In this document: one piece after another, positions 1 through 64,000 of the stretch
Numbering within the stretch: position 1 is the stretch's first letter
How the letters are laid out: every line of letters starts with the position of its first letter
Assembly: GCA_964016885.1 (NCBI GenBank)
Contig: OZ024740.1
Span: forward strand, 356,314,001-356,378,000
Reading direction: 5' to 3'
Source of the DNA: Eledone cirrhosa
Taxonomy: Eukaryota
Length of the DNA: 64,000 nt
The notes under the pieces: generated by a model
Databases searched by the model: none
What the model was told of the DNA's origin: nothing
Seen by the model: the letters and a program-made list of their open reading frames with translations, nothing else
Program-made: the position numbers and the translations under genes

Positions 1-1065
1 TATAGTTTCAGGCACTTCGAATGTATTTGTGACATATACATGTTTTGCGTTTCGTTTGGCTGTGCTTTATTTTGTTCTGTACTTTATAAGTCAGGCATAA
101 AACTGTGATAATAAAACTAAAATTCTTTGCTGTTCAGTGAGTGTTTAAAACGTTGCCTCAGTCAAAGATTGTAGACCAATTGCTTAGATAAAGTTCATTA
201 ATATGCAGATCAATAACTGTTTAAAGTATTAAACAATAAAGCATTAAAATCATCGTGTAAGCCATAGTAGGTTCGTTTATGGACAGGATAATGAATTCTG
301 CATTGCGTCCCTTTCCTAGTTATTTTCCTAGTTATTTTCCAAGTTATTTTCTGAGACGGTACATGAGACTAACATATTATCATGGGGAAGATTGATAACT
401 TACCCATTTAATTACCTAAAGGTCATATTGACCACTGAAATTATGCATCACTGTAATTAGTAAGGCATTTATACTTGCTTTTACTGTTAAATATGAAAAA
501 TGAAGATTAAATCGTCTAAATGGTAATCAAATGATCGCAAATATCTGCATTGTTAGAATACTGGTCAAACGAAACAAAACGTTGTTGAGTTGATTGTTCT
601 AATCCAGCTATTGATAGTACTCGGTCTCCATTGCAACACTCAGTCCATCTGATTGTTAGTAGATACTATAGATATTTATAGATAACAACTTGGCATTAGA
701 GAGTTTTATTAGTTGGCAGTGCCGACATCTTTTCCCATAGGAGAAATGTCAGTGATAAAAAACAAAGAATCAGTAATTGTATATCTGTCGTCTGGTAACT
801 TTTCTCAACAAATTTGAAACATAACTGCTTGGAACTGCTTGGACCTCAAATAAATAAATTGAGATCAACAATTTACGAGTTATACGACTCAGAGGAATAC
901 AACGGGGACCTATAGTTTTCATTATCTAGTTGGATACATAAGTAATAAAAATTAAAACAACTCGGATACTACACTATATTTTTCATTCATTCAGATACTA
1001 CTAAAATATATTACATTTCCGAAATAATGTGAAAAGATAGATTTACCAAACAAAAATCATTAGCT

Positions 1066-1109
<44 letters not shown>

Positions 1110-1110
1110 C

Positions 1111-1159
<49 letters not shown>

Positions 1160-1460
1160 ACATCAGTTATAATAGTGGCCTATAGCGGTACGTAATTTTG
1201 GTTAGGTTGTTTATACTAACTCATTCAGCTTGCCATAATAAAATATATATTCATTTAGATGTAGGCAGATGCAAGAATGGTTACTTAATATCGAAGTAGA
1301 GTTTGATAATATACTTTATTGTGGTTAAGTAATGCATCCTTTTACTCTGGAGTTTTACCTGTACACTCACAGATTAATCAGACAGGTGGAACTCAAGAGT
1401 AACAAGACTTATCGCTTAGCTATAATAAAGAATATTGTATTATAATAATAATAGCAATAA

Positions 1461-1720
1461 GGGTGATGGCTTGGCAGTATTGGCACTTTACATTCTGATT
1501 TTAAATCCTGCCTAGATTAGCATTGCCTTTTGTCCTTACGGGGTTGATATAATAAAGTACCGGTAACGCACAGGAGTTGATTTAATCGAAATTCCCCTAC
1601 TCTCAAGATTTCTGGCCTTGTGTCTATAGTAGAAATCAATATTTTTATTATTGTGGTGGTTCGGCAGAATCGTTAGAGCACCGGGCACAATGCTTTGTGG
1701 CATGTAGTTACAGCGTCTTA
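1461..1720 (+). mobile_element. tRNA-derived SINE, one degenerate copy plus a 5' fragment
   Basis: Similar to the 15440 copy (TTGCCTTTTGTCCTTACGGGGTTGAT...CTGGCCTTGTGTCTATAGTAGAAA). Confidence 0.7.
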
Positions 1721-4476
1721 GCTTTAATAAATTGATTGAATCAATTTATCTATGATTTCATTTGCTTCATTAATCTCTTTATTACGCAGTGTTAATGTAA
1801 AATCATATTAGATATTTGTTTGTGTTTCAATATAATCCAAACTCTAGTTCAAGATTCTGTCAACCAAAAGAAGATATTTAAAAGGGTGAAGGAAATGAAA
1901 AATACAATTACTTGACATTATAATATTATCAACAACATTCATTAACATGGACATAACTTGTCATCGAAATCAGTTTAGTGTCATATTCTGTAACCTCGTT
2001 TTCTATTCTTATGGAAATAACACGATTTCTTATTACAGCGTATTTAGTAAATTTGTTTTGATTGAATTGTTTTGACAGCTGGCATGATTAAACGAAAGAA
2101 TAATTATTCAGTAAATAGTGTCATATATTGAAAACGTTTTTACCATTTAGTAACATTAACATTAGGTTTAAAGTAGCATTGTCTTAAAAGATATCTCAAG
2201 TATATGGGTGAGTGCACTAGCATATTTTACGTATTACATTTTCACCGTCTTTTTTTCTTTAACGATGTACATTCAGATCTAATATATTGTATGCTGGTAT
2301 ATTCACACTAAGCAGGAGGTAGCGAATGAACAATAAGCGTTTAGTTTAGTTAAACTCTTCAAAGATACAACATCCATGTAATTAACGCAGTCAGTTTGAG
2401 TTTCTTTTCTTTCTTATGTTAGAATAAATTTACGAGACGATTTCAATAGAAATTTGCATTTTAACGTGGTAAAACGACGAATGCCTGTATTGATGATAGA
2501 AAAATAAAACAAAACCAAAACAAAATACTTCAATGCTGAAAAACATGTGTGTTTCTGATGATTACTTTTAGGTAAATACTAAAGAAATCATTTTCCATAT
2601 CAATACAATTGAAATATCTCATTGCCAAACAGTTTGGTCGACTGCATATTATAGAAATAATACGATAACGAATTTCGAAATTATTTCTTTTGCCATAACG
2701 ACGTAAGCGTCCTATATTATACTAATACATAACAAATGAGAATTGTGGACTGTCTTCAGAAATATAAACAAAGCATGGTTTAGTCTTTGAAATAAGGTTG
2801 TCCTTTTCTTTAATTGTTTAGTAAAAATAACTAAAGATCTATTTCATTGCTTTTGCATTTGTTCAACTTATAAACATTATGTTATCATTATCCCACTTCG
2901 GATAGCGGGATGTTAGTCTACTATCACCTATCTATATACTACTAAAACTCTGATCTTGCGTGTTTGCTTGCTTGTGTGTTATGTAATAAAGCTAAAAGAG
3001 CGCATAATGGGTAAATACTTTGAAAGCAAGTTGCCTCTGAAATGGGAATACAAATTGAATAAAACAAGTTTCGCGAAAATCTGACCCCGGGTTCTCGAGA
3101 TTCGTGGGTTTTGGGGGTTTCTTCGTAAATAGCCACAACGGTGCATACTGGGAAAATACCTCGAAATTAACATAACCCTGCAAAACTTCGTAAATAGCCA
3201 AAAACATTGCATAATGAGAAAATACTCTGAATAAAACAATAATTTGGCGTAAATCGCACATGGACAATATTTTCAATTTTCCAAAAATAGCAAGAAATTC
3301 ATCTAAACTCAATTTATCTTATTTTATAATGAATATCGAAAGAAATAATCCATTTGTCTTTTGGTTGTCCATTCTGTAGGTAAGAGAGACAGAGAGGGGG
3401 TGAAAGAGAGAAAAAGGGAGGGGTGAGAGAGAAAAACAGAGAGTGAGAGTGAGAGAGAGAAAGAGAGAGAGAGTGAGGGGATGAGAGAGAGAGAGGGGGG
3501 ATGACAGATAGGGAAAGAGACAGCGTCCTTAATTTTTTATTTATTTTAACTCTCCTCCCTATCCATAACGTTATTTCTTTCTCTTTCACAGTTATACTGC
3601 CACCGTGTGTATCTGTATGTGTATGTGTGCCAGTGCATGTGTTTACGTACTTAGAGACATGTGTGTGTGTATGTGTGTGTAACAGTACTTAAGTTAGAGA
3701 CATATACATATATATATATATATATATATATTTGTGTGTGTGCGTGTGTGTGTGTGTGGGGGGGGGATACCTTTGTAAATAGCCAAAACGGTGCATAATG
3801 GAAAAATAGCCCTGGATAACCCTGAAATGGGGATAAAACAGGTTTGACGTAAATCGACATAAAAATATTTCTCGAATGATGAAAATAGTTTAATAATTAT
3901 TAAAACAAAAATTTTTCAGTGATTTCTCAGTGAATATGATTTCAAAACTACAAGTTGTTTGTACTTCAAGTATCTATATTTGAGCTTTCTTTAAACAGAC
4001 GATATTTTAATTATCAGAAAAGCATTAAGTGAATATCACTGAAAAATACCAGTTGGTGTTAAACAGTAGGTGTTTATATTTTTGCTTTTGCTAAAAAGAA
4101 TATTTCAATTATTTAGAAATATTTTAAAGTGAATTTGATTTCACAAATAGCTTTATTTACATAGACAATATCTTCATTTTTTTCAAAATTATTTTCAAGT
4201 GAATACGATGGAAAAAATATTTCTTGGCATATTTAAAAAATATTTTAAAATGCAAATTATTTGTACACTGAGTATATATATTTCAGCTTTCTTTAAACAG
4301 AATATTTTAATTATTAATAAGTATTTTTTAAGTGAATATGTTTTGAAAAATACGAGTTGTTTAAACAGACAATATTTCATTATTTAGAAATATTTCTAAA
4401 TGATGATTTAAAAAAAATATTTGTTGAGGTAATAGGAATTTTTTCTAAGGTGAATACGATTTTCGATTCTTAAATA

Positions 4477-7400
4477 ATGCCTCAACGAGGAAGAAAGAAA
4501 ACATCTGGCTGGTCTATCGATAGTGGAAAAAAAGCACGGCTAAGGAGAGCCGTAGAAGTTGAGCAAGATAGTGGACAACGCCAACAAGATCGGGACAGGC
4601 ATGCGAATAGAAGGATCGATGAGACTGATAAAGCAAGGGCTGCGCGTCTGGCGGAACATAGGGAAAGAGACAGAAGCAGGAGAGATCATGAATCGGATGG
4701 TCGGAGAGCTGAACGTCAGGCGGAACAGAGGGAAAGAGAGAGAAGCAGGAGAGATCATGAATCGGATGGTCTGAGAGCTGAGCGTCTGGCAGAACAGAGG
4801 GAAAGAGACAGAAGCAGGAGACATCATGAATCGGATGGTCGGAGGACTGAGCGTCAGACGGAACAGAGGGAAAGAGACAGAAGAAGGAGAGATCATGAAT
4901 CGGACGCTCGGAGAACTGAACGTCTTTGCCAACAAACCATTAGGAAGAACCTCAGACAATACAACTGCCTGTTCCAAATGACATATTTTGGGGCCGAAGA
5001 AGTTCGTTCCTCAAGGAGTGGATGGAATCCTTCTATCGTTATTCATGGTCAAATTCACCATTACATCGGTTCCTTAACCCCTAATACCAACGAACAACCC
5101 CAATTTCTTCAAATTTACTTCTTGGATCCTCAGGATAGTGTTGATTTGAGCATCAGGATACTCCATGATGATGGCATTCAGCGCGACATAGTTGAATTAT
5201 TGGAAATAATACTCAGACAATATAACCCTTACGTTGCTTCATTTCGAATGGCAAAAGAACAATTAAAAATATTCACGAAGCTTCGATTATTATTGATCCT
5301 GATAGGAGACCAGCAATGGAACATGAGAGAAGATTCAAAGCACAAACTGCAAACGAAGTTGCCGTTATTATACAAAACAGCACCGAACTTCAAGCAACAT
5401 TGTGTTGAAAGAAAAAGGCGGACAATTGCAAATAATCTAGAGTCCCATCGGTCCTATGATATTTTGCAGTATGTTCTATTTTTTCCTTTTGGCGATGACG
5501 GATGGCATCATGAGCTGTTAATGAGCAACAACAAGAAGTTGACACCAATGCGCTACTATGCCTATCGAATAACGAACCATGAGAATGAATTCAACCAACT
5601 TCTCAGAGGCAGTCGTTTATTTCAGCAATATTTGGTTGACTTGGCTGCGAAGAATGAAGGAGATAGACTGCAATACATCCGAATGAATCAAACATCATTG
5701 CATATCTACAACATACAAGGGCCTTACTGACGCATTGAATGATGACGATTTTCGCAATATTGGCAGGCGAATCATACTCTCTTCGACATTTGTCGGTGGA
5801 CCGAGATATATGATGGAGCGATGCCAGGATGCCATGATATACATACGGAAGTACGGCAATCCTTCGTTCTTCATCCCAAAGACATGCAATCCAAACTGGC
5901 CTGAAATCCGGCAAAACATATTACTGAATCAGAAGCCACATGACAGGCCAGGTTTAATTGTCAGAGTATTTGACCTGAAGCGGAAACTGTTAAGAAAGTA
6001 TCTTACTGGAGTAGATGACCTATTTGGCAAGTGCATTGCTTACGTGCTGACAGTCGAATATCAAAAGTGAGGTCTTCCTCATGTGCACTGTTTGCTATGG
6101 CTCAATGAAGCCTCAAAGCCCAGACCGCAGGAATATGATAAATTTGTTCAAGCCGAAATACCAGATCCAAACAAAGATCGAGAGGGTCATGAATTGGTGC
6201 TGAAGCACATGATCCACGGTCCGAATAGCTCTAACAATTCGCAGTGTTGGAAAGATGGAACGTGCAGTAAGCGGTACCCTAAGCCTTTCAATGAATATTC
6301 ATTGTGTGGAGAGGACTCTTATCCTGTGTACAGAAGACGGTCTCTAGGAATGGGAGGATTTGTGGGGCACCAAGAAGGAGGAGGAAGCCAAAATATAACT
6401 TCAGAATGGGTGGTTCCCTACAATATGAAACTATTAAAACTGTTCAACTGCCACCTAAACGTAGAGATGTGCTCTTCCGTGAAATCGATCAAATACGTTA
6501 TCAAATATACCAGTGAAGGGCAGTGATCAGGCAATGTTTGGAGTGAACAGGGAAGATGAGATAATACAGTATTTAACAGGAAGATATATCGGTCCTTCAG
6601 AAGCTGTTGCCTTGATACTTGGATTTCCAATTCATGAGAGAGAACCGGCCGTAGTTCGCCTTCAAGTTCATCTACCTGAGGAAAATCAAATCTTCTTACG
6701 GGTCAATGCTGCTGTTAAAGTAAACAATAACATGGCTAAGACGACTCTGACTGAGTTCATGGATCTTTGCGATCGCGATCCGTTTGCAAAACATTGTATT
6801 ATGTTGATGTGCCAAAGTTTTACACTTGGAGTAATAAGAGATGGGAAAGGAGAAAGGTGGGGAAAACAGTTAATCAGTATCTAGGGATTTTTGAGGCGAA
6901 CTATTTGGGACGAGCATACACTGTTTCTCCACGAAGTGGTGACCTGTATTATTTAAGACTCCTTCTGCATCACATCAAAGGGCCAGTATCCTTCAACTCT
7001 TTGAAAATGTGTGATGGAGAACTCCTGCCATTCAAAGACGTCTGCAGAGAGTAAGGTTTGCTTCAATCGGATGATCATTGGCAGCAGACTCTGGAAGATG
7101 CTGAGGGAACAAGGCCTCCCAAAGCCATGCGAGATCTATTCATCGTGCTCCTCACAAATACGGAAATTGACAATTTCAGTGCTTTATGGGTTCGATTTAA
7201 GCATTCGCTGTCTGAGGATTACAATCAAATAGAAAAAAAGGGCTACCAGAAGCCTCTATTGAATAGTGAACAAAAACACGTGTATGACTTCGTTTGTAAC
7301 AGTTTAGAGATGAACACATCTGCATCGATTTTCATTGACGCTCCAGGTGGAACAGGAAAGACATTTTTTATTAACTTAATTCCTTCAAAAGTCAGGGGAA

Positions 7401-8610
7401 ACGGTGACGTGGCTATTGCTGTTGTGTTATCTGGCATTGCCGCAACACTGATGCCTGGTGGAAGAACAGCGCATTCTAGGTTCAAAATAGCGATAGTAGT
7501 GAAAGAAAATGGTCTGTGCAACATTGATAAAAACTCAAAGACGGCAAACCTCTTCCAGCATACAAGGCTGATTGTTTGGGATGAGTGTCCTATGATTCGG
7601 AGGGAAAGCTTCGAAGCTGTTGACCTCACTCTGCGTGACATATGCGACAACAATGAGGTATTCGGTGGAATTTTGACAATTTGCTGTGGCCATTTCCGTC
7701 AGCTTCTTCCGGTAGTGAAAAGGAGAAATGAAGCGGACGTGGAAAACGCCTGCATTAAAAAATCCTACTTATGACGAAGCTTCAAAAGATTTCAGTTGAA
7801 GACAAACATGCGATTGGGTGGAGGAGCAGGAGACTATTAACAGTTCCTATTCGATATTGGAGAAGAGAAGATAAGATAAAAAAAACTGAAAATGAGGAAA
7901 TTATTTTGCCAAAAGAAATGGTTCTCCAAGCAACAACTATGGAAGAATGTATTGATTTCATCTACCCCTCATTCGACAATCCAGCTGAAGTGTTTTCGAA
8001 CAATTGCATCTTAGTACCTCTCAATGAAATGATGAGAAACATCAATTCCACCTGTATCAGACGCTTCCCTGGAACCATAAAAGAGTACCTATCCTATAAT
8101 TCTGTGAGTGATGGTGCCAATGCCACTCATTTCCCGACTGAATTCCTTGATTCGGTTGAACTATCATGACTGCCACCACATAACATGGAATTGAAAAAAG
8201 GATCGCCAATAATTCTTATGAGAAACTTGAATCCCCCAAGGCTTTGTAATGGAACGCGCATGATCGTGGAAGAACTGCATGACAATCTCATAGTAGCAAG
8301 AATCAACACTGCTGCTTTCAGAAATGAAATCGTTATGATACCTAGAATAAGAATTAATCTATCCGAAGGTGAGGATATCCATTTGCAGCGAAGCCAATTC
8401 CCAGTTCAATCGTGCTTCGCTATGACTATTCATAAAGCACAAGGACAAAATATGGAAAACGTCTTGGTTTATCTGGAACGACCTGTATTCTAACACGGTC
8501 AACTGTATGTAGCCCTTAGCCGCGGAAAACGAAAAGAAAATATCAGTGTTTCTGAAGGATACCCAGTCAACTAAGAATGTTGTCATCAAAAGCATTCTTT
8601 TGAACAAACT
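4477..8610 (+). pseudogene. Helitron RepHel (HUH Rep + Pif1-family helicase), frameshifted with stops
   Basis: Consecutive ORF fragments carry Rep motifs TCNPNWPEI, EYQK*GLPHVH, KSIKYVIKY and Pif1 motifs DAPGGTGKT, WDECPM, GHFRQLLPV, NGTRMIV, QFPVQSCFAMTIHKAQGQ. Confidence 0.93.
4640..4925 (+). repeat. 60-bp coding tandem repeat (~5 copies), Arg/Glu-rich N-terminus of RepHel
   Basis: AGAGATCATGAATCGGA recurs at 4681, 4749, 4819 (variant) and 4889; peptide RRDHESDGRRAERxAEQRERD is repeated. Confidence 0.8.
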
Positions 8611-9045
8611 GTAATAGCGTAAATATGAGAAAATGTTGATTCCGACGTCAGAAAATGAAAGGAAAAGGAAAAACTAAGACAAGTAAGAATAATTTCTTTC
8701 AAATTTTTGTAAATAAAACCAGCTTTTCATTAACATTCCAACTTTTTAAGCAGAAAAATCTTTCAGAACAAATAGTCAAGTATCCAGAGATACAGAAAAA
8801 AGAATTTTGAAGTGGAGTGATTGGATAGCTATTAGTGAAAAATGATTTGATATTTTGTTTGTGAAAATATTTGTGAATAATACAGTGAAAAGACAAGTTT
8901 CGCGTAAATCGGACCACGGGTTCCCGAGATACGCGGGTTTTTTCGGGTACCTTTATAAATAAACAAATCAGCGCTTAATGGGAAAATTCTTTCTTTGAAA
9001 GTAAAGTACCATTGAAATGTGAATACAAACGCAGATAGTGGTTGT

Positions 9046-9080
<35 letters not shown>

Positions 9081-9269
9081 CTGGTGGTGTTGTTGAATGA
9101 AATTATGACAGGTGACTTCAAAGAATCTAATACACCATTACTGTATCTAGCTTGAATTTGGTGACTGAATATTAAGTTATATGTATCTTATAACTTGTGT
9201 TAGGACAGGATGTATGTGTGTGTGTGTCTGTAACCAGTGTATATAGGACACAGACACCCACACACACAA

Positions 9270-9337
<68 letters not shown>

Positions 9338-9800
9338 GTACATATACACACACACACACACATACACGGATATATATATTGGCTTTGCAATGTCATTTTA
9401 CATTATATACATTTTGTGTATATTTTAATTATTTAAAAATTATTTTTAAGTGAACATGACCCAACGGGTCACGGGTGGTCTGGTATATTACTAAAACTCT
9501 GCGATTGCTTGCTTACTTGCTTGCTTGTCTGTAATGTAATACAGCCAAAAGGGCGCATAATGGGAAAATACTTTGAAAGGAAGTTGACCCTGAAATAGGA
9601 ATACAAATGGAATAAAACAAGTTTCGCGTAAATCGGCCCCCAGGTTCCCAAATATGGGGTTTTTCCAGGTACCTTCATAAACAGAGAGAGAAAGAGAGAG
9701 AAGGATGGAGAGAAAAAGATAATGGTTATGAGAGAGTAGATTGAAAGAGAGGGAGAGGAGACAGAGAAAGAGAATGGAAGAGAGAGAGAGAGCTGGGTGT

Positions 9801-9840
<40 letters not shown>

Positions 9841-9847
<7 letters not shown>

Positions 9848-10166
9848 ATAAAAGGAAAAGAAAATGCTGACAAATTGTTCCCAGTGAAAAATAGTTTAAT
9901 TAGGAATAAGTAAAAATGAGTAATAACTATTGGTTAGTATTCAGTTTTGGTTATAAGCTTTTACCGGTTGTGCATTTCTAATGCTTTTCAAAAATAATTT
10001 TGAGATAGAACATCCGTGATGTTTTCTAGAAGAGCAATACTTATTACTAATACTTATTACTAATTTTTACTTATTCCTAATTAAACTATTTTTCACTGGG
10101 AACAATTTGTCAGCATTTTCTTTTCCTTTTACCAATATATCACAACTCGTGTGTTACACCTCTATT

Positions 10167-10168
<2 letters not shown>
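9841..10168. repeat. Foldback element in (TA)n: inverted arms ~9841-9920 and ~10055-10140 plus ~28-nt tail
   Basis: AAAAGGAAAAGAAAATGCTGACAAATTGTTCCCAGTG is mirrored by CACTGGGAACAATTTGTCAGCATTTTCTTTTCCTTTT; (TA)n on both sides. Confidence 0.85.
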
Positions 10169-10240
<72 letters not shown>

Positions 10241-10241
<1 letters not shown>

Positions 10242-10315
10242 CGAAGGAGCTGTGGTAAGGAACCAGATGGACCATAACGCACCAGAGTACTCAATACTTA
10301 GGGTAGTAGAGTGGG
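10241..10315 (-). mobile_element. Family B element, 3'-end fragment
   Basis: Near-identical to 59636-59711 and to the reverse complement of 29768-29843; abuts (TA)n. Confidence 0.85.
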
Positions 10316-10342
10316 TTAGGGTTAGGGTTAGGGTTAGGGTTA
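10313..10342 (+). repeat. Interstitial telomeric repeat GGG(TTAGGG)4TTA
   Basis: Read directly; four perfect TTAGGG units. Confidence 0.95.
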
Positions 10343-10751
10343 AAAATTATTTTGAAATGAACATGATTTAAAAAAAATATTTTGAAGTGAACGAGACCCA
10401 AAGAGTCACGTGTGGTCTAGTAGGAGTTGAAATTTCAGCATTATATTTCAACGAAATCCCCACATGGTCCCTTTACATACGAGAACAAACAGCGAAATGT
10501 TTCTGAAATAAAACAGAAACCTTCACTGAAAATATGCGATGAGCAATCAAAATGATGAGCTAGTCACGGTTGGTATGTCTCTGATTATAGATCTGGTCAC
10601 TTGTGGGTGACCTGGCGCTAAATATCAACAACAACGATAATGTGTTTATTAGAAGGTAAAATATTTTCAACTGCACACAAATCCGAATTTAAGTAGGTGT
10701 AGGCATGGCTGGGTTTGTGAGGAAATTCGATCCCACTGTATCTCTCTCTCT

Positions 10752-10787
<36 letters not shown>

Positions 10788-10929
10788 ATACTTTGGGAGG
10801 GTCATGTTGCCAATAAGAAACACACGCACCAGTTGCTTTCACTTCAATTTATTATATATTTATAAATTTATAAATTTATAAATTTCTGGTTGGTTGGTTG
10901 GTTCCGCAACCAGATAGTTGTTTATATAT

Positions 10930-10974
10930 AGTCATAGTTCTTTCGTCACACACTCTGTGACCTCTTCAGTGACT
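10930..10974 (-). ncRNA. Minimal type-I hammerhead ribozyme of the PLE
   Basis: Minus strand reads agtca-CTGAAGA-g-gtcaca(gagtg)tgtgac-GAAA-gaac-TA-tgact; stems I and II pair perfectly. Confidence 0.85.
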
Positions 10975-11172
10975 GGGGATTCCTTTCTTTGTTTCTGTGC
11001 CTCTCCTTTGTTCTGTCCTACGCCATTTTGTTTCTGTGTGTGTTGTGTGCTCAGTCTGCGCATGCACCACATCCGGGTGTCTGTGTGTGTTTATGTTCAT
11101 TTATTTATTTGTTTATTTACATGTTACTGGTTGGTTGTTTGTTCTATGTGTGTGTGTGTTTTCATTTTGTCC

Positions 11173-13858
11173 TTAATTGTAAGTTGTGATGTTGCTGTTC
11201 CACTCATATTTTCTATTTAATTTTGGTTGTAATTCTTTTATGTTTATTGCCTCTGTAATTTGTCTAAACATTGCGTCTTTTCTGTGTGTAGAATCTATTT
11301 TTATTTCTATGTTCTCTAATTTACCCTTGTGTTCTATCTTAGCATGTTGGTAGAGTACAGATGATTCTTTATTATCTTGAAGGTCTCGCCAGTGTTCATT
11401 TATCCGTTCCCCTACACTACGAGCTGTCTCACCTATGTACACTATATTTTTGTCTCTACATTGTCCTTCAGTACATCTTATGCTATACACTACATTTCTA
11501 GTTTTACAGTTAATATGGGGGCTTATTTTACAGGTTATACATTTCTTATCTATACATGAGGGTCTTTGAAAAGGGTATGTCTTGCTAATAAGTGTTTTTA
11601 CGGAGGTACCTGGTCTTTCTACTATCTTAATATTGAGTTTATGTTTATTTAGGGCCCTTCTAAATTTGTAAGCTAATTCACCTCTAGGGGTTGTATTGAT
11701 GAACATTACACTCTGGTATTTATTGCTATCATACCATGAGTTTATTCTATTAGCCTTGTTCCTAGTTCTTTCTATTCTATTCCAAAATTTGCTCCTATAC
11801 AAGGGGCAGGTCCCGTTTATGTCATTATTTACCATTTTTTCCCATTTGGTTCTGGCTCCTCTATACACTCTGATTTTATCTCTCTGATTGTAGCCAGAGA
11901 ACTGCATACGGTGGATGAAGTGTTGTATGTGTCTCTCTAGTTCTTCGAGGTTGCACATTTCTCATCACCCGTACCAAATCCGCAATCAGTATGTTGATTT
12001 TGGTATGGTCCGAAATGGCCGAGTTTCGGTGGATCAGATGTTTGGAAGTCATGGGTTTGGCATAATGGGAATGGAGGATTTGTTTTTGGTTGTTAATGGT
12101 ATCTAACCAGAGCTCTGTGTCTAGTACAGGTAATCGATGGTTGGGGTGTTTACTTGGGTAGTCTATAGTAACTCTAATGCTCTGGTGGATGGAGTTTGCT
12201 ATTTGCTGGATGCTTTCCATTGTGTTTTTCTCTAGTTCCTGACTGTTCTCTAGTGGGGGTGTCTTAACTACGATGTTTATATCATCTACGTAGCGGGAGT
12301 ACATTATCAGGGTTAAGGGGTCTTCTAATTGTTTTTAAGTTTAAGTTTAAGTCTACTGTCCCACCATACCATGAATAAGTTAGCTATGTCGCCTGCAATG
12401 CTAACACCAATGGCTGCGCCTTCCTCTTGGGCATATGTTTTTCCATTAAATTTGAACATATGTTCCTTAAGCTGTTAGTTTTATGCTGGCCCCTACCGCA
12501 TGTTCAATCATTTTCTTCAGTTCATCGTGGTTTTCGGGTGTCCGTATGGCTCTGGTCCACCCGTTCCATCTATCTGTGTGGGTTTTCTTGGCCATTGAGG
12601 TAATGGTAGGTGGTCTGCCTCTTGCTGGTCTTGTAGGGCACAGGTTGCTAAGGTCATATGTGTCTAGGTAACTATTACTATAGGTAAGCTTAAGTAGGAG
12701 TCCCAGCTCACTGGTATCAATCCCACGGAACTCAACCATGCTCTCACTGATCATTTCTACGCATTTCTCCACAGCAAAATCCACGTCAATAGATGTATAC
12801 AGGGACACAACATCCATACTGCCTATTATGCAGTTTGTTAGGTCCCCAGATCGGTTACTCACGCCGATTCTGCTGAGGAGGTCCTCCGTGCTGTCACATA
12901 CATCTGGGGACATTTCAATGATGGGGCGTATTATCAGGGAGAGGAAGTAGGACAGTCTGTAGTTACTAGCAATGTTAGCCCCACAGACTGGCCGTGTTGG
13001 TGGTCCCGCGACAGGGTCACAGCCCGTTTTATGGTCTTTTCGAAGCCCATACAACGCCGGCACGTCATTGTTCCAGGCCTGGAAGTTGTTGGCAGTCATT
13101 TTGTTGGGCTGCATTATATTCGTCCACATCACCATATGGGCATTGAGGGCTTTTTCTCTATCCTCATGCTCCTGTGGTGTTACCTCTCTTGTGTTAGTGA
13201 TGTGGGGTTGCATTGCCTGGATGTAGTTTGGCAGGCTGTCAACCGACATTCTGCCAGACTTGTCTGTTGGAAAGCATGCTATCTCTCCATTACGTGAGCG
13301 CTGCATGAGCTTACGAAAGCCATTTGCAGATTTTTCTCCCAGTTGCTGGGCCTCCATTCTATTATGCTTCTTGCTATACTGTTCTATAATATTTCTAAGT
13401 TCGGATCTAGCTATACTAAATTGTGCTTCTGTTTGTTCATCGACCTGCGACGGCAATTGCGTGCGTTTGTTAAATGGTAAAGTCGTGGCGTGGACTCGTC
13501 GCAGGTCGAATGATTTATCGGAGGGATTATAAAACGTAGAGTTACAGGCTGCTGCTTTATGTGTACTAGTGCTATTGTTATTGTTAGTTGTGTTGTTTCT
13601 ATTTCTATTTCCACCAACAGCCTCATGGTTGTTTCTATGTCTCTCATAATTACTCCTGTCTCTTTCCACTGGCTCATTGTTGTTATCTACCCTATTTTGT
13701 GTGTCTGTGTGTTCGTCTTGGTTATTCTCTTTGTCCTTAGTCTCCCTTCTCCTTTTAATCCTATTACTTTCCCTTATTTCTGTGATTTCTGTGCTACTGT
13801 CATTACTTGTTTTCTGTGTCTGTGTGTTTGTTAAGATTGTGGTGGTGGTGAGAGGCAT
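11173..13858 (-). pseudogene. PLE reverse transcriptase + GIY-YIG endonuclease, two or more frameshifts
   Basis: PTDKSG, LYGLRKDHK, RPVCG, SMDVVSLY, YSRYVDD, LPVLDT, then CxxxxCxxC linker and NVVYSIRC...YIGETARSVGERINEH...EAINIKELQPKLN. Confidence 0.92.
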
Positions 13859-13933
13859 TGAATGTGTGTGTGTTGTTGTTGTTGATGTGTGCTGTTGTTG
13901 ATGTGTGTTGTTGATATATATATATATATATAT

Positions 13934-14076
13934 AACAAGGACATAAGGAAATATGGTAAGGAACCAGGTGGACCATAACGCACCAAAGTACTCAATACTT
14001 AGGGTAATTATTTTTTTTTAGGCCAGAATTAGCCGTCGAAACGGCTTGAGCTCAGCCGGCCGGGTCCTACTCGTTC

Positions 14077-14078
<2 letters not shown>
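13934..14078. mobile_element. Family B element: two inverted, non-overlapping segments in (TA)n
   Basis: 3'-end segment on the minus strand (13934-14006) joined through a T-run to the plus-strand segment CCAGAATTAGCCGTCGAAACGG...CGTTCCTA. Confidence 0.8.
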
Positions 14079-14108
<30 letters not shown>

Positions 14109-15439
14109 GCGCGCGTGCGCGTGTATGTGATGTGTGCTTAGGTCTTTAGAGTTAGAAATGCCCCTTGACACTTTCGCCATTAGAAATATTATGGACCAGC
14201 GATTCGACAGTTGGAAACCTGTAACGCCCTAATGGTATTGTTCACTGTTTGTAGTAAGAAATAACTATATCAGTCAAATCAGTTCTCTCACGTTTTTGAT
14301 ATCTTTGAAATATATCACGAACCTTTTTGCAACAGCATTTCATTCTCAGCATTTCATAAGTTTTGGTATTTATTTCCATTGACACTCTTTAGAATGAAAT
14401 TCGTCTGTTCACCTTTGAATGTTATTCAACAGTATTTAAAGACAAAAAAAAACCTAACTGAAACGATCTATAACCATTTTTGCAGTATTTTATGAGAATT
14501 AGGAAAAAATACCACATTTAAATTTTATCCCATGAATATAAATTATATTAGTAATTTCGCTAGGAAATGATATTGATTTTTCAAATGATGTTTTCCGTTT
14601 GATACAATTCTGTTAATTTTGTCTCCTGTTTCATTCAAAATAATAATAATTTGCAACAAGTTTACATTTTCGTTTACATCTATTGATGTGGAAAACAAAT
14701 AATACTTTATGAATGACAAAGATAAAAATGTAAATTATTCATAAAATAACGAAATCACTGTATTTCGTTTTCTTTATTCACGTTAGCAATTTCATGTCAT
14801 GCCTCGCAAATTATAACCTCGTTTTAGTAGTAAGATTAACGCTATGATTTTAAAAAAAAAAAATTTTTAATAGAAAATGTTAATGTTTTATGCGAAGCGG
14901 TTCTTAATTAATTTAAAACAAAGAAATGGATCTCAGAAAACGGATGTAATTCAATTCACGTCACCACTGGTTCTCATAACTCACAGCCCACTACAAAAAG
15001 AAATAGAAAATTAATAATAAAAAAAAACCTTTATAACAATGTCAAAAGGTCACACATTTATCGCCGAAGGAGTATAATAAATTCTATCTATTTCCAATAT
15101 ATTATATATAACGACTTATTATATTGTATTGATTCCAGAAGATGAGAAAAAGAAAACAGTGCTGAAATCGACTTTAATTTAAACCCATAGGTAATTCTTC
15201 ATCACCACTTGATAATATAATTATATCTTACTTTGCCATAAACCATACCGTTGCAGTGTAGTCTCTTAATGAATGTCAGAATATGGCTGGTACTTATTGA
15301 GTTTAGAGGGAAGAAAGGAATATCGATTTTATATAAACCATCTAAGGTCTCAACTTCTAATAAAATAAATTAACCAAGCACCATAATAATAATACACTTT
15401 CCAAAACAAACATTTTGGTGGCTATATTACAGAGGACAA

Positions 15440-15650
15440 GGGCAGTGGACTGGCAGAATCAGTAGAGCGTCGGAAACCTTGCTTCGCGGCATAGTTACGT
15501 CTCTTTATGTTCTGAGTTCAAATCCCGCCGAGGTTAAATTTGCCTTTCATCCTTACGGGGTCGATAAAATAAAGCACCAGTAATGCACTGGGTCGATTTA
15601 ATTGACTTTCCCCGCTCCCCAAATTGCTGGCCTTGTCCTAAAGTAGAAAT
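15440..15650 (+). mobile_element. tRNA-derived SINE, full length
   Basis: A-box-like TGGCAGAATCAGTAGAGCG and B-box GAGTTCAAATCCC; family recurs more than 10 times in the window. Confidence 0.85.
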
Positions 15651-16207
15651 CTATATTACAGAGGACAATACGACTATATATCGTTGGAATTTTTTTTTAT
15701 AAAATTTGAAGGAAGTATGCAGTAGATTGTATCGAAGTAAAATAACATTACCAGTTTCATATTACGTCGAATGTATATTAAAATCATAATTAGAAGATAC
15801 ACACACGCACAAACACAAACACATACACACATACATATATATATGTGTGTGTGGTTGTGTGGGTGTGGGTGTGTGTATATATGTGTATGTGTATGTGTGT
15901 GAAAAAGAAGAGAAGGTACTCCATATATAAACAGAGCTCATTTATTATGATTCGTGAATACGAAGAATCATATGGCAACATTATGTTTCATAGTGTGGCA
16001 ATCTTACATACATTCACTCAGTTTTTTCAGCCATGTCTCCAGGGAAACTACACTCATGTAGGATTGTCAGAACATGAAACCTAACGCTGGGCAATGAATT
16101 TTCGTGTGTACGAATAATAATAATAAAATATGAATGTATGTATAAATTTGTATACACACACACACACACTCACACACACACACACATATATATATATACA
16201 TAGGTAC

Positions 16208-16238
<31 letters not shown>

Positions 16239-16989
16239 CACACATACTTACTGACGTAGGTGTTTTAAAACACCTTGTACTAACATCATTCAAAAAGTAT
16301 GTGAGTAGAGTGGACATTTTTTTCCGAAGAAAAAGGTGGCTGTGACTTCAAAATTTTAGCTATTATTTCATCTGGCTGTCAGAATTAAAGAGTACAGTAT
16401 GTGGCAAACTTACGATTCAATGACCTGTCAAATATATTCTTTATTTGCACTAAAATGAAGATGGATGCCTTTTCTAGCAGGCCATCTAATCCTAAAAAAA
16501 CTCCCTCCATAGCTACAATAAATTGAATGGTAGCTATGAAGGGTAATTCCTGTATGGCAACAAGAGATATGAAAGATGATGGTCATTTAATCAATAAAGT
16601 GCTGATCTACTTGTTGAATGCTTGATATTTTGTATCATCATCACTTATATTTGATGAGTTATACACTAAACTTGCGTGTACTTTAAGAAAGAGAGACCGT
16701 CTTGACCTAGATTCATAATATATATACAACGTCTTTAGCGGTGTGCTTTAAGCAGAGGGGATAATATGATTTACTATTTTACTATATAACATACAACAAA
16801 CGTGATTCAAATCAATAATTGCAAAGAATTCCTGTTTAAAATATTTTTCATTTTTAAGCTGTGTTTTAGCATGGCTTTAGTCGTGAGAGCAACACCAGAC
16901 CAAAAGAAATAAAGAAAAAATGTCTTTTCTGTCTGAACATCTATTCGGTATCTAAATCTATGTTCTCTTATTAACAACAATAATAATAA

Positions 16990-17105
16990 TGGTTTCTGAT
17001 TTAGGCACGATGCAAGCAATGTGGGGGGAGGGGAAAGTCGAGTAAATCGACACCAGTAAGGATGAAAGGCAAATCTGAATTCGGCGGGATTTGAACTCAG
17101 AACGT
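16990..17105 (-). mobile_element. SINE, 5'-truncated, in (TAA)n
   Basis: TTAGGCAC...GTAAGGATGAAAGGCAAA...GGCGGGATTTGAACTCAG. Confidence 0.8.
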
Positions 17106-17367
17106 AATAATAATAATTCTTTGTTTATTAACCACAAGGGTTTACATAAAGTAGACATTAAGGACAGTACAGGACAATACAGGACGGTACAAATGGGCAT
17201 TTCTGCGTGTAAAAAAAACAAAAACAGGATGTAACAAAAAATAACAATGAAAAATTCCCCAATAGGGGGGAGACTTCCGAGGGACATTTGTGGAGAAAGC
17301 CCATTAAAAGGCCACAGTGACCCTGACCACCAGGGAAAGTGCCCTCTCCCAGTTTTCCACCTTTAAT

Positions 17368-20300
17368 TTACAGACACATACTCAGAGTAGGCCCATTCAC
17401 TCGGGCCATTCTTGCTTCTCTCACCCATCTTTCAACAAAATGCTGGGAAGAGAGCACTTCCCTCTCTACCCTGATTTTCCTTTTCAAATGAAATTTGAAA
17501 AAGTTAATTAGGGCATCACCGAAGAGGTAAGTGCTCGTCTTCAGCCCTTTCAAACGTGTCCACCATACTATCTCTTTCGCCATGGCCACCAGACAGATAA
17601 AAACTGCCTGCCCTTCCCGGCTAAAGGAAGAGGGCGGGGAAATCCTCACGATGGACTCAGCTGATAGTTGGATCCGTCCTACACGTGACAGCAGGTGTTC
17701 GACATAAACCCACAAGTCAGCAATGCTCGGACACTGGACGAGTGCGTGCAGGACGGTTTCGTCGCCCTGCGCGCATCTCGGACATGCCCGGATGACGGCA
17801 CCTCCATGCCTGTAGAGTTTATCCCGAACTGGCAAAGCTCCTCGGTAGCACTGCCAGCCCAGGGATTTCTGGAAGTTATCCATAGGCCTCGGCCCGAAAG
17901 TTCTTCCGAAGAGATTGGCTAGTTGATTTTCGTCGACGCCTAGAGTTTCTCCAAGTACGTCGTCGCTCTTCCCCTCCACTAATCCTCTATAGAACGCCAA
18001 GGTGGAGTTTCCACCGATCACATTGCCCGATTGGTCGAGGGTTATGAGCGCCTGAAGACATTCCAGTCTCCAAGCGCAGCTCCGTCAAGGAGACAAGCTG
18101 GGGAAAGACGCGTCTAGCAAACGGCGACCACACATGATCACCGTCGAGGAAGAGGTGGAGATGTCGTAGCCTGAGCACGTGTCTGCGCATCATCAGCCAC
18201 GGCATTCCCAGCCCTCCACGTAGCGGGTGTTGACCATCGGAGCGCGTCCCTTCCACAAAAAGCGAAAGAGCAAACGCTACAGCGCAGTCAGGCGGGGCTT
18301 AGGACAAGGTACGACGGTCAGGCGGTAGTAGATGACGGACGCAATGTACGCGTTATCCACCTGCGCTCGACCTTTCAGGGATAGCTTCCTCTCCGCCCAT
18401 TTCTGGGTGAGAGAAGCCACCCTGCTCGTCGCCTCGTCCCAGCTTTTGTCCGTCTGGAGGTTCGGACCGAACCAGACCCCTAGCAATTTAACCGGTCCGT
18501 CCGTCCAGCGCCCGACGACGCTGTTGGACGGCATGGACCTGCCTCTCCAGGTGCCGAGCTTCAGGCCCACTGACTTTTCCTGGTTGATCATTGATCCTGT
18601 CACCGCTTCGTATTCTCTTAGTGTAGTGCCGATCGCCTCGATGTGTTTGGCGTTCGACACCACTACGGTGACATCGTCCGCATATGCTGAGACGGATCTT
18701 CCGCATCCTGGTTCGCGCGGGACCCCCCTCAACGTCTCCAGTTTGTGCAGTAATGGCTCGAGAGTCAATACGTAGGACTGCCACAAGGTAACGATGGTCG
18801 ACCCTATCGAAAGCTTTCGACTGATCTAAATTGATCAAGGACCCACCCGTACCAGGTTCCCCAGCTACCTTCTCTACGATGTATCGCATGAGGTGGAGGT
18901 TGTCGTGGATGGATCTGATGGGAATGTCGCATGTCTGTGCCTCTCCCACCAGACAATCCAACGACAAGCGCCAACCTCTTTGCTAGCACCTTGGCCAAAA
19001 TCTTGAACTCTGTGTTTAGCAGAGTTATGGGCCTGAAATTATCTATGTTATCCCCCTTGTTCGGATCCTTTCTCAGCAGCGCCACAGCTCCTCGGCTCAA
19101 AGAGCTGGAAATTCTCCCGTTCTGTTGCCAGTTGCAGTAGACGTCCGCCAAGAGGCCTCCGAACAAGTCTGGCATATGTACGTAAAGTTCATAGGGCAGA
19201 CCATCCAAACCAGGCGATTTACCCCTTGTGCAGCGAGTTATTGCCTCCCGTACTTCAGCGGCTGTTATCGGCTTTTCGCAACACTCCGCCTCAGTGGCTG
19301 AGAGCTGCGGCAGTCCGTCGAGGTAGACACTAAAGTCCATCCCTCGATCCGGCCCGCCGGTGCCCCCGAACAGCTGGGCGAAGTGTCGCTGGAAAGCTTC
19401 ACACATTTGCCCGGGATCGAGTAGCATGCGCCTGTCGTGGTCCACCAAAGACCGGATCGTGGCTTTGTTGCCACGACGCGCCTCCGCCACTCGGGCCCAT
19501 TGAACGGCTTTCGTCCTCTCGTGTCTGAGAGAACGCACCCTAGCTCTGAAAACGCAGCCTTCGTGCTTTGCATTGAAGAATTGGTCAAGGGCCAATTTCG
19601 CCGCAAGTACGTCGGTGGCAATGCCTTTGCTAAGCGCCTCGTCTAATTTTCTAACTAGTTCTCCCTCTGCTCTATTTTTCACTATTGCTAAAGCCTTACT
19701 AAACCTAATGGACTCTATTCTAATCGCTCTATTCAGAGCAAACCACCACTTGTTGTTGACGATGGCCCCCCTCAACGCCCGCTTAACTAGTTCGCTAATC
19801 CGGTCTCTGTAGGTCTTGCGCGCTGGTAAGGAAGCGTTTAGCTTCCAGTAGCCGGGTCCTCCTCTATGAAGCCTATCTAAGTCAAGCATACAGATCAGGA
19901 ATTTGTGGTCCGTGTAGCTGACTATCTTGAATTGTGGACAGCCTATGCTAGACCTATCTATTTCCCTACAAAATACTCTATCTATATATGATCTGGATGA
20001 CCCTATGCGATTTGTCCAAGTCCACATTGGCACATTCGGGAAATCCAATCGGTACCTGTCAGACAGTTCAAAACGCCTGAGCAGGTTGGTGAGGCTCTTG
20101 CACCCTCCTCCCCTATCCGCTAATCCCACACAGTCCCAGCGTGCATCTAAGATCCCGTTCTAGTCACCCACTAAAGAGCGGGACGTTCCAAGAAAGGTCT
20201 CCAGACGCCGGAAGAAATCAGGCCGCCCTGCTCCTGTCGGGGCATAGACGGCCACTAGCCTGAAAGCTTGCCCGTCTCCGCTGGTCACGTCCAGCACCAC

Positions 20301-20576
20301 CAACTTACCTTTTAGGTCCAGGAAGATGGCCCGTATGGCGAGATGCAAACCTCTCCGAAAAAGCACAGCAACTCCTCCCCCCCATCCAGGACGGCTGGGA
20401 GATGCGTACACATCGTAGCCGCCGAGGATCGGTGCGAAGGCCCGTGCTCCGGAGATTCTGGTCTCGCTGGCCACTACATCATTGTTTAGTGACCTGAGGT
20501 CGTTGAGCAGGTGGCCCTGCTTCCATGACGACCCCAAGCCACGCGCATTTATACTGCCTATTCTGAGTGAGGTCAT
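17368..20576 (-). pseudogene. ORF2: AP endonuclease + reverse transcriptase + C-terminal zinc knuckle, frameshifted
   Basis: GSINARGL, VAVYAPT, SYIDRVF, YTDHK, GYWKLN, KSPGLDGLP, FRPITLLN, LDQSKAFDRVDH, AYADDVT, CPRC...ETVLHALVQC. Confidence 0.92.
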
Positions 20577-20610
20577 GTTGAAATGGAGTGGAAAAGATGG
20601 GAAAGACCAC

Positions 20611-22067
20611 TTACCTTACTTCTCGTAGAGGAAGGATGATTTCTCCATCCTTTTCACTGCTTGTGGCCTCCTCCGGAAGAATGTCCTTATAAATCCTCCT
20701 GGAGAGTGCTTGTCGGAAGTCTCCGATGTCTTTGGGGAATTTTTGTTTTAGTGTCGTGTACGTTCTCTGTGTGATGCGAGTGATTTGTATGTGTGGAGGT
20801 GGTGTGAACATTTGGGTTGTGTAGTCTTTTTCTGTGATGCTGGTGTTGTGTTGGATGTAGTGTAATAATTGGTTGTTGTTCAAATTTAATTGTTTCTACT
20901 TTAGGCACAAGGCCAGCAATTACCCAGTGCATTACTGGTACTTTATTTTATCGACCCCGTAAGGATGAAAGGGTTGTTGTTCAAATTTAATGCTGAGTAG
21001 TGTGTATCGTTTTGGTTGTTTTGTTTTGTTTGCGTGTGTTGTGGGTTTGTTTCTGTTTCGCTTTTTGGTGACTATTGTGGTGTTGGTGATGGTGGTGTTG
21101 GGGTTAATGATGGTGATGGTGTTGGTATTTGTGGTGATGGGGTTGGTGATGCTGGTGTGGATGGTGGCATAGCTGTCCTAACTTTTTTGTTTGATAGTTT
21201 ATTTGTTTCCCTCTGTATTTTGTTTTTGGAGGGGGAGGGAAGGGGATTTTTTCTTTTATGGTTTCTTTTTCTTTTTTTCTTTTTTCCTGATACCGTTTCA
21301 CACTCCTCGTCGTCACAATCTGTCTCCACTTGCGATAGGTCGGGGAGTGGAAAATCCTCCACAGGCGTTGGTTTTGGTTGTGGCGTGGTGGATGGTGTAG
21401 GCGCTGGTGCTAGTTCCGGGGGGTTGGGTGGTGGTGGTGTTGGTTTTGCTACTGTTGCTGGGGTTGTTGCTGTTACCGTTGCTTCTGTTGCTGCTGCTAC
21501 ATTTGTTGCTGCCAATTCTGCTGCTGGTGGTGTTGATTGTTTAGTCACTGGGGTGGGTAAGAGAGGTGGCCTCAACCTTTTAGCCTGAGGGCAGAAAGCC
21601 CTTAGGTGGGTTCCTTCACCACAAACGACACAACTAGGCCTTCTGCCATCGACGATTACGGTGAGGTGGCTGCCGTCAGTGAGGTCTATTACCTCTGGGA
21701 TCTCCTCAAGGCTTTTTTGGTCCGCTTGGATCAGGAGCTCCATCCCAGATCCGGGCAAGTTCTCCTGGTTTTCTTTCGCTATTTCGATTATCTTGGTGTT
21801 GGCTTTGATGCCGGCGATGCCGGCAGCCATTAGCCAGGGAATTTCGATGGCCGGTGGAACGTGGGTCACCCTGATCTTCACGAGTCTCTGGCCACAATAG
21901 CTTGGGACGAGTGTGAAGTTGTCACTTCTTAATGGGGCCATGGAGTGTTCTCTGGCCTCCTGTCCATGGTTCCATATTTCTGCCCACGTCTGGCCTCCAC
22001 GTCCACGGTCCCATATTTTTGCCCACGTCTGATGTGGGTTTTTTTGCCCACACATGTTCCAAAACAT
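20611..22067 (-). pseudogene. ORF1 gag-like protein, disrupted
   Basis: CVVCGEGTHLRAFC (CX2CX4HX4C) followed by a Pro/Thr-rich basic tail; true start and end uncertain. Confidence 0.7.
20891..20971 (-). mobile_element. 5'-truncated SINE with 20-bp target-site duplication inside the LINE
   Basis: GGTTGTTGTTCAAATTTAAT at 20871-20890 and 20972-20991. Confidence 0.9.
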
Positions 22068-22869
22068 TTTGGATTTGGGACTCGGATGCCCATTCTACTC
22101 GCGTGATTTTATGTTAATCGTCCGATAAGATACGGTGCATAGCCGCCGATGCTCAATTTTATTAGGTGGGGGGTGAGGCTGATCCTGTACCCATCTTTCT
22201 TTACCATTTTTTGGCTTCTTCTAATTCCTCCTGAGTTACCTGGAATGGTTCGCACTTTTTTGCTACTCTGGCAAAAGACAGAGTGTTTCCTTATTCTCAT
22301 TGTTGCTGTTGTTGTTATCGTTATTTTTGTTATTGTTAATTTTAGTTTCAGTTGTGGTGGTGGTGGCATCAGTGGTGTTCGGTGTGGAAGAGTTCATTCT
22401 GTGTGAAATCATTTCGATATCACGAGATAATTCTTTTTTTCTTTTGTTTCTGTTGTCGCTGTGGTGGTGGTGGGGGTGGCGGCTTCAACATCTGCAATCA
22501 TTGGTAATGGCGGGAAATGAATGTCTGCCTGAGACGAATTAAAACTATTGCTAATGCTTATATTTTTAGTTTTGGCAAACGTAGTAATATTTACAATGGT
22601 GGTGTCGGTGTGAGGTGTTAGTTTGTGAGGAAGGTGTGACTCTAAGTCGTCCATGATTTTTTCAAAGAAAGATTTTTTGTTTGATAATTATAAAAGTTTA
22701 AATTTTGGGCTCAAGGCCCCAATCTTTTTGAGGTCCTTTTCAGAAAACAATGTATGTGTACTAATGTACATTTAACAATAAAATCTTTCCATAAATGGCA
22801 ATTTTAAACAACTGAAAATAACAAACATTTGCGGAGCTCACGATAATACGATTTACTACGTAGGTCGCC

Positions 22870-22920
<51 letters not shown>

Positions 22921-22921
<1 letters not shown>

Positions 22922-25203
22922 GATCAGGCAGTGTGGATTGAGACAGTACAAAAGGAGATTAGTGAACAAGCACACCAACAAACTGATTTGAGTATCACTG
23001 TTGAAACTCTTAAAAGGCAGGCCAAAAAACTAACCAAATGGAATTCACCAGGCTAGATGGTGTGCAGGGGTATTGGATCAAAAATATAACATCCCTCCAC
23101 CCGAAACTGACAACCATGTCCAATGACTGCCTGATGTCGGGTGAGGTACCAGAGTGGTTGACAAAAGGTACCACAGTTCTGGTAATGAAAGACCGAATCA
23201 AGGGTAATCATGTTACCACCTATAGACCTATCACATGTCTGTCCGTAATGTGGAAACTGTTAACAAGCATTGTGTCTTAGGAAATATACCATCCTCTCCA
23301 CATAAACAACTTGTTACCGGACGAACAGAAACGATGCCGAAATAAGTCCCGTGGTACAAAAGACCAGTTACTTTTTGATAAGATGGTAATGAGGAATTGC
23401 AAGAGGAGACACACTGGTTTTACCATGGGATGGATAGATTACAAAAAGGCATTCGACATGGTACCTCATTCTTGGATAACCAATAGCCTAGAGATCTTCA
23501 AGGTGGCAGATAACATCAGACAGTTGTTGAGCAAAAGTATGAAGTCCTGGGAAACAGAGTTAACATCGGGTGGAGAATCCTTGGGAGCCATGAAGATCAA
23601 GAGAGATATCTTCCAGGGAGATAGTTTGTCCCTTCTGTTGTTTGTCCTTGCCCTGATGACCCTGACCATTATACTGCGAAAAGTGAGAGCAGGATACAAG
23701 TTGGGAAAAGGAGAGCTTACTATCAACCACCTCCTCTTCATGTACGATCTTAAACTCTTTGGGAAGAGTGAGAGGAGTTGGATGTACTTGTTGACACTGT
23801 CCGTATTTTCAGCAATGATATATGTATGCAATTTGGTAATAATAAGAGTGGAGTCCTAGTGATGAAGTGGGGTAAATTGAGCAGAAGCAACGGAATCCAG
23901 GTACCAACAAGTGAGATGATAAAGGAAATTGACACTGAAGAAGGATACAAGTATTTAGGTGGTCTGGAGGCAGATGACATCAAGAACAAAAACATGAAGG
24001 AATTGATAAGATCTGAGTACATTAGAGGAGTAAGGAGCGTATTAAAATCACATCTAAATAGTAGGAACTTCATAAGTGCAGTGAATTCCGGAGCTGTGTC
24101 TATTATAAGGTACAGTGCGGGAATTCTGAAATGGAATGTTGCTGAACAAAAAGAAATGGATAGGAAGACTAGGAAGCTATTGACTATCTACAATATGCTC
24201 CACAAGAAGAGTGATGTCGATAGACTCTACTTAAAGAGATCTGAAGGTGGAATAGGTCTTATCAGCATAGAGGACTGTGTTCAGATAGGGAAAAACAACC
24301 TGCACAAATACGTTACTGACAGTAGGGAGCCAATGCTCAGAATTGTACTGAAGGAGAGGACAATAGACCAGGGGATGTCCAAGGAGGAAATAACAGCAAG
24401 GAGGAAGAGCAACCTTCATGAAAAATCCCTTCATAGTACCTTCTTTGAGAAAACTGAATTTAGAGATCCACAGACATGGAACTGGTTAAAAAGAGGAGAC
24501 CTTAAAAAGGCTACAGAAGGAATGCTAATGGCTGCGTACCATATTTACAAGGAGGAGGCTAGCCCACTGTGTAGGATCTGTAGAGAGAGGAGACTGTGGC
24601 TCACATTGAATGCGAATGTAAACACCTAGCCCAGACTCACTATAAAGGCTGGAGACATGATGTGATGGGCAGGGTGATCCACTGGCACCTATGCAAAGTA
24701 AACAATTTACCACAATCTGAGAAGTGGTATGAGCATAAGCCAGAGTCGGTGATAGAAAACGATCAGGTGAAGGTGCTGAGGGATTTTAGTATACAGACGG
24801 ACAAGAAACTGGAACACCCTAGACCTGACCTGGTGGTTTGGGACAATCGTACCTGATTGTGGATGTGGCCTGCCCATTCGACACGAGAGTGCAAGAGAAG
24901 GAGAGGGGGAAAATTAACCGATACCAGGACTTAAAGTTGGAGGTAAAAGGGATTTGGAACTGCCATGAGGTAAAAGTGGTCCCGATTGTCATAGGCGCAC
25001 TAGGTACTATCTCAAAGAGTTTCGAAGGATGGTTAAAGAAAATTTCCCGCCCCGCTTTTTGGAACACTTCAAAATGCATGCTTCCTGGGAACAGCAAGAA
25101 CCCTCCGATACGTCCTGAATATCTGAGGCTGCAGGTAGTGGCTTGATATTCATTTCAACAAACTTTCCAGTTAAATAACATCAATGACTGAGACTCAAAG
25201 AAC
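22921..25203 (+). mobile_element. R4/Dong-like non-LTR retrotransposon (RT + CCHC + REL endonuclease), 5'-truncated pseudogene in (TAA)n
   Basis: [47 protein letters not shown]...HIECEC, RPDLVV, VDVACPFD, KINRYQDL; (TAA)n at 22871-22920 and 25204-25238. Confidence 0.9.
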
Positions 25204-25241
<38 letters not shown>

Positions 25242-25249
25242 TGATGATG

Positions 25250-25378
25250 ATTTCTAGTATAGGCACAAGACCAGCAATTCGAAGGGAGAGGAAATTTGAT
25301 TAAATCGACTCCAGTACGTTACTGGTGCGTTATTTCATCGACCCCGTAAGGATGAAAGGCAAAGCTAAATTCAGAACC
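25250..25378 (-). mobile_element. SINE, partial
   Basis: TAGGCACAAGACCAGCAATT...CGACCCCGTAAGGATGAAAGGCAAAG. Confidence 0.8.
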
Positions 25379-25664
25379 TAATTATAATAATAATAGTAAT
25401 TATTGTTTTATACACTATTATATAGTTACTATTCCCACCAGGCTTTCTTCTTAATACGTTTAGACATCTTCTTATTTCTATTCCTTCCCCGTATTCTGTA
25501 ACTTCAGCAGATTCGTCGAGGGAACTAAACGCGATAAGAATTTACTACAAAAACTATTGGACTCACCACCTAATCTCGCTGAAACCATCTCACCAAGGCC
25601 ACATTGAGTTCTAACAACGTCATCGGTCTCACCACAAACAGGTGGAAACCTATACATACACACG

Positions 25665-25743
<79 letters not shown>

Positions 25744-26099
25744 GGGGGGATACACATCATACGCAGGCACACATATATATCTATATCATATATGCTTATT
25801 ACATTATGAATTATGGAAGGGTTAACATAAAAGAGACAAAATCTATCACAGATCATGATACGATAAATATTAAATATTAGTATGACTCAGTAGAAGTGGA
25901 AACAAATGTGCATTCTGACCTTTAGGAAAATAACTTAGAAAAAAGAGAGAAACGAACGGAAAATGAAGAAGAAAATGAAGAAAAAGGGTGAGTTGTGGAG
26001 AGCAATGTGTAGTGCATTTTTCTTTTATTATATCAGCCATTAAAAAATTATATATTATTGTCATATAAAATATTCTTGTAAAAATCTTTCACGGAAAAA

Positions 26100-26284
26100 T
26101 GTTTCTATTTTAGGCACAAGGCCAGCAATTACCCAGTACATTACTGGTACTTTATTTTATCGACCCCGTAAGGATGAAAGGCAAAGTTAACCTCGGCGGG
26201 ATTTGAACTCAGATGATAAAGGGACGTAACTCTATGCTTCAAAGCATGGTGTCCGACTCTCTACCGATACTGCCAATCCACCAT
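26100..26284 (-). mobile_element. SINE, full length
   Basis: Reverse complement of the 15440 family through CTGCCAATCCACC. Confidence 0.88.
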
Positions 26285-26358
26285 GGGAATTTAGTGGACT
26301 CCACCTTTTTGCAAGCTCGATTGCCGACTGATAAAGGTTATAAGCACAACCCATACAA

Positions 26359-26552
26359 CAGGCCTGTCAACTCTCCCCGTCCAACGGGGAAATCTCCCAC
26401 CCACTTGAGGCGGGTGAGAGATCTCTTTTCTCGTGAAAATGGGCATAGCTTTCATTATGTAAAATCTTCCCATTTTGCCTCATTTCTCTACGTTTTGGGG
26501 CACGTTTCTTTATGGTACTCCACTTTTGGGTTTTTCGAGGCTGTCAGGTCTG
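26359..26552. mobile_element. hAT-like MITE
   Basis: TIRs CAGGCCTGTCAAC / GCTGTCAGGTCTG; 7-8-bp TSD CATACAA(C); second copy at 37957. Confidence 0.7.
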
Positions 26553-27779
26553 CATACAACTCAGAGTAAACCCTTAAACATTACAAAATAAAATAAATGT
26601 AACTCTGTTTTATCATAGAATGAATTTCGTGCTGTTTTAAAGGAGATGCTTCGAAGTCGGGTTGTTGACTGCTTTGAACATAATCTCTACTGTACTTGTT
26701 GTATATATGACAGCATCAATGGAATTTCGAACAGCATTTATTTTAATGAAAACTGCATTAGAAACTGTACAGGTATCATTAACAAGGACCTACACGATAT
26801 CGTAATAAATCAGGGGCTAGTTGTGTCTACTAATCTGATTGTTACTTCTTCTTCCTTTGCCAAATCTGAGAAATGTGACACTCTCACAGATAATCATTAT
26901 TGGAGTTATTAATCCACCAAGAAGAAATAAAATAGTTGATATAGAAATATGAAAATAATTTCAGAGAAATAGAGAATCATACTGAACTATAGATTCTTTC
27001 CAACGAAAGAACGAAAGAAGGAACTTCCACGTTATTCTATCAGAAAAAGTAACTACATCTATCTTACATTACATATTATCATCTTTAAAACGAAAGAAAA
27101 CATTGAATAACGTATTCCTATAATAAGAAATGAGGCCATCATAACCCGAACACTTGTAATAAAAAATCTGTTTGACAAATCCTATTTTTATTAAACAACA
27201 TCAACAGGAACAACAACAAGAACAACAAACTTCCTTATTTGTTGTTCGCTTCTCTATAGTCTTCCATGTTCGATTTTGTCTTTCCTCACTTCAGGGTTTC
27301 TAAAATAATTGCTAGTTATAGATTGCGATAGATGATCTTAATATTACCGTTTGATCAAAGAATTGGCATACAGCCATGTCAAATGAAATCAATATTACAT
27401 CGATATTTTATCTCAGTCAATGTCACCGTATTCATAATATCACTATTGCCACAGCCACAGCATTACAACAGCCTATGTGTAGTCACTTTATCTGCTAGAA
27501 ATAACAACAAAACTTAGAAAAAAACAGAACATAGCTATATTATGACTGGGAGGGAAAAACAGGATATCTTTTGATCATAGCTCATCTTGCTCTGTGTTGA
27601 CAGGGAGTTAAACAATAACAGCAACAACACTACAGACTGGATAGTATGTGTGTGTCTGTGTGTGTGAGTGTGTGTGAGTATATGCGCGCGCGCGCCAACG
27701 TGTGTGTGTGCGTTCATGTGTTCATGTGTGTGTATGAGTGTGAGTGTGTGTGTGGAGCAGCTTGTTTGGTTTTAAATAG

Positions 27780-27860
27780 TGATATATGCCTCGAATTATT
27801 ATATAACCAAGTTAGATACAATGATGTAATAGATGAAGTAATTGATTATACGGATTGCAG
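27780..27860 (+). other. Candidate 81-bp host exon (DICLELLYNQVRYNDVIDEVIDYTDC)
   Basis: TTTTAAATAG acceptor, perfect AG|GTAAGT donor, length divisible by 3 with an open frame; no homology recognised. Confidence 0.25.
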
Positions 27861-28731
27861 GTAAGTATTCATGAGTACATTCAGACATATATTCAATGTG
27901 ACGAATTGGCAGAAACATTGAAGCATCGGATGAAGGGACATGCGTTCAGAGTTGAAAACCGGTTGATATCAACTTCACCTGTCATTATTCCGGTGTCAAT
28001 AAACAACGTAGCATTATATGGCGGTGGATTGATGGTATTGATAGAACATCGAACATGTTGCTTTCCGAGATTTTTACCAGCCTTGTGCGTGCTGAATTCA
28101 AATCCCACCAGTCCTTTTGTCTTTAATCTATTACACTCTGTTGCAAATATTTTGGTGTTGTCCCCAATTTAAAGATGCTTTCATCCCTACCATCAGCCTA
28201 TGAAGTTCAGAGAAGTGTCATGGGCTGTTCCCTCCATTCTAAATAACTGATAAAAAGTATTTCCTCTAAACCTATTCGATGAACGTTTAACTGGGATTTA
28301 CTATTAGCTATTAAACTATTACAGTTGGCCTACTTTTCGTTCAGGAATAACATTAAAGAACTAATTAAACTTTTATGTATTCCGATGGAATCTACATTGT
28401 ATTAGAGTATTGTTCTCGTATTTCAAATTACCGCAGTGAACAATACAATTATGTAGCAAAGTAACATTCGTTAACATATTAGTGACGACTTATAATAGCA
28501 TGCTGTTTAAAGAGATGTAGTTTGTTAAACTACTGTGTGTAATATGATTGACTTGTTAAAATTAACAGTCACTCTTAGTTGTCTTGGTGCATTAATTTAA
28601 AGACTGGAAAGGTGCAAAGGTAAATACAAGCAATAGAAATTGATATACACGCACACACACCCACACACACGCATATATATATATATTCAATGATATTAAA
28701 TAAATGGAGACTATATTTATAAAACCATATT

Positions 28732-28796
28732 TATTTTATTATATATATTTCAAGGGCAACCAAGACAACATTGGTACGCTTTCATCAGATAAAATA
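28732..28796 (-). ncRNA. Type-I hammerhead ribozyme, family A, mirror copy
   Basis: Reverse complement of 28942-29006. Confidence 0.8.
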
Positions 28797-28941
28797 CCAA
28801 GTTTGTTTTATAAATAGAGACGTACCCATGAAAATCATACCTTATCGGTTGGAAATTCACTGGGTATTCACTACCCAGTGAATTTCCAACCGATAAGGTA
28901 TGATTTTCATGGGTACGTCTCTATTTATAAAACAAACTTGG

Positions 28942-29006
28942 TATTTTATCTGATGAAAGCGTACCAATGTTGTCTTGGTTGCCCTTGAAATATATATAAT
29001 AAAATA
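28942..29006 (+). ncRNA. Type-I hammerhead ribozyme, family A
   Basis: tattttat-CTGATGA-aagcgtaccaa(tgttgtc)ttggttgccctt-GAAA-tatat-ATA-ataaaata; 8-bp stem I. Confidence 0.82.
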
Positions 29007-29162
29007 AATATGGTTTTATAAATATAGTCTCCATTTATTTAATATCACTGAATATTTACTCCAGTAACTTGTTGAGTGCTCTAAATCAGTTATAAACATT
29101 TATGTTTGTCGGACTTCCAACAAATTAAATACAACTTCTACTTATATATATATATATGTATG

Positions 29163-29193
<31 letters not shown>

Positions 29194-29335
29194 GTATGTA
29201 TTTATATGTACATATATATATGTATGTGTGCGTGTCTGTGTCTGTGATCTACACTGGTCATAGACACACACACACATATACACACACATATATATATATA
29301 CATACACACACTCACACACACATATATATATATAT

Positions 29336-29522
29336 TTAATATAGAAAGGCTTCTACAGGACTAGAAATGTTTCATTCGGTAGAAATCCTCAGGCTTCCTG
29401 ATGATTTCTACCGAATGAAATAGTTCTAGTCCTGTAGAAGCCCTTCTATATTGAATATTTATACTCTCCTATGTATTGAGTACTTTACTTACTGTGGTTA
29501 CCCCCGATTGAACCCGGGAAAA

Positions 29523-29525
<3 letters not shown>
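29336..29525. mobile_element. Family C HHR foldback with tail, in (TA)n
   Basis: Arms ~29336-29393 and ~29397-29455; homologous to 40141-40275. Confidence 0.85.
29392..29442 (+). ncRNA. Type-I hammerhead ribozyme, family C
   Basis: ggcttc-CTGATGA-tttc(tacc)gaat-GAAA-tag(ttctagtc)ct-GTA-gaagcc. Confidence 0.78.
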
Positions 29526-29590
<65 letters not shown>

Positions 29591-29593
<3 letters not shown>

Positions 29594-29843
29594 AACGTGT
29601 AGGACCCCGACGGCTGAGCTCAAGCCGTTTCGACGGCTAATTCTGGACTAAATGAAAATTTTTATCCTAAGGATAATTTTTATCCTGAGGATAAAAATTT
29701 TCATTTAGTCCAGAATTAGCCATCGAAACGGCTTGAGCTCAGCCGTCGGGGTCCTACTCGTTCCTATTACCCACTCTACTACCCTAAGTATTGAGTACTT
29801 TGGTGCATTATGGTCCACCTGGTTCCTTACCACATTTCCTTCG
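29591..29843. mobile_element. Family B foldback with tail, in (TA)n
   Basis: Arms ~29591-29668 and ~29688-29766; tail to CCTTCGT; contains the 3' half of the HHR (GAAACGGC...GCCGTC-GGGGT). Confidence 0.88.
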
Positions 29844-30028
29844 TTATATATATATATACAACAACACCACCACCACCACCTCTTTCTCTCTCTCTTCCCT
29901 CACCTTCTCTTCTTGTCTCCTCTCCCTCTCTCCATGTTTCTCTTTCAATCTACTCATCTACTCTCTCTAAACCACTATCTCTTTCTCTATCTTTCTTTCT
30001 CTCTCTAAACCACTATCTCTTTCTCTCT

Positions 30029-30107
<79 letters not shown>

Positions 30108-30987
30108 CATCTATCTATCTATTTCTCTCTTTCTGTGTTTATGAAGGTACCCGGAAAAACACCATATCTCGGGAACCCGTGCTTGGATTTACGTGAAACT
30201 TGTTATATTCCATTTGTATTCCCATTTCAGGGTCAACTTCCTTTCAAAGTATTTGCCCATTATGCGCCTTTTTGGTTGTATTACATTAGAGACAAGCAAG
30301 CACGCAAGAAATCACATAGTTTTCGTAGTATATAGATATATATAACAAGATGTAAATTAGTTGGATAAATGGTAGAATTCTACTGAAATTAGAAATGGAT
30401 TCAGTAGTGAAGAGGTGTTTAATGCAGATAAATTAGATAAAGATATTGATTACCGCTGACAAATATGATATACTGGTTAGCTTTTCTTTTACCTTCTTGC
30501 AGTCACTCATTTACAATTAACAACCATAGTGACTAAAGTATGTTTTAGTAAAGAAAAAAAATGTAATTTTGTCTGAAAGATATCAATTTCTTTCATCTAG
30601 TTCTTTAACAACTAGCTGTTGCTATATTTTATCTTCAGCAACTCTGATTTAGAAAAACTATGATAAAAACATGGGCATCTATCTTTTAGGGAAAAAGAGG
30701 ACGGGAGGATATAAAGCTACATTATCTAACCTTTTTAAGAATGTGGCGCCTAATTTTGAAGGAGATTTGACTACTATTTCTAGGAGTTTCATTTGCCGTG
30801 TAGATCCTCTTTCTTCAGATGTTTGTGGATATCTTTGTATGAGTTGCATGAGTATAACTGATTTAACAAGAGATCGTTGTTTCAATTATTTTCGTACTGA
30901 AAGAACGGATTTGCATGTTTCCTTTTGATGTTCATCTGAGGGAACCATATGTGTGTGTGTGTGTATATATATATGTGTGTGTGTATG

Positions 30988-31043
<56 letters not shown>

Positions 31044-31113
31044 TATATATATATATACACACCATTCGATATGCTAATACAAATTCAGAAAGGAAATATA
31101 TATATATATATAT

Positions 31114-32023
31114 AGTGCAAATTTATACGGGAACAAAACAGAGAGGCAGACAAATAAAGGTTTATTAGGTTCACGCTTTTGGGAGTGGGGGTGTGGCTAA
31201 CGACGTTTCGGGCATAAGCCCTTCTTCAGGAGTAAATAGGTTAGGAAGAGAGTTCAGAGGGTGTGTGGAAATTAATTTAGAAAAAAGGGGGAAGAACAAA
31301 TAATAATAAAAATAAACGTAAAAATAAACAAGAATAAACAATAAGATAGACAAGTGGTGGAAGGGTTTGAGGCGTGTAAGGGTGGTGGCGGGTAAAGTTG
31401 GGAGAGGGAGGCGGGGGGTCGAAGCGAGGAAGGCTTAAGGTGGTGTTTGTGTATGTGTGTAGGTGTACGTGAGTGTGTGTGCGTGTGTATGTGAGAGTTT
31501 GAGGAAGAACGAGGTTCCATGTTCAGGAAAAGGTGTGTGCGTGGGGTGGGGTGTAATTCGGTGTGTGCGTGTAGAAGGAGAGGGGTCAGGGGTGGGGAGG
31601 TTGTGTATATGTGGGGGTACGCACGTGTGTGTTTGTGTTTATATGTGGTGTGGATGTGGGTGGCTTGGTGTGAAAAGAAATGTGTGAGTGTATGTACGTG
31701 GGTAAGGTCCTGAGGTAGTTCCGTCAGATGTATGGAGAGGTGCTGGATATTTTTCAAGATATGGAGTGGATGGTTGGAGAGACGACCGAAGGTGTAGAAT
31801 CCAGTGTTGGTGGTGGTAGAAAGTGGAGGGATTTGGGGTGCGCGCGCAACAGGAAGTGGTCAGAGAGTCAAGACAGGGTGTAGAGATAGCAGTAGAGTGG
31901 GATGACAGGTGGAGTGAGGTGAGGACTGTGTGTGTGTCTGTGTGTGCGAAGGTGCGATGGACAAGGGAGAGGATGGGTAGGTGTGAAGGGTGGAGAGGGA
32001 AGGTGGTGAAGTGGGGCGATAGG
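31114..32023 (-). mobile_element. Family H purine/GT-rich element in (TA)n with HHR-like motif (~31200-31232)
   Basis: Shared terminus GGGAACAAAACAGAGAGGCAG and CTGA(A/G)GA-a-gggc(ttat)gccc-GAAACGTC on the minus strand; also at 35346 and 57076. Confidence 0.7.
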
Positions 32024-32124
<101 letters not shown>

Positions 32125-35100
32125 CGAAGCATATCGAATGGACGTGGTGGCCTTGTCTTTCAATTGACCCAGGAAGACCTGGATGAGAGAACACTGAATG
32201 TCGAATAAACTAATCATAGCAAGTATTATGATCTCATCTTGACTGACAATTACATCTCCCACAGTAAACTGCGACTAAATATACTAACTGTTGATGCATG
32301 CTGCTGCTTTGGATTGTGGATTGTCGGAAACTACAAACACATGGCATTTCCTTTGATAATGATTTCTAAAAAAAAGGCACAACTCCAGAAATTTAAGGGA
32401 AGAGTTTTCTCAATTAAATTGACCATAGGTCTTGAGTGTGAAAGTATAAAACATCAAAATTGACTGCAGTGGATTCGAACTCAAATCGTAAAGAGAACTA
32501 AATTCTGTAGAACAATTTTTACTCTTTAACGATTCTTGCAATCCACCATCTTCCTTTTGTTATAGGAGTTCCAATTAGCTAGGTTGTTCATATCGTGTCA
32601 TCGACTCAGCATAATCTGTATGACTAAAACTCTTAACTCTTTCTAGTGCAGTCTTTTAAATAAACATTGCATGTTTATTTAAAAGTACAATGTATTCTAT
32701 AATCAACGGGTGTCATGATAGTTTACACTGTTTGGTTTAAGTGAGCATGTGGGCTGAGATAAGATGTTCTTTTCTCAATATCTTAAGCATTAAGAATGTA
32801 CAAAGCATTAAGAATGTAGCTAGTGTGCATCAAATGTAGCTTGCGTAGATAAGAAACTGAATGGATTTGTTGAAAATCCAACACTGTTCTATAATTTGAT
32901 ACAGATTTTTGCAAATTTTACTGAAGGCATTAAAATGATTAACTTTTTGATGTATTTGAAATAATTAACTTGAAGTATTTGGAAACTGATTTAGATGAAA
33001 AATTGAATAAATAATAAACTGATAGAGAAGAAACCATCTAAAGTTTTATCGCTTGCTCTCCTCCTCGTCCTCTTTCTCACTTTCTCATTCTCTCTCTTTT
33101 TTCTGTCACTGTCTCTCTTTCTCTTACACTCTCTGTCTTCGGATTATTATATTGAACAAGAATACGTAATACGCAGAAAATCTTAAGTATACACGCACAC
33201 TCACACACACTCATATACTCCCACACACAACATGCATACATACATATTTACGTCCACAGAGACATGCATAAATGCACATATAAATACATACACGTAAACA
33301 TATTTACATAGGTTTCTGTATGTATATGCGTGTGTGGTTAATTTAATTAAATCTGCATGACTGGAAACGAGGGAAAGGAGATCACAAACGTTCACATATT
33401 TACTTTGCTATACATACTATTCATAATATAATTCAAATAATCATTTGAAAAATAAAATAAATGTATATTCGCGAATATATGCGCTGGGTTTATATACGAT
33501 GTTGCACTGTTAAGTGATTCATTAGAGCCATATAAATAGGGATTATTGACATTTTCTATCCCATTCTTCGCCCTGTGATGTATCCGAGGCAATGAAATTT
33601 AACTCTTTCTGGCTCAATGCATCTTGCTCTAAGTAGTTACAATGTGTGGGCACATCAGTTCCTCGTGTTTTGACATAGATATTTGATCTTCTAGTGGTGT
33701 CGTGTTTAGTAATTCACCTCATATATGGGCAAATGTTCGTTTTTAATTTACTGTAAAAGTCAACTCATCCTCGAATTCCTCGTAGAACTTATGGACATTA
33801 TGTATTTGTTTCTTTTCTTTTCTTTCCATTTTATTCCTTTTCTTTCCAGGAAATAAAAAAAAAATGTTGTCATGCTGCGTCCATTATTCCTTTAATAGGC
33901 TACAAATTAATGGATAGTAAAGTCGTTTCTGGTATTTAAATATTGAAAGAATTTATTAATACTTATTTCGTGATAAATTATGAAATTTTATAGGAAATCT
34001 ATAGAAGGTCTTTTTAATGATATTATTGAACTATGTGAAAAATATGGAATTGAAGATGCCACCTTAAATCACCGGTTTCTGTATACGGTGGCAAAGAAGA
34101 AATAATCAATCAATCATTCAAAACATGTATTGAAAATATGGAAGAAATGACAGACCTGTAATTTTCATCAACGTATACAATTTTTGAACAATATAGTCAG
34201 TCGATCGTGTAATCATATTACACTACAATATGGATTTCTTTCGTACATATATTGAACTATTTATTAGAACATCAATATGTCTATTGTCATTTATGTTGAA
34301 AATCTGAATAGAATTTATCTTGCTAATTTCTTCCTACATGTCATGCAAAGTATCCATAAACATTATGCTAAGTTACAACGAAGTAATGACTATAAAGATA
34401 TTTATGTGTAATGAAGTATATAGCTATATTGAATGCTACAAACAGTTATTTGAATAACTATATCTAAAGATAAGGGATATTGGCAATAAGTTTAGCTTCC
34501 ATTTCAATTAACAATTGAATGCCATTCAGCAAAAGTAACACTTTCAGCAAGCTGATTAGGTGAGGAGGTTTGTATTATCTATCTATATAAAAACAATTTC
34601 TTCAGATCAGTAGGCCGAGAAGTAAATAAAGACCACGTAATATAAAGTAATGAAGGTACATAATCCTATCATTATTTTCCAAATCCTGTGGAACTAGTTT
34701 AAGATGTTGCTGAATGTGTTTCTGTTGTCATCATCATTATGTTATTGCCTTCACACCTAAGTTAGATATGCTATTTGGCATCAACTTATAATATTATACT
34801 GTTCGTTATGTGATAGTCGTGTGTTACGCTTTTAAAAATCATCATTATGGAACGAGGTTCGACCTGGAAATATTTAACATAATGAAACAATATTATGAAA
34901 AGCTATAAATATATGAAACAAAATAGAAATATTATTTTCATACTTACTTATCTATAAAACGTTAGTTAATGCTGTCTCTAATTTTTTATTTGAAATACAT
35001 CTATTGGCTTAGATTTCCAAGGCTTCAACAGCTCAAATATCACAAGTTTGTTTTATTGTTGTTGTAAGATGTAGTTTGTTTTATGATCATCCAATGTCAC

Positions 35101-35345
35101 CTATATCGGATGATCTCGTCTATTAAACTCCAGATATAGAGGGAAAGGAAAGTCATATTCCTTCTTAAAGGATTTCGAAATGAATGACAAGGCATGTATA
35201 AACGTTGCTTGAACCTATGTAAACCTTAATAGTTGTGTGTATCGGATTTATATTTATAAGCTATATTACTTGATAGGCATTTCCCCGCTACATGGTGGAT
35301 GTCCTTTCTGTTGCAATTAGAGCTATATATATATATATATATATA

Positions 35346-35526
35346 GTGAAAAATGGAACGGGAACAAAACAGAGAGGCAGTACGAACAAAGGTTTATTAG
35401 TTTCACGCTCTTGAGAGTGGGGAGAGTGGGGTGGTGGTGGGGAACGACGTTTCGGGCATAAACCCTTCTTCAGGCGAAAAGTGTGTGGGAAGAGAGTTCC
35501 AAGGGTGTGTAGGGGAGTGGGGGAGA

Positions 35527-35529
<3 letters not shown>
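35346..35529 (-). mobile_element. Family H, short 5'-truncated copy in (TA)n
   Basis: Same terminus and HHR-like core as 31114. Confidence 0.75.
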
Positions 35530-35597
<68 letters not shown>

Positions 35598-36140
35598 GCA
35601 CTTTTTCATGCTTCATTTCGTTTCAATAACTATATTCAGCCACACTGGGGCAACGCCTTGTAGGGATTTAAATGATGAAATCGACCCCATTACTCATTTC
35701 CGTCTTCCAGATTCTACTCCCTATGTATCGATTGAATGGAAAATCATTCGAATGCAAATCATATATTTTAATTATTTAAAGATTATAGTGCAAGTAAACA
35801 TTACACTTGAAACTAAACTACTATGAGTACAAACAAACAAACAAACACACACACACACACACACACACACATAACACACACACACACATATATATATATA
35901 TGTTTGTTTGTTTGTTTGTGTCTGCATATGCTTATATGTACAGATCCATAAATAATTAAAACATATATTATGCGTGGGAATGAATCGCTATTTGTTTTAG
36001 AAGTATCTTAGTGATGATATAACTTAGCTCAATGTTTCCTGAAACCTCTCTTTCGATAGCTCTCAGCACGTTAAATATCCATACATTAAATCAGACGCCG
36101 AGAAAAGATACGGCGTTTGGAAAAAACGATAGTTATTAAT

Positions 36141-36258
36141 TGTTTCTACTTTTGGCACAAGGCCAGCAATTACCCAGTGTATTACTGGTACTTTATTTTA
36201 TCAACCCCGTAAGGATGAAAGGCAAAGTTAACCTCGGCGGGATTTGAACTTAGATCAT
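36141..36258 (-). mobile_element. SINE, 5'-truncated, 16-bp TSD
   Basis: AACGATAGTTATTAAT at 36125-36140 and 36259-36274. Confidence 0.88.
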
Positions 36259-37149
36259 AACGATAGTTATTAATACGAAATATTTTGTTACATTAGAGTG
36301 AAGAGATCGATATTTCAACTTTATAGAATACCAAATGGTAGTCTCCACAACATAAATAACAAATTTCAAATGTGTCGAGTATGCTATGTAAATTTGTTCC
36401 CCGATTAAAAGGGACTTTGTTTATATAGTTTATATACAACACTAATGACTTTAGTACCCACGGGAATATGATAACATTTTATTTTCTCAAAACAAAAATA
36501 TAAATTCTTGCGCATAGCTTATACATTAGTAATTTTAGCAGAGTTCCTGTAACACTTTTAAGTGATGTGACAGAACTGATGTGTTGAGACTGGTTATAAA
36601 CCAGCTTAAAAACTACTACCATATTTGCAAAGGAGGTAATTTTAAATAGCTATTGATCGAGTAATTGATTGATTGATTGATTTTTCTTTCCTGTATTTGG
36701 TCAGCTCTATTTGTTACATATGTAGCTAAGAGAAGGCATAGGGACAACATACAGATCTTTTTACAGCTAAGCTAGTGAAGAAGTATCTATGCAACCAACC
36801 TGATCTCGTCGCTGTAGCAACCATATTTTCCTAATATGTATTGCTGCTGACTCCATCATTTTAACCACGTTAATTATATACTTAATATAAAGATGGTAGA
36901 ATGTTAGAAATAGTGAGGTACCAAATAGATATTGTATATAACAACGTATTTTCTGTTCCTATTTTAAATCCCACTGCATCTTTTTGACAGTCATCACTCC
37001 TGGGAAATAAAATAAGTGTTGTGTGTTGGCTCCGACAACGCGTGTTACATGTGTTTGAACAACGGATCAGCCTGCTCGTGAAATTATAGCGCAAGTATGG
37101 TGAGCATTCCACAGACATGAGTAGATTTAGTTTTCGGGGAGATTCAACA

Positions 37150-37318
37150 CGAAAAGGATGACCTTTCGAATCCTAGATACAACTCATTTTGCCAGCTTAG
37201 TGAACTGGAGCAACAAGAAACAATGTGCCTTGCCCAATGACGTATTGCACCGCTGGGAAATAAACTCATGACCTTATGATTGTGAACTAAACACCCTAGC
37301 CACTAAGACACACGCATT
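37150..37318 (-). mobile_element. Second SINE family, degenerate
   Basis: GTGAACTGGAGCAAC...AACTCATGACC...CCCTAGCCACTAAG is similar to 63880-64000. Confidence 0.6.
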
Positions 37319-37910
37319 CACACTAGAATAAGTTTTATTAGCTATATACTCACGTCTACTAATGTCTTTATATTTATCGATGTAAGAAAACATTGTACCT
37401 GTTCTAGTGTTGAGAAAATAATAATTGCCATGTTGTGTTTGTATATTTAGTGTATCGGAAAGGGCTCTGACTAATTTTGAATTTCTTGGTATATAAAACG
37501 ACAGCATAAAAATTTCATAACTATAGAAATTTCGAATGTTTCGAAATTTTCTGGATATAATGTAGCTTGTCAGAAGACGTACTGAACAGTCACGCCCCTA
37601 AACATTTTCATCATCTGTTTATATATATAAAAAAAATAATATTGTATCAGAATTCTCGATTGACCAAACGCAACACCCGTTTAATTTTGTTAGTTTTTGG
37701 TATATACAAATTGTTGTATATATAATATTCGATTTGTACAAAGTTATGTACGTATAGAAAACTATGACATCGACTCCGTCGAGAAAAGCAACACATGTCC
37801 ATTTCGATATTACACAATCTTGATACCTGTGAATATATCTGTTGTGTATATATGGTTTTGAATATGAGTATATGTGTGAAAGTATTGCTTCCAGGTACAT
37901 TAATGTGTTT

Positions 37911-37956
<46 letters not shown>

Positions 37957-37960
<4 letters not shown>

Positions 37961-38107
37961 CCTGTCAACTCGCCGTACGACGTGGAGATCTCCCACCCAC
38001 TTTAGGGCGGGTGAGAGATGTCTTCTCTCGTGAAAATTTTGCATCGTTTTTCCACATTTTGGGGCACTTGTTTTCATGGTTTAGGTTTTTAGAGGTTGGC
38101 AGGCCTG
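37957..38107. mobile_element. hAT-like MITE, second copy
   Basis: TIRs CAGACCTGTCAAC / GTTGGCAGGCCTG; shared internal ATCTCCCACCCACTT...GGCGGGTGAGAGAT. Confidence 0.7.
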
Positions 38108-38211
38108 GTACACACATATATATATATATATGTGTATATATATACACACACACACACACTCACATACACACTCACACACGCACACACACTCACACACATA
38201 CACACACACAT

Positions 38212-38288
<77 letters not shown>

Positions 38289-38293
<5 letters not shown>

Positions 38294-38650
38294 ATACTTG
38301 GGGAGGTTCATATTGTTCATATTGTTTGGTTGGTTTTCGCTTCTGTTTCTTTTATATCTCCATAGTTAATTTATTTGGCAATCAATGTTTATCATTGATT
38401 GACCAGTGGTTAAAAATACAGATATAAATATATATATATATAGTCTATCAAAGTTTTTCGTCGCACATCTGCAACATCATCAGTGGTACTACTATGTTAC
38501 CTCCTATTGTATCGTATTGTAATGTCTACGCCATTTCTGAATATATATATATATATATTGAAAAATGGCGTAGATATTACAATACGATACAATAGGAGGA
38601 AACAATAGTACACTGATGATGTTGCAGATGTGCGACCAAAGAACTTTGAT

Positions 38651-38655
<5 letters not shown>
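38289..38655. mobile_element. HHR foldback related to the 3' end of the 10783 PLE
   Basis: Terminus TGTTATACTTGGGGAGGTTCAT resembles 10783 TGTTATACTTTGGGAGGGTCAT; arms 38441-38540 and 38560-38655 each carry CTGATGA-t-gttgca(gatg)tgcgac. Confidence 0.82.
38441..38490 (-). ncRNA. Hammerhead ribozyme-like motif; mirror copy at 38606-38655 has GAAA>CAAA
   Basis: CTGATGA-t-gttgca/tgcgac stem-GAAA-aac-TT; same position relative to the terminus as the 10930 HHR; stem I imperfect. Confidence 0.6.
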
Positions 38656-39055
<400 letters not shown>

Positions 39056-39218
39056 ATTTCAGGTTATCAATAATGTAGTGATAATATATCGTTACGTTAG
39101 AGATGATCAGCGCACGTGTAGGTTTGCTCAACGAGTATAAATTATATTCCGGAGAAAAAGTAGAAAAGATGAATATAAAATGAAAGTGCTTTTTTTAAAA
39201 AAGGAATTTATTAGGTAT

Positions 39219-39332
39219 TGACATATGTTTCTGTAACAGACGGAATACCTATGTATCGCTGCTTGCGTAATCATATAATGTTAGCAAGTATTCGATAGCA
39301 AATGTATAATCAGTTGTCACTTCTTCAGAGAT
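39219..39332 (-). ncRNA. Candidate HHR with long stem II
   Basis: CTGAAGA-a-gtgaca...tgttac-a-GAAA-catat-GTC with palindromic ACATATGT stem III; stem I not convincing. Confidence 0.4.
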
Positions 39333-40140
39333 TTTGGATAAATTGGATAAAATCAGAAAAATTGAAGTATTTATATTAGTAATAGAGGCAGAAGAGAGGG
39401 GATAGTATATGACAGATGGTAATTCAATTTACTGCTAAACAAGTATATAAAGGGTTTCTAATGAGAATACCATGAGTAAATGGTTTATTTTATCTAAATA
39501 AGAATTTTTGGGAGTGCCAATTTTAATCTATACTTGACCAATTGGACAGTGGACAGGGCTGGTCATTTGGTGTAGTAGTATTAATTATAAAGTGTCAATT
39601 GGGGAAGGGGGAGATTTCGATTGCTACTGAATAACATCAATGCTAGTAGCCAGCTGGTATATGCATTAGGGAATTGAATTAAGAAATCAGAAATCTCATT
39701 TTATCTATAGCAGTTTATATTAAATGGTAAATAATAGAAGAGTTGATAGAATAAAGACTAATAGAGAATGTTAATATCTATTTTGACAATCAAACGGAGA
39801 TAGAGACAGGCGTTCAATCCTGGTAGTATTTATAATATGAAAATGTAGATTTTAAGCGATGGTTACAGTATAACGATCGCTCTATTCTGTTATTTAATAA
39901 AATGTTTTTGGATTTCATAATACAAAATAATTCCATATTACATAATTTACAAAATTCCTGTCCGTGGGATTATGGGGGGGGGGGGGGGGGGCAGACGCTA
40001 TTATATCCCATTTTATGTGAAATTGTTGGTTATTTTCACGCAGCTGCCAAGCCTTGTCTGCGAGTGTTGTTACATAACGCTGGTTTTCATGTTTTATCGA
40101 GTAACGATGTCTATAAAGGCGTGATATATATATATATATA

Positions 40141-40275
40141 AGTTATTCTGGGTTGAATCGGAGATAACCACAGTAAGGTACTCAATACATAGCAGAGTGT
40201 AAAAGTTTTAGTATAGAAGAGCTTCTACCGGACTAGAACTGTTTCATTCGTGAGAAATCATCAGGAAGCTGGCTG
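40141..40275 (-). mobile_element. Family C copy with HHR at 40220-40270
   Basis: agcttc-CTGATGA-tttc(tcac)gaat-GAAA-cagttctagtccg-GTA-gaagct; 3' end at (TA)n; the element probably continues rightward. Confidence 0.8.
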
Positions 40276-40771
40276 TTCAAGTAAGTAGTGGTATTTATAT
40301 CTTTTATTTTCTGGTGGTAGGAGAAGGTTGGGATTAGGATGTGTGGCGGTCATTGGTTGAAGTATTTAAAGAAAAGGGAGTTCATTAAAAGCTAATTGTT
40401 TAAAGCTATAATATTGACAAAGGCAGAAAGAATACTGTAAATAATTCAAATTTGGAATACCCATCCTAGTTTATCACTTAGAATAACAATACCTGTATGA
40501 CAGGTGTCTACAGAATGGGTGGGATTTAATGGTTTGAAGAAAAGGGAAATTCTTTAGAAGCTAATTCTTTAAGACTGAAATAAGGGTGAGAATGGCAGAA
40601 ACGGTTCCATCAACAGAGTCAAGTGTTGGGGCGATTCCCTTTATTGTGAAGTTTCTCTTAATATATATTCCACCTGTCGACAAGCACATTCACACACGCG
40701 CCCATTTACACACGTACACACACATACACGCACGCACACCCAGGCAGGCACACGCACACACAACAAACATA

Positions 40772-40863
40772 ATTGTTTCTACTTTTGGCACAAGGCCAGC
40801 AAATACCCAGTGCATTACTGGTACTTTATTTTATCTACCCCGTAAGGATGAAAGGCAAAGTTA
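40772..40863 (-). mobile_element. SINE 3' half
   Basis: Family match; AACAAACATA on both flanks. Confidence 0.85.
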
Positions 40864-40953
40864 ACAAACATACACAATGGTACATACACACATACATATA
40901 AACAAATATATACATACATACATATATATGCGTACATATATGTGTACAAAATA

Positions 40954-41036
<83 letters not shown>

Positions 41037-41251
41037 GTATATATATATATGTATATATACAAAAATGAGGTAAATATCTCACTGAGTAATAAGTACCCAT
41101 AGAGATATATAGGGTGTCTATAATATAATTGTTGTTCTATGGTACTAATTCGAGTTACCAGAACTATAAAAATTGATGAGCAGAACAAACAAACATTAAA
41201 CAATCCTTTAAATAAATTAAAAAATGATTTAAATATCTACCTGTTCACAAT

Positions 41252-41330
41252 GCTATTACCAGCGGTTTCTATTTACAAAAGATTGGAAATTCAGAGAATT
41301 TCCAACGGAAAGTAGATTTCATCAGATAGC
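41252..41330 (-). ncRNA. Type-I hammerhead ribozyme, inverted copy
   Basis: Reverse complement of 41870-41948 with a few substitutions. Confidence 0.8.
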
Positions 41331-41869
41331 TATTTCCTTTCTATAGGACATACGTCCCATGGTCCGCAAATATACTGCCAACTACCAGCTCGTATGAGTT
41401 ATGGCCGTTAAAGTGACCCACACGTGACCCGGCCGCTAGAGCAAGCGGGAATATTACAGACTTGTTGATGGCTTGGTTGCTAAAAAAATAGCAGTAAGCA
41501 ACAACGAATTTTTTCTCTACATAGATTGGAGAATGTATAAAAATGAGGTAAATATCTCACTGAGTAATAAGTACCCATAGAGATATATAGGGTGTCTATA
41601 ATATAATTGTTGTTCTATGGTACTAATTCGAGATGCCAGAACTATAATTTACCTCATTTTTATACATTCTCCAATCTATGTAGAGAAAAAATTCGTTATT
41701 GCTTACTGCTATTTTTTTAGCAGCCAAGCCATCAACAAGTCTGTAATATTCCCGCTTGCTCTAGCGGCCGGGTCACGTGTGGGTCACTTTAACGTCCATA
41801 ACTCATACGAGCTGGTAGTTGGCACTATATTTGCGGATCATGGGACGTATGTCCTATAGAAAGGAAATA

Positions 41870-41948
41870 GCTATCTGATGAAATCTACTTTCCGTTGGAA
41901 ATTCTCTTAATTTCCAATCTTTTGTAGATGGAAACCGCCGGTAATAGC
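41870..41948 (+). ncRNA. Type-I hammerhead ribozyme with extended stem II
   Basis: gctat-CTGATGA-a-atctac..ttggaaatt(ctctt)aatttccaa..gtagat-g-GAAA-cc(gcc)g-GTA-atagc. Confidence 0.85.
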
Positions 41949-42347
41949 ATTATGAACAGGTAGATATTTAAATCATTTTTTAATTTATTTAAAGGATTGT
42001 TTAATGTTTGTTTGTTCTGCTCATCAATTTTTATAGTTCTGGTATCTCGAATTAGTACCATAGAACAACAATTATATTATAGACACCCTATATTTCTCTA
42101 TGGGTACTTATTACTCAGTGAGATATTTACCTCATTTTTATATATTCTCCAATCTATGTAGAGAAAAAATTCGTTGTTGCTTACTGCTATTTTTTTAGCA
42201 GCCAAGCCATCAACAAGTCTGTAATATTCCCGCTTGCTCTAGCGGCCGGGTCACGTGTGGGTCACTTTAACGGCCATAACTCATACGAGCTGGTAGTTGG
42301 CACTATATTTGCGGACCATGGGACGTATGTCCTATAGAAAGGAAATA

Positions 42348-42426
42348 GCTATCTGATGAAATCTACTTTCCGTTGGAAATTCTCTAAATTTCCAATCTTT
42401 TGTAGATGGAAACCACCGGTAATGGT
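42348..42426 (+). ncRNA. Type-I hammerhead ribozyme, second tandem copy
   Basis: Same fold; stem I 3' strand ATGGT gives G-U pairs. Confidence 0.8.
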
Positions 42427-42504
42427 ATTATGAACAGGTAGATATTTAAATCATTTTTTAATTTATTTAAAGGATTGTTTAATGTCTGTTTGTTCTGCTC
42501 ATCA

Positions 42505-42548
<44 letters not shown>

Positions 42549-42553
42549 GTATG

Positions 42554-42631
<78 letters not shown>

Positions 42632-42635
<4 letters not shown>

Positions 42636-42900
42636 GAAGTTCTATTTAAATTGTTGGGATACAACAAGCAAATATTTTTATAACTGATATATAGCACTCA
42701 ACAATTTTTGGAGTAAAAATACGATATATTAACAAATGGAAACTATATTTATAAAATAATATTTATTTCATTATACATATTTCAAGGAACACCAAGTTAA
42801 ATTATGGTGTGCTTTCATCAGATAAAATATAATATAGATCAGTTTTATAAATAAATATTGACATACCCTTAAAGAATGCGACCATTTCTGTTGGAAGCTC
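42632..42900 (-). mobile_element. Diverged family A copy with HHR at 42764-42829
   Basis: tattttat-CTGATGA-aagcacacca(taatttaact)tggtgttcctt-GAAA-tatgt-ATA-atgaaata; terminus GTAGAAGTT at (TA)n. Confidence 0.8.
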
Positions 42901-43014
42901 CCGGATAGTGGGGTTATTGAATTTATTTAGTCTATTATGCAAATTAGTGTCGGATATGTTTAAATCACAGTAGATTTAAAATAACCCGTATATATATATA
43001 TATATTTATGTATG

Positions 43015-43078
<64 letters not shown>

Positions 43079-43443
43079 AAAATATATATATATATGCACA
43101 CACACTCACATGCATACACACGCATATATTCGAACTCAGAGCGTAAAGGGCCATAACTCTATGCTGCAAAGCATGGTGTCTGACGCGTGCATGTTTGGTT
43201 TGTTGTGCGCAAATTGTAATGAATATGGACACATACTGGCTGGCAGGAAATAAGGAGCGAAAGAATACGATAAAAAATTACATTTTAACACAGTGATGCC
43301 TCGCCTTAACTTAAACAGACATTGAAACATTCGCACTGAAAATTAACAAATCCTATATATTGTCATTATATTTTTTAGCACTTCTAATGCACTTAATTAA
43401 GATTTGACGTAATTACTGATGGAACGGTTACTTTAGTATATAA

Positions 43444-43994
43444 CTAGCAGAATGGCCCGGGGTTGCTCGGGATTCTAAACATAGATTGGCATGTTTATCC
43501 CCCTTTCTGAAACAGTTTCGTCGTATGTTCACCAATTGATGTAGAAGTCCTAATAAAAAGTGAAGTCGCCTTTGGTGAATAGGCAAATAATTTTCCAATA
43601 AGATTTTTCAAAAGCATGTAATTGCGTTCCCTCTCTTTTTTGCTGTTGTTTTTGCTGGTGTTGGTCGTATTACTAACACAGTCTCATCCTTCTTCAGCCA
43701 ATCGTGTATATCCCCTTCTGCCTCGTCAGCAATGATAACAATATTTGCTCTAAGGTTCTTATATATTTGATATATATTTATCCTAATCGAGCCTCGTGAA
43801 ATAAATACGTTTGTTTATATTTTGTTATTATGTATGCAAAAATATCTGTACACGAATATATAATTATATATATATATTAAAATAACAGATTAAAGTTTAA
43901 GCGAAGAATCGCTGCTTTCACCCTTAACGGGATCTTCTGAAACTAAAAGAATCAATCTGTGAACGCAGAAGTAAATATTTCGAAAAACATTACA

Positions 43995-44067
<73 letters not shown>

Positions 44068-44352
44068 TATATATATTTATATAAATATATATATACACTA
44101 TATATACATATATACACATACACACACACAGATAGTGTCATAATGTCGCAATGCAGACAGATATTATAAGGGCGCGACGTTATAGCTATCTAATGCGGTC
44201 CCTAGGGCATTGAAAATTTGAAATATTGTTTACTGAAAACACTCACACAACCATAAGTATTACATGTGTAAAGTTTCAAAAAAAATCAGTTGGGTGGTTC
44301 TCGAGGTTTAGGGAGTCAGACAGACAGACATTCTCTGTTTTAGATATATAGA
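43444..44352 (-). mobile_element. Non-autonomous Helitron, second family
   Basis: Minus strand: A|TCTATATATCTAAAACAGAGAATGTCTGTCTG ... CCCGAGCAACCCCGGG hairpin, CTAG|T. Confidence 0.75.
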
Positions 44353-45399
44353 TATAGAGATATTCCCTCCCTACATATATTTATCGATGAATTTTAAACC
44401 ATTAAAACTATAAAAAACTTGATGGAGAAGTTTATATTTAAAATATTTAAATGGTTAAAAAACAAACAATGTTCTCCAATGTAATCAGCAGCTGTTACTT
44501 TGCGATTTTCTATTTTCCTCAAACAAGAGAATCATTCGACAGTGACCTGAGGCTGTTCTCACGATCTATGCCACTCGAATATTTATATTTTGTATTGCTT
44601 GGGTAATTTGAACTTCGAATGAGAATCTTTCGTTTTTAATCCAACTTTGTAAAGATTGAAGAATTTTGAATTTGTATTCATTAAGACGATGAATAAATTC
44701 CTTAACAACGGATATTGATTGAATGATAACAAAGAAATCACGAACGAATTTTTTCTATAAAAGGTTACTAAGAATTCGAACATGGTTGTAACAATTTTCA
44801 GCATTAAAAACATAAAATGGCGATATTATTTTGCATTTGCATTTAGATAAAAATGCTAATAGGAAATATAGTTATAAAATAACGATTGTATGGAAGCTGA
44901 CTGTAAAATGCAATGTATACAAAATCGTTTAGTTGAAGCTTGTTTTCTGATACTGTTTGTAACATAGTATGTTAACTGTTGATTGTGGAGAGTACTGCGA
45001 TAACATTTTGAGGATAAAGATAAAGATTAAGATATATGACTGACAAAGTAGTAATATTTCAGATATACCAATAAAAGGTGATGAAACCAACTTAATCCAA
45101 TAAAGAATATATGAGCCGAGTAAATCATAAAAAATATATACATCCAAGGATGGGACCAAAGAGGAAATAAACTAAATTATCAAGATAATTATTTCCCAAC
45201 ATGCAACATTGGTTTCAGTAGATGCGTAATCACAAGGCCTAGATAACACAACCTCCTTAAATCGATTTTACGACCAAGTTTCGTTTTATAGCTATAGCTT
45301 CATTTTACCTACGTCGTTCCTGTTTCTGAATATAAAGGTATGGACGTCGTAATTTCTATGCCTGTATCACCATCGTCTTTATATCATCATAAGTCTTAT

Positions 45400-46650
45400 T
45401 TGCATTGTGTGCTGTCTGCATTATTTAGCACTGATTTGAGCATCAGTTTTGAATCTGGTGTTGTTGCTTCAATGGTATTATAAGTACTCCTCGTAATATG
45501 TGTGCAGTGCCTAATAGAACTATATTATGTTATTCTATATTTTTTAAGGGTTTGGTTATGTGTCTTTCTGTATGCTTTTTTACCATTGATGAAAGGAATT
45601 GTTTCTGTTTAATTAATCAACTTTCGGGTTATTTCTATCTCCAGATGTTTATATTTGCATACTGTATTTCAGAGATATATTATCGTCTGTGGAGACTGGT
45701 AGTTAATTAAAAGGAATTTCCTTTGTTTGTGAATTACGACTACAAAATTGGTTGATTGATTTTGTTCTCTTTGTCCGCGTGTATTGTATATCCCAGTGTA
45801 TTCTTGCTTCGTCAGTTCCTGATATCTTTTCATTCGTATACGTGCACCGCATATTTTCTATTTCGTGATGTTGGTATAACTTCCAGTTTTTGTAAATTCA
45901 GATTCGTTTCTAGGGATATATTTCTTTTTTTACTAAGACTGGACAGCTAGTGACAGTATGGTTAATTACCCCCTCCCCCCACATTCACATGTTCTGCAGT
46001 TACTTCGTGGTGTATTTTGGTGGTCTGGCGCAGAGGCTTTGATGTTGTGTTGCACTTAATATTCTTTCAGTTTCTGCTGTGAGTCTGTTCTTTGTAGATA
46101 GTGCTGTTAATTTCCTTGCTTACGTCTTCCAAATTCAATCTTTTCGGGTATTGCGCAGGTAGTGTTTCTTACCGTCGTTTTAACATAGCATTGTGGAGAA
46201 TTATTTGTAATTTAGAGTTTAGCTTGTTTCCCCATTCCTGTTTTTATCCTTTATTTGTTTTTATTCTCTTCATACGTACCTGTCAATTCAACATCTGTTT
46301 TGTACTTGTTTAATTCCTTGAAGAATGAAAGTTTTCTTCGTTCATGTTTCATAACTATTCATGTTAACTCTCCAATATGCTTAATTAGGAACCTGTGTTG
46401 TCCATAGTGGATATATTATAAAATATTTCTAGAGTGCATAGGGTCCCTAATCTCCTATTTTGTAGTAAGCATATCATTTCTATATCTGATTTTGGATGTT
46501 ATATTCTAAATGCTGTCATTATTTTAATTCCTTTTCTATAAGTCTCACTATACCTTTTCATGTCCAGTTACGAATATTAAAACTGTCGCTTATTACTAAG
46601 ATAGCTAGAGAATTGGAGCATATTGCATTATTCGTTGCATTTAGTTCTGT
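45400..46650 (-). pseudogene. Highly decayed R4/Dong-like LINE 3' part
   Basis: Manual minus-strand translation gives IVLLGTAHILRGVL (~45485-45526) and EARIHWDIQ (~45783-45811), typical of the REL C-terminus; boundaries approximate. Confidence 0.55.
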
Positions 46651-47021
46651 TGTATATGTTAATCTACTGTTTCTATAATATTTCTTCCACATCCTTTCCT
46701 TCATTTGTGTGTGTTGTACACTGTCTAGTCATGTTGTACACTGTCTTGTCTGTCATGTCCAATCTCGTTTCGCATCTTAGTTAATTGTGCCAGATTAAGC
46801 TGATGATGCAATATATGGCACGAAAGAACACGAGGTGTACAACAAGCGATAGTGGTAGTGATATTGATTCAATGTTCCTGATTAACTTCCTGGCGTAGTG
46901 CGGCGGGTTGTGATCATTATGTCACATAATATTTTATGTGATTGGGTTGTATCAGCATGGATATACATGTCGCTATGATTTCAGAATACCACCATTATAG
47001 ATGCAAAGGGAAAGGTAATAA

Positions 47022-47205
47022 ATGTTTCTACTTTTTGGCACAAGGCCAGCAATTAATCAGTGTATTACTGGTACTTTATTTTATCGACCGCGTAAGGAAG
47101 AAAGGCAAAGTTAACCTCGGCGGGATTTGAACTCAGTCCGTAAAGGGAAGTAACTCTTTGCTGCAAAGCATGGCGTCCGACCCTCTACCGATACTGCCAA
47201 TCCAC
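47022..47205 (-). mobile_element. SINE, full length, with TSD
   Basis: Family match; AAAGGTAATAA on both sides. Confidence 0.88.
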
Positions 47206-48332
47206 CAAAGGTAATAACATGATAGAAAAAGGCGGAAAACGTAGGTGTTATACGTGTAGCCATTAGATCCATTTGACGGATTTCCCGCCAGGGATTTGTG
47301 AAAGGTAGAGATATATAGAGAAGTCACTATTTCCATTTAAATCTCATAAGTGTTAACATCTATAACGTCATATTTTCATTATAGCTTATTTTCTTTTGTT
47401 GTTTATTTTATAATTTCCCAAGTGTGTGTGCGTCTCTATGGGTGTGAGACACAGAGCGAAAGCAAATTTAGAGAATGTGTGAATATAATCGATAATTTAT
47501 CCGTATCTGAATATTCAATTACATTAATATATATAATATAAATAACAATAATTTATGTGTTTACTTAATTGGCTTTCAGCTGGTTTAATTTCACAACAAT
47601 TTTGCAATCATTTACAGACTGTTACCAATTAGCATTTACGTTTATCAATATAACGAGGAATAAATTGGATTTTAATGCGGTACAAAGTCAACGTTTGTAA
47701 ATGGAGTGTTTCTTATAAAACATTTCTCTTTCTCTCCCTCTCTCGCTATATATATATATATATATATAAAATTTGGTCGTTTTGGAGGCCTCAACAATTC
47801 TGATGGGTAAATCTCCGGGTAACAGAATCCGGTGATGAAGAGAGACATGTAAGAGGAGATGTACAATGTAGAATGAGACGTATAGTGTGTAGAGGAACGT
47901 AGGAAAGAGCGCAAAAATAAAAATAATAACACGAGATAGAGTTACCTTGGGAGAGATTTAATTGTCCCTATATTTCGGATTTCGCATCCATCAACTAGGG
48001 GATTTCGGAGGGGGAAAGTTATCTGTCGGAGAGGAACGGTACGTGGCCTCTGTTGTCCGCCGTGTGTGTGCAACTGAGATATTCTGTAGAGCGCGCGTGC
48101 GCTCGGAATAGGTGCGGTCAAGAAAAGGTCGAGGCAGTTCCTCTTTACTGTGGGAGTGGGAGGGTCTTCGCTGTCAATCCGTTATACTACGGTAGTGTTG
48201 GTAGTCTGCCTGGTCGCTTGTTGGTCGGTGGATGGTGGGGGCGCTATACACACAATAGCAATCGTTCGAATGCCCCTGTGTCTGTGTGTGTGTGTGTGTG
48301 TGTGTGTATGCGTGTGCTGTTGTCTCGTTTGT

Positions 48333-48786
48333 TTACACCAGCCACTTCGTCTCGCTTCTCTCGGATCGGTTGTTTATTTGTGGTCCCAGGCGTTTGATCC
48401 AAAGTGCTTCCTTGATTCGTAACGTGCCGACGTTGCGTTCTGTCGCTAGCACTGTGACGATGGGCTTTCCGTCTTTGTTTCCGCATTTGGTTATGTGTTT
48501 CCGGAAAGACGAGGCCCTGGTGTTGATGTGCTCCTTGATCCGGATATGTAGTGGCCGGATTGTGCTACCGATATAGTAGTGGTTGTACTTGTCACATTCT
48601 ACCCTGTATACAACGTATGTGCGTAAGCAACAGTTGGTTTGGCGCATCGGACAGTTTCCGAGGGAACACGCGTCAGTAGATTTCCCGGGTTTCCTGGAGA
48701 GGCATCTCCGTAGGGAGGGTCCCGAGTGGGCCAGGTGGATGTCAAGGCCCTCTCTCCATATAGCCCTGCGGATAGCGTTGGTGGTT
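48333..48786 (-). pseudogene. PLE C-terminal GIY-YIG endonuclease fragment
   Basis: YVVYRVECDKYNHYYIGSTIRPLHIRIKEH...LRIKEALWIKRLGPQIN. Confidence 0.85.
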
Positions 48787-48811
48787 CCTTAAAATCCCCT
48801 TAAGGCAAGCG

Positions 48812-49295
48812 CTACCTTAAAATTCTGCACCTGGGCGAGAAAACCACTAACGCTATCCACAGGGGTATACGGAGAGAGGGCCTCGACATCCACCTGGCCC
48901 ACTCGGGCCCCTCCCTACGGAGATGCCTCTCTAGGAAACCCGGGAAATCGACTGACGCGTGTTCCTTCAGAAACTGTCCGATGCGCCAAACGAACTGTTG
49001 CTTACGCTCATACGTTGTATACAGGGTAGAATGTGAGAAGTACAACCACTACTATATCGGTAGCACAATCCGGCCACTACATATCCGCATCAAGGAGCAC
49101 ATCAACACCAGGGCCTCGTCTTTCCGGAAATACATAACCAAATGCGGAAACAAAGACGGAAGGCCCATCGTCACAGTGCTAGCGACAGAACGCAACGACG
49201 GCACGTTACGAATCAAGGAAGCACTTTGGATCAAACGCCTGGGACCACAAATAAACAACCGATCCGAGAGAAGCGAGACGAGGTGGCTGGTGTAA
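48812..49295 (+). pseudogene. PLE C-terminal GIY-YIG endonuclease fragment
   Basis: Same motifs, with the Cys-rich linker CSFRNCPM...CC; no RT upstream. Confidence 0.85.
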
Positions 49296-49898
49296 ACAAA
49301 CAAGACAACAGCACACGCACACGCACACACACATTCGAACGATTGTTATTGTGTGTATAGCGCCCCCACCATCCACCGACCAACAAGCGACCAGGCAGAC
49401 TACCAACACTGCCAGTGTCAAAGACTGAATATAGGTAATATAATGGATTGACAGCGAAGACCCTCCCACTCCCACAGTAAAGAGGAACTGCCTCGACCTT
49501 TTCTTGACGGCACCTATTCCGAGCGCACGTGCGCTCTACAGAATATCTCAGTTGCACACAAACGGCGGACAACAGAGGCCACACACCGTTCCTCTCCGAC
49601 AGATAACTTTCCCCCTCGGAAACCCCCCAGTTGATGGATGCGAAATCCGAAATATAGGGACAATTAAATCTCTCCCAAGGTAACTCTATCTCGTGTAATT
49701 ATATTTATTTTTGCGCTCTTTCCTACGTTCCTCTACACACTATACGTCTCATTCTACATTGTACATCTCCTCTTACATGTCTCTCTTCACCACCGGATTC
49801 TGTTACCCGGAGATTTAACCATCTGCATTGTTGAGGCTTCCAAAACGACCACATTTTTATTATTATTCCACAATGCTTCAAGCAAACTTCAATACTCT

Positions 49899-49943
<45 letters not shown>

Positions 49944-50850
49944 TTGTGTGTGCGTGTGTGTCTGTGTGTATATATATGTGAGAGAACATAGTAGTATCCA
50001 TTTTATGTAGGCTAATTCATGTTTATGTAAAGTGGGTGTGCGTAACAAAAATGAAAGAGACAACTTACAAGTTAGTAGTGTTCAATGTAGTCGATGGATA
50101 CGCGTAACATGAATATCTTGATGTTATAAGATATGTCACCAAGTATGGTCCATAAGTTGTAAATAATATTTCACGGAGTAATATTATATGAATAGGATAT
50201 TAAGAAAAACACGGCAACAATTGTTGAATTTCGAAGAAACATTTATTACACATTAGGGACTCTAACAAGTATTTCAATACAGTTATGCAATCACCTACGG
50301 AATCTGGGTTATTATTTAATCCACTATTTCGCACTGCATCGTCAAATTTTGCATATCATCAGAGAGATTCGGGAGAAACTGAGGTCTAGTGAATGAGATC
50401 GTACACAGATACATCTTCGATTTATCTATGGTAAAATATATTAAATAATTACATGAAAAGTTAACGAAATATACATCAATGCGTATTTTACATTGGCGTA
50501 CCATTTGAAGTGTTGTTAAACAAGCCTGAAAGTAGCGAATAGTTGAATAAATGGGAGTGGCAACAAGTACAGAAGAGTACTTTGTGACCAGTCATGTACT
50601 TTTCGTGGGGAATTGCAGATCACAAAATGCGTGGATCTGTTAAAATGGTTAGGAGAGAGAATGTATATAGGAAGAGACGAAACCTAGTGTAATTTACAAA
50701 CTTTATGGGACAAGAATAAAGGAAAGAGAGATTATAGGGTAATATCGTAGTTGAAATTTATAATTTAGGCCAAGCTAGATGTGAAGAGGAGAGTAGATTG
50801 TTGACAGGTTTAAATAAAGAGATATGTATGGCTGTAATAAAAGAGAAATA

Positions 50851-50935
50851 ATTGTTTCTACTTTAGGCACAAGACCAGCAATTACCCAGTGCATTACTGG
50901 TACTTTATTTTATTTTACCGTAAGGATGAAAGGCA
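50851..50935 (-). mobile_element. SINE 3' half
   Basis: Family match. Confidence 0.8.
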
Positions 50936-51241
50936 CAGATATATATGGATGTTGAAAAACTGACAAAATATTTTGTCCGGTTTTAAGCCTAATTACGCTT
51001 TCATCGAAACAACCACAAGGAAATACATACCCGAGGAGCAAATATACCCTGGCATTTGTAGTATTATCCTGAAATGGACGTACTATTGTGTTTATTATAG
51101 GCGATCTTATTAGTTGTTAATTAAGATATATTAACTAATCGAAGTACATGCTAAAGTTATATCCAGTGACAGGGGCGGGATTTGAACTCAGAGTGCAATG
51201 AATGCATCTAATAGATCGGTATATTTGATTAGTATGTACAA

Positions 51242-51572
51242 TCTATAAACTCCTAAAACTCTGTTATTTAATACAGCCAAAACGGCGCATAATGTCTCCG
51301 AAATGGGAATTCAACTGGAATAATACAAGTTTCACGTAAATCGGAGCACAGGCTCCGAGATACAGGGTTTTTTCCGGGTACGTCCATAAATAGAGAGAGA
51401 GAAAGATAGAAAAAAAGCGATAGTTGTTGTGAGAGAGTAGCTTAAACATTTCATTTTACATTATATACATGTTTGAACATATTCTAATTATTTAAAGATT
51501 ATTTTTAAGTGAACATAATTTTTTAAAAATATTTTGAAGTGAACGTGACTCAGCGGGTCACATGTGGTCTAG
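51242..51572 (+). mobile_element. 331-bp mini-Helitron of the 2931 family
   Basis: A|TCTATAAACTCCTAAAACTCTG ... GTGACTCAGCGGGTCAC hairpin ... CTAG|T. Confidence 0.88.
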
Positions 51573-52136
51573 TATTGTCGAAGATTTATTCCCAATTTAA
51601 CAACATTAGATTTAGTGCATTCATTAGCCACATGATCTCAAATGTGCACCTATGAATGAGTGTCATATTGCACCATTGTAAGATCCATTGTAAGATCCAT
51701 TTTAAGAAGAAACAGAGTGCACCACATTCAATGTCATGTTTGATAAAGTGCCGTGAATAACAGTAGATTGATAGAGCTCAGAACGATATGCGTTACGTTA
51801 TTTGTTATGACTCTTGTCATGCAATTCTAAATCCTACCAGGGTTGGTCATTGTAGCTGCCGCCCTTATATATATATTAGAAAAAGCGAGGAAGTTTCGTT
51901 TACATGTAAAATATACATAATTGTGTATCGACCTGTTACGCGCGTTTCGCAGAGGATTGGCTCAAGGTCACCCATAGGAGTTATGGACCCAACTCCACTA
52001 TCGATCTGTTGTTCAGACTGGTGATGTGATAAAAAACATATATTTTTGTCTTTTTCTAATATATACGCTCTACCTGTGCACAGATTGCTTGCTTTGGTAA
52101 TTCAGTAATTCACTGAACCACCTACACTATATATAT

Positions 52137-52708
52137 CGGGCTGTTTGTTTACAAACAAACCGAACATTATAATAAATGTTCGGTAAACCCATACGTACAT
52201 ATATATATGTGTGCATATATGTATATATATACATACTACTGTACGTCTGTATATATATATGTATGTACGTATACATACTTATATTTAGGTATCAGCCGTA
52301 CTAAGAGTGAGAAATGAAATTTCGTTTCATTCTTTTCCATTTACTGTTTTCGCTACGCCCGGCCGAGTAACTCACTCGATATGCAAATTAGGCTGCTCAG
52401 CTGTTAATATTCATAGGGAAAGTATATACTTTCAAACGTTCAATCATCTGACAGAAAGGTATACGATGCTGATGATAGCTAATAAGCTTGAAACTAGTAC
52501 ATCGTTCCTGTGTCAGTATTGAACAAAAGGGTGACAATGGTTGCCGAGCACTGTACGGCGTAATTCGGGCTGTTTGTTTACAAACAAACCGAACATTATA
52601 ATAAATGTTCAGTAAACTCATACGTACATATATATATGTGTGCATATATGTATATATATATACATACTACTGTACGTCTGTACACATATATGTATGTACG
52701 TATACATA

Positions 52709-52712
<4 letters not shown>
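52137..52712 (+). mobile_element. ~429-bp HHR monomer with ~145-bp terminal redundancy, ending in (TA)n
   Basis: CGGGCTGTTTGTTTACAAACAAACCGAAC at 52137 and 52566. Confidence 0.8.
52463..52505 (+). ncRNA. Minimal type-I hammerhead ribozyme
   Basis: acgatg-CTGATGA-t-agct(aata)agct-t-GAAA-cta-GTA-catcgt; palindromic ACTAGT stem III. Confidence 0.88.
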
Positions 52713-52792
<80 letters not shown>

Positions 52793-52799
<7 letters not shown>

Positions 52800-53978
52800 C
52801 CACACCTGTGCGAGAATACCACCAACGCTATCCGCAAGGCTATACGGAGGGAGGACGTCGACATCCACCTGGCCCACTCGGGCCCCTCCCTGTGAAGATG
52901 CCTCTCCAGGAAACCCGGGAAATCAACTGATGCGTGCTTGCTCAGAGACTGCCCGATGCGCCATGTGAACTGTTGCCTACGCATATACGTCGTGTATAAG
53001 ATAGAATGTAACAAGTGCAGCCAATACTATATAGGTAGCACAATCCGGCCGCTGCACATTCGGATCAAGGAGCACACTAACACCAGGGCCTCGTCTTTCC
53101 AGAAACACATAGCCAAATGCTGAAATAAAGACGGAAGGGCCATAATCACAATTCTAGCGACAGAAAGAAACGTCGGCACATTACGTATCAAGGAAGCACT
53201 TTGGATCAAAGGACTAGGGCCACAATTAAACAACCGAACCGAGAGAAGCGAGATGAGGTGGTTGGTTTAAGTTAACAATCGATGCAGCAACACACGCACA
53301 CACACACACAAGCGAGACAGCAACACACGCACAGATACACACACACACAGTAGCATTCCACCATACGAACATACTACACTGCCAATACAGCGGAACAAGG
53401 CAACAACAGACGCACACACACACACACTCAAGCGAGACAACAACACACGCACACACACACACACAGTAACATTCACCAAACAGGCAGAGAATACTATGGA
53501 CTGACAGCTAGCGCCACCCCACTCCCACAATTGAAAGAAATATTTCGGCCGCTGACCTCTGCCTGACCGACCCCATTTCACACGCACGCGCGCTCAGCTG
53601 AATACCTCAGATGTTCAAAACAACGAACAGCGGAGGACACGTTTCGCACCTTTCCGATAGACAACCCCCCCCCCCCCGGAAAAACCTCCAGTTGATGGAT
53701 GTGAATCCGAAATATATAGGGACAATTAAATCTCTCCCAAGTAACTCTATCTCATGTTATTATTTTTATTTTTATCCTTTACGCTCTTTCCTACATTCTT
53801 CTACACGCTACAGTCTTCTACACGCCACGCATCTCAACGTACACCCACTTACATCTCTCTCTCTACCACCGGATCTTGTTACCCGGAGATTTACCCATCT
53901 GCATTGTCGAGGCTTCCAAACGACTTAAAGAAATTTACCTTATTATTCCAGAATGCTTCAAGCAAACTTCAATACTCT

Positions 53979-53980
<2 letters not shown>
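52793..53980 (+). mobile_element. Third 5'-truncated GIY-YIG PLE copy in (TA)n
   Basis: YVVYKIECNKCSQYYIGSTIRPLHIRIKEH with internal stops; same 3' end GCAAACTTCAATACTCTCT as 49900. Confidence 0.88.
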
Positions 53981-54019
<39 letters not shown>

Positions 54020-54060
54020 ATATATATATATATATATTAAACAAGGTTTGTGATCAAGTA

Positions 54061-54127
54061 TATTTTATTATACATATTTCAGAGGTACTGAGTTAACTTC
54101 AACAGTACGTCCTCATCAGATAAAGTA
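54061..54127 (-). ncRNA. Type-I hammerhead ribozyme, family A-like, in a ~210-bp insert (54038-54250) between (TA)n
   Basis: tactttat-CTGATGA-ggacgtactg(ttgaagttaact)cagtacctct-GAAA-tatgt-ATA-ataaaata. Confidence 0.8.
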
Positions 54128-54248
54128 AGATGATGCATGACATACCCTGACATAGTAGATGGTTAATATTCAGTCATGGTAGTACTACTGCTTCCAATCT
54201 ATTGTAAAACTCATTCTTTGATTTATTCATTGAACCTTGTTTAAACTT

Positions 54249-54299
<51 letters not shown>

Positions 54300-54304
<5 letters not shown>

Positions 54305-54382
54305 TATGTATACGTACATACATATATGTGTACAAACGTACAGTAGTATGTATATATATATATACATATATGCATATATATA
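54300..54382 (-). repeat. Inverted copy of 52635-52712
   Basis: TAAGTATGTATACGTACATACATATATGTGTACA is the reverse complement of the monomer end. Confidence 0.8.
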
Positions 54383-55408
54383 TGATCCTAACTTTTAAAT
54401 GTTTAAATTTTAATTTTTAATTTTAACTTTAGTTTTAATATTTTTAAAGTTTTTTTAATTCTTCATTTTTTATTTTTTTATTTATTATTTATTTTTTTAT
54501 TTTCTTAAATTTTTCATATATTTTAAAATTACTTATTATTAAAAATTACTTATTATTTTTTAAAAAATTTCCCGAATTTTAAATATTTTTTAATAAAATT
54601 TTTTAATAGCTTTTATTAAATTCATAACCACTAACTAATTCAGGCTAAATATATCTTTCAAAATTTACATCTTTAACATTTAAACTTATTTTGACAAAAT
54701 AGTCTCATATTAACGAATAAATAAACAAAACTGGAGTTTTTTCCGTATCTTCCCAATTTAAAATATATAAATATAAATATTCTTATTAACTCAGTTAAAT
54801 TAATTACATTAAATATAAACCAATATCCCTCATAAATCATTAAAATAATTATCTATAACACGATATACCCATCTATCCATTTATCTATCTATTTATCTAT
54901 TTATCTATTTATCTATTTATTGATTTATTTTTTCATATTTTTCATATATTTTCCTACGCTGTGACCCGTCTGCTTCTTTCTTACTACTTCCCCTTTTTCT
55001 GTATCTCTCACTTTCTTTTTACCCCCTCTGCCAGTCACTCTCTCTGTTAGCCTCTTCCTCGCACTTTCACTCACTCACTCTCTGCCTCTCCCACTTCATC
55101 ACTTCCTCCCGTTTCACCTGTGCGAAATCCTTTCCTCGCTCACATTTCAACCAGGTTGGATGGTCTTTTTTCTCTCGTCTACGATTTCACAGAACTTATG
55201 TTTATCGATTTCAGGGACTTGACTCCTTCTTCCTCACTTTTCGTTGCATTACCATCTTTGTTTGTTTACTGTCTTGCTCGTTCCCCCTATTTACGTGTCC
55301 CAACGACTTTCTTTAGCCGTTGCTCGTAACGACCAGAGGTATATGCTCTTTTAAGCGATGAAATACCAATGAAGGCTGGAAGATCACTGATGAAGGACTA
55401 ATTTTATT

Positions 55409-55480
<72 letters not shown>

Positions 55481-55482
<2 letters not shown>

Positions 55483-55683
55483 GGAACGAGTAGGACCCCG
55501 ACGGCTGAGCTCAAGCCGTTTCGACGGCTAATTCTGGACTAAATGCGTCCAGAATTAGCCGTCGAAACGGCTTGAGCTCAGCCGTCGGGGTCCTACTCGT
55601 TCCTATTACCCACTCTACTTCCCTAAGTATTGAGTACTTTGGTGCGTTATGGTCCACCTGGTTCCTTACCACATTTCCTTCGT
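55481..55683. mobile_element. Family B foldback with tail, in (TA)n
   Basis: Perfect arms 55481-55539 and 55547-55604; same ends as 29591. Confidence 0.9.
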
Positions 55684-56873
55684 TATATATATATATGTAT
55701 ATATATAAATATAGAGATATATATACTTATATATATATATACATATATAAAATTGATTTTTGAATTGTAGAAAACTTGAAACGCAGTAGGATATCTGGCC
55801 AGTTTTCCAATCATTTTTAGCCGATTCTCTAAAAACCTATTTTTTCCACTATACTTTTGCGTTTGAGATTTTCTTAATTTCTGAAAAGAAAATCCTAGCT
55901 CACAGGACATTGCAATGTTTCTGCAAAAAAGTCGACGTAAAGTATTTGTTCAGCAATGTTGTTATGCGATGCGAGTTTGGTTGTTAATTGTGGGTGTATT
56001 TTAAAGAGAATGCCAACGTTATTTTGGTAATACTGATGAAATATTTTCCACATCTTACAGATAATGACCAGATAGATAATTGACATTAAACATTAATTTT
56101 ATATGTTATATATAGGCCGGATGGCTGGAGCAGGTAAAAGAGTAAAAGAGTAAAAGAGTAACAATCCACACTCATACATACTGTTTATACCACAGGACTA
56201 ACTAAACACCGCCCTGAACAATGTGTAGATCATTCCAGCAATAAATACGGTGATTCACAAAAAATATTAAAAATAACACATTCACGTGTCCCGGTATTTT
56301 AATTTTTATTTTCTAATCTATCCCACCGTACTCTCCCGACAAAGGATAAACATCCAATACATTGAACTCTTTTTTTTTTCTTTATCATCCTCAGCGTGAA
56401 TTTAATAACACACTGTTTTTGTATCTCCGTGTTGTCCTTTTATATACAATATATACAATATTGATACTAGATGTAATCATAAATATTATCAATACATTAT
56501 ATGATACAATTACACATTGTATAACCACTCGTTCTACTTTAGTAAAAACTACACACACGTTAACGAATTTATTTTTATCCGTTGAAGAAACAGGATTTAG
56601 TGTAATGAGGGAAATATAATATACGAAAATGTTATAAGTTAAATCTAACAGAAAATGATTATCATGTAATATTCTCGTCTATGCTATGAAATTAATTGAC
56701 TGCTCTTAATGTTTTACTCTATATTGATATTTATTCAAATATATAGTCTATAAATTGAAACAACTTCTTAATCTACAAAATGTATTCATAGTTTGTTTTA
56801 TTATCATCTCAGTATATTGCTGTACATCTTTCAATGAAGAAACTATAAACAAACGCACACACACACACACAAC

Positions 56874-56926
<53 letters not shown>

Positions 56927-57021
56927 GCACATATATCTATTTGTGCGTGTGTGTGTGTTATATATGTTATATACTCACGCACCACACACACTAACATACA
57001 CATAGATGCAACCTCCCCCCC

Positions 57022-57075
<54 letters not shown>

Positions 57076-57079
<4 letters not shown>

Positions 57080-58310
57080 TGGAAAAATTTGAACAGGGAC
57101 AAAACAGAGAGGCAGTACAATAAATGTTTATTAATTTCACGCTCAGGAGAGTGGGGGGTAGGTGGGGGGACGACGTTTCGGGCATAAGCCCTTCCTCAGG
57201 TGAGAAGTGTGTGGGAACAGAGTTCAAAAGGTGTGTAGGGGAGTGGTGGAGAGACATATAGCGAAAGGAAACGGTGCGAATGAAAAAAACACAAATAAAG
57301 ATAACAAATAAAAAATAAAAATAAAGCATGATCAAAATACAAGGAATGAGAAAATTTAAAAATAAAGGCATGATCAAAATAAACTGAAATTAAAAGGGGG
57401 GTAAACAGGTGGTGGAAGGGTGTGGGGTGAGTAGGGGCGGTGGCAGGTGGAGTGGGGAGAGGGAGACGAGGTGTCGGAGCGGGCAGGGCTGAAGGTGGTG
57501 TGTGTGTGTAGGTGTGCGTGTGTGTGTGTGTGTGTGTGTATGTGAAAGTAAGGGTTGGGGGAAGAACGGGGTTGCATGTTCAGGAAGAGGTGTGTGTGGG
57601 GGGTGTTTTTGTGGGTCGGAGTGTCTGTGCGTGTGTGGATAGGGGGTAGGGGGAGAGGAATCAGGAGGCTGAGGGTGTAAATATGTGGTGGGAAGCACGT
57701 GTGTGTGGGGTTTAAGCGTGTTGTGGGTGTGGGTGGCGTGTGGAGAAAACATTTTTTTGGGGTGTGTGTGTGGGTGAGTTATATAGGTGATTACGTAAGA
57801 GGATGGTTGAAAAGTTGGTAAGTTCCAAGGATGTTTAGTGGATTGGTTGTAAGTCAAATTCTGCGTGTGGGTAATCCATGAAGCGGTGGTCGGAAGAGGA
57901 GAGATGTGGGGTGCGCGCGCAACAGGAAGTGGTCAGCAGTGGGAGTGCTGTGGTCTGTTAGTGCTGGGAGGTGCTCAGATGGCATAGCAGCAGTCGGTGG
58001 AATGGTAAGGGGGCGAGGATGGGTAGGTGTGAAAGTTGGAGTGAGGAGGGTGTGTGTGTGTGTGTATTAGTAGGGGTGTTAGTGGGATGAGTGAGTGTAG
58101 AGCGAGGGTGTGGGTGGAGCGGGGAGAGAGAAGGGTGTGTGTGGTTCTATGGAGGGAGTGTGGTGTACTGGTGTGTGTGTAGTTTGATGAAGAGGTGTTA
58201 GTGGGTGTTAGTATACGGGAGGTGGGGAGGGGTTGAATGCAGGTGTGAGTGGGGGTTAGTGGTGGTAGGGTGTGTAGAGTTGGTGGTGTACGAGGGTGTG
58301 TGGGTACGTG
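57076..58310 (-). mobile_element. Family H, longest copy
   Basis: Shares the terminus, HHR-like core (57169-57200) and GTGCGCGCGCAACAGGAAGTGGTCAG with the 31114 copy. Confidence 0.72.
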
Positions 58311-58643
58311 TTATATATATATATATGCGTGTGTGTGTTTTTACTGTGCTTGTGTGTGAGTGGATATATATGGAATAACTTATTTTATATATAATCTTGT
58401 TTAATGAAACTTTGAATTTTTATGTTCACTCCCGAAGAAAATTTGATAATATAACATTTTCAAAATGGTAGCTAACTATACGCAAATATATCTTGTCAGT
58501 TTTAGGAGATTATTTATTTCGATATTAATGCACATTTCGTCATTGATAAATATATAAAAGATATTTGCTTCTTCATAAAAGCACACACATACATATCTCG
58601 TACACTCTCATACATACATATATATATATATGTGTGTGTGTAT

Positions 58644-58683
<40 letters not shown>

Positions 58684-59318
58684 GTGTGTTTGTGTGTGCG
58701 TGTGTGTCATTATGTGTTTGTATGTATATGCAATGAATAGAAACAAGGGGATGGGACAGAGAGTGTATTTTTGTCTATATATAACCAACATACACACATG
58801 CATGTGCCCGTGTATGTTTACTTATATAATGCATGTGTCTGTAAATTGTATTTATCTATTTATCTATTTATTGATTTATTTTTTATTTTCTATTTATTTT
58901 TTCTATTTATTTTTCTATCTATCTATTTTTCTATCTATTTATTTTCCCATATATTTTTCTATCTAATTTTATATATATTTACTTTTCTATATATATCTAT
59001 TTATTTTTCTATCTACTTATAACAGTAAATATTATATTAGAAAATAATTTTAACAACTAAATAATCGTAAATATACGTACCATTAGTAGATATATACTTA
59101 AAATTTATTCCCCCATATTAACTTTACATGAGTTCTATTCATCCTCTTGTTAATTTATTCTCTCTATCTCTCTCGTAATATTAATATTTTTCCTCTCTCT
59201 CTTTCTTTTCTATCTTTCTCCAGTGTCGTTTAAATAAACGGTTGTTTTTCAATTATTTACACATTCATTTGCATATTCACACATAAGTTTGAATAATCCC
59301 TAATATATTTCCACTATA

Positions 59319-59585
59319 CAGTGAATTTCCAATCGATAAGGTATGATTTTCATGGGTACGTCTCTATTTATAAAAAAACTTTGTATTTTATCTGATGAAA
59401 GCATACCAATGTTGTCTTGGTTGCCCTTGAAATATATATACTAAAATAAATATGGTTTTATAAATATAGTTTCCATTTATTTAATATCACTGAATATTTA
59501 CTCCAGTAACTTGTTGAGTGCTCTAAATCAGTTAAAAACATTTATGTTTGTCGGACTTCCAACAAATTAAATACAACTTCTACTT
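59319..59585 (+). mobile_element. Family A single-arm copy with HHR at 59384-59448
   Basis: Near-identical to 28876-29143; ends in (TA)n. Confidence 0.88.
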
Positions 59586-59586
59586 A

Positions 59587-59634
<48 letters not shown>

Positions 59635-59636
<2 letters not shown>

Positions 59637-59862
59637 CGAAGGAAATGTGGTAAGGAACCAGGTGGACCATAACGCACCAAAGTACTCAATACTTGAGGTA
59701 GTAGAGTGGGTAATAGGAACCAGTAAGACCCCGACAGCTGAGCTCAAGCCGTGGAATTACCCCTTGAGAAGATCGGCTATTTAAATACCAGGATAAATTT
59801 TCATTTAGTCCAGAATTAGCCGTCGAAACGGCTTGAGCTCAGCTGTCGGGGTCTTACTGGTT

Positions 59863-59866
<4 letters not shown>
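59635..59866. mobile_element. Family B foldback carrying the complete HHR fold (59759-59852, deviant core)
   Basis: acccc-TTGAGAA-gatcggcta...tagccgtc-GAAA-cggc(ttgagctca)gct-GTC-ggggt. Confidence 0.8.
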
Positions 59867-59897
<31 letters not shown>

Positions 59898-59967
59898 AAC
59901 GTATATATTAATATATATATATATCAAACGTATATATTAATATATATATATTTCAAAAGTATATATT

Positions 59968-60080
<113 letters not shown>

Positions 60081-60178
60081 ATATATACATATATACATAC
60101 AAGATATTTTTCGAATTTTTCATATTTCGAGCGTGTCTCTCGACATGCGGATTGTACATTATCTTTATTATATTATCT

Positions 60179-60256
60179 AATGATTCTGATGAATTCCATA
60201 CAGGAGAATAGAATGTTACTCCATTCTGTATTTGAATGAAACGTGTTGATGAATTA
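60179..60256 (+). ncRNA. Candidate HHR
   Basis: CTGATGA-attc..atacag..ctgtat..gaat-GAAA-cgt-GTT; weak stem I. Confidence 0.45.
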
Positions 60257-60463
60257 AATATTGTATTAATCCTTGGTTATTTATTTATTCATTTCATATA
60301 TGATCTGTGATTATTGTAAATCTACTATAACTGGAAATTTTCAAATCAGATTAAACTCTGAACTGTCTTTTGCCAATCTTGTGGATGATAAAATCGCATT
60401 CGAGTTTTGAACATCTGTCTGCAATTAAACAGTTGTATTTACCTTATATATACATCCATCACA

Positions 60464-60519
<56 letters not shown>

Positions 60520-60977
60520 AAAAAATGGGGGTTGCACATGGATAACATGTTATAAAATGAGTCCCTCATCAGTGATTTGCCAACGATCATAGATATTTCA
60601 TTGCATTAAAAATCACGTAATAAATTCAATAGAGAATGTGTGAGTAAGAAAAACGTTGCTTAATGTAACAGTTATAGAGATTTTAAAATGTATGATACTA
60701 CAATTTATCAGGGAAAGCGGTCAATGAGAGCCGCTGAGATAGTATATATAGAGAGATGGAATATATGTAGAAGGAGATTTTCCGAAAGTTAAACGGTTAA
60801 GTTGGAAAATATTTAATTTATGCTATTTTAGGGTGAAGAATCAAGATTTTAGGTTTTTTCTTTTTTAAATTGCAGGTTATTTATTAGTTTTGTAAATTCA
60901 ATAAGTGTTTTAACATTTCTAAACTTCGGAATTTTATGAGGATAACTTTTAAAGGATTTAGCTGGCCAACGGAAAAT

Positions 60978-61895
<918 letters not shown>

Positions 61896-62155
61896 TAATA
61901 ATAAAAAACACATGAAGAATTCACAGTTAGAAATAAGTTCCATAAAAATGTATGGGTTGGATATTAAACTAAAATTTAAACCTTAGATAGGAAGATAAAG
62001 ATAGAGAAATAAAGAAATAATGGTATGGATCAAAGTTAATAATTATAATATTATGTTATGTATATCAATGTTCCGGCATGTTATTGAACAAGTGATTTTC
62101 ATTCAAGCGTTATTTCTTCTATTGATAGATTATAAGATATGCAATATTAAAGGCC

Positions 62156-62259
<104 letters not shown>

Positions 62260-63344
62260 TCTTTTAGAGAGGTTGAATGTGTCTACTAAGAGCTACTTAT
62301 TTACTTATTCACTGTTACATATAAGCACTAGAAAATTGTTAATTGCCTTGTCCATGTTTTTCTGTAGTACTGATGATAGATTTTGAACAATATTTTCTTC
62401 TCTTGGTAGTCTAACACCAAATCATTTCGGCCACTTTCCAGTTTTAATTATGTTCAGTGCATTAGCTATGTTGTTACAGACCGGTAGTAAATGTTTTCAC
62501 AATTCGATAGAGTATTGATTGTAGATTTCAGCACGAAGCAAAATAATTAGCTCATTACATATATAACAATACATAATTAGTTCATAAACCGTTTGACATG
62601 TTCCTATAATTGCTTCTTAATCTTCCGAGAAGGAAGGCTGTTCAATATAGATATATTTACAATACATATAAACAAGTGGAGGATATGTAAATACAGATTG
62701 GTGCAAACTGTATATTTGAAGTACATTAGTGATATTGTTATTTTAGTTATTTAAGTTAATAGGATTTCGAACATAATTTCGGTAACTGTGATATCATTCA
62801 ATTGCAAATGATATACTTCATTTATCTGTAAACAAAATGACTATTTGATGAATCTAGGTTACTTTGTTATTTCAAATTGCAATCCTTAAATGAGTAAACC
62901 TTGGATGAGAATGAGCTTCGCCAGGCTTTGTTACTCCATAAAAGCAACCCAACATTTAGTTACGGATTTTTACCTTCTCGGTTCAAATTCCGTGAGCTGA
63001 ATTTTGCCATCTCTTCAGGAAAGATGAACTATTGTACCAAAAATGTACTGGGTTTGGTTTAATAAATAAAAATCCGTCACCACCAAATGCTGGTCTTGTG
63101 TCTAAACTAAAACTCATTATTATAACTTTAAAAAGTAATAACATGTTATGAGAAAGTATGAGCTTGGAAATATTTAGAACGAATATCGATGGATGCAGCC
63201 AGTTTTAGCCAACGACTGATTAGTAATTGCTTGATATATTCAAATGGGAGATATGGCTAGATGTGTAATTAGTAAAGTTAATGTTACGTCTGCTTTAAGA
63301 CATCTTCATTGATCGATATATTATTTTTATATTGGTGTCATAAA

Positions 63345-63562
63345 GGTGATGGATGGGCAGAGTCATTAGTGCGTCGAACAATATGCTTCGTGACATAGAA
63401 TTACATCATTTTAATTTCTGATTTCAAATCATGCCGCGGGTAGCTTTGCCTTTCATCCTAATGGAGTCGTTAAAATAAATTACCAGTGACACACTGGGGT
63501 CAATTTAATCGACTTTCATATTGCTCCAAAATTGTTGGCCTTGTACCTAAATCAGAAACCAT
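63345..63562 (+). mobile_element. SINE, degenerate full length
   Basis: CTTTGCCTTTCATCC...GGCCTTGTACCTAAATCAGAAAC. Confidence 0.75.
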
Positions 63563-63669
63563 TATATTCGTGTCAAATTTTCTCTTTTTCATGTCTTTTA
63601 TTTGTTACGAAAATTTCAGTAATCTAAATTGTCTGTAAACTTTCGATATTAGGAAATAGTAAAAATGGG

Positions 63670-64000
63670 TAGGGTAAAGATTCCCTTCGGTCACAAATGA
63701 CCATTGGATTTTAAACTAGAAAGTTCCCCTCCGAGTCACAAGTCCGGGCAAGGTTTTTTGTGGAACATCAGCTGTCTCCCAGGCTTACCAGCCTACCCTC
63801 TCCACGCCACCGATGCTGTCCAAGGGAAAGGCAAAGACCAATAAAGCTTGTCACCAGTGATATCGCAATTCTTTTCTACAGCTGAGTGATCTGGACCAAT
63901 GTGAAATAAAGTGTTTTACACAACAACACAACGCAAAGCCGGTCCAATAATTTAACTCACAATTTCACAATTATAACCCGACGCTCTAACCACTTAACCA
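63670..64000 (-). mobile_element. Second SINE family, runs off the window
   Basis: Similar to 37150-37318; tRNA-like head ...CGCTCTAACCACTTAACCA. Confidence 0.6.

What the first reader, a model, noticed from the sequence alone, without database searches (positions are those of the whole stretch)
41056..42508. 478-bp HHR monomer as a circularly permuted tandem on both arms of a foldback: candidate circular-RNA retrozyme
Seen: both inverted arms exceed one unit (~1.2 and ~1.8), read through the unit junction, end at different internal TATA-like sites, show no recognisable coding capacity, and have one well-formed HHR per unit. Established: animal retrozymes are tandem HHR repeats of a few hundred nt processed to circRNAs. 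Inference: two rolling-circle reverse transcripts of a 478-nt circle were primed from the two ends of one (TA)n break and joined head-to-head.
Basis: partly seen in the sequence, partly recalled or inferred. Interest (0 to 1): 0.78.

Follow-up and report, generated by a model that had tools for sequence, protein, structure and literature searches.

The report
Ribozyme mini-retrotransposon with Penelope-type insertion
This is one copy of a high-copy, non-coding 478-base jumping element that carries a predicted self-cutting RNA and whose copies nearly always end at one of two fixed sites 110 bases apart, the hallmark of Penelope-like retrotransposons, which likely supply its enzymes; a circular RNA stage is possible but unproven.

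Summary
Observation confirmed: a head-to-head foldback of 593 and 867 nt (1.24 and 1.81 units of 478 nt) in a (TA)n tract, non-coding, with three hammerhead motifs (cleavage site 41943). The ends are not free permutation points. Of 103 arms at 65 genomic loci, 96 end at one of two fixed sites 110 nt apart, and 51 of 52 classifiable foldbacks (three sister families) pair one site with the other. This is the Penelope-like (PLE) 'tail' pattern, made in vitro by two internal RT start sites; a coding PLE foldback 5 kb away shows it too. No copy runs into a PLE ORF, so this is a non-autonomous PLE / animal retrozyme. Circle evidence is mixed: tandem units share private variants and join cleanly across the ribozyme site, but some copies start exactly at that site or mix two haplotypes, which points to linear or two-molecule templates. 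The hammerhead is atypical (A·G at 10.1/11.1, palindromic helix III). No RNA data; the coding partner was not found. New variant of a known kind; interest 0.5.

The parts
40957..41059 (.). (TA)n target tract, left side
41055..41647 (-). Left arm, 593 nt (1.24 units); its 3' end is the distal fixed site (r478), its 5' end lies at r364
41055..41164 (-). The 110-nt 'tail' (r369-478), present at this end of the insertion only
   Evidence: tail concept from PMC8557442, PMC11167929
41252..41330 (-). Type I hammerhead motif 3 (core 41325-41319, GUA ending 41257; A·A at 10.1/11.1)
41647..41647 (.). Head-to-head junction of the two arms, 1-nt overlap
41647..42513 (+). Right arm, 867 nt (1.81 units); its 3' end is the proximal fixed site (r368), its 5' end lies at r458
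41668..42145 (+). One full 478-nt unit in the numbering used here (r1-r478)
41870..41948 (+). Type I hammerhead motif 1: helix I GCTAT/ATAGC, core 41875-41881, long helix II, A·G at 10.1/11.1, palindromic helix III, GUA ending 41943
41944..42421 (+). Predicted 478-nt monomer between two cleavage sites (the candidate circle); 35% G+C, folds at -122 kcal/mol as a circle against -93 +/- 5.7 for 40 shuffles
   Evidence: prediction
41953..42018 (+). Long hairpin just 5' of the proximal start site, kept with compensatory changes in sister family B; begins with a CAG/GT splice-donor-like motif
42020..42035 (+). Internal copy of the proximal RT start site (r368, ...TTTTTATA)
42036..42066 (+). Short hairpin right after the proximal site, the stretch best conserved between families A, B and C
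42128..42145 (+). Internal copy of the distal RT start site (r478, ...CATTTTTATA)
42348..42426 (+). Type I hammerhead motif 2 (core 42353-42359, GUA ending 42421; two G·U pairs in helix I, helix III loop changed)
42508..42632 (.). (TA)n target tract, right side

Best explanation
This is one insertion of a high-copy, non-coding 478-nt hammerhead retroelement that ends at two fixed sites 110 nt apart and was likely inserted by the reverse transcriptase-endonuclease of a coding Penelope-like element acting in trans. Steps: (1, inferred) a locus with more than one unit is transcribed; the palindromic helix III suggests the ribozyme cuts mainly as a dimer, so cleavage is partial. (2, inferred from PLE biochemistry) the PLE protein nicks both strands of a (TA)n tract. 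(3, shown as a genomic pattern) one cDNA starts at the proximal UUUUAUA site and the other at the distal one; both sites follow a conserved hairpin and end in TATA, which could pair with the target primer. (4, shown) each cDNA runs on across the unit junction and the ribozyme site without scars and stops at a variable place; the two ends are joined with a few bases of overlap or gap, giving a foldback with a tail on one arm. (5, inferred) the template is longer than one unit in effect: for this locus I put about 50% on one monomer read more than once (circle), 40% on a uniform linear multimer, 10% on later DNA-level duplication; across the family both linear and re-read templates likely occur.
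For: Fixed ends: 57 arms at r478, 39 at r368, 7 elsewhere of 103 arms at 65 loci; 91 of 94 fixed ends run into (TA)n. Pairing: 51 of 52 classifiable foldbacks in families A, B, G join one proximal with one distal end. The same two-end anatomy is seen in coding PLEs of this genome: window 47768-49901, tail about 44 nt, Neptune-type L091, tail about 65 nt with the ATG about 27 nt after the distal site, and an abundant 709-aa family, tail about 93 nt. Literature: inverted 5' copy, partial tandems, tail and (TA)n targeting are PLE features (PMC8557442, PMC3846280); PLE protein cleaves and extends both strands and starts at two internal RNA sites that bound the tail, with uncleaved RNA as main substrate (PMC11167929). 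Non-coding: no arm continues into a PLE ORF in 77 A, 25 B and 30 G loci. Ribozyme under selection: 96.9% of cells paired, compensatory changes in helices I and II; sister families C, D, G keep a canonical G-C at 10.1/11.1.
Against: No coding family with sequence similarity to the unit was found among 118 loci chosen for coding PLEs, so the partner is unnamed. The tail (105-110 nt) is longer than the 30-40 bp in the papers read. One same-site foldback exists (L300). Self-cleavage of family A is untested and its core has a rare A·G mismatch; 8 of 9 predicted Xenopus retrozymes did not cleave in vitro (10.64898/2026.07.22.740005). All loci were the best-scoring 40 of 479-2,345 candidates per search, so the sample leans to long, young copies.
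Confidence: 0.8

Rival explanations
1. One reading: the template is always a 478-nt RNA circle read by rolling-circle reverse transcription.
For: 92 of 93 passes through the cleavage site have no indel. Units of one insertion are closer (3.3%) than units of different insertions (5.0%); discordance at polymorphic sites 10% against 38%. Tandem units share locus-private alleles (A: 5 against 0.6 expected; B: 9 pair counts; G: 2). The three window copies are star-like and share 93T, 173A, 444T. The stop rate doubles after one unit length (1/221 to 1/114 per nt, P 3e-4), as strand displacement would give. Circles are proven for other animal retrozymes (PMC7229834).
Against: Some arms begin exactly at the cleavage site yet contain an intact site downstream (L128; family G: 5 stops against 0.7 expected, P 8e-4; family A: 4 against 4.2, no excess). 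Two independent insertions (L014, L016) carry the same two haplotypes in the same order, and 12 of 36 common-allele comparisons between tandem units disagree. In 3 of 24 foldbacks the arms carry different haplotypes. A finite linear template also raises the stop rate with length.
Confidence: 0.3
2. These are 5'-truncated tandem pseudo-LTRs of an ordinary coding PLE, not a separate non-coding element.
For: The end anatomy is that of coding PLEs; PLEs can carry hammerheads in tandem (PMC7229834 passage); 14 of 77 loci have PLE coding fragments within 1.5 kb.
Against: The 7 such loci read base by base are separated by (TA)n or other sequence, or are broken fusions in the wrong order (L007, L023). 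Arms of up to 2.0 units (A) and 3.4 units (B) still read unit after unit. Families A, B and C are alike over the whole unit and across its junction at about 70-77% identity.
Confidence: 0.07
3. The foldback arose by self-priming or DNA-level inverted duplication of one insertion, or is an assembly artefact.
For: Self-priming was proposed for head-to-head PLE junctions (PMC3846280); tandem growth at DNA level is likely in L158, whose units fall in two groups. No Logan contig spans the stretch.
Against: A fold-back copy would repeat the first arm's end, yet the arms end at different fixed sites in 51 of 52 cases and often extend past each other; the three window copies differ by 2-3% with private changes; the pattern recurs on many contigs.
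Confidence: 0.05
4. The enzyme comes from a LINE or a Naiad rather than a canonical hammerhead-bearing PLE.
For: No sequence link to a named partner; Naiads occur in octopuses and target (TA)n (PMC8557442).
Against: LINE-type TPRT is not known to give two fixed internal starts with a tail (PMC8557442 passage); Naiads lack canonical hammerheads; U·U at 10.1/11.1 is shared by sister family B and coding Neptune-type families here. A Naiad donor is not excluded.
Confidence: 0.1

Closest known systems
Animal non-LTR retrozymes (Cervera and de la Pena 2020, PMC7229834; Li, Clavereau and Pollet 2026 preprint 10.64898/2026.07.22.740005)
   Same: Non-coding, low-GC tandem unit with one type I hammerhead per unit; highly self-paired monomer; thousands of candidate copies; co-occurs with coding PLEs.
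   Different: Unit 478 nt (above the 150-450 bp of the 2020 paper, inside the 51-972 bp of the preprint); mostly dispersed partial tandems and foldbacks of 0.1-3 units rather than long arrays; atypical hammerhead; two fixed ends and inverted arms, which the passages read do not describe ('inverted' has 0 occurrences in PMC7229834); circle not shown.
EN+ Penelope-like elements (Penelope/Poseidon, Neptune; PAc of Anolis, PMC11167929; Adineta Pen2, PMC3846280)
   Same: Partial tandem, 5' inverted copy, tail on one end, hammerhead with long helix II, short helix I and palindromic helix III, AT-rich or (TA)n target, 5' truncation.
   Different: No ORF; tail 110 nt instead of 30-40; both start sites end in TATA matching the target, whereas PAc starts at a site not homologous to the cut DNA.
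Non-autonomous Chlamys elements such as MRC1 (PMC8557442)
   Same: Non-coding PLE derivatives with pseudo-LTRs and multicopy head-to-tail insertions in microsatellites.
   Different: Those lack canonical hammerheads and usually share 3' sequence with a coding family; here there is a hammerhead and no matching coding family was found.

Membership tests
Penelope-like element (autonomous) | ORF with RT and GIY-YIG endonuclease | tested here: not met
   No ORF or PLE protein hit in the element
Penelope-like element (non-autonomous) | Partial tandem (pseudo-LTR) arrangement with 5' truncation | tested here: met
   Arms of 0.1-2.0 units reading through the junction, variable 5' ends
Penelope-like element (non-autonomous) | Inverted 5'-truncated copy joined head to head | tested here: met
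   34 foldbacks at 65 loci
Penelope-like element (non-autonomous) | Tail on one end only (two fixed 3' ends) | tested here: met
   96 of 103 arms at r368 or r478; 51 of 52 foldbacks mixed; tail 110 nt, longer than published
Penelope-like element (non-autonomous) | Microsatellite or AT-rich target | tested here: met
   91 of 94 fixed ends run into (TA)n
Penelope-like element (non-autonomous) | Hammerhead in the terminal repeat, dimer type | tested here: met
   Core intact in 71 of 79 copies, covariation, palindromic helix III
Penelope-like element (non-autonomous) | 3' sequence shared with a coding family of the same genome | tested here: inconclusive
   None among 118 loci from about nine coding families; the sample is the top of 10,595 and 12,439 candidates
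Animal non-LTR retrozyme | Tandem non-coding units, each with a type I hammerhead, GC under 50% | tested here: met
   Three motifs in three units, 35% GC
Animal non-LTR retrozyme | Canonical hammerhead (G10.1-C11.1, usual helix sizes, loop 1-loop 2 contact) | tested here: not met
   A·G in 74 of 80 copies, 5-bp helix I, long helix II, no Rfam match; sister families C, D, G have G-C
Animal non-LTR retrozyme | Self-cleavage of the RNA | not testable with these tools
   Indirect only: two A copies and several G copies begin at the cleavage site
Animal non-LTR retrozyme | Monomer-length circular RNA in tissues | not testable with these tools
   No RNA holder listed
Animal non-LTR retrozyme | Target-site duplication longer than 4 bp | tested here: inconclusive
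   Cannot be read inside (TA)n tracts

The most novel reading that the evidence does not exclude
A superfamily of 465-480 nt hammerhead circles is inserted by an asymmetric PLE enzyme dimer in which one subunit starts at the proximal site and the other at the distal site, each on its own RNA, so that arms of different haplotypes, and even of different families, are joined in one event. The genome would then record, thousands of times over, how retrozyme circles become DNA and how PLE tandem, inverted and tail structures form.
Probability: 0.3. Interest if true: 0.75.

Novelty: new variant of a known kind. Interest (0 to 1): 0.5.

Why it matters
That PLEs move animal retrozymes has been argued from shared ribozymes, co-occurrence and pLTR homology. 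Here a retrozyme-type unit shows the mechanistic footprint of PLE insertion itself: two fixed starts and a near-strict one-proximal-one-distal rule in foldbacks. The short, non-coding unit with base-exact start sites makes a long-open question (how PLEs build tandem and inverted ends, and whether a circle is the template) directly testable in vitro and countable in one genome.

Tried and rejected
Rfam: no hammerhead at gathering score or E<=10. RNA runs: no RNA holder listed; two runs of unknown kind laid as contigs gave only short pieces and say nothing on expression or on the assembly of this locus. Partner search: blastn, shuffled local alignment and an A/B/C nhmmer profile against 118 coding-PLE loci gave only further non-coding sister copies and hammerhead-level or AT-rich matches. 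The tandem next to the Neptune ORF in L092 is a separate insertion behind a (TA)n tract. Template jumping with scars at the cleavage site: rejected as the usual route, 92 of 93 junctions clean. Excess of 5' stops at the two start sites, which looked strong by eye and fits this window's junction: not significant (10 against 6.6 and 10 against 7.4). The constrained hammerhead fold was cut one to two bases off register, so helix I was not tested there; only its helix III duplex energies are used. Earlier scan findings: none returned. An intron between a GT motif after the ribozyme and a TAG at r53: 6-7 of 9 matches to a recalled U1 consensus in seven families, but both motifs also lie in hairpin stems and no control was run, so it is left as an idea.

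Full report
Observation. The element lies between two (TA)n tracts (40957-41059, 42508-42632). With a 478-nt unit, the left arm runs 41647->41055 on the minus strand (593 nt, 1.24 units) and the right arm 41647->42513 on the plus strand (867 nt, 1.81 units); they overlap by one base and the copies are 97-98% alike. There is no long ORF. Three hammerhead motifs have cores at 41875, 42353 and 41325 (minus), with GUA ending at 41943, 42421 and 41257. I number the unit r1-r478 from 41668; the cleavage site is after r276.

The family. The window is in a 3.0-Gb animal genome; its (TA)n richness and repeat content look like an octopus to me (recalled, not tested). Four DNA searches with the unit or parts of it gave 2,345, 1,918, 1,944 and 479 candidates, of which 40 were scored each time; these are not copy numbers. 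Of 90 loci from the first three searches I kept 65 after dropping repeats by hand; the fourth added 12 new loci of 30. Copies differ from the majority by 3.1% on average.

Two fixed ends. Of 103 arms at the 65 loci, 57 end at r478, 39 at r368 and 7 elsewhere; 5' ends are scattered. 91 of 94 fixed ends run into (TA)n. Of 34 foldbacks, 31 join an r368 arm to an r478 arm, 3 have an unclassifiable end and none is same-site. The 12 extra loci add 2 mixed, 1 same-site (L300) and 2 irregular. Sister family B (467 nt, 26 loci) gives 11 mixed and 1 unclassifiable; family G (482 nt, 30 loci) gives 7 mixed. Pooled, 51 of 52. So the 'different internal TATA-like sites' are not permutation points but two start sites 110 nt apart. 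Each follows a conserved hairpin; 7 of 54 predicted pairs in this region change on both sides between A and B.

This is PLE anatomy. Craig et al. 2021 (PMC8557442; passages and section 10 read) describe partial tandems, an inverted 5'-truncated copy, a 30-40 bp tail at one end, (TA)n targeting and non-autonomous elements with head-to-tail copies. Arkhipova et al. 2013 (PMC3846280; passages) show the same in a rotifer and that the repeats suffice for movement in trans. Frangieh et al. 2024 (PMC11167929; parts 1-2 of 4 read) show a PLE protein cleaving and extending both strands, starting at two internal RNA sites that bound the tail, with uncleaved RNA as the main substrate. Coding PLEs of this genome show the pattern too: a GIY-YIG foldback at window 47768-49901 with a 44-nt tail, a full-length Neptune-type element with RT and GIY-YIG, tail about 65 nt, and an abundant 709-aa family, tail about 93 nt.

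It is non-coding. tblastn with PLE proteins hit 5 of 90 A/B loci, 14 of 77 A loci once the 709-aa protein was added and 3 of 30 G loci, outside the arms. Seven were read base by base: they are separate insertions, apart from L007 (an arm broken at r407 fused to an endonuclease end) and L023 (a 46-nt inverted copy of the arm's end fused to an RT piece), neither in the order a pseudo-LTR and its ORF would give. Families A, B and C are alike over the whole unit and its junction, so the unit has long evolved on its own. No coding partner was found among 118 coding-PLE loci; the search was limited to the best-scoring families.

The ribozyme. All 12 core bases are intact in 71 of 79 copies; helix II pair 218:260 is C-G in 39 and U-A in 29 of 81. 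Over 34 distinct A and B sequences 96.9% of cells pair and three pairs change on both sides, against 21-51% pairing when partners are slid; most of these changes are single A-versus-B events. Helix III is a palindrome that can pair between two copies (-10.2 kcal/mol for motif 1), as in PLE hammerheads thought to act as dimers (PMC4209133; parts 1-2 of 4 read). Against 'well-formed': 10.1/11.1 is A·G in 74 of 80 copies, Rfam has no match and the local MFE fold lacks helix I. A U·U start of stem II is reported as natural and tolerated (PMC3088659; passages); I found nothing on A·G. Families C, D and G have G-C.

Circle or linear template. For a re-read monomer: 92 of 93 passes through the cleavage site are free of indels; units within an insertion differ by 3.3% against 5.0% between insertions, and by 10% against 38% at polymorphic sites; tandem units share locus-private alleles (A 5 against 0.6 expected, B 9 pair counts, G 2); the three window copies are star-like with shared alleles; the stop rate rises from 1/221 to 1/114 per base after one unit length (P 3e-4); the monomer folds far better than shuffles. 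Against an exclusive circle: arms that begin at the cleavage site while holding an intact site downstream (L128; G 5 stops against 0.7, P 8e-4; but A 4 against 4.2); 12 of 36 common-allele comparisons between tandem units disagree, and L014 and L016 carry the same two haplotypes in the same order; 3 of 24 foldbacks have arms of different haplotype. No RNA run was listed. I conclude that both template types likely occur and that the circle is about even odds for this locus. The window copy has the longest total of the 65 loci and is one of few with two whole ribozymes in one arm, so it could be a donor, though its second ribozyme is damaged.

Comparison and novelty. It works like a non-autonomous PLE and meets every structural test for one except a named partner. 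It meets the broad retrozyme definition (tandem, non-coding, hammerhead per unit) but not the canonical-hammerhead criterion, and circles are untested. Cervera and de la Pena 2020 (PMC7229834; passages; supplement could not be read) name PLEs as the likely movers; the 2026 preprint (parts 1-3 of 5 read; supplements closed) supports this by co-occurrence and pLTR homology in 35 species, none a mollusc. Searches for an octopus or cephalopod retrozyme, or for the pairing rule or chimeric foldbacks, returned nothing that describes them; subscription papers and unread supplements may. What is added is the PLE insertion footprint on a retrozyme-type unit, a long tail, a near-strict pairing rule, and hints that the two arms can come from two RNAs. 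Verdict: new variant of a known kind, interest 0.5.

Noticed in passing
window 47768-49901: A second foldback, this one coding: inverted GIY-YIG endonuclease ends of a PLE (Pfam PF01541 on both arms), in (TA)n, with a 44-nt tail on one arm and a minimal hammerhead-like motif near 49628; its family has 2,366 candidates and the same two fixed ends.
   Followed up: yes
L092 7504-8419; L178 1309-2011; L201 1236-1515; L058 2909-3044; L161 1960-2330; L155 430-1010; L196 1630-2430: At least seven sister non-coding hammerhead families (B-H); units measured at 467 (B), about 465 (C) and 482 nt (G); B and G have 1,904 and 2,490 candidates and two fixed ends 105 and 109 nt apart.
   Followed up: partly
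L005, L024, L041, L053, L060, L149, L227, L239: An A, B or G arm is joined head to head, with no TA spacer, to a 5'-truncated arm of a different TA-targeting family (in L239 the coding family of window 47768-49901). This may be co-insertion of two RNAs; four junctions of the other kind (L016, L019, L148, L168) show that successive insertion with target deletion also happens.
   Followed up: partly
L241-L268 (e.g. L261 1961-4087): A very abundant young PLE-like family with intact 709-aa ORFs (12,439 candidates), no Pfam hit at E<=0.1, weak blastp match to the Neptune RT, tail about 93 nt; a candidate enzyme donor.
   Followed up: partly
L062, L094, L092 hammerheads: Hammerheads of coding Neptune-type families and of family B start stem II with U·U, a variant reported as rare but tolerated (PMC3088659).
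   Followed up: partly
window 43580-43998: Pieces of the 709-aa family's terminal repeat and tail beside (TA)n.
   Followed up: partly
window 52465 (plus) and 10973 (minus): Two further minimal hammerhead motifs with palindromic helix III, belonging to other repeat families also seen beside L060 and L041.
   Followed up: no
window 4474-7774: Helitron remnants (Helitron_like_N below cut-off, PIF1 helicase E 4.5e-54).
   Followed up: no
window 17368-20159 (minus): LINE-like remnant (zf-RVT hit at 17368-18084).
   Followed up: no
unit r291 (window 41958) and families B-H: A splice-donor-like GT motif 12-20 nt after the cleavage site in seven families, and a TAG at r53; an intron here would span both RT start sites, as the 5' UTR intron of some PLEs spans the pLTR boundary. 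Untested.
   Followed up: partly
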